Shown: positions 1 to 40,628 of the stretch, piece after piece
How the letters are laid out: the number at the start of each line of letters is the position of its first letter
Numbering within the stretch: position 1 is the stretch's first letter
Source: Octopus bimaculoides
Taxonomy: Eukaryota
Direction of reading: 5' to 3'
Assembly (NCBI RefSeq): GCF_001194135.2
Contig: NC_069005.1
Span: 14,536,095-14,576,722 of the forward strand
DNA length: 40,628 nucleotides
Notes under the pieces: model-generated
What the model was told of the DNA's origin: nothing
Seen by the model: the letters and a program-made list of their open reading frames with translations, nothing else
Database searches by the model: none
Position numbers and translations under genes: made by a program

Positions 1-233
1 GGCACATAAAAGACACCATTTCGAGCGTGGCCGTTTTCGTGCGGGTGACACGTAAAAGCACCCACTACACTCTCTGAGTGGTTGGCGTTAGGAAGGGCAT
101 CCAGCTGTAGAAACTCTGCCAAATCAGACTGGAGCCTGGTGTTGCCATCCGGTTTCACCAGTCCTCAGTCAAATCGTCCAACCCATGCTAGCATGGAGAG
201 CGGACGTTAAACGATGATGATGATGATGATGAT
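1..233 (+). mobile_element. SINE-like repeat family A, 3' part, ending in (GAT)n tail
   Basis: GTTGGCGTTAGGAAGGGCATCCAGCTGTAGAAAC...GCATGGAGAGCGGACGTTAAACGATGATGAT; homologous copies at 4399-4770 (-), 20688-20967 (+) and 38367-38465 (+). Confidence 0.8.
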
Positions 234-367
234 ATACAAATATATATATGTATATATATATACATTTATATAAAGGAACATTAATCATAGAACAAACATC
301 AAATTCGAGTCAACAACTTTATATACAACACCATACCTCAAATATTTGATCATAAATATTACCATGG

Positions 368-499
368 TTCTTAAACATATAAAAATATACATATACATAA
401 AAACACAAAAGGTAAAAAATATATATGCGAATAAAATACAAAGATAAGCCTATCAAAAGGTAAATATAAATGACTAAAAATTCATAAAAATTCTAAAGC
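368..499 (+). repeat. Left arm of ~130-bp inverted repeat (partner 2972-3100)
   Basis: TTCTTAAACATAT...AGGTAAAAAATATATATGCGA...AAGCCTATCAAAAGGTAAATATA...ACTAAAAATTCATAAAAATTCTAAAGC aligns to the reverse complement of 2972-3100 with two small indels. Confidence 0.85.
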
Positions 500-659
500 A
501 TGTCGTGCTACTAAAAAACTGAATATACTAAGATAAAATAAAATATCAATCGAGCAAAAATATATTTTACTCCCGTCACACAAGAGTACTTCTAAAAGTT
601 CAATTCTTAAAACCATGGTAGGTTAGTGTAAAAAGAGTTCCACAATATCAATTCAAACA

Positions 660-742
660 CACCTATGGCCATTTCGGGAGCTCATTGCCGTGGTTCAATT
701 ACATTCAAAGTGCATCACGGCAATAACCCCCTCATCAGGATG
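660..742 (-). ncRNA. Minimal type I hammerhead ribozyme, intact core
   Basis: Minus strand: CATC-CTGATGA (738-732)-stem II of 16 bp with one bulge and a 23-nt loop-GAAA (675-672)-palindromic ATGGCCAT stem III-AUA cleavage triplet-GGTG, which pairs with CATC. Confidence 0.8.
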
Positions 743-2108
743 AACAGGAAACACGCATAGAACTGTGTCTTTATTGCCCACAAGGGGTGCACATAGACGG
801 GACTTTACAAGACATGTGGGACATATAACAATGAAAGAATAAAATATGATAATATTAATGGCAATGAAAAATGGAAATGGAACCACTCACCCCACTTACG
901 AGCAGCCCCATTTTCTACTTTTTAAAACCTGATCCCTCTAGCATATATCAAAACCCATTTCTTCCAATAACCTGTCGAAAGTCGTGTAATTGGGTAATAA
1001 ATCCCAGTCATAGTTCAACTCTCAACAACTGTAACCATGCTCAAAAGTATACATTATCTCTTCTTGTTCCCTTGTTGGGAGCACACACCTGTGCCACTCC
1101 TCAATGTTATCGAACCCATTAGTTCCTGTTTCCTTTACTTTGTTCCATGAAAGAACTCATCTATCAATTCGTTATTGGATCCATATAGCATAGAAGCTTT
1201 ACATTTCTTTTTCCTTTTTTTTTTTTGACTTGGGGGAAGGAGTTTGAAATTCTTTCTGTGTGCTTGCTTTCTTTTTTCGGTTTTTGTGTCGGATGGGAAT
1301 AGGTAAGCTTGGTGTCTGCTAGTGAGGGGGTCTGAGAAGGTGTGGGTTGGGGTTTACAGTTCAAATCACTTGCCTTCTTTCTCTTCCTTACAACGACTTT
1401 CTCCCAATTACTCACTGTTGCTACTACTTCCTCCTCCTTTCTGGGTTCTTCCTTTCTAGAACTCTTCGACCTCTTCTTTTTGCTCCTCCATCTTGTTCAA
1501 TCTCTTTTCCTCTGCTTTTTTGGTTTGTGAAGGGCACTCCGCTCTGATGTGGCCCTTCTGGCCACATCTAAAGCAGCGTGGGACTCTACCCTCCAGCATG
1601 ACCATCATTATTGCTTCATCCATGATTATTAACTCTGTGATGTTTTCCAGAGTCTCTGTTGATCCTTAGACAATCATGTTTAATATTTGTCCCTTCCACA
1701 ACACACTTTCCTTTTTTGTGGCCTGGAGAACTACTATGTTGTCCTCATTACCAAAGAGGACAGTGTCTGCTACCCAGGCTACATCAATTTCTGGTGGGAT
1801 CCCTTCTACACAGATCCTTGTTGTTCTCAGTCCTCTGTAAGTGGGCAGAAGCACCACTTCCTCACTTTTAATAGATGTCACCACATGTTTCCTTGTAGAC
1901 ACCGCATCTCTGAACCTCACCTTCACCACTCCAAATATCGAACCTCTTGCAAGGTATGTAATGTCTCTCCAGGTCAGCCTCAGAGCCTTTTCCTCCTGTT
2001 CCATCGTTACAATATCAATTTTACCTTTACTTATTGAATAAGTTTGATAACTTATTGTCCTTTCCTTGATGCTGTCTTTTGTTTCTTGCAGTGGGGGAGG
2101 ATCTTTAT

Positions 2109-2263
2109 TCCTGTTCTATATTTAAGAGGTGAGGAATTATGTACATTATTCATATTATTTACAGTTAGCCACTATGCCATATGCCCGTGGGCATATGGCA
2201 TAGTGAGTGGTTAAAAGTACGGGCTGCTAACCCCAAGATTCCGAGTTCGATTCCAGACAGTGA

Positions 2264-2295
<32 letters not shown>

Positions 2296-2437
2296 TCGAA
2301 AAATACCTTAGGAATGAGAACCCAGGTTCGAAATTTCCCCAAGACACCTGATGAAGGCTGGAGGGTATATCAGCCAAAACGTTTTGTTAACAACAAACGA
2401 GATGAGGACAAATATCTGTCAATTGTAAATAATGTAA
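2109..2437 (+). mobile_element. tRNA-headed SINE with (AAT)n linker and Penelope-like hammerhead tail; head-to-head rearranged; 8-bp TSD
   Basis: A-box-like TGGCATAGTGAGTGG, B box GAGTTCGATTCC (2243-2254), (AAT)n, then CTGATGA motif. Flanked by ATCTTTAT at 2101-2108 and 2438-2445. Confidence 0.75.
2343..2388 (+). ncRNA. Degenerate minimal hammerhead ribozyme (G12 mutated)
   Basis: GACAC-CTGATGA-A-GGCTG(GAGGGTATAT)CAGCC-AAAA (GAAA expected)-CGTT-TTGTT; palindromic ACGT stem III. Confidence 0.6.
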
Positions 2438-2971
2438 ATCTTTATGCCTTCCAAATTCTGGCATTTTGCCACGTCAGCAAAATCCCTCTTTTCCATGTTT
2501 AATCTATTGTCCATCTTCCAGACAGCTTCCAACAATTCTTCTTCCGCTGACAATATGTCTGAGTAGCTATATTCTTCTACAAACATGCTTTTCCCAAGCT
2601 ATCTCTCCTCTGCAAGAAGAGAAAGCAGATACAAACAAACCATAAGCGCAAAAACCGCTGCAAAGCAGCACAAAATATTCAAACATTATAATAACACAAC
2701 ATTATAGAGAGAACATTATAATCACAGAACAAAACTAAAAAGCAAACACTATAATGCACAGAACAAATCTAAAAAGCTCATGCAACGCCGCAAGGCTAGT
2801 TTTAAAGATAAACCACAGGACCAGTCCAAATTTTCTAACAAAAAACTGAATTATTTCATTGCTAAACATGCAGGTGGCTGTTGTTAATAGAAATTTAAAC
2901 TTGCCAGTTTCAAAACCCCATAAAACTATATATTATTTATATTTACTACATCTACTTTTACTTCTATACAC

Positions 2972-3100
2972 GCTTTAGAATTTTTATGAATTTTTAGTTG
3001 TCTATATTTACCTTTTGATAGGCTTCTCTATATATTTGTATTTTACTCGCATATATATTTTTTACCTTCTGTGTTTTTATATTTTCTATATGTTTAAGAA
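2972..3100 (-). repeat. Right arm of ~130-bp inverted repeat (partner 368-499)
   Basis: Reverse complement matches 368-499. Confidence 0.85.
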
Positions 3101-3101
3101 T

Positions 3102-3538
3102 CAGTGGTCGGAAATAAGGTAATGGATGACTCGTTCGAGAAAATAACATTCTTCCACTGCTCTAGGGATCAATTCTGTAGGTTTTTACTCCACTTTAAAT
3201 GCTTTGCAACGTTTGTTTTTGAAAGTAGTGGTTTTCTGATTGCAGCCCTCCCAGTACTTCTTGATACACCAAATATTTTGGCTGTGTTCGTTATGCTAGC
3301 ACATGCCATACGAGCACCAACAATTTGATTTCTTTGAAAGTCCAATAGATCTGACATTTTAATGAATTTTAATTACCTTTTTCTGATGATATCTGAAAAG
3401 AAACAGCAATTTTAGTAAAACATATTAAGCAACACTAATAATAAATAAAAAATAAAAAAAATAAACAAGCTTTTGATGGTTTTATAGATATTTCATAATT
3501 ATGATGCTAGATGTGTCCATTATTTTCCCCAACCCCTG
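3102..3538 (-). mobile_element. Internally deleted Tc1-family DNA transposon
   Basis: ORF 3169-3357 MSDLLDFQRNQIVGARMACASITNTAKIFGVSRST|GRAAIRKPLLSKTNVAKHLKWS is a Tc1 paired-like HTH fused to a downstream segment. Imperfect TIRs CAGTGGTCGGAAATAA and (rc) CAGGGGTTGGGGAAAATAA. Confidence 0.8.
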
Positions 3539-3905
3539 NNNNNNNNNNNNNNNNNNNNNNNNNNNNNNNNNNNNNNNNNNNNNNNNNNNNNNNNNNNNNN
3601 NNNNNNNNNNNNNNNNNNNNNNNNNNNNNNNNNNNNNNNNNNNNNNNNNNNNNNNNNNNNNNNNNNNNNNNNNNNNNNNNNNNNNNNNNNNNNNNNNNNN
3701 NNNNNNNNNNNNNNNNNNNNNNNNNNNNNNNNNNNATGGGTATAATGCAATTACAAAGATAAATTATACAGATACTATTGACAAACCAATAATTTATTTA
3801 TTTTATAATTATATTACATAATATACAGTGAATATAATATTATATAAGAAACAATTATTAAAAAGGCCAAAAAGGCCAACAATTTGCTTTGACTTATATA
3901 CATTT

Positions 3906-3908
<3 letters not shown>

Positions 3909-3970
<62 letters not shown>
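3909..3970. repeat. (TA)n(CA)n microsatellite
   Basis: Direct reading. Confidence 0.95.
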
Positions 3971-4398
3971 TAATAACAGTTACATTATATATATAAGTCA
4001 CTTCAAGGTCATGGTTTAAAGATAGACAGAATTCCATGTGAAAGGACCGCTGGATTGTAAAAATTAGTTCAAATGTCTATGTATTATGAGTGTGAACGTT
4101 AACTATTCAATCATACATCAATTACAATTAAAAAACAACACAAACTCTTTAATAGACGATACAACAAAGTAAGTGCAATCCACAACCATCAAAATTCACT
4201 TCATTACATCTCAAACACATACTAATTGAAACCCGTTCATGTCCAAGAGAGTCTCTCGTCACCACAACATACGACGATGATATGTGTATGTGTATATATA
4301 TTAGGTAGGTATATATATGTGTGTGTGTGTGTATGTATATATTTATATACGTATATACATGAATATGTACATATATGTATATATATATATATGTATCT

Positions 4399-4770
4399 CA
4401 TCATCATCATTGTTTAACGTCTGCTTTCCATGCTAGCATGGGTTGGACGATTTGACTGAGGACTGGTGAACCAGATGGCTACACCAGGCTCCAATCTGAT
4501 TTGACAGTTTCTACAGCTGGATGCCCTTCCTAACGCCAACCACTCCAAGAGTGTAGCTGGTGTTTTTACATGCCACCGACACGAAGGCCAGTCAGGAGGT
4601 ACTGGCAACGGCCACGCTCGAAATGGTGTATTTTACATGCCACCTGCACAGGAGCCAGTCCAGCAGCGCTAGCAACGAACTCCCTCGAATGTCTTTTCAC
4701 GTGTCACTGGCACAAGTGCAAGGAAGGCGACATTGGTAACGATCACGCTCAAATGGTGCTATTTACGTGC
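4399..4770 (-). mobile_element. SINE-like family A copy with internal sub-repeats
   Basis: Reverse complement of 1-233, (CAT)n at the left end, repeated TTTTACATGCCAC / CACGCTCGAAATGGTG units; truncated by a gap. Confidence 0.8.
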
Positions 4771-4870
4771 NNNNNNNNNNNNNNNNNNNNNNNNNNNNNN
4801 NNNNNNNNNNNNNNNNNNNNNNNNNNNNNNNNNNNNNNNNNNNNNNNNNNNNNNNNNNNNNNNNNNNNNN

Positions 4871-4955
4871 TATATATATATATATATATATACATGTATA
4901 TATATATATACACATATATACACACACATATGTATACATATATACACATATATAT

Positions 4956-4988
<33 letters not shown>

Positions 4989-5151
4989 CATACATAAATA
5001 GATGTGTGCTTGTGTACGTGGGTATGCACACATATATATATATATGCATACATGTATACATATATATACATACATATATATATGTACATGTATATATACA
5101 TACATACGTACATATATATACATACACATGTATACGTACACACATGTATAC

Positions 5152-5239
<88 letters not shown>

Positions 5240-5310
5240 GTGTGCTTGTGTACGTGGGTATGCGTGCTGTTTGCCCGGACGGTGTGTGCGTGCACATGTC
5301 TGTATGTGTA
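4871..5310. repeat. Compound (TA)n/(CA)n/(TACA)n microsatellite field
   Basis: Direct reading; ATAAATAGATGTGTGCTTGTGTACGTGGGTATGC occurs twice (~4994 and ~5230). Confidence 0.95.
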
Positions 5311-5431
5311 CATGTATCATATATCGTCCCTTGTGAGTCACAGTTTTGTGAGGCAAAACGGTTGTGAAACACTTCAATAGAGTGAGGTTTCGCTGCTATT
5401 TGTAGCAGTTCGCAATACATATACAGAAACA

Positions 5432-6916
5432 AGGCAGCGAGCTGGCAGAAACGTTAAGCACGCCGAGCGAAAGGCTTAGCGGTATTTTGTCTGCCGTTAC
5501 GTTCTGAGTTCAAATTCCGCTGAGGTCGACTTTGCCTTTCATCGTTCGAGGTCGATAAATTAAGTACTAGGGATCTAGTCTTTCTCATTCGCAAAACGAG
5601 CACCCCGACACACACACACCTTAATTTTGCTCAGGTTGCTTTCAATTTTGGTGTATCGGTGCAACTCTGAACTTGGATTATGATCAACCAATTATGTTAT
5701 CTCGTAAATTAAAGAATCTGGTGTTATTTCACAGTTAAAGTTGGGATATTTGGGTAATTTTAGCCATTCAACAGACAGCGTGGCATTAGCAGCTTGTTAC
5801 CATGACAACCGCACGCTATGTTGTGGTTCACTGTTGTCTATGTTGATTTTTCACAATTCTTTACATCACGAGATTCTTTTCACTCGCGTGTTTTGTTTTA
5901 ATTTTTCTGTGTTAGTATATTACATATTTTTCTTTACTTCTATATGTTAGTATTTTTCTGTGCTTTTTTCTCTGTGTTAGTATTTTTACATATTTTTATT
6001 TCATGTATCTTATAACTGGATTTATGATTTCACTAGGTTAATTCTGTTCATAAAAATTCAAATTGGGAGTATTTCTTAAGCCGTTAGCTTCACATTTCAA
6101 CAGCTTAACTGAAATTTAGCCCACGTAACAGGAACTGAGAGGGATATCATGGAACAGAGAAACTGTGGGTGACACAGATAATTTGACATTATTTGACATT
6201 CTGCATACAAAAAAAGTATAAGATACAGGTATTCTTTTCTTTGTTGTCCAGTGTTATTCTTATCGTAGCTTACCAAATCCAAGCATGAAAACGTTACTCA
6301 ACTTTTGGAGTTTTGGAGACAGACGCTTCACACACATGAATGCATAAATGTACCTATAAACATATATGAATACATACATCCACATGCACTTATATATTAA
6401 TGATGTACACAAATACATAACAGGTATATATAATACTGAAATGCGCATAAAGTAAACACATGCAGACAAATATATTAATATAACAATTAAAAAAAAATAA
6501 AAACATACAATCAATGAAGAGATAAAAGAAACAGTAAAATGATACATGTTGATTTTATTAGGTATTTCTGTTTATTTAGAAACCTTTAATGAACAGGTCA
6601 GACGCTAAACTAAATTTCACACGGCACAACCTTAAAGTTGACATTTTCTGTCTCGCTATTGGCTAAAAATATAGTTTTTTTTTCGAATTTGAAACCTCTA
6701 ACTTCTTTCTCCACAACATCAAACCTTCAAAGCAATGAAAACTGGAAGGCTACATTATTATAGCCGATTTTTCAGATTTTTCACTGTCTTTTAAAAAATG
6801 CATATTTTACAAATGGAAGAAAAAAATAGATCCAGTACCAGTTGCGTACTGGGTCAATCTAATCGACTGTCCCCTCCCCCAAAATTTCGGGTCTTGTGCC
6901 TGGAGTAGAAAAGATT
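5432..6916 (+). mobile_element. tRNA-type SINE family B split in two (5432-5566 and 6836-6916) by an insertion
   Basis: The 5' half ends GTCGATAAATTAAGTA and the 3' half resumes TACCAGTTGCGTACTGGGTCAATCTAATCGACT. Intact copies at 39250-39450 run ATAAGTACCAGTTG contiguously. Confidence 0.75.
5567..6835. mobile_element. Non-coding ~1.27-kb insertion with short imperfect TIRs and TA duplication (putative non-autonomous DNA transposon)
   Basis: Ends CTAGGGATCTA / TAGATCCAG; TA at 5565-5566 and 6836-6837; splits a SINE. Confidence 0.55.
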
Positions 6917-7054
6917 CGTATTTTTCTGGACGGTTTACAATGAAAAGTTTCGTTCGAAACGCTTGCGTTCTGGACTGAAAAAGGGGCCAGCGAGCGGCAA
7001 GTCCTTTTGATAAACCGAAAATTTGAATAAACGCTTCAAGAGTAAATAAGTTTC

Positions 7055-7315
7055 TTTTGCCCCCAAGTTACGGGAAACGTAAAGAAACCAGCACCTCTTG
7101 TCAAGCAGTGGTGGGGATAAACACAAAGATATAATAGATTACATACATACGCGCGCGCGTGTGTGTGTATACAATACCACGCACACACGATAGGCTTCAT
7201 TCAATTTCCATCGACCAAATCCAGTCACAAGAATTTTGCCCAAGCTGCTGTGTAGTAAAACTGAACCTGAAACCACATGAACGGGAAACAAATTTCTTGC
7301 CACACAGCCTCGCCT
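7055..7315 (-). mobile_element. Degenerate SINE family C copy
   Basis: AAGTTACGGGAAACGTAAAGAAACCAGCA...TTGTCAAGCAGTGGTGGGG...CCACACAGCC is homologous to 26786-27178. Confidence 0.65.
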
Positions 7316-7915
7316 GAACATCTTTTGATTAATTTCATTATTTATCGATCTCCAAAATGTAGTTGACCTCGCTACGATTTGAACAGAGAACCCTTAGAAC
7401 TAGACGAAAATATCGCGAAGGTCATTCCAACGATTTTGTCAATTCGTTGCTAAGAATATTTTCTGATGGTGCAGAATAGATTACTAGTAAATGAGAAAGG
7501 TGAGGGGAGGAAGAAAATAGGAATAAGACAGATGGTAATGGTGGTGGGACCACATGTGTCGCGAGTTGGTCTGCGGTCAAAGAGAAACGCTAGTAATTTA
7601 AAAGAATAAGAAAGAAGAAAAAAAAGTTAAGAAGGGAAGAGAAACCAAAGAATATGAACAAGATTGCCAAATTTCAGTAGAAGGGAAGTGTAGGGGCTGC
7701 TTAACTGTCAGCGAGGGTTTTCTCTAAGAGTACAAGAGACGCTCATTAAATATGATACTGTCGCCATTCCCTATCTGAAAGGTGAAAAGGCCAGTGTTTC
7801 TAACCTCAAAGGAAGGAAGATAATGGTTTAACTGGAGCCATGGAAGGAGCTTTCGGCACGGTCATTCGACGTGCTAGAAACAGTAGCTAAATCTCTTAAC
7901 CTATAATTTGTAGTT

Positions 7916-8338
7916 TATTCTTTTACTTCTTTCAGTCATTTGACTGCGGCTATGCTGGAGTACCATCTTAAAGGGCTTTAGTCGAACAAATCGACCCCTG
8001 GATTTATTCTTTGTACTTATTCTATCGGCCCCTTTTGCTGAACCAAGTTACGGGCACGTAAACACACCAACATCGGTCGTCAAACAATGGGGGGGGGGCA
8101 CACAAAAAAAGACAAATGTATACATGCATACACATATATGTATGTACGTTTGTGTGGCTGTCCCCCCACCATCGTCTGACAACTGGTGTTGGTGTGTATA
8201 CGTCTCCGTAACTTAGCGGTTCGGCAAGACAGACCGATAGAATAAGCACTAGGCTTACAAAGAATGGGGTCGATTTGTTCGGGTAAAGGCGGTGCTCCAG
8301 CATGGCCGCAGTCAAATGACTGAAACAAATAAAAGAAT
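7916..8338. repeat. Two SINE family C 3' halves in inverted orientation (arms 7916-8100 and 8159-8338)
   Basis: TTCAGTCATTTGACTGCGGCTATGCTGGAG... versus ...CTCCAGCATGGCCGCAGTCAAATGACTGAA. Confidence 0.85.
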
Positions 8339-8999
8339 ATATAGCAATGAGAAAATGGAGGAGAATATGCGGTATCCATCGACTTGCAGACAATGTATTC
8401 CGTTGATTAATTTGTTTATTTTATAACTAAAATGGACAAAAGCCACAATATACAGATGCTTATGACATACCATGTCATATTAACAATTAAGGTTACAAAT
8501 ATAAAGTACATTTAGCAATTGGAGAATGTACTCTCCAACTGCTAAATGTTTACTTCATTACAAAATAATTATTTGTTTGTAAGCTTAAAATAGGTTTTTA
8601 TTGACCGTGTCTTATTGAAAATGCATTCAAAGATAAAGTACAGCACTGGAGAATGGCTATTAGCATTTTAGGCCAGGCTTAAGTCGTGTCTCTTGGGGTA
8701 AGGTATACCTGTATTTACATATACCGGGAACTCTCTTGACTCAAAATGCCTTGTTGCTTTGTTCATACATACATGTACAGCTTTGTTAATCTATACACAA
8801 AAAAAACTAGTGGAGACGAGAATATATTTACGTATATCAGGGCTTAAGTCGCCAGTTATTTCTGTTTAGTTAATTCAGATTCATTTAACGCTTACTACTA
8901 ACATTATTATGTTTCCCTTCTCTGTCCAGGAGTCCACCTCGCTGCCGACCAACTCCATAGCTAATCCGCATCGAAGTTCCTGTCTACAGTTCAGAACTG

Positions 9000-11900
9000 T
9001 TGACTGTCATTGGAACCGGGAAGGCGTTTTAATTGTCCTGCTCTTGCACGTGGTTACTCGGTTCTTTGATGACAGTTCCTTGTGATGGGTTGGTGTGATA
9101 TGGCTACGGCGGCCCGTTTGGTGGTTGGGCTACCTGAACGGGGCTGTCAATATCGAGACGGGCCGGTTTCAACCTATCGATGGAGATTGTGTCTTGTCCG
9201 CCAATTAGGAGTTGGAATGATTTATCTCCCGGATGTATGACTTGATATGGACCATCGTAGGGTGACTGGAGGGGTTTTCGTCGTGTGTCATTTGGTACGG
9301 ATGATCTGGATGTACCGTGTGTCGACATGGGAACAGGGCGTAACTGGTCCACGCTGTCTCTCAGTTAAGCGAGGTACCTTTTGACATTTGGGTCTGACTT
9401 CGTATTCGGAAGGAACTCTCCTGGCACTGTAAGAGGGGCATCATACACCATTTCCGCGGAGGAAGTGTTGAGATTTTCTTTTGGGTCGATGAGGATTCCC
9501 AGCATCACCCGTGGGAGTTGGTCAATCCAATTTGGTCCGTTAAGTCTGNNNNNNNNNNNNNNNNNNNNNNNNNNNNNNNNNNNNNNNNNNNNNNNNNNNN
9601 NNNNNNNNNNNNNNNNNNNNNNNNNNNNNNNNNNNNNNNNNNNNNNNNNNNNNNNNNNNNNNNNNNNNNNNNNNNNNNNNNNNNNNNNNNNNNNNNNNNN
9701 NNNNNNNNNNNNNNNNNNNNNNNNNNNNNNNNNNNNNNNNNNNNNNNNNNNNNNNNNNNNNNNNNNNNNNNNNNNNNNNNNNNNNNNNNNNNNNNNNNNN
9801 NNNNNNNNNNNNNNNNNNNNNNNNNNNNNNNNNNNNNNNNNNNNNNNNNNNNNNNNNNNNNNNNNNNNNNNNNNNNNNNNNNNNNNNNNNNNNNNNNNNN
9901 NNNNNNNNNNNNNNNNNNNNNNNNNNNNNNNNNNNNNNNNNNNNNNNGGTTCATAGTTGCCGAGGGGTGCTTTGGTGTGTTGATGGACCTTGGCTTGCTG
10001 ACGGGATGCAGGTCCTGGTCTAGTCCCCGATTTGCTTGGCCATACCGTGCCAGATAAATTTACATGACAGCGGCCGCCGTGTGGCTTTAGTACCTGGGTG
10101 GAGAAGTCCGTGAATAACGTGGAAAACTTTCTTGCGCCAGGCTGATGGGGACGATCGGTCGTGGCTTCCCAGTGGGTACGTCACACAGTTTGGTTGTGCA
10201 ACGAAAGTGATGTGATGGCAGTGCGGTAGGCCCTGATCTCGTCATCTGTCTGTTGGGTTGCAGCCATAGCTTCGTAATCCAGGATTTCCGTTATTGGCGC
10301 TAAGTAGGTGTGAGAGCAGGTAGGATCAGGAGAGTGCGTTGACAACTGGGTTGCCCTTGCCGGCTATGTGTTGGATGTCTGTGGTGTACTCAGAAATGGC
10401 CGATAGCTGTCGTTGCTGGCGTGCAGACAAAGGCTCCGAGAGCTTGCTCACAGCAAAAGAGAGTGGTTTGTAATCGGTGAACACTGTAAAGGTGCGGTCT
10501 TCAAGGAAATATTCCCCGTCGAAAGCACTGTATTTCTGTTCAGTGGGTCGTAGTTGTCGACTGAAGAATGCAAACGGTCGCCATTGACTGTTGATGTGTT
10601 GTTCCAAAACGCCCCCAATGGCTGTGTCGGATGCGTCAACTGTGAGTGCGGTCCAAGCTGACATATGAAGATGGGGTAGCATGGTTGCTTTAGCTAGGGC
10701 TTGCTTTGTGCATTCGAAGGTTGAAGTCATTGTACTATCCCACTCCACCTGTCTCTTTGAACCGTCTCTTGACAGTGCCTCGTATAAGGGTCTCATCACT
10801 CTTGCTGCAGAAGAGATGAAGTGATGGTAAAAGTTTACCATGCCCACGAATTGGTGTAGAACCTTGCTTGTGGTGGAGCGTAGAAAGGATAGGATAGCTT
10901 TCACTTTTTCTGACAGGGATGTAGCGCCGGCACTTGTAATTCGATGTTCCAAGAAGTCGGTTTTTGTCACCAAAAACGCACTTGGCGGTGTTGATTACTA
11001 AACTATTTCTTATGTAGCTCCGCATTTTGGCTTGCAATAAGGATATCATCTAAATAGGCAAAGACAAAATCGTGACCTCTGTATACGGTGTTCATCAAGT
11101 GTTGGAAGGATTGTGCTGCGTTTTTCAACCCAAAGGGTGTACGTGGAAATTCGTACAGACCGAAAGGAGTGATCACAACGGTTTTCGATACACCGTCGTC
11201 TTATACTGGTATTTGGTGGTATCCTTGGATAAGGTCAGCCTTCGAGAAAACCGAGCATCCGGCTAGCTGAGCTGAGAAACCCTGTATGTGTGTGGAATGG
11301 GGTAGCGGTTAGGTGTCGTATCTGCGTTGAGACGTCGGTAATCTCTGCAAGGTCGATAACCTCCTTTGGATTTGGGAGCTACATGCAGGGGTGACGACCA
11401 GGGACTGCTTGATCGGCGAACTATGCCCAATGCCTCCATATTGTCGAACTCGGCCTTTGCGATTGCAAGTTTGTCTGGTGATAGATGACGTGCGCGACTG
11501 TACACTGGGGGGACGGTGGTGGAGATGTGGTGTGTCACCCCGATGCAGGCTGTAGGTTTGGAAAATGTCAGAGTGGTGAGATTGGAGCNNNNNNNNNNAC
11601 ACGGAAGCGTATGTGTTATTATCGATGAGTCGTCTTCTCCGCAAATCAAGCATTAGCAAGTATGCTCAAAGAAAGTCTGCCCCGATTATTGGCTGACGGA
11701 CATCGGCGATGGTGAATGCCAATGTGTATTTTTGTGAGCCGATGTTGAGAGAAAGGGTGCGGCGGCCGTACGCCTTGATTGTGGATCCGTTGGCGGCTGT
11801 TAAAAGTTGGCTCCGCTTTCCATGACGGAGGTCCCTTGCCGACGCCAGGACCACGCTGACTTATGCTCCTGTGTCGATTAGGAACCTGCGTCCGGAGCTC

Positions 11901-13230
11901 CGATCGTAGACATAGAGGAGCATTTGATCATGGCGGCCGACCCTGTAGTTTCCTTGGGTCACTGGACCCCGAAGCTACATGGTTGTTTGCACTTTGTCGC
12001 CTTTTTCCCGAACTTTTCTCGGTAGAAGCACAGGTCATCTTGCTTAATTCTACCCCTTCTCGGGGCCGACCCTATGACGTTGACTGGATAAAAAATGTAC
12101 GCCAGCTGCCTTCGCTAATTGCCGCAGGTCCTTGATTTTGGTCTGAGTTATGAGGGCCTGGACCTGGGGTGACAGCTTGCGGAGGAATATTTCCCTAAAC
12201 AAAAAGGAACGTGAGTCACCGGGGGGAACTCATGCCAACATCTTGTCCATCAGTTCCGAAGGCTTAGAATCGCCTATTTCCTCCTCCAGTATCTTGGCTG
12301 CCGCTTCTCGTTCACTACGTCTGAAAGTATCCACTAGCCTGGTTTTCAATATGGCGTATTTGTGCGTTGGTGGGGTTGGGTTAAGGGTTAAAATGTCCAG
12401 CAGCCTCGTTGCCGTATCTTCACGTCTGACAAGGGTGCAGGTTTTGGTGTATGTGTGTAAGTGGGTGCAGGCTTGCAGGTTTGGGTATGAACGTTGAGAA
12501 AAAAATTTTGTTTTGTTTTACAAACAAAATAAAGAGCAGTGTATAAATGGGTCAGCGTGCTCAGAAAGAAATTGCAGATATTCAAAAGAAAACATTTAGC
12601 AGAAACCATGTTATAAAAATAGGTGAACAATGCGTGTGCAAGAAATGTGCAATGCCAGTGGCCAACGAGAAAATTTTTTTTATAAGAATATAGAACATTC
12701 AAAAACATTTACTTGTTTTAGTAAAACGAGTCGTCGCCGAATTAAGTGTTACGTGTAAACAAATGAAGGTGTGCAGTGCAAACAAATCAGAATGAAAATG
12801 ACAAACTTGGCTAGAAAATGTCCTGGTCTTGAAAGACTAAAAAGTAGCATTTGAAATGCAAAAATATGTGTATGCAAAGAAAGTTCAAGTCTATATACAA
12901 AAGTTCACGTGACATGCAGGGCTGCGTTTGAGAAGTCTGTGGAGAACGTTTCATGTGCGGGCTTCTATATTTTCATCCAGATGGATTTTGGTCGAATGAC
13001 TGTCGAGATTTTGCGTTTTTTTATTGTAGATGTTTCTTTCGTAGCTCTGCAACATTCTGTGTGCATTCTGTGGCAAGTTGAAAGTGCATGGTGAGTGTCC
13101 ATTGTGTCGGCGAGTTCTTTTCCTGTGATAGTCGAAACGGAAACTGTGTACAGTAGAAGTTGTTATTCTTGTCTTCGATGTGACGAGCATGATGTGAAGG
13201 CTGTTATTTTTTATTACGTCGGGGTCACCA
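9000..13230 (-). mobile_element. Decayed Ty3/Gypsy LTR retrotransposon, CsRn1 clade (internal region)
   Basis: PBS TGGTGACCCCGACGT complementary to tRNA-Trp (13230-13216); gag IGDSKPSELMDKML..FLFREIFLRKL and CHCC-type CFY(R)EKFGKKATKCKQPC (~12035-11975); protease FLIDTGA (11885-11865); RT RPCRDYRRLN, YLDD (11056-11045); RNase H TVDASDTAIGGVL; integrase HHCC region (~10260-10060) and SPYDGPYQV GPY/F module (~9260-9230). Stops, frameshifts and deletions throughout. Confidence 0.9.
13216..13230 (-). promoter_or_regulatory. tRNA-Trp primer binding site
   Basis: TGGTGACCCCGACGT is the complement of the metazoan tRNA-Trp 3' end ...ACGUCGGGGUCACCA. Confidence 0.8.
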
Positions 13231-14088
13231 ATAGTAGCGGGCTAAAGTGATGTGCCATATCAATTGATATGATGAAGCCCAGTACCGAATGTAGCGTGTA
13301 GATGTAACGCTTAAAGGTTCTCGCGTCGGACTAACCAGTGAACATCGAAGAATCAACATCAAGAAGGAAGAAATATTACTTACATATATTTATTCGTTTG
13401 CCCGACATGTAGTTAGAGATACAGCAGCAATTCTAGTGACAAGGATGGCTCACTGGTTAGTAGTTGATAGTGTACAAGTTGCTGTCAGTAGAGACTAAAA
13501 GAGTAAAGAATACACGATGCCCAACTAAAAAGGATGAAGGTGGTATCGTCTTTCTTGTGGCCGAAAGGAAAGTGTTGCTCTTGGTCATGGCTGACGCAAA
13601 AAACAGCTTGTTGCTCGTTGGTCTGACTGACACAAAAGAGGTAGAGAAGGGAAATGTTCTGTGTGATGTAGGTCAAACCCTAAACAAAGGACTGACCTTT
13701 CCTTGACCAGCACAGGTGCTTGGTGATCAAGTGCTCCCTCATCAATCATCTGGTGCGGAGAGGATTTCCCGCTTCTTTTGACAAGCAGCAGGCGGGTATA
13801 TTTGGTTTCAAATCACAGGCAGGGCGAAGCGAGTTCCTACACGTACATAGATAAAGCTTGTCATCAAAGAAAGGTAAGCGATTTTTAGTTTATTGAGAAA
13901 CAAAAAAGAACTGGTGACATGAATAAGAAATTAACCCCAGCTGCTGACCGAAAGATAGGTCACATGCACATATATATACTTGCATACCCACAAACACATA
14001 CAAAAATACATATTGTACATACGTCCTCACACTGACCTATACATCCATACACACAAACACATGCACAAAAAAATACACAAGCAAACGA

Positions 14089-14263
14089 GGTACTACTAAA
14101 GCAGAGTGGTCCCGAACGCGCAGTCGCGCGTCCGCGCTAGCTAACCCTAAACATAAACACATGTATTCATTTTCACACGCGTACGCGCACTTTTTGTAGG
14201 ATCGACCACTCACGACTAGCTAGCGCGGGTGCGCGTTCGGGACCACTCTGCTTTAGTAGTACC
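14089..14263. mobile_element. 175-bp MITE, Mutator-like (9-bp TSD)
   Basis: Perfect 34-bp TIR GGTACTACTAAAGCAGAGTGGTCCCGAACGCGCA (14089-14122 / 14230-14263) plus a 12-bp inner IR; TSD AGCAAACGA at 14080-14088 and 14264-14272. Confidence 0.9.
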
Positions 14264-14371
14264 AGCAAACGATTTGTGAAAACAAAAAAGCTGCGTGTGT
14301 GTGTGTGTGTATATATTGTTGGCGATTTTTTTCCTTCGTCTTCCTTTTCTCTTGGACTTTCCTCTGTCTCC

Positions 14372-14408
14372 TGTTTCTGAAGAAGAGCTTTGCTCGAAAC
14401 GTAAAATA
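14372..14408 (+). ncRNA. Minimal type I hammerhead ribozyme, intact core
   Basis: TGTTT-CTGAAGA-A-GAGC(TTT)GCTC-GAAA-CGTA^AAATA; 5-bp stem I, 4-bp stem II, palindromic ACGT stem III, GUA cleavage triplet after 14403. Confidence 0.75.
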
Positions 14409-14530
14409 CCCTTTCATTGCCTGAGCGTCTCATTAATACTTTGCATGTACCACATGCTCGCGTTGTTGTTTTTTTTCTTGTATTGTTTTATTTTATTTGT
14501 ATATATATATATGTAAATAAAACAATATAT

Positions 14531-14614
14531 GGCGAAGGTAAAGAATACGCACACCCGGTGTCTAGAGTTAGGGTTGCGCCGAAAACGGGTGGTTTGCGTA
14601 TTTTTACCTCCGCC
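14531..14614. mobile_element. 84-bp mini-MITE / hairpin flanked by TA
   Basis: GGCGAAGGTAAAGAATACGCACACCCG versus (rc) GGCGGAGGTAAAAATACGCAAACCACCCG. Confidence 0.6.
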
Positions 14615-15171
14615 TATATATATATATAGAGAGAGAGAGGGAGAGAGGGGACTGTTCAGTTCACTCACGGAGATGAAAGGAAATGTCGGATTCGAACAGC
14701 ACATGAAAATAGAAAATTATGACCGGAAATTGCCGAATAAATAGGTAAAATTGCTGATTTGATCAATGACATCTACATGACTTTCTCCGCAAGATCGCCA
14801 TTAACTTTTTAATGTTTCTAGCTTTAATGTTAATACGAACGTAAGTATTGTTTTTTATGCTGATTGGTGTCTGATTTATATCTAAGCAATTTCATTATTT
14901 CTTTTACGTCAGTTTTACCTGTTAATTCTTCTTTCAAATATGACAAGTGCTATGCTTCGCTGATGAGGTTACAATACGATCGCAACACGTCCGGAGTTGT
15001 TCCATGCGCTTGCTTGTTTTGCTTCTTGCTTGCTTGCTGAAATAATTAAAAACATTAAGCATTGACATAATGTTATTTTTTGATCGTCATAAACAACCAG
15101 CGTACCTGAAAAATACTTTCGTTCTTTAATAGGAGCACTCCGTCGGTTACGACGACGAGGGTCCCAGCTGA

Positions 15172-15403
15172 TACGATCAACGGAACAGCTTGCTCGTGAA
15201 ATTAACGTGCAAGTGGCTGAGCAATCCACAGACACGTGTGCCCTTAACGTAGTTCTCAGGGAGATTCAGCGTGACACAGTGTGACATGGCTGGCCCTTTG
15301 AAATACGGGTACTACTCATTTTGCCAGCTGAGTGGACTGGAGCAACGTGAAATAAAGTGTTTTGCTCAAGGACACAACACGTCACCGGGAATTGAACTCG
15401 CGA
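15172..15403 (-). mobile_element. tRNA/CORE-like SINE family D
   Basis: Minus strand GAGTTCAATTCC B box followed by TGTTGTGTCCTTGAGCAAAACACTTTATTTCACGTTGCTCCAGTCCACTCAGCTG. Confidence 0.7.
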
Positions 15404-15617
15404 AATTGAACTAATTGAAATTATCGAAATAAGACAATTTTTTACATGAAATAAATTCGAATACAAAAATTATTTTCTGTTCTATAACACAAAATAGATA
15501 AGTATACGAAGTTTGAAAGTCTTTCGGTACCAAAAACACTACATAAAACATAAATGAAAACTGGTGCCCCCGTTTTGAACAAGATCCGGAAGTGTTAATT
15601 TTTACAGGCATTTCGTT

Positions 15618-15683
15618 TGTCTTTGTTTTGAGTTCAAATTCCGCCGAGGTCGACTTTGCCTTTTATCCTTTCGGGATCGATAA
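15618..15683 (+). mobile_element. SINE family B fragment
   Basis: TGAGTTCAAATTCCGCCGAGGTCGACTTTGCCTTTTATCCTTTCGGGATCGATAA. Confidence 0.75.
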
Positions 15684-16001
15684 CAAAAATCAAACCAATT
15701 GTCCACACAGATTTTCAATGAGACCACCTAACTTTATCCCGACTTCCACTACTTGTTTTATGATCCAGTAAGTGAAACTATAGAAGTCAGCATACATTGA
15801 TCGACATTTGCTGGAAACAAAGCAATGAAGCGAAAGTCTAAAATGCTTCTCTACTGATATCGACCTGCCCTATATCATTGTCTGCAGTCAACTGTTGCTC
15901 ACCAAATATAGGGGGTTCCTATAAGGTTGTTATCCACCCCTGATTGGAACTCTCCCGTATGACATGTAAGCATGCTCAGTGACTTGCTTTAATTTCCGCA
16001 G

Positions 16002-16251
16002 ATGCAAATACTGCTGTATATGCAGCCACTATAGAGGGAAGAATGTAGACGGCAAAGTTATTTCACTACATAGATATCTTGCAAACGTAGCTATTTGTCG
16101 TATTTGGCTTCAGAGATCGAGACTTGTGAGGAAAGACTTTGTTTACACTGCAAATAGCCAAATGTGTTCCCAGCATTTCGTTAATTTTAATGGACCATCG
16201 AAAGATCACCCCTTGCCATCCGTTTTTCCAAACAAAGTATTTAAAATATCA
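16002..16251 (+). pseudogene. THAP (C2CH) domain exon
   Basis: CKYCCICSHY...ISLHRY...IW...MCSQHF...LPSVF; bounded by acceptor TTAATTTCCGCAG (16001) and donor GTAAGT (16252). Confidence 0.75.
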
Positions 16252-16590
16252 GTAAGTGCATGATCATATACGCTGTTAGTAGATGAGTGAAATGTCTCTT
16301 TGATTTATCTCCTCATTAACAGATTAGAACATGTTAAAATTCAAGAGAGAAACAAATTCGAGTGGTGTACGTTGGGCTAAACACGAATGTTTAATCTAAT
16401 AATTGTTGTGTTGATGTACAGGTATTTTTAATAAAGAATTTTGCATTCAAATAATAAATACATTGAAATTGTTGTTAATGTTCTGAATGATTGTGGGAAT
16501 TTCGAGTAAGCCTAGCTATGATATTTTTCTTTATATATATATAGGTCTAGCATATTAAAAAAAATCCGAAGATTAAAATTATATTACATA

Positions 16591-16656
16591 CAAAAATAAG
16601 AGGAATGACCAGCATATAGTAGTCCACTTTTGTTGGTCATTCCTCTTATTTTTTTG
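16591..16656. repeat. Hairpin / mini-MITE with 23-bp arms
   Basis: CAAAAATAAGAGGAATGACCAGC versus GTTGGTCATTCCTCTTATTTTTTG. Confidence 0.8.
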
Positions 16657-16929
16657 TATATATATATATATGTGTGTGTTTATTTGATTAAATAATGAAT
16701 TTACAGCATTGAATCTAATATTCCTCTAATTAGACTTTATAGTGTGACTGTCCCTACCTCTTCTACACCTCATCATACTCATGGCCAAATCAGTGAATGG
16801 TTGCTGAAATCAGATTGGGATCAGGCAATACTTCACCGAGAGGAGATATAAGCTTCTGCTTATTCCTGTCTGAAGTATCGTCCGATGAATTTACTTTGTT
16901 GACATTCTTCATCGACAGAATTTGTATAC

Positions 16930-17048
16930 CTTTCAATCAAGTCCGCCTTTCTTCCAGTAACATACTGTCCATATAATCTTAAATATTTCTTTAACTCAGG
17001 CACAGTAAGTACTTCGATAGCTGAATCATCAAGCTGCTTTATATCCAT
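16930..17048 (-). pseudogene. SAP domain exon
   Basis: MDIKQLDDSAIEVLTVPELKKYLRLYGQYVTGRKADLIER matches the SAP pattern; candidate donor AG|GTATAC at 16930; downstream KLISPLGEVLPDP-like segment at ~16860-16810. Confidence 0.7.
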
Positions 17049-18158
17049 GATAAGACGTAAAACAATAACAATAGCGTGGGTAGTCTGCGGAAGTTTAATT
17101 GTCTACATGGAGCGCCGCCTAGCCAAGGGAGATAACCTACTTATAGGAAAGCCCTATACATAAGCTCCACAAGGCAAGTCTTTGTGGATATGAGGCCTCA
17201 AAAAGAGAGAAAAATCTTACCTTTGATAACCCCTTGTATAGACAACATCCGATGGATTTTTTTCTCCCTCATCTGAATGTGTTACTATTCACCAAACGCA
17301 GCATCCCAAACAGCACATTGCTGAATTACGAATTAATCCCAACGACGCAAGAAAGTTAATTGTTCTTCCATATTTTGTTAATGATGTCCCAATTCTCACG
17401 GGTGCTTATTGTTTTAAGAAGTTAGTCATATATTCTATACATGAACAATTCCAAAATAAACTTTTCAGTTCCAAAGATAAAACATTCTCCCAATTTTATT
17501 TCATCGCCGAGTTCAGTCGAGTACTACCAAATATTTTACTTTTCTTTTTATTATACTGATCTTTACGTTCTGAATAATAAAACGAAATATCGTACATACT
17601 TCGTAATGGAGGAAGGATGCAATAATAGCCATGAAAACGATTAATAGTAAAATGCCGAAATTAAACTAGCCTGTCTATCTATCCATCTCCGTATATGATT
17701 ACCTGTCACTCGTAACTACTTTACGCCGTACCAAGGTAATGCTTCTTTATCTTATTACATATAAAACAACGTGACCATACGTTTTTCACGTTCGAATATG
17801 AGCTTTTAGTCTAACAGCACCATCACCGTGTTTATATCGTTGTCAATGGTACAAGATGAACGCAGTTCTTCAATAACGGGATTTTGTTTTTTCAAGCAGG
17901 TCAATTGTTTGTGCGTTCTTCAATAATAGTACAGTTTGGTTCCTCTTTAAAATATTTGGTGAAGTTTTGGAATAACTGTCACTAACAATGCAAAGCAAAA
18001 AATTGGGGAGTGGGTTTTAAAAAAAAATATTTCTTTAGTATTCGTATGTTTCATTCAGGGAAAATATGACTTTAAACGTTTTTTTTCCCCCACAAAAAAT
18101 TTGCAATTTTCTTAATTTTGACCCCCCCCCCCCAAACCATCAATTTATATTAGATATT

Positions 18159-18297
18159 ATTGGTTTCAAATTTTGGTCCAAAGCCAGCAATTTTAGGGGA
18201 GGGGTAAGTGGATTACATCAACCTCAGTGTTCAACTGATCCTTCTTTTATCGACTGTGAAATCATGAAATGCAAAGTCCCTCGGCGGAATTTGACGG
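18159..18297 (-). mobile_element. SINE family B copy
   Basis: TTGGTTTCAAATTTTGG...CCAGCAATTTTAGGGGAGGGGTAAGT...TCGGCGGAATTTGA is the reverse complement of the family B body. Confidence 0.7.
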
Positions 18298-20687
18298 CAA
18301 TATCGGAATGTTATTGCTTTCATTATTTTACTGATAACTTTAAAAAATAATTTTTTCACTCTTGGAAATTTGCTGTAGATTTTAGTAAGCTATATTCCAA
18401 TCAAAAAAAAAATTTTTTTTTCGATTTCAAGAAGTCCAGAACACGAGTCCTTAAATTCAGCAACAACATTGTAAATGAAAAAAAAGTTAAACGGTAGTTA
18501 TGATAATTAAAACAATAAAAAAAAACGTTAAAATTATTAATAATATATCTAATAAATAAATAAGCTGGAACCATAGAAAATCAATGCTGTTTTCTTATTT
18601 TGTTAATTTCATACGAGTTGGCGGATGTGACTCAATAATTCGCTGAGGAGATTTGACTTCTCTCGCAAAATCTAAAAGCGCCGAGAAAGATATATTCGTC
18701 CAAATGACTGAAAGGTAATGTTATAATGGTCTCTGTTGCAGAAAGATAAGGTAAACAAGACGGAGACATTGGTAGAAAGGGCAAAATCAGATGAGTTGTC
18801 TGAACCGACATATGATCGAAAGCGTTCTATACATAACAATCCCTGTTTTAGTTTATTGAGAATTAAATTATCAAATGTGACTATTTCTTTTGAAATGGTC
18901 AAATTATAAAGCTTATATTAGTGTGGTTTCTGGCTAGGATTGTAAAACACACCCAAGAACGCTTCCTGTAGCCATTTTGATTAACGAACGGTCGGGAGAA
19001 AAAAAAAGGGCAATAGAATTTATATATTAAAAAAAAAATTATTTATTTGTTCAGAACTTTATTGATTGTAGTACAGGTATTTTTACCCACATTGACATAA
19101 TAATATCAAAGCGAAATTTTAATTTAAAAAATGCCTTATTTTCAGTGGCGCAGACAGATAACAGACGTCTGCCTTCATTCAATTGAACGGTTACTGAATA
19201 AGTAGAGTAAAAAGTTTCCACTCGAAAATTCATGGAAAATAAGAACAAAAGCAAAGTGTCCGGTAAACGTATATTTTCATTGTTGTTTAATCGACCTTGA
19301 ACAAACAGACATAAGACTAGAAATATATTCAAGCTATGATCATTACCGACATTTCCCCCCATAAATGCTGTTCTTGTGTGGGGGTCAATTTTTTTGTTTA
19401 AACGGTTCTTTGTTATTCATTGAAGATTTGGATACTTTATCTACTTGCAGGTTGAGCGACCTCATAAAAGTCCCCCTAAATGGCTCGCGTAAATTTTCCT
19501 ACAATGTTTATGGCGTTATTTCACTTATTTGTCGTGTATATCTCTATGTACACAACGTACAAAGTGGAAGAAGAAACGACACCATTGCAAACGGCTTTCC
19601 AGATATTTTAATATCGTTCGTAGATTATGGTGGAAATTTATTGATACGTAAAGGGATGGAAATAAAGCAATTATTTCAACTGAGATCACGTATGCAGATA
19701 TTGTACATACTAGCATTGCTCAGGCTGAGAAGTAACTGTTAATGGCTTAGAATTATTCTTGATGAAGATATATTCACTGGAATAGAATGATAATATTGGA
19801 TTTCTCAAGAAATCCAATAAGAATCTGTGAGATTATAAAAATGAGATTGTTTCCCAGTCTGGTGTTCCATGCATTTTGCTACATGCGCATACACACTCAA
19901 TGTAAATAGTATATTAATAATTTTAATTGTGTAAATGAAATATAATTCAAACTTTAAATAAGGACATAAGATTAAGTAAATGTAAGAACAGTTTTATTTT
20001 ATTTGGAACTTTTCTTCTTGAAAATTATTTCTTGAAAATTATTTCATAGAAGCATCATTTTTCTAATGTGCGAAAAATGGAATGCTCAGAGGATGACCTC
20101 ACATTCAAATATTGGAGCCTCAATACTTGAAGTGGTAAAGAAATGATATTAAATTGCAATGAGCCTTGGCTTATTCAATATTATATATTAGAATCTGTAT
20201 GTGAAGGATCAGATCAACTAGAAGCCTCATTATCATAATTGTCAGTGCCATTAGATCTGTACCTACCATAATCTTGGTATGTCTGAACTTCAGAGTTCAT
20301 AATTTTTTTTTTTACCAGCAGGGGCTTAATAAAGAAATTACGGAGACTCCCAACTCTTGAACACCCCACATAAAATAATCAGAGAGTAAGCAGTATTTCT
20401 CAGGATGTCCAGTAACGTCAGTGTTTGTCCCTGAGATTTATGGACATAGCAAAGCTTAAATGTTCTGGAAAGTGAATTCTTTTTAAACTAAACGGGCACC
20501 TCTGTTGAAAGAAGTAAAATTCTATGTATAATTACATCCTCTCCTTTGTTGCACCCTGTTAGAATAGTCTCATTGACAAGTGGCAGAAACCTCTTAACCA
20601 TTAGTCTTGTGCCATTGGATAGTCACTGCTGCTATAAATTACACTAGAACTTTTTTTTTTCTTTAAGCAGAAGTTAATCGGTGACCC

Positions 20688-20967
20688 TGCCAGTGCAGGT
20701 GCCACTTAAAAAGCATCCAGTCCACACTGCAAAGTGGTTAGCATTTGGAAGGGCATCCAACTGTAAAAACTGTCCCATAACTGACCTTGCCTGTGCTGGT
20801 GCTACATAAAAAGACTCGGCCCACACTGCAGAGGAATGGCATCCAACCATAAAAAAACCATCCCAAAACAGACAAAGAAGTATGATTAAGGTTTCTGCCT
20901 GGCTGGCTCCTATCAAACCATCCAACCCATGCCAGCATGGAAGGAGGACATTAAACAATGATGATGT
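20688..20967 (+). mobile_element. SINE-like family A copy
   Basis: GGAAGGGCATCCAACTGTAAAAAC...CCAACCCATGCCAGCATGGAAGGAGGACATTAAACAATGATGAT. Confidence 0.75.
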
Positions 20968-23479
20968 GTTGGTAGACCTAAAGACTAATGATAACTAATG
21001 TATTTTAAAATTCTGCAAGATAGTAAGCTGTTTCTTTGTGATCCACAACAGTCTATTGATTTGGTGCTATGACTATTTCCTAAAAGTGTCTGCAACAGCT
21101 ACCAGTTGGTACTGTTAACCCATTTTTTATTATTTTTTTATACAACAGCTTGCATGTTACTTAAAGATGTTACAAGTTAAGGAACACTTTTGATATCAAT
21201 TTGTTTATTGTCTTAACCATTATACTTACAGGACCTGGGTCCATAGTACCATTACTGTCAGAAGGAAGTCTTCCCTCGCTGAATTCATTGGCTTTCACGT
21301 TTATTGACAGCTTAGAGAGATGTTGACTTTAATCCAAAATGATCACTATTTAAGACAAGCACGAATTTCATATTGCTTTTGTTCTCTTATATGAGATCTG
21401 CTGTCACTCAAGTTCTACATTGTTCTTCCCAAGGGCTTTAGAGCTCTTTATGCATTCATCCCAGACAGTCATTTGATATCTCTTTAGAACCTATCCAGTT
21501 TTTAACACATGGAGAAGTAGCCAGTTTGATGGTATCAGGTTACATGGATTTGCACAAGTATGGCTGCTGTAATCTCTCTACAGGATTATACCCTGCCATT
21601 GTTCATGGACCTTGTTTGTGTCCAAGTTCAAGAGGAACTCGACAGATGAATGTACTGTTATAGCCTGCTGGAAGGAGTCTGGTTGCAACATCTGAAGAAA
21701 CAACTGCAATAGCTATAGCTTTAAGTTGATGGACTGCCCAAGAGTGTCTTTCTAGTTTCACCAGGAACATCAGTCAGTCACTCAATCAAGTCAAGTGACT
21801 TGCCTGTACCAATGTAATTCTTCTTCACCAGGTGTCCTGAATCAAGTGGTGTGACATGAATGCCTGGCCTGGATTTGAGTCACCTTGGTCTTTCACTGAC
21901 TGAAATTGCTCATCCCTGCACACCATGACCACAGGTTACTTTAAATTCATAGGATGCAGAAATGGTGAACTATTTCAGCATAGGAATTTATTGAGTCAAT
22001 GACGAATATCACTAGATGTTGAGTGGACAATCAACAAACTGTCAACAGCCAGGGTCAACCAGGAGCATCAAGAAATCAAATTCCTGCCTCTTGTTGACAA
22101 ACAATATAGGAAATAATAGAAAAGATTACCATTTTGGTTCATTATCATTAACATATGTTATTAATGTGTTAATATATGATGCCTTTCTAAATTTCTGTTG
22201 CTAAATCATTGACTTCAGTATGGTCAGGTTGAGGGAGGCTCTATGTTTGAAGTTCTTGGCCATTTATATCCTTAAGCTTGTCAATGATGGCTGCATGTAT
22301 GGAAAATCACAGATTTCATGTGTGTATTTCCATACCAAGGTTCATTTGTTGAGCATGGTGCTTAAAATTTTTGCAAGTCCATCATGATACTTGAACCAGA
22401 GCTGAAAGGCTTGGATGCTTCACAGCATTTCAACAGCATGGCGGAAAGAACCCTAAGACTCTTGCCTGTTTTTGTAATGCATATGTTTCTGGCAATGCTG
22501 CTTCCCACTGGGCATTATTATTCTTTAGCAATCCAAATACAAAGTATGTCTCTATGTAGGTGGGTGCAAACTTCACCCTTAACAATTCAGAGATATTGAA
22601 ATGAACTTGAACCTTGCACTTTATGGTGCGGAGTCATAGAAAACGTTCATGTTGATTGGGGTGTACAGGATACCTGCTTTCAGAGACTCTGTCAAAACTC
22701 ATGTTGGGTTGCAACAGGGACACCTTGCTTCCTTTCTTTCCATTGCTTGTTGTTCAATGTATAAACTGGACCGACCATGATTGTACAGTAACGCTTTGTA
22801 AAGGTATCGTATTGACACAGCTTAAAAATAGCTGAAAGTGTTGTGTCCCTTGGACTTTCTGCTTGCTGCGCAGCAGTTATTTGGGTGGAATAAACCTATT
22901 AATCATTTCCCAGGTGAACCAGCAAAATGTTGTGTACTGGAGTATCTTATAATTCTGCTTGTTTCTCCGTTACTTAGCCTGTCCGTAATGCTTTATGATT
23001 AGTTGAAGGTGGAGGGAGAGGTGGTGGTGAATGAAATGTGTATTTTTTTAACTAATTTTTTTTTTACTCCATTACTTAGCCCATCTGTAACACTTTCATG
23101 TGATTAGTTGAAGAGAAAGGCGAAGAGCAAGAGAAAAAGAGGGAGACTGCTATGTATTAAGTCTATAAAATTGTGTATGAAGTGCATTAAGTAATCATCG
23201 TATTCCAATTTCCTTCACTTTTCAATGAGTAGCAGATGAGCGACTATCTTTCCATACAGATACAAGAGAGGCTACGCTTTCAGGTCTTTTGGATAATGTT
23301 TTCAGAAATAACCCAATAAGGTTACCATTAATTCTGTGAATATTCACAGGTCCCACTAATCTTTATGAATGTGGGAATATAAAAACAAAAGCAAGAAAAT
23401 CTCATCGCTGTTCTGATGCAACGTAATATATTTGATACGTTTTGTTGAATTACAGAATTTAAAATTGATGTATGCATAT

Positions 23480-23696
23480 CCCCTTTCGCATTCAGATTAC
23501 TCTGTCAAATGTATTACTTATTTATTCACATTGTTTTGCATTAATCAAACACTGTCTCGTAGCTTTAAAATTTCAATGATGTGGTTGGTTGTTTATTTTT
23601 AGAATGACATTGTTTGGTATGCGTGAGAAACTGGATCTGGCTGATTTGAATATAAACATTTGGGTCGAATATTGCTGGTTTAAATGCTAAAAGGTC
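23480..23696 (-). mobile_element. ~220-bp MITE family with TTAACCC/GGTTAA-type ends (piggyBac-like)
   Basis: Homologous to 28678-28897 and 38638-39027 (CTAAAAATAAACAA..ACATCATTGAAAT, CATTTGACAGAGTAATCTGAATG). Confidence 0.7.
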
Positions 23697-24541
23697 AGGA
23701 GTGAGCAGTAAATTACATACTACCCATCAAGGTTTGGAAATTTGGTTGTTGTCTTCTGTTAAGAAGGATAGCCATCGTCATCTTTTTGAGGTTTCTTTAA
23801 CAAATAGTTTTGGAGAACATTTCATGAATTTGTTGTCTTCCATGCAAGGTGAATTCCTGTTGAGGATATCTCAGGGTTCACAAACAATAGGGAAGGTCAT
23901 ATCAGCAGATCCAATGCTCTGCTGATATGATGAAATTCCATTTGTTAACCAGATGGAAATGTGTGCATGTTGCAAGTCCTGTTTTTGCTAATCTCTTATC
24001 TAGATGTGACACCTACCAGTCTAGAAATTTGGCTATTAGTAATCAAATGCATTTTGCTCAGTTTTAAGTGAAAAATTCTAGCGGTGAATGGCTGATTGGC
24101 CATGGACAAAGAAATCTTCTTGAATTTCTTTCCATTTGGAGTTGCAGGTAAAAGTAATGAGTTCTGAGATTCTAAAACAGCAAATGTGTCATTGCATCTT
24201 CTTGTGTTTGTTCATGGATGCATTGAGAACTGATGCCAAGCTGCATCATTATTGATTCAAATGTTTGGAGTTAGACACGAGAGAATTTAAAAGAAATTTC
24301 AAGTAATTTCTAGGTGATAATATTTATATGTTCATTGGTTAGTTCAGTTCACATTGTTATTTTAACTATTTAGCAACATTAGTCCTTTGCATGCAGACAA
24401 GATGTCAGTGTTACTTGGTATTCTGTAGGATATGAGATTTCAACATCTATTTCATGCCCAGCATGATAGAACAGACAGGATACTGGTGTCAGATAGTTGG
24501 CATTCTTTAGAGTATGACATTTCAGCAATAACAATTACCAC

Positions 24542-27500
24542 CAGTGACATAACTAGGGTAAACTGCACCCGGGGCAAGCCACAAAAATGCACTCCCCCCA
24601 ATTACAAAATCCATATTATACAGTACCTATTTGTTGCAAGTAATTAATGTTTTAAAGCAGCATTTTAGGAAGAAATACTTTACGAGGGTTCATTTAGCTG
24701 CCAGTTTGGTGCAGTTTGTAATTCAAAATATATTTTTTTAATGTTTACTTTTACGAAACCTCTTTATTTTAACTTTTAATGCACCAGCCTCCCCCATTGA
24801 AATATTAAAAAAACTCTAATGTGTGAAATGAGATGTAATAAAAAAAAAAGTACAATTGTTTCAAGTCTCATCTTTCTTGCTTGTGATGAGGCGAATTGAT
24901 CGATTATATCTTCAAAATCAGTTTCATTTGTCTCTTCACTTTCAGTGCTCAGAAGAGCAAGGTCATGCATGCGGTCCTGCAACATTGATGTCCACAAATA
25001 AGATAGGATTAACTGCATCTTGCTGAACAATCGTTCGCAGCTTGCAGTTGATACCACTATTGTGAGCAGTATCTGAAGGCCAATGCACAAATTCAGAAAA
25101 ACATTATTCTCCATCTCAAACAATGAATTCCAGGAGTTTTTTCTGGTCTCGTTATCGCAGATTTTGTTCGAATAGAGAGCAACGTCTGGCAATCCATTAT
25201 TTCCTCAAAAAGTTGTTTACCGTCAATGTCGCCACAGTAATGAGAAACTAATAAATCACATTTTGATCGAAGGCCAACTTTGTCAGGATGTGTTGGATAG
25301 CAAAGAGAGTGAATATCAAGGAAGAACCCGAACTTGGCATCGATATTGTTAAGACGGACGAATCTTTCTTCCATTTTTGGTTGAAGATGGTGAAGAACAG
25401 CGTTCATAATGGTGTCCATCTCATTGGTTGATGCTGGCTTTTCATCTTCGTCATCATCAAGAGGTAGTCTTTTTTGTCTCCCTTAATGCTTTTTGATTTC
25501 TACGTTCCACTTCTGACAAATCTAGTGATTGGTGGGTAATAGTACAGCCATCTTTTAAAAAGCTGCTGTTGAAGGGCTTTGAGATCTTCTGCAGCATCTT
25601 GGAAATTCATTTCAGAATCTTGCAACCGTTGCTGAATGCGATCAATGTGAGCGAGAACCCTGTTCCAAAATTCAATCAATGCCAAAAAATTAAGCACTAA
25701 CATTCACTTAACAAGATTGACGGTATCACAACACCTATCAGCTGTCTCATCATCATTATCCATCAAATGTTCGAGGAGATGGAGAAATGTTAAAAAATGA
25801 AATGACAGCTATATCACCTTTTGCTACATTCAAACCAATAAGATTCTGTGAATGATTGTCACAATTCACGAACAAAACTTGACTGTTCAATTCTTTGATT
25901 TTGTGTTGAACACCGCTTATATTCCCAGCCATAACTGCAACTTACAGTCAGTCAACGCTAAGCCATCGTTATCTAACTCATTCAAAATTACTTTAACCAA
26001 ACTGGCTAATTTGGAAGAAGCCTAGGAACAACTCCTGAACACAAACTGTCTTTTTTTTTTTAAATCAATGTCAACATATTGCACAACTCGTGACATTTGT
26101 TCTCTATGAGCTTGATCAGGAGCTGTGTTGATCATCAAAGCGTAGTAATGTGCTTTTCGAATGCGTCAAAGCAGACTGTTTTTTACACTGGCACCTAAGA
26201 TATGGATAAATTTATTTTGAATGGATGCTGAAAGATAAGATGTAGATCCAGGTTGGCTTTCTACCTGATTGAGAAATTCTCTTGTGATGGGGTCAAATGT
26301 GGCCAAAAGTTTTAACAACCTGATGAAATTTACCAAGATTTGACTCCTCTTTTAACTGAAATGACTCCCTGTGTCCTTGCAATGTGAGGACAAAGAAATT
26401 TGATTCAGTAAAGAACTCGTCAAGATACTACAAGATACTACGCCATCTCTGTCTTTCACCTTCAGTTACTGATTGTAGCTTAGCATTGATTAGTCCCTTC
26501 TTCTCAAAGTTTCTCTCAAAATCTTTCCACAATGATTTGGCAAATTCTCATGGAGAGGTATTCTTTCCGGTTCCTTTCCGTTGGTAGAATCCACATTCTT
26601 TTTCTAATGAGAACTGCAGATTGGACCGCAAAGAGAGCAGACAGTAGATGCAATATGCCGCCTTCTTAGAGGGTGAGTAAAGGAGCCATGAGCGCAGTAT
26701 TTCCTCACTGCTGCCATTTCCTGCCTTTCTCCTGAACCATGTCTTGTTCGTTGGTAAGAAAGGACTGTCCGAATTCTGAATGAATTTTTACTCTTTAACT
26801 CTTTTACTTGTTTCAGTCATTTGACTGTGGCCATACTGGAGCATCGCCTTTAGTCGAGTAAATCGACCCCAGGACTTATTCTTTGTAAGCCTAGTACTTA
26901 TTCTATTGGTCTCTTTTCCCAAACCGCTAAGTTACAGGGATGTAAACACACCAGCATCAGTTGTCAAGCGATGTTGGGGCGACAAACATATACACACATA
27001 CATACATACATACATATACACGACAGGCTTCTTTCTGTCTACTAAATCCACTCACAAGGCATTGGTTGGCCCAAGGCTATAGTAGAAGACACTTGCCCAA
27101 GATGCCACACAGTGGGAATGAACCCGGAACCATGTGGTTCGTAAGCAAGCTACTTACCACACAGCCACTCCTACGCCCATGTGAAGGCACACTTCATGTT
27201 CTTGTGACAAACAAGTCATAAATGTTGTACAGAGAAAAGAGTAAACCTTAATGTAGTCATAATTAGAAGTAGAAAACAAATTACTCTGCTTTAAGAATCA
27301 CATTGTAGAACCCAGTTGAACTGTTCTACTGCTTGTAGTATTGTTTTGTTGAAGTACCCCAAATATCCAAGGATAGAAATGGGACAACCACTTTTGAATG
27401 ATCTTATTAGCAGTCACACATCCGCTCGGGTAGGACATCGAAGTGTTTATTGATAACATAACAAACCATTTACAGTATGTACACTGGAAGTTGAAGCTAT

Positions 27501-27947
27501 GCGGAAATGGAAAATCGATTAACACTGATAAGATCAGAATGAACTATTTTTAGAACCACAAAGAATGATTAACAGTTAAATGAATAAACAACAGTTAAGT
27601 AAATTTAACATAGAATGTTTACCACCACACTTAATTTTATACCCTTAGTTGTGCAGTAGGCAAGGCGAAAATATGTGGGTTTCACTCAATTGAGCCTCAA
27701 GTCTTTTTTGACACCCTTTGTAAAAATGTCCCGACATGAATGTAGACAGCCATCATATTGTCTTTACCTTTTAATAACAGCATAAAACAATAAACTGGAG
27801 ATCCATCTTTACAACTGCAATTTTATAAGTGGAATTCAAGCTTATTGTATTATGGTCAATTCTGTGCCCCTACCCCACTTCAATTGGCGCTTGGGGCACA
27901 TGCCCCTCTTGCATTTTTGCGTAATTCAGATGACAGTTTATTCACTG
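24542..27947 (-). mobile_element. Decayed hAT transposon (ZMYM1-like/TTF zinc-finger type transposase pseudogene at ~24850-26770)
   Basis: RSWLLYSPSKKAAYCIYCLLF (~26690-26630), GNISGVQ..FVNCDNHS (CxxH, ~25930-25850), dimerisation domain LLTIVVSTASCERLFSKMQLILSYLWTSMLQDRMHDLALLS. Putative ends CAGTGACATAACTAG / (rc) CAGTGAATAAACTG; no TSD seen, so boundaries are uncertain. Confidence 0.8.
26786..27178 (-). mobile_element. Near full-length tRNA-derived SINE family C inserted in the hAT relic
   Basis: CAGTCATTTGACTGTGGCCATACTGGAGC...AAATCGACCCCAGGACTTATTCTTTGTAAGCC...GAACCCGGAACCATGTGGTT...CCACACAGCCACTCCTACGCC. Confidence 0.85.
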
Positions 27948-27979
27948 CACCCTGTATATATACACACACATATATATGC

Positions 27980-28340
27980 ATGCATGCACAACCATGGCTA
28001 AGAAGCTTGCTTCAACCATGTGGGCTTGGGTTCAGTCCCACTGTGTGGAACTTGAATAAGTGTCTTCTATTATTGGCTGACCAAAGCCACGTGAATAGAT
28101 TTGGTAGATAGAAACTGAAATAAGCCTGCTGAGTCCATCACTACTGCTTGACAACCAGTGTTAGTGTATTTATGCCCCTGTAATTTAGTGGTTCAGAAAA
28201 AAACCAATAGAATTAGTACCATGCTTAAAAAAAGAAAAATAAGTATTTGGGTCAATTGATTCAACTAAAGATCCTTCAAGGCAGTGCCCCAGCATGACCA
28301 CAGTCTAATGACTGAAACAAGTAAAAAAGATAAAAAGATA
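27980..28340 (+). mobile_element. SINE family C copy
   Basis: AAGAAGCTTGCTTC...GGGTTCAGTCCCACTG...GGCAGTGCCCCAGCATGACCACAGTCTAATGACTGAAACAAGTAAAA. Confidence 0.75.
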
Positions 28341-28677
28341 CTAATTCACAATCCTAGAAATAAGTTTAACCCTTTTGATACTAGCCCCACCCTAAATAAC
28401 TGTCTGTGGTCCTGTGATAACAAAATCCCTGTTTTAAAGTGATCTAAGTTCAAATCTTCCATCAAAATTTGAACACCTGCTTTCTAATTTTTTATCATTT
28501 AGGCACAATGCCAGCAGTTCTGAAGGAAAGGGGTTAACAGATCCCATCGATCCAAGTGCTTGACTAGGTACTTTGTTTTATCATCCGCAGAGAGATAAGC
28601 ATAAAGTTAACCTTGATAGGATATGGCCTCAGAATATAAAAAGAGGCTGACACTCTTATGATTCTACCAGTCCATCA

Positions 28678-28897
28678 CCCTTAAGCATTGAAACCGACCA
28701 TCTCCTACTAAAATATTCTACTAGTTTTATTGTTCAAACTGGCCTGATTGAGCTTTTCACGCCTGCCCTACAATCTCATCCTAAAAATAAACAGTCACAT
28801 CATTGAAATTTCAGAGCTATGAGATAATGCACAGTTGATTCAAAAATATTAAATAAGCATTGCACTTGATAGAGTATTCTGAATGTTAAAGAGTTAA
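28678..28897 (+). mobile_element. TTAA-type MITE copy
   Basis: CCCTTAAGCATTGAAACCGACC...CTGAATGTTAAAGAGTTAA; homologous to 23480-23696. Confidence 0.7.
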
Positions 28898-29118
28898 TGA
28901 TGTCAATTACTTTACTAAATTCTTCATTCTTTTCAAAATTAATTGAAACAAAGTGTACCTCATCAGAAATGTAATTAAGTGTTGTTTCAACTCTCTTTTC
29001 TTCTCCATAATAGTTATCCTATGTTTGCAGTAATTTGCTTCTTTGATCAGTAAACATTTCCACAGTTTTATTTCATTATTTTCCTTTTTCTGTATATTTA
29101 CAGTTGAAGACTTTTACA

Positions 29119-32100
29119 ATGGAAGATGTAAAGAGAAGCAATATTATGGAAGACAGTGGAAATTTTTCAAATTCCCTCTTATCGGTTATCAACAAGAACG
29201 CCGTAAATGATACAGGCAATGCAGCTAATTCACCAAAGATTCCTGTTATTGTGGTCCCTGACTCCAAAGATACAGAAGATTCAGTGCCAAAGCATCACCT
29301 CAAATTCCGAATGAGAATAAACAACAGTAATGAGGCTCTGTTTGTAATTCTTCCAAACAGCATTATTTGTTTGATATGTTATAAGAAATTCCTGCATATA
29401 TCATTGTTAAAAAGCCACATCTTGTGGCATCTTCATCGTGACGATGTTCCCAGCAATAATTTATGTCATTCTTGTAAATCTAATGCTGATATCTCTGACT
29501 GTCCATCATTCAAGTTGATTAAGAAGATCATGAGAAATTTCTTATTATCAACAATAAAAAAGCGACAATCTTTGAAAAATAATTCCCGGAGCTGTGGAGA
29601 TGATCCAAATAACGACAGAGTGATGATTACAGAAGACACGTTTACTATAGAAAATGCAACAACAGAAACATCAAGTAACAATTCCCATTTGGATAACAAT
29701 AATTCACTAATTCCTTCTAATACTGACAATAACAATAAACCAAAGGACTTGAAAGACTACAAAGGAAACTCCATCCAAGATGATTTATTTATAGAAAAGG
29801 CTGTAACTTCTGACCAAAAGAAAAGAAAAAAAATTTATGAAAGTTCAGCTGTCAGTGTTAAGAGTTGTGTAGAACCTGTAATAGATTCAAGTGAATTTAT
29901 GCTTGTAAATGGACAATACAAATGTTTAAGTTGTTCAAAAGATTACACTCAAAACACAATCAGTAATCATATAATGTGGCATTTTCACAAAGGTGTTGAC
30001 TTGTGCTCTAAGCTGCACTACACAAGTTTCAGTTCTGGTGACACAATCTGTCCATTAGTAGTTCAGATTATAAACTATTTAGTATCTAAGGAAGGAAAAC
30101 CAATACAAGTGAACTGGGGTAAGAATAATGCTGGGAAAATAATTTTCAAAGTCATGTTGATGAAAACTGGATTGAATGCAGATACAGTTGTTGATAATTC
30201 TATTAGTCTGACAGAAAAAAACAATGTATCCAGTTTTCAGAGTGATAATGCCACTCCACCAGTTGCCGAGTACACCATAAATGAACCATTAGTCCAGGAC
30301 CATTCTGATGGCAGCGACACACAAAACTTAACTTGCAACTCTAAAGCTGGCTCTAGTCATCCAACAGATAAAAATTTGATAAGTGAATGTTCAAATGACA
30401 CTCTTGCAGCGTGTGATAAATCAGATGAAAGTTTACCATTAGAGAACGACAACCAGCCAGTACGTAAAGCAAAGACAGAAGTAACAACAGCAGGCACTGG
30501 TGGAAATGATTTACATGTTCATCCAGTTAAGAAATCAGATTCTTCTGCTGATGTCTGGAGTTTTTATAAATGTATGGTAACAGGCTGCAACTATTCCACT
30601 TTATTTCCTGATAATTATTTGAAACATCTGAAACGACTACATGAAAATATGCACTTTTACCAATGTACCCATTGCGACTTTACAGCTGACACTTATAGTC
30701 TTATAGTAAAACATCTGAAAATTCATACTCACCCAACAGAATTTCTATATCCTTGTGGTTCCAGTGATTGTAGCTATTACACAAGGGTTCTGAGCCTGTT
30801 ACCCAAACATTTTACTTCAAGTCACATCAACTGTAAAAAAGTCGTCTGCAAGCACTGTGCTACTGAATTCCCAGACCTTAATCAGTTATTGGAACACTAC
30901 CATTGTAATCTCCTGAAGTCAGTTAAATGCTCTTACTGTCCTGCACGAGACACTGTCCGTCAACATATCCTTCACCATCTCTCTTTATCACATCCAGGGA
31001 AGCCGCGACAAATTATTGTCAGCAGCCAACTTGTATGCAGTACCAAGAAACAAGTATTTGAGCATTTAAAACTACTGACAGAGAGTACAGTCAAAGTTAT
31101 GAAGGAAACCCTAATATCAGAACAAGAAGAAACTGCAGGTTTTAAGACAAGCTGCTTGAATAATGACAGTACAGATGATGGAAGTCATAGTGCTTCTGAA
31201 AAATATGTAAATGGTTTGATAAATCCAAAAAATCATACAGAAGAACAGTGTAAGACTGAGGATTGCTCTAATGAACAGAGTGAAACTTATGGTTGTTCTA
31301 GTAAACAGGGTGAGGCTAATGATTGTGCTAGTGAACAGTGTAATGGTTTGAGTGATTTTAAACAGGCACGAGAACAAAAAGGTGTTAAAATGAAGCAGCT
31401 GGGAAAACAAAAGAACAGAGTAAAGATCAAATTAAAAAATTCTTCTCAAGATATCTCATCAATAGAAGGGTTTAATTGGGGTGAACAGATGCACAATAAT
31501 ACTATCTCAGTCTCTAATTTTATTAATTTTGATATAGCTGGAAAAGAACTTGATGCTTGCTTGAAAATTTGCTACAAATTTATGGATCAGAATTTAAAGT
31601 GCAACCTTTGCTTCCAAACTAGAAAGTCGAAACAGGAGATTCATCTTCACATTCTGCAGTATCACTTCCATTGGTATCTCTGGCAGTGTTTTAAATGTAA
31701 AACAAATACGTATTCACTTGAAGAAATGCATTGGCATTATCAGCACAAACATCAAGGCTGGATTATTTGTGTCAAATTTCTTTCCTTACCACAGCTGGCA
31801 AAAGGTTCTGATGGCAAACTTTGCCTTCAGAAAGAACAAAAGATTGTTTCAGTGAAATCTCAGAAATCAAGGAGGACTGAACTGTACAAACAGATTCAAC
31901 AGCAATGTGTATATGAAATGGTGGCTTCAAGAAAGTCTAAGAGGAAGGAAGAAACAACCAATAATAAGCAGAGAAACAAAAAACTGTTTATATTTCTAAG
32001 CGACTCTCAGCCGTTGGATGAAGCGGAGAAAATTCCAGATAATGATGAAAGTACTAATAATCTTCGAAAAGGTGGATTTGAATCTGAAACAAATAACAAA

Positions 32101-35100
32101 CATAAAAAATTACACAAAAGATCTTTAAATGATAAAAATCACGGTAAGATGAAGAAAATGAAGTTTTCTTCACCCTTGAATAGAAAAATTGCGATAGATA
32201 CCTCCAACACAGATTTAAAGATTGAGAAGAATATCAAACAAGATAATAATTATGAAAATGACTATGATAATAATTATAATACAAATAAATTACTGCTTAA
32301 TGTTGAAAAACACTTAATGGTTGCTCAAAATTCAATTCCATTAAGGAGAGTCAAAAAGGAGAAATGCTTATTGTATCTTAGTAAAGAAACATCTTCAGTT
32401 AATGATACAACTTTGAAACATAACCAAGCCTTTCTAACTAGTAACATAAATACAGCATTTGATAATAGTTGTAAAATAAAAAGTGAGCCAACTGTCAATA
32501 ACAATAAGAGGAAGATCAGTTCAGATACTGTTGAACTCAGCAAAGAGACAACTGGCCCAGGTGTTAAAATCACAATAGTGAAGGCTGACTCAGATGTTGA
32601 AATTAGTAAGGTAAAGACTGGCTCACCTCTTGATAATAGTAAAACAAAGACTGGCTCACCTGTCCATAACAGTAAAACAAAGACTGGCTCACCTGTCGAT
32701 AACAGTAAAACAAAGACTGGCTCACCTGTCCATAACAGTAAAACAAAGACTGGCTCACCTGTCGATAACAGTAAAACAAAGACTGGNNNNNNNNNNNNNN
32801 NNNNNNNNNNNNNNNNNNNNNNNNNNNNNNNNNNNNNNNNNNNNNNNNNNNNNNNNNNNNNNNNNNNNNNNNNNNNNNNNNNNNNNNNNNNNNNNNNNNN
32901 NNNNNNNNNNNNNNNNNNNNNNNNNNNNNNNNNNNNNNNNNNGAAGACTGGCTTGGCTGTTGATAGCAGTAAAGCAAAGACTGGCGCAGCTGTTGATAAC
33001 AGTAAAGCAAAGACTGGCGCAGCTGTTGATAACAGTAAAGTGAAGACTGGCTCAGCTGTCGATAGCAGTAAAGCAAAGACTAGCTTGGCTGTTGATAGTA
33101 GTAAAGCAAAGATTGGCGCAGCTGTTGATAACAGTAAAGTGAAGACTGGCTCAGCTGTTGATAACAGTAAAGCAAAGACTGGCGCAGCTGTTGATAACAG
33201 TAAAGTGAAGACTGGCGCAGCTGTTGATAACAGTAAAGTGAAGACTGGCTCAGCTGTTGATAGCAGTAAAATGAAAACTGGCTCGGCTGTCGATAGCAGT
33301 AAAGCAAAGACTGGCTTGGCTACTGATAGTAGTAAAGCAAAGACTGGTGCAGCTGTTGATAACAGTAAAGCGAAGACTGGCTCAGCTGTTGATAACAGTA
33401 AAGTGAAGACTGTCTTGGCTGTTGATAGTAGTAAAGTGAAGACTGGTTTGGCTGTTGTTGAGAGCAGTAAAGTGAAGACTGTCTTGGCTGTTGATAGCAG
33501 TAAAGTGAAGACTGGTTTGGCTGTTGTTGAGAGCAATAAAGTGAAGACTGTCTTGGCTGTTGATAGTAGTAAAGTGAAAACTGGTTTGGCTGTTGTTGAG
33601 AGCAGTAAAGTGAAGACTGTCTTGGCTGTTGATAGCAGTAAAGTGAAGACTGGTTTGGCTGTTGTTGAGAGCAATAAAGTGAAGACTGGCTTGGCTGTTG
33701 AGAGCAATAAAGTGAAGACTGGCTTGGCTGTTGAGAGCAATAAAGTGAAGACTGTCTNNNNNNNNNNNNNNNNNNNNNNNNNNNNNNNNNNNNNNNNNNN
33801 NNNNNNNNNNNNNNNNNNNNNNNNNNNNNNNNNNNNNNNNNNNNNNNNNNNNNNNNNNNNNNNNNNNNNNNNNNNNNNNNNNNNNNNNNNNNNNNNNNNN
33901 NNNNNNNNNNNNNNNNNNNNNNNNNNNNNNNNNNNNNNNNNNNNNNNNNNNNNNNNNNNNNNNNNNNNNNNNNNNNNNNNNNNNNNNNNNNNNNNNNNNN
34001 NNNNNNNNNNNNNNNNNNNNNNNNNNNNNNNNNNNNNNNNNNNNNNNNNNNNNNNNNNNNNNNNNNNNNNNNNNNNNNNNNNNNNNNNNNNNNNNNNNNN
34101 NNNNNNNNNNNNNNNNNNNNNNNNNNNNNNNNNNNNNNNNNNNNNNNNNNNNNNNNNNNNNNNNNNNNNNNNNNNNNNNNNNNNNNNNNNNNNNNNNNNN
34201 NNNNNNNNNNNNNNNNNNNNNNNNNNNNNNNNNNNNNNNNNNNNNNNNNNNNNNNNNNNNNNNNNNNNNNNNNNNNNNNNNNNNNNNNNNNNNNNNNNNN
34301 NNNNNNNNNNNNNNNNNNNNNNNNNNNNNNNNNNNNNNNNNNNNNNNNNNNNNNNNNNNNNNNNNNNNNNNNNNNNNNNNNNNNNNNNNNNNNNNNNNNN
34401 NNNNNNNNNNNNNNNNNNNNNNNNNAACTGGTTTGGCTGTTGTTGAGAGCAGTAAAGTGAAGACTGTCTTGGCTGTTGATAGCAGTAAAGTGAAGACTGG
34501 TTTGGCTGTTGTTGAGAGCAATAAAGTGAAGACTGGCTTGGCTGTTGAGAGCAATAAAGTGAAGACTGTCTTGGCTGTTGATAGCAGTAAAGTGAAGACT
34601 GGTTTGGCTGTTGTTGAGAGCAGTAAAGTGAAGACTGGCCCGGCTGTTGAGAGCAGTATGGTGAAGATTGGCTTGGCTGTTAAGAGCAATAAAGTGAAGA
34701 CTGGCTTGGCTGTTGTTGAGAGCAATAAAGTGAAGACTGGTTTGGCTGTTGAGAGCAGTACAGCAAAGACTGGCTTGGCTGTTGAGAGCAGTATGGTGAA
34801 GATTAGCTTGACTGTTGATAGCAGTAAAGCGAAGACTGGCTCGGCTGTTGTTAGCAGTAAAATGAAGACTGGCGCGGCTGTTGATAGCAGTATGGTGAAG
34901 ATTGGCTTGATTGTTGAGAGCAATAAAGTGAAGACTGGCTTAACTGTTAAGAGCAATAAGGTGAAGACTGGCTCAGATGCTGAAGTCAGTAAGGTGACAA
35001 CTGACCCTAAAGTCACTAAGGTGAAGACTGAATTAGCTGTTGATATCTGTACTGTAGAAAATGGTTCTGATGTTGAAATTAGTGAGGTGAAAAGTAGCTT

Positions 35101-36688
35101 AAATATTGACATCAAGAGAATGAAAAGAAAAGGTGGTTTGGATATTCGGGTGAGTAAGGTAAAGACCAACTCAGATATTGAAACCATCAGTAAGATGGAA
35201 ACTGATTCAACCGTCAGTTGTCATAAGGTGAAGTCTGGCTGCCCTGTTGGAATCAATAAGATGAAGACTGATCCAACTGCCAGTAGCAAAAAGGTGAAGA
35301 TTGACTCAACTGTTAAAGCTACTAAAGTGAAGAATGAATCAAATGTTGGTAACAGGAAACAATCCACAGTCAAAAATGCCCGTAAAAGACATTTGTCGAG
35401 TGAAGTTACATCTAATAAGAAAAAAGTTCGTGTAAAATGTAGTACTGACAGTCAAGACAAAAAGAATGGATCAAGTCCCAATGGCTGTCATAGGATAAAG
35501 AATGCTGTATATTTTGATATTTCCAGTAAGAAAGATTTGTCGGCTACCAACATTTCTTGTAGGAAAACTATCACAACAAAATCTAACAGTTCATTTAAAT
35601 ATGTCGATAGTTCTGTTACTCTTAATAAGAACAAAAACGTAACAAATGTCAGCAATTCTAGTAAGAAAATACTCAGCACCTCCACTTCCAGTGTAGTATT
35701 ATCTAAAGCTGATAGTTCCAGTAAAAAGATTCTATCTTGTGCTCACACTTCTGATGTAAAATCTTCATCTAAAGCCAACACAGCCAATAAAAAGATTTTA
35801 TCTAAAGCTGACACATCCAGTAAAAAGATTTTATCTAAAGCCAACACATCCAGTAAAAAGATTTTATCTAAAGCCAACACATCCAATAAAAAGATTTTAT
35901 CTAAAGCTGATACATCCAGTAAAAAGATTTTATCTAAAGCCAACACATCCAATAAAAAGATTTTATCTAAAGCTGACACATCCAATAAAAAGATTTTATC
36001 TAAAGCCAACACATCCAATAAAAAGATTTTATCTAAAGCTGACACATCCAGTAAAAAGGACTTATCTAAAGCCAACACTCAAAGCAAAAAGATTTTATCT
36101 AAATCTAATATGTCCACAAACAAAATGTTGTCGATAGTTGACACTTCCCAGAACAAGACTTCATCTAAAGCCAACATATCTGTTAAGCCTGTACAAAATA
36201 ACACTAACATTTCCAATAAGAATACTTTGACAAATGCAAATGTTTCACAGAAGGGAAGGGCTGATACTACTACTACCACTTCATTTACTGGGGTGGTACA
36301 TCAAAGTGTTTCTGCCTCCAAGAGAGGCTCAGATGCTGTTAGAAAATCTAGTAAAGTAGCAGCCAGTTCTAAAAAATGTAAATTATGTGAATTCACATCA
36401 TTGAAGATCTTTAAACTGATAAAGCACATGACTGTGAAACATGCCAAACAATATAAAGACTTCATTACAGAAAAAGAAATAAAAATTATAAAAGATGCAA
36501 TTGTCAAGAACTCTAGAAACGAGTATGTTTGTCCATTTTGCAAGCATTGTTGTAGCATTCGCACAGATTGTAAATTACACATATATCACAAGCATTTGCA
36601 TTTAAAAACTCTGAAGTGCAACCAGTGCATGTTTTTTACAAGGTTCCCATTTCAGCTAGAACATCACCTTTCATTTCATTTGAAATAA
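29119..36688 (+). CDS. Large multi-C2H2 zinc-finger protein (~2,500 aa, ~12 dispersed fingers, central 11-aa repeats), single coding exon
   Basis: Acceptor TTTTCCTTTTTCTGTATATTTACAG ends at 29103; ACAATGG start at 29119. ORFs 29104-34446 and 34433-36688 join across the N gap 33758-34425 with the same repeat on both sides. Fingers include CLICYKKF..HILWH, CMVTGC..HLKRLH, CTHC..HLKIH, CSYC..HLSLSH, CNLC..HILQYH, CFKC..HYQHKH, CKLC..HMTVKH, CPFC..HIYHKH, CNQC..HLSFH. An upstream coding exon cannot be excluded. Confidence 0.88.
32605..34990 (+). repeat. Coding minisatellite, 33/36-bp units (KTGSPVDNSKT / KTGLAVDSSKV / KTGLAVVESSKV)
   Basis: Direct reading; two assembly gaps lie inside the array. 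Confidence 0.95.
35768..36097 (+). repeat. Coding minisatellite, ~10 x 33 bp (SKA[D/N]TS[S/N]KKIL)
   Basis: TCTAAAGC(T/C)(G/A)ACACATCCA(G/A)TAAAAAGATTTTA repeated. Confidence 0.95.
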
Positions 36689-37704
36689 GAATATTAGGAA
36701 AACCAGAGCCTGGCATTGTTCAGTTGGAAATTTCACAGGAGTTGAGATTAAAAATGTAAACATCTTGTAAAATAGCAATGGGTTACAGCTAGGACAATAG
36801 AGCACTGTCTAGATGCAAATGTCGAAATGTTTAGTTTTGTCCTTCCAGTTTCTAAGTTCAAAATTTACAGAGATTCTAAATGACAGTCGTATTTCTGCAG
36901 GGTCGAGGTTAGTTTAATTAGCTGGATCTCTTCTCTGAAAGTGGCCTTGTGCGTGTGTAATTTATAATTCACTAAATATATTCTAATTATAAACAGGGAA
37001 AACAAAGTATGAGTTTAGCTTAAAAAAATATATTCGTTTTCAGTCCCATAAGCTCTTCTAGGTTTTAAACAGTTCATAGATCTGCACTTTGAGCTGTTTT
37101 GCTAAAACGCTGCTTTCTAGAATTTGCAGCAAAATAAGTCTTATTTTATGCTTCTAACTGGTCCATAAAGCTAGCTTTCAAAGTAACTTGTTTTACAACT
37201 GTAAATAATGATAACTAAACCTTCAACAACCAATATCCTCAGTTGATTTTATTCTGAGGGTAATAAAAGTGGTTGCTTTTGGGCCATACAGAAACGATAC
37301 ATTGAAAGGTCATGTTACTGGTTATTTTTTACTGTGAGGGTAGAAACACCATACAAAGGTTATATAAATATTTGAGCAAACTATGATCAGAAGTCACATT
37401 TGATTCCAAATTAAAACTATTTTGCATTGCTTCCCATTGCCAAGAACTTTGACGGATATTCATTTACCAATTATTGATCACAAAATGCAGCGTGAGCATT
37501 TGGTATTTAGTTCATTTGTATAAGATTAATCTGTTTCATCAGTTGTATATTAAATGTTCTCCTTGTTTATATTTCATAATGAATAAATCAGTATTTTCTT
37601 AATTTCTTCTCATTTTAATTTAAAAAAAAAAGATTTCTTTCATTAACTATTTTTGCTGCAGAAATCAGAAATATTCACTCAAAAAAAAAAAAAAAAATTC
37701 ATTA

Positions 37705-38084
37705 AGGTGGCTGTGTGTTAAGAAGCTTGCTTCCCAACCACATGGTTCCAGGTTCAGTCCCACTGTGTGGCATCTTGGGCAAGTGTCTTCTACTATATAG
37801 CCTCAGGCTGACCAAAGCCTTGCGAGTGGATTTGGTTGATGGAAACTGAAAAAAGCCTGTCTATGTATATATATCTATGTGCATATCTTTGTGTCTGTGT
37901 TTGTCTCCTCCATCACTTGACAACTGGTGTTGGTGTGTTTACGTCCCTGTAACTTAGCAGTTCAGCAAGGGACCAATAAAATAATAGGCTTAAAAAGTAA
38001 GCACTGGGGTCACTACATTCAACTAAAAATTCACGGCAGTGCCCCAGCAAAGCTGCTGTCTAATGGCTGAAATAGGTAAAAGAT
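37705..38084 (+). mobile_element. SINE family C copy
   Basis: GTGGCTGTGTGTTAAGAAGCTTGCTTCCCAACCACATGGTTCCAGGTTCAGTCCCACTG...GGCAGTGCCCCAGC. Confidence 0.8.
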
Positions 38085-38366
38085 TAACTCAAGAAAGCAA
38101 TTTTATACACCAATGTAAAATGAGGAATGTCATGTTTGAAACTTTTTTTACTTTTGCAAAATGTAAAAATGCAAAGTTTATTAAGACGACTTGCAGAAAA
38201 TATATGTGTGGGAGAGAGAGTACATGTTTATGTCTGCTTGTCTCGAAAAGGATAGTCAAGCTGTAAATGAATGTCGCTGTCATACAAACAGTATCGTTGA
38301 GTTCCAACATTCTGAAATAACATCACTAGTCATGAGGAAATATTACCTTACTTGGAAACTAGTAAG

Positions 38367-38465
38367 GGTTGGCAACAGGATGGGTGTCTGGCTGTAGAAA
38401 ATCTGCCTTGACAAAATTCCAGCTAAACCATGCGAGCATGGAAAAGTGGTTGTTAAAACAATGAA
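38367..38465 (+). mobile_element. SINE-like family A 3' fragment
   Basis: GGTTGGCAACAGGATGGGTGTCTGGCTGTAGAAAATCTGCC...GCATGGAAAAGTGGTTGTTAAAACAATGA. Confidence 0.6.
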
Positions 38466-38637
38466 TTAAGTGGTTAATTATTAATTCCCTACTGTGATCA
38501 GCAGTGTTGTGTAATTAAGCTATTGCTTTTGCTAGGTTTGTGTGTTGAGTTCAAAATGTTTTTGAGGCTGGAACATCTAACATGAAGTAATTTTACTTCC
38601 TCCTTCTGATGGAATGGAGAAAAAAAGCGCCTTTGAT

Positions 38638-39027
38638 TTAACTCTTTAGTATTTAAACCAGCCATATCAAGCTTGATATCCAGTAAGTTCACTGCAGGGA
38701 AAGTTCATCATCATCAATTCACTATTATTTTTCAACAAAATAGTTTTAACTATTAATGGTGAGATACTATGGATATATTTTCTCAGTAAACTTTCCTCAT
38801 GGTGAAATGATGGTGGTGAACTTACCTGTAATCATCAAGCCCAAATATTATACCTGTTTTATGCTCAAACTGACCATATCTGGCCTCTCACAGCTAGCCT
38901 ACAATGTCATTTTAAAAATAAACAATCTCATAGTTAAAATCTCAAAGTTACAAGATAATGTATGATTATTTCAACATAATGTGAATAAATGAGCATTACA
39001 TTTGACATCTGAAAGCTAAAAGGTTAA
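38638..39027 (+). mobile_element. TTAA-type MITE interrupted by a ~160-bp nested insert (38673-38833)
   Basis: TTAACTCTTTAGTATTTAAACCAGCCATATC ... GCTAAAAGGTTAA; insert flanked by ATCAAGC direct repeats. Confidence 0.7.
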
Positions 39028-39247
39028 TTTGTAACCATTGACATACAGAATTGCAGATTGTTGCATAAAATTTCTTAAATTACCATTTAGATTTGAACAT
39101 AGAATCTGGTAGTTAAGTGACAGGAGTATTGAGGGGCAAAAACTATAAATGTACTGGATTAATTTAACTTTTTATTTTCTCGTTGCTATATCTGGAGGAA
39201 GGAGTGTTGTCCAAGGCCTCACAAGACCTTGTTGATATTTTGCTAAA

Positions 39248-39671
39248 ATAAGATGGCAGAACTGTTAGCACACTGGGTGAATTGCATCATGGCATTTCGT
39301 CAGTCTTCGTGTTCTGAGTTCAAATGCTGTCAGGGTCAACTTTGCCTTTCATCCTTTCAGGATTGATAAAATAAGTACCAGTTGTGATCAATGTAATCGA
39401 CTTACTCCCACCCATGAAACTGCAGGCCTTGTGCCAAAATTTGAAACCAATATTCTGCTTAAATAAGGCGGCAAGCTGGAAAAATTGTTAGCACACTGGG
39501 TGAAATGCTTTGTGGCATTTTATCCATCTTCATGTTCCAAGTTCAAATTCCATTGAGGTTGGCTTTGCTTTTCATCCTTTTGGGGTTGAGCATTGGGGCC
39601 AATGGAATCGACTTACCCCTCCTCCAAAATTGCTGGCCTTGTGCCAACATTTGAACCAATATTCTGCTTAA
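39248..39671 (+). mobile_element. Head-to-tail dimer of SINE family B
   Basis: Two copies of GTTAGCACACTGGGTGAA...GTTCAAAT...TTTCATCCTTT...GGCCTTGTGCCAA...TTTGAA. Confidence 0.8.
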
Positions 39672-40069
39672 GCTGCTGTTTATTACAAGTTGACACCCAT
39701 TGGTAAGACATAAGTAAAGAAGAAATTCTGAGATAGAAAGACTTAGCATAAAGGTTAGTGGCAGGGGTTGGATGATGAGAGGATAAACGAATGAATAGAG
39801 GTGACATGATACCAAGCAGCTACAGCACTGTCCTGGACATTAATGATTTGGAATCTCTTATAATTCTCACTAATTTATGAGCAGAAGCTTAAAATTCCCA
39901 CAGCTACCAGGCAAGTCTACTTGACAGCCCTGTTTCACAGTACAGTATTAGTAAATTCATTTATACTAATGTATAGGTACCCTATTTCTGACTTCCTGGA
40001 CACTGATGGTCCAGAACCCCTTATAATATGTACTAATTTAAGAGCAGGAGTTTGAAATTCCTGTAGCTG

Positions 40070-40210
40070 CCAGAATGGATGCATCCGTCTTTATGTTTTG
40101 AGTTCAAATACCTCCAAGGTCGACTTCATTTTTTCGGGGTTGATAAAATAAATACCAGTTGAATCGTGGAGTCGATGTAATTTACTTACCCCACTTTTAA
40201 AATTGCTGGT
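40070..40210 (+). mobile_element. SINE family B copy
   Basis: TGAGTTCAAATACCTCCAAGGTCGACTTC...ATACCAGTTGAATCGTGGAGTCGATGTAAT...AAAATTGCTGG. Confidence 0.7.
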
Positions 40211-40477
40211 TCTGTTGTATCTGGGCAGAGTCATTCTCTTTTAGTACCTTGTAATTTAACATACTCACCGGTAAAATTTCCACGCATTTGCTTATTTATT
40301 TTTATAAACTTTCCGCTGCATCTTGCAACCTTTTCAATAGTTGTTGAAAACTACTGAAAAGGCTGCAAGATGCAACGAAAATTTTAGAAAAATAAGTAAT
40401 TGAGTGGAAATTTCACCAGTGAGTGTGTTTAATTAGAAGGCACTAAAAGAGAATGACACTCCCCAGATACAACAGAA
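40210..40477. mobile_element. 268-bp fold-back MITE, palindromic along almost its whole length
   Basis: TTCTGTTGTATCTGGGCAGAGTCATTCTCTTTTAGTACCTT... versus (rc) TTCTGTTGTATCTGGGGAGTGTCATTCTCTTTTAGTGCCTT...; pairing continues to the centre near 40340. Confidence 0.85.
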
Positions 40478-40628
40478 TATGCTTCAACACATGAGCTCAC
40501 ATAAAGAATCTTGTAAACCAAACCCCAAAACGAAATAAAATTGCTGGCCTTCTGCCAAAAATCGTAAAGGAAAAAAACCCAAGTTCCCAGAAAAGGGTGG
40601 TGTTTTTTTTTTTTTTTTTTTTTTTTTT

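What the first reader, a model, noticed from the sequence alone, without database searches (positions are those of the whole stretch)
240..3100. Candidate new non-autonomous retroelement: inverted termini + gag-only ORF + downstream hammerhead ribozyme
Seen, reading the minus strand: ~130-bp repeat (3100-2972), T-rich leader with a splice-acceptor-like TTTCTCTTCTTGCAG (ending 2610), one gag-like ORF with a CCHC knuckle (2586-938), AATAAA (775-770), an intact hammerhead (742-660), then the same repeat inverted (499-368). No RT or endonuclease is present. Established: minimal hammerheads, inverted partial pLTRs and retained introns are hallmarks of Penelope-like elements (PLEs), which encode RT+GIY-YIG rather than a CCHC gag; Tx1/L1 ORF1 normally precedes ORF2; retrozymes are non-coding. 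Inference: this may be a protein-coding retrozyme-like parasite that makes its own RNA-binding protein and borrows RT in trans. Alternative: a chance nesting of a LINE ORF1 fragment between two PLE LTR fragments.
Basis: partly seen in the sequence, partly recalled or inferred. Interest (0 to 1): 0.85.

Follow-up and report, generated by a model that had tools for sequence, protein, structure and literature searches.

The report
Dead ORF1-only LINE beside hammerhead remnant
The supposed new "gag plus ribozyme" retroelement is two ordinary things lying next to each other in an octopus genome: a dead copy of a LINE that has lost its reverse-transcriptase gene, and an older inverted-repeat remnant that carries a Penelope-type hammerhead ribozyme.

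Summary
All the listed features are at the stated coordinates: inverted arms 2968-3100 / 368-503, AATAAA 775-770, and a hammerhead motif cleaving at 664/663. The "ORF" 2586-938 is not intact. It has a ~337-bp insertion, two in-frame stops and at least two frameshifts.

The ORF is the ORF1 of an octopod LINE, with two RRM-like domains and one CCHC knuckle. In Octopus vulgaris, O. sinensis and Argonauta hians, homologous ORF1s are followed directly by an ORF2 with an AP-endonuclease, an RT and zf-RVT. Three other loci carry the same ORF1-only layout as the window; two of them are bounded by 15-19-bp target-site duplications. These are HAL1-like "half-LINEs".

Full-length and ORF1-only copies all end in the same motif, ...CCCCTTGTGGGnAATAAAG(A). 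In the ORF1-only copies the sequence beyond it differs at every locus. In the window this end lies about 20 nt upstream of the hammerhead, so the hammerhead, spacer and arms are flanking DNA. None of them recurs at the other seven loci (118 kb).

The hammerhead-bearing inverted repeat looks like a Penelope-like-element remnant, but that could not be tested. Interest is low to moderate.

The parts
2968..3100 (+). Left arm. It is an inverted copy of the last ~133 nt of the hammerhead-bearing unit, whose 3' end points outwards.
   Evidence: Inverted-repeat pairs I3 and I11, self-BLAST 2968-3108 versus 503-361 at 82.7%, and the alignment. No copy at the seven other octopod loci.
2587..2967 (-). 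Leader. The part nearest the ATG is the LINE 5'UTR (TGCTGCTTTGCAGCGG resembles TGCTGTTCGCAGCGG at L003). The 5' boundary of the LINE is unresolved, so the distal part may belong to the older host element.
   Evidence: Sequence reading. nhmmer finds no significant match for the leader. The alignment of 5' ends was inconclusive.
938..2586 (-). Decayed LINE ORF1 with two RRM-like domains, one CCHC knuckle, a basic linker and a C-terminal motif. It is a pseudogene.
   Evidence: Three-frame translation. Pfam zf-CCHC, E = 1e-5. 524 relatives at E<=1e-3; the ten cluster representatives looked up that carried a source name were all octopod. AlphaFold model with pLDDT 91, matching tandem-RRM proteins. 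tblastn with the L004 ORF1 gives 41% identity, E = 1.6e-42.
1534..1575 (-). CCHC zinc knuckle, CFRCGQKGHIRAEC.
2109..2445 (+). Secondary insertion of tRNA-like SINE type with an (AAT)n run. It interrupts ORF1.
   Evidence: ORF1 homology to P0001 and L003 breaks here. ARAGORN finds no intact tRNA.
763..937 (-). LINE 3'UTR, ending in the family's terminal motif CCCCTTGTGGGCAATAAAGA (786-768). The LINE ends about 3-5 nt later.
   Evidence: nhmmer matches to L008 (E = 2e-11), L003 (E = 5.7e-5), L004, L005 and L007. Motif scan. Colinear alignment with the L008 ORF1-only copy, diverging right after AATAAAGA.
657..745 (-). Minimal type I hammerhead motif of the Penelope-like-element style. It lies outside the LINE. 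Predicted cleavage is between A664 and G663.
   Evidence: Descriptor: 1 hit in the window and 0 in 400 shuffles. Helix II is recovered by the RNA fold. The features match those described for PLE min-HHRs (PMC4209133). Rfam is silent.
504..656 (-). Spacer between the hammerhead and the right arm. It has no relatives in the data held.
   Evidence: No nhmmer or BLAST matches.
368..503 (-). Right arm, the 3'-terminal part of the hammerhead-bearing unit.

Best explanation
The block is a nested composite of two unrelated mobile-element remains.

(1) Positions ~763 to ~2917-2967 (minus strand) are a dead copy of an ORF1-only derivative of an octopod L1/Tx1-type LINE. It consists of a 5'UTR, ORF1 and a 3'UTR, with no ORF2.
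- Shown: its protein belongs to a family whose members sit directly upstream of an AP-endonuclease/RT/zf-RVT ORF2 in full-length elements.
- Shown: ORF1-only copies occur at three other loci. Two of them are discrete units of 1.6-1.7 kb with 15-19-bp target-site duplications.
- Shown: full-length and ORF1-only copies share the terminal motif ...CCCCTTGTGGGnAATAAAG(A).
- Inferred mechanism, as for mammalian HAL1: the element is transcribed from its own 5'UTR, and its ORF1 protein (tandem RRM plus CCHC) coats the RNA. The shared 3' end would let the ORF2 protein of an autonomous relative copy it into a new site by target-primed reverse transcription.
- This copy has since been disabled by a SINE-type insertion, two stops and two frameshifts.

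(2) The arms (2968-3100 and 368-503), the spacer and the hammerhead (745-657) are older flanking DNA.
- They form a unit of roughly 400-440 bp that carries a minimal type I hammerhead near its 5' end, abutted by an inverted 133-bp copy of its own 3' end.
- Inferred: this is the usual footprint of a Penelope-like element insertion, in which a 5'-truncated copy sits beside an inverted 5'-truncated copy. The hammerhead would act as a dimer through its AUGGCCAU palindrome to process PLE transcripts.
- The LINE landed inside this remnant, a few nucleotides upstream of the hammerhead.
For: ORF identity:
- Pfam zf-CCHC.
- 524 relatives at E<=1e-3. The ten cluster representatives looked up that carried a source name came from Octopus or Argonauta.
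- AlphaFold model with pLDDT 91, showing two RRM-like domains. Foldseek top hits are tandem-RRM proteins.

ORF2 follows homologous ORF1s:
- L004 (O. vulgaris): ORF1 623-2134 and ORF2 2058-5456, with Exo_endo_phos, RVT_1 and zf-RVT.
- L006 (O. sinensis).
- L007 (Argonauta hians) and three units in L008.

ORF1-only units elsewhere:
- L003 at 5458-7055, with a 19-nt TSD.
- L001 at ~9926-11652, with a 15-nt TSD. Each TSD was reached by 0 of 300 shuffles.
- L008 at 1-1186, colinear with the window as far as AATAAAGA and then divergent.

Shared 3' end:
- Motif scan and nhmmer, with E down to 2e-11.
- In the ORF1-only copies the sequence beyond the motif differs at every locus.

Hammerhead, spacer and arms:
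- No match in 118 kb from the seven other octopod loci.
- No ORF2 or PLE RT in the window.
- Hammerhead descriptor: 1 hit versus 0 in 400 shuffles.
- The long helix II, short helix I, G10.1-C11.1 pair and palindromic loop 3 are the published traits of PLE min-HHRs (PMC4209133).
- An inverted 5'-truncated copy adjacent to the unit is described as typical of PLEs (PMC8557442).
Against: - The target-site duplication of the LINE in this window cannot be shown. Two candidates, 2980-2968 / 762-751 and 2927-2913 / 765-750, score no better than 378 of 1000 shuffles.
- The 5' boundary of the LINE is unresolved. Insertion into a pre-existing remnant is therefore inferred from the family's conserved 3' end, not demonstrated at this locus.
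- The PLE origin of the hammerhead unit is untested. There is no PLE RT or GIY-YIG nearby and no second copy of the arms or spacer.
- Rfam's hammerhead models do not match.
- There are no homologues with which to test covariation.
- The L1/Tx1 assignment rests on domain content only, not on a phylogeny.
- Only four ORF1-only copies were seen, and their ORF1s share just 22-40% identity with one another. "One propagating lineage" versus repeated independent ORF2 losses is therefore open.
Confidence: 0.72

Rival explanations
1. First reader's model, weakened to a one-off event. A transcript started in the LINE 5'UTR and read through the weak AATAAA into a downstream PLE 3' fragment. A PLE RT recognised that 3' end and retrotransposed the whole 2.6-kb chimera, adding the inverted 133-bp copy at its 5' end.
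For: - The arms face outwards, as in PLE insertions (PMC8557442).
- PLEs are reported to mobilise foreign transcripts in trans (PMC8557442).
- The LINE's own TSD is not demonstrable here.
- If the LINE 5' end is at 2967, it would coincide exactly with the inner edge of the left arm.
Against: - No second copy of the combination occurs at the seven other loci holding family members.
- The LINE homology stops at the family's normal 3' terminus, as expected for an ordinary insertion.
- Nested insertions are the norm in this repeat-rich genome.
- The 5' boundary of the LINE is not established.
Confidence: 0.06
2. The arms are the terminal inverted repeats of a short DNA transposon or MITE of about 570 bp, not PLE fragments. 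The LINE inserted into its interior. The hammerhead is either a passenger or a chance motif.
For: - The arms are 133 bp, AT-rich, and sit exactly at both ends of the block.
- No PLE protein is nearby.
- MITE-like palindromes occur elsewhere in the window.
Against: - No TSD flanks the arms (and direct reading).
- The termini (TTCTTAAAC...) match no superfamily signature I know; this is from memory.
- A high-quality PLE-type hammerhead inside the unit fits the PLE reading better.
Confidence: 0.15
3. The hammerhead is a chance match and has no ribozyme function.
For: - Rfam reports no hammerhead family, even at E<=10.
- The fold z-score is only -1.84.
- No homologues exist for a covariation test.
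- PLE min-HHRs cleave poorly in vitro (PMC4209133).
Against: - There were 0 hits in 400 shuffles of the window.
- The observed motif far exceeds the descriptor's minimum: a 16-bp helix II and an 8-nt palindrome, AUGGCCAU, at helix III.
- Relaxed-descriptor hits are enriched in octopod DNA, with 4 observed versus 0.57 expected.
Confidence: 0.1

Closest known systems
HAL1 ("half-L1") elements of mammals
   Same: Both are non-autonomous LINE derivatives that keep the 5'UTR, ORF1 and 3'UTR but lack ORF2. Both share the 3' end with autonomous relatives and are found as discrete, TSD-flanked copies. HAL1 is described in PMC5753468; for the features here.
   Different: The host is an octopod. The parent is an L1/Tx1-type LINE whose ORF1p has tandem RRMs plus a CCHC knuckle, not the coiled-coil/RRM/CTD protein of mammalian L1. 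Copies carry no poly(A) tail. Whether the ORF1-only copies form a single lineage is unknown.
Type I LINE ORF1 proteins (RRM plus CCHC), as in Tx1 and plant L1 (Khazina & Weichenrieder classification, recalled from memory)
   Same: RRM-like domains are followed by a CCHC knuckle. The gene lies upstream of, and slightly overlaps, an APE-RT ORF2 that carries zf-RVT.
   Different: No phylogeny of the RT was made, so clade membership is not established. The family also has a conserved C-terminal motif (Y..LKEEFG.DVG) of unknown function.
Penelope-like elements: minimal hammerheads in pLTRs and inverted 5'-truncated copies
   Same: The hammerhead has the published PLE traits: long helix II, short helix I, G10.1-C11.1 pair, and a 1-bp helix III with a palindromic loop. 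An inverted copy of the 3' end flanks the unit (PMC4209133 and PMC8557442).
   Different: No RT or GIY-YIG ORF is present and there is no direct pLTR. Helix II, at 16 bp with a 23-nt loop, is longer than the 6-8 bp reported. The family could not be traced to any autonomous PLE.
Metazoan non-LTR retrozymes
   Same: Both carry a type I hammerhead that needs dimerisation, and both are non-autonomous.
   Different: Retrozymes are short tandem repeats, each with its own hammerhead, and are non-coding (PMC7229834). Here there is a single hammerhead and no tandem array, and the neighbouring ORF belongs to a different element.
Chlamys-2_cBra, a PLE of the alga Chara braunii with an upstream gag-like zf-CCHC ORF and a 3' hammerhead
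   Same: It is a published case in which a CCHC ORF and a hammerhead do belong to one PLE (PMC8557442).
   Different: That element also encodes RT and EN. Here the CCHC ORF is demonstrably a LINE ORF1.

Membership tests
L1/Tx1-type LINE (ORF1 component) | ORF1 homologues lie directly upstream of an ORF2 that encodes an AP-endonuclease and a reverse transcriptase. | tested here: met
   L004 has ORF1 at 623-2134 and ORF2 at 2058-5456, with Exo_endo_phos, RVT_1 and zf-RVT. L006, L007 and L008 show the same order.
L1/Tx1-type LINE (ORF1 component) | ORF1p has the RNA-binding architecture of RRM plus CCHC. | tested here: met
   zf-CCHC. The AlphaFold model (pLDDT 91) has two beta-alpha-beta-beta-alpha-beta modules. 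Foldseek matches tandem-RRM proteins, with E = 1.5e-4 and probability 1.0 but TM-scores of only 0.29-0.38.
L1/Tx1-type LINE (ORF1 component) | The RT falls in the L1 or Tx1 clade in a phylogeny. | not tested
   Only domain content was examined. The published O. vulgaris annotation lists L1-Tx1 families (PMC13282606).
HAL1-like ORF1-only LINE derivative | The element has a 5'UTR, ORF1 and a 3'UTR, and no ORF2. | tested here: met
   In the window, the ORF1 stop at 940-938 is 175 nt from the family's 3' terminus, and there is no ORF2 by tblastn. The same layout occurs in L001, L003 and L008 1-1186.
HAL1-like ORF1-only LINE derivative | The element is a discrete retrotransposed unit flanked by target-site duplications. 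| tested here: inconclusive
   Met in L003 (19 nt) and L001 (15 nt), each reached by 0 of 300 shuffles. Not demonstrable in the window.
HAL1-like ORF1-only LINE derivative | The 3' end is shared with autonomous LINEs, the presumed handle for ORF2p acting in trans. | tested here: met
   The motif CCCCTTGTGGGnAATAAAG occurs at the 3' ends of both full-length and ORF1-only copies.
HAL1-like ORF1-only LINE derivative | It propagates as a lineage, with ORF1 under purifying selection. | not tested
   ORF1 is intact in L001 (389 aa) and L003 (384 aa) but decayed in the window. ORF1-only copies share only 22-40% identity with one another. No dN/dS was computed.
Penelope-like element | An ORF that encodes a PLE-type RT and a GIY-YIG endonuclease. 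| tested here: not met
   tblastn of the window with the PLE ORFs taken from L001 found no hit. No ORF of 60 aa or more in 1-4500 resembles an RT.
Penelope-like element | A hammerhead motif in the terminal repeat. | tested here: inconclusive
   A descriptor-defined minimal hammerhead is present, but Rfam is silent. The repeat shared by the two arms does not include the hammerhead.
Penelope-like element | Tandem or inverted arrangement of 5'-truncated copies. | tested here: met
   An inverted 133-bp copy of the unit's 3' end lies at the opposite end of the block. This is compatible with, but not specific to, PLEs.
Hammerhead ribozyme, type I minimal variant | Conserved core (C3 U4 G5 A6 N7 G8 A9, then G12 A13 A14, then U16.1 H17) with helices I, II and III in register. 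| tested here: met
   Core at 738-732, 675-673, U665 and A664. Helix I is 4 bp, helix II is 16 bp, and helix III is 1 bp with the palindromic loop UGGCCA.
Hammerhead ribozyme, type I minimal variant | A match to a curated covariance model. | tested here: not met
   No Rfam hammerhead family matches at the gathering threshold, or at E<=10 on 126 nt.
Hammerhead ribozyme, type I minimal variant | Covariation in the helices, or demonstrated self-cleavage. | not testable with these tools
   No homologous copy was available, and no octopus genome could be searched by DNA.
Metazoan non-LTR retrozyme | Tandem repeats of about 170-400 nt, each with a hammerhead. | tested here: not met
   There is a single hammerhead. 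No direct repeat of the unit occurs in the window.

The most novel reading that the evidence does not exclude
The whole 368-3100 block was copied as one RNA by a Penelope-like RT. The RNA would be a LINE-ORF1 transcript that read through into a PLE 3' fragment carrying the hammerhead.
Probability: 0.05. Interest if true: 0.6.

Novelty: new member of a known kind. Interest (0 to 1): 0.25.

Why it matters
As a new class of retroelement the finding does not hold, which removes a false lead.

The side result is modest but real. Octopod L1/Tx1-type LINEs have produced ORF1-only "half-LINE" copies that share the parental 3' end, and some keep an intact ORF1. HAL1 is the known mammalian example. A cephalopod counterpart with a different ORF1 architecture would help test whether a non-autonomous LINE gains from making its own RNA-binding protein.

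The locus also adds a clean example of a Penelope-style minimal hammerhead in a cephalopod.

Tried and rejected
- Rfam scans at the gathering threshold and at E<=10, on 3.3 kb and on 126 nt, gave no hammerhead.
- The first protein search found only one relative, P0001, and its contig is not on record.
- A profile search with a 28-sequence alignment returned only 4 proteins, because low-complexity tails filled the candidate list.
- The apparent shared box YTGATRAGG after the AATAAA in L001 and L004 suggested that the hammerhead was part of the LINE 3'UTR. I rejected this. The TSD in L001 puts the box in flanking DNA. In L004 it lies beyond the family's 3' motif, in what may be the next unit's 5' end. 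Neither sequence folds as a hammerhead.
- The PLE fragment just upstream of the ORF1 in L001 suggested a PLE ORF1. I rejected this, because that fragment is a separate insertion into (TA)n.
- The search for a LINE TSD in the window was not significant.
- The alignment of LINE 5' ends across loci was inconclusive.
- The search with a PLE RT returned metagenome proteins, none of them named as octopus, so no PLE 3' ends could be obtained for comparison.
- Pfam did not recognise the PLE ORFs of L001. Their identification rests on motifs recalled from memory.
- The right flank (361-273) does not continue the Tc1/mariner fragment that abuts the left arm.
Full report
**Source and observation.** The window is a draft assembly with N gaps. 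Every named relative of its sequences is from an octopod.

- The inverted arms are 2968-3100 and 368-503, at 83% identity over 150 columns and 90-94% in the ungapped cores.
- The polypyrimidine-AG is at 2624-2610 and the ATG at 2586.
- One CCHC knuckle lies at 1575-1534 (Pfam zf-CCHC, E = 1e-5).
- AATAAA is at 775-770.
- A hammerhead-type motif has its core at 738-732, GAAA at 675-672, and predicted cleavage between A664 and G663.

A descriptor requiring the core, helix I of at least 4 bp, helix II of at least 4 bp and a minimal helix III finds only this site in the whole window. It finds none in 400 shuffles. The real motif is much better than that minimum: helix II is 16 bp with one bulge, and A15.1, loop 3 and U16.1 together form the palindrome AUGGCCAU.

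Two caveats apply. Rfam reports no hammerhead family even at E<=10 on 126 nt. The "ORF" is not open: it carries a ~337-bp insertion (2109-2445), TAA at 1668-1666, TAG at 1458-1456 and two frameshifts.

**What the ORF is.** An exhaustive HMMER search found 524 relatives at E<=1e-3. The ten cluster representatives looked up that carried a source name came from Octopus vulgaris, O. sinensis, O. bimaculoides or Argonauta hians. An AlphaFold model built on 28 of these relatives has mean pLDDT 91. It shows two RRM-like domains followed by the knuckle. Its best PDB matches are tandem-RRM proteins such as IMP3 RRM12, Prp24 and NONO/SFPQ. It is therefore an RNA-binding LINE-type ORF1 protein, not a capsid-type Gag.

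**Genomic context of relatives.** I fetched eight loci in all; seven are chromosome-scale octopod records and one (L002) is a 1.2-kb contig from a sequencing run of unnamed origin. Full-length elements were found at four loci:
- L004 (O. vulgaris) holds three head-to-tail units of 5.28 kb. Each has ORF1 (503 aa) overlapping an ORF2 of 1132 aa with Exo_endo_phos, RVT_1 and zf-RVT.
- L006 (O. sinensis), L007 (Argonauta hians) and three units of L008 (O. sinensis) have the same ORF1-then-ORF2 order.

**ORF1-only copies are a recurring form.** Besides the window, L001, L003 and the first unit of L008 have ORF1 followed within about 330-680 nt by the family's 3' end, with no ORF2.
- L003 is bounded by a 19-nt direct repeat with one mismatch. 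It splits a SINE.
- L001 is bounded by a 15-nt direct repeat with one mismatch.
- Each repeat was reached by 0 of 300 shuffles.
- ORF1 is intact in L001 and L003.

The closest known analogue is mammalian HAL1, a non-autonomous L1 derivative that encodes only ORF1p (PMC5753468).

**Where the LINE ends.** Every copy, full-length or ORF1-only, carries the motif GTCCC...CCCCTTGTGGGnAATAAAG(A) near its 3' end. In the ORF1-only copies the sequence beyond it differs at each locus. In the arrays it is followed by the next unit.
- nhmmer aligns the window's 3'UTR to L008 (E = 2e-11), L003 (E = 5.7e-5), L004 and L005, and weakly to L007 (E = 0.059).
- The pairwise alignment with L008 runs colinearly from the knuckle to AATAAAGA and then breaks.
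- In the window the motif is at 786-768, and helix I of the hammerhead begins at 745.

**What cannot be shown at this locus.** The LINE's target-site duplication is not recoverable. Two candidates exist: TTCTAAAGCGTGT / TTCTATGCGTGT, and AGTTTTATGGGGTTT / AGTTCTATGCGTGTTT. Neither beats 378 of 1000 shuffles. The 5' ends of the family are too divergent to fix the boundary. A one-off co-mobilisation of LINE plus hammerhead by a PLE enzyme is therefore not strictly excluded. I give it about 5%.

**The hammerhead-bearing remnant.** With the LINE removed, what remains is a unit of about 400-440 bp with the hammerhead near its 5' end, preceded by an inverted 133-bp copy of its own 3' end.
- Published descriptions of PLE minimal hammerheads list a long helix II, a helix I of 4-5 bp, a G10.1-C11.1 pair and a palindromic helix III/loop 3 (PMC4209133).
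- PLE insertions often carry an inverted 5'-truncated copy next to the unit (PMC8557442).
- Both descriptions fit, so a PLE remnant is the best reading.
- Against it, there is no RT or GIY-YIG nearby and no second copy of this family to test. A MITE-like origin of the arms remains possible.
- Relaxed descriptor hits are enriched in the octopod DNA examined, with 4 observed versus 0.57 expected. They include a compact second candidate at window ~14369-14410.

**Verdict.** The composite is a nested arrangement, not a new kind of element. Its parts are new members of known kinds: an octopod HAL1-like ORF1-only LINE derivative (a dead copy) and a PLE-style minimal hammerhead in an inverted-repeat remnant.

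Noticed in passing
window 14369-14410 (+): A second, compact minimal-hammerhead candidate: CCTGTTT-CTGAAGA-A-GAGCTTTGCTC-GAAA-CG-TA|AAATA. Helix I is 5 bp, helix II is 4 bp, and loop 3 (CG) is palindromic. It lies about 100 nt upstream of a (TA)n run, the preferred PLE target. It shows no sequence similarity to the first hammerhead unit.
   Followed up: partly
L004 1-13026; L008 1-14850: Full-length L1/Tx1-type LINEs sit in direct head-to-tail arrays, each unit starting just after the previous unit's AATAAA motif. L004 has three units at 99-100% identity. L008 has an ORF1-only unit followed by three full units whose proteins share 60-90% identity with those of L004. This suggests insertion next to an existing copy, or tandem amplification.
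   Followed up: partly
window 14089-14129 / 14223-14263: A 41-nt inverted repeat, 95% complementary, with a 93-nt spacer. It looks like a MITE or foldback element.
   Followed up: no
window 1-272, 4352-4641, 20693-20966: Three copies of one SINE-like repeat. The first two are in inverted orientation and bracket the whole region studied, which is probably coincidental.
   Followed up: no
window 3110-3357 (-): An N-terminal fragment of a Tc1/mariner-type transposase, with weak HTH matches. It abuts the left arm and does not resume on the other side of the block.
   Followed up: partly
window 10326-11649 (-): ORFs that look like pol fragments of an LTR retrotransposon. This is judged by eye from the translated ORFs and was not scanned.
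   Followed up: no
window 29104-36688 (+): A very long open reading frame with C2H2-like finger motifs and dozens of SKVKTG-type repeats, interrupted by N gaps. It is probably a host exon.
   Followed up: no
L001 422-2523 and 8497-9190: Two Penelope-like element fragments with RT and GIY-YIG-like motifs. They were recognised by eye, and Pfam is silent on them. The second is a 5'-truncated copy inserted in (TA)n, about 0.8 kb upstream of the LINE unit. The descriptor found no hammerhead in their 3' regions.
   Followed up: partly
ORF1 C-termini (window ~1000-938; P0003, P0008, P0017, L004 ORF1): A short conserved C-terminal motif, roughly Y..(I/L)K(E/Q).F..DVG, follows the basic linker in many family members. 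It has no Pfam match and its function is unknown.
   Followed up: no
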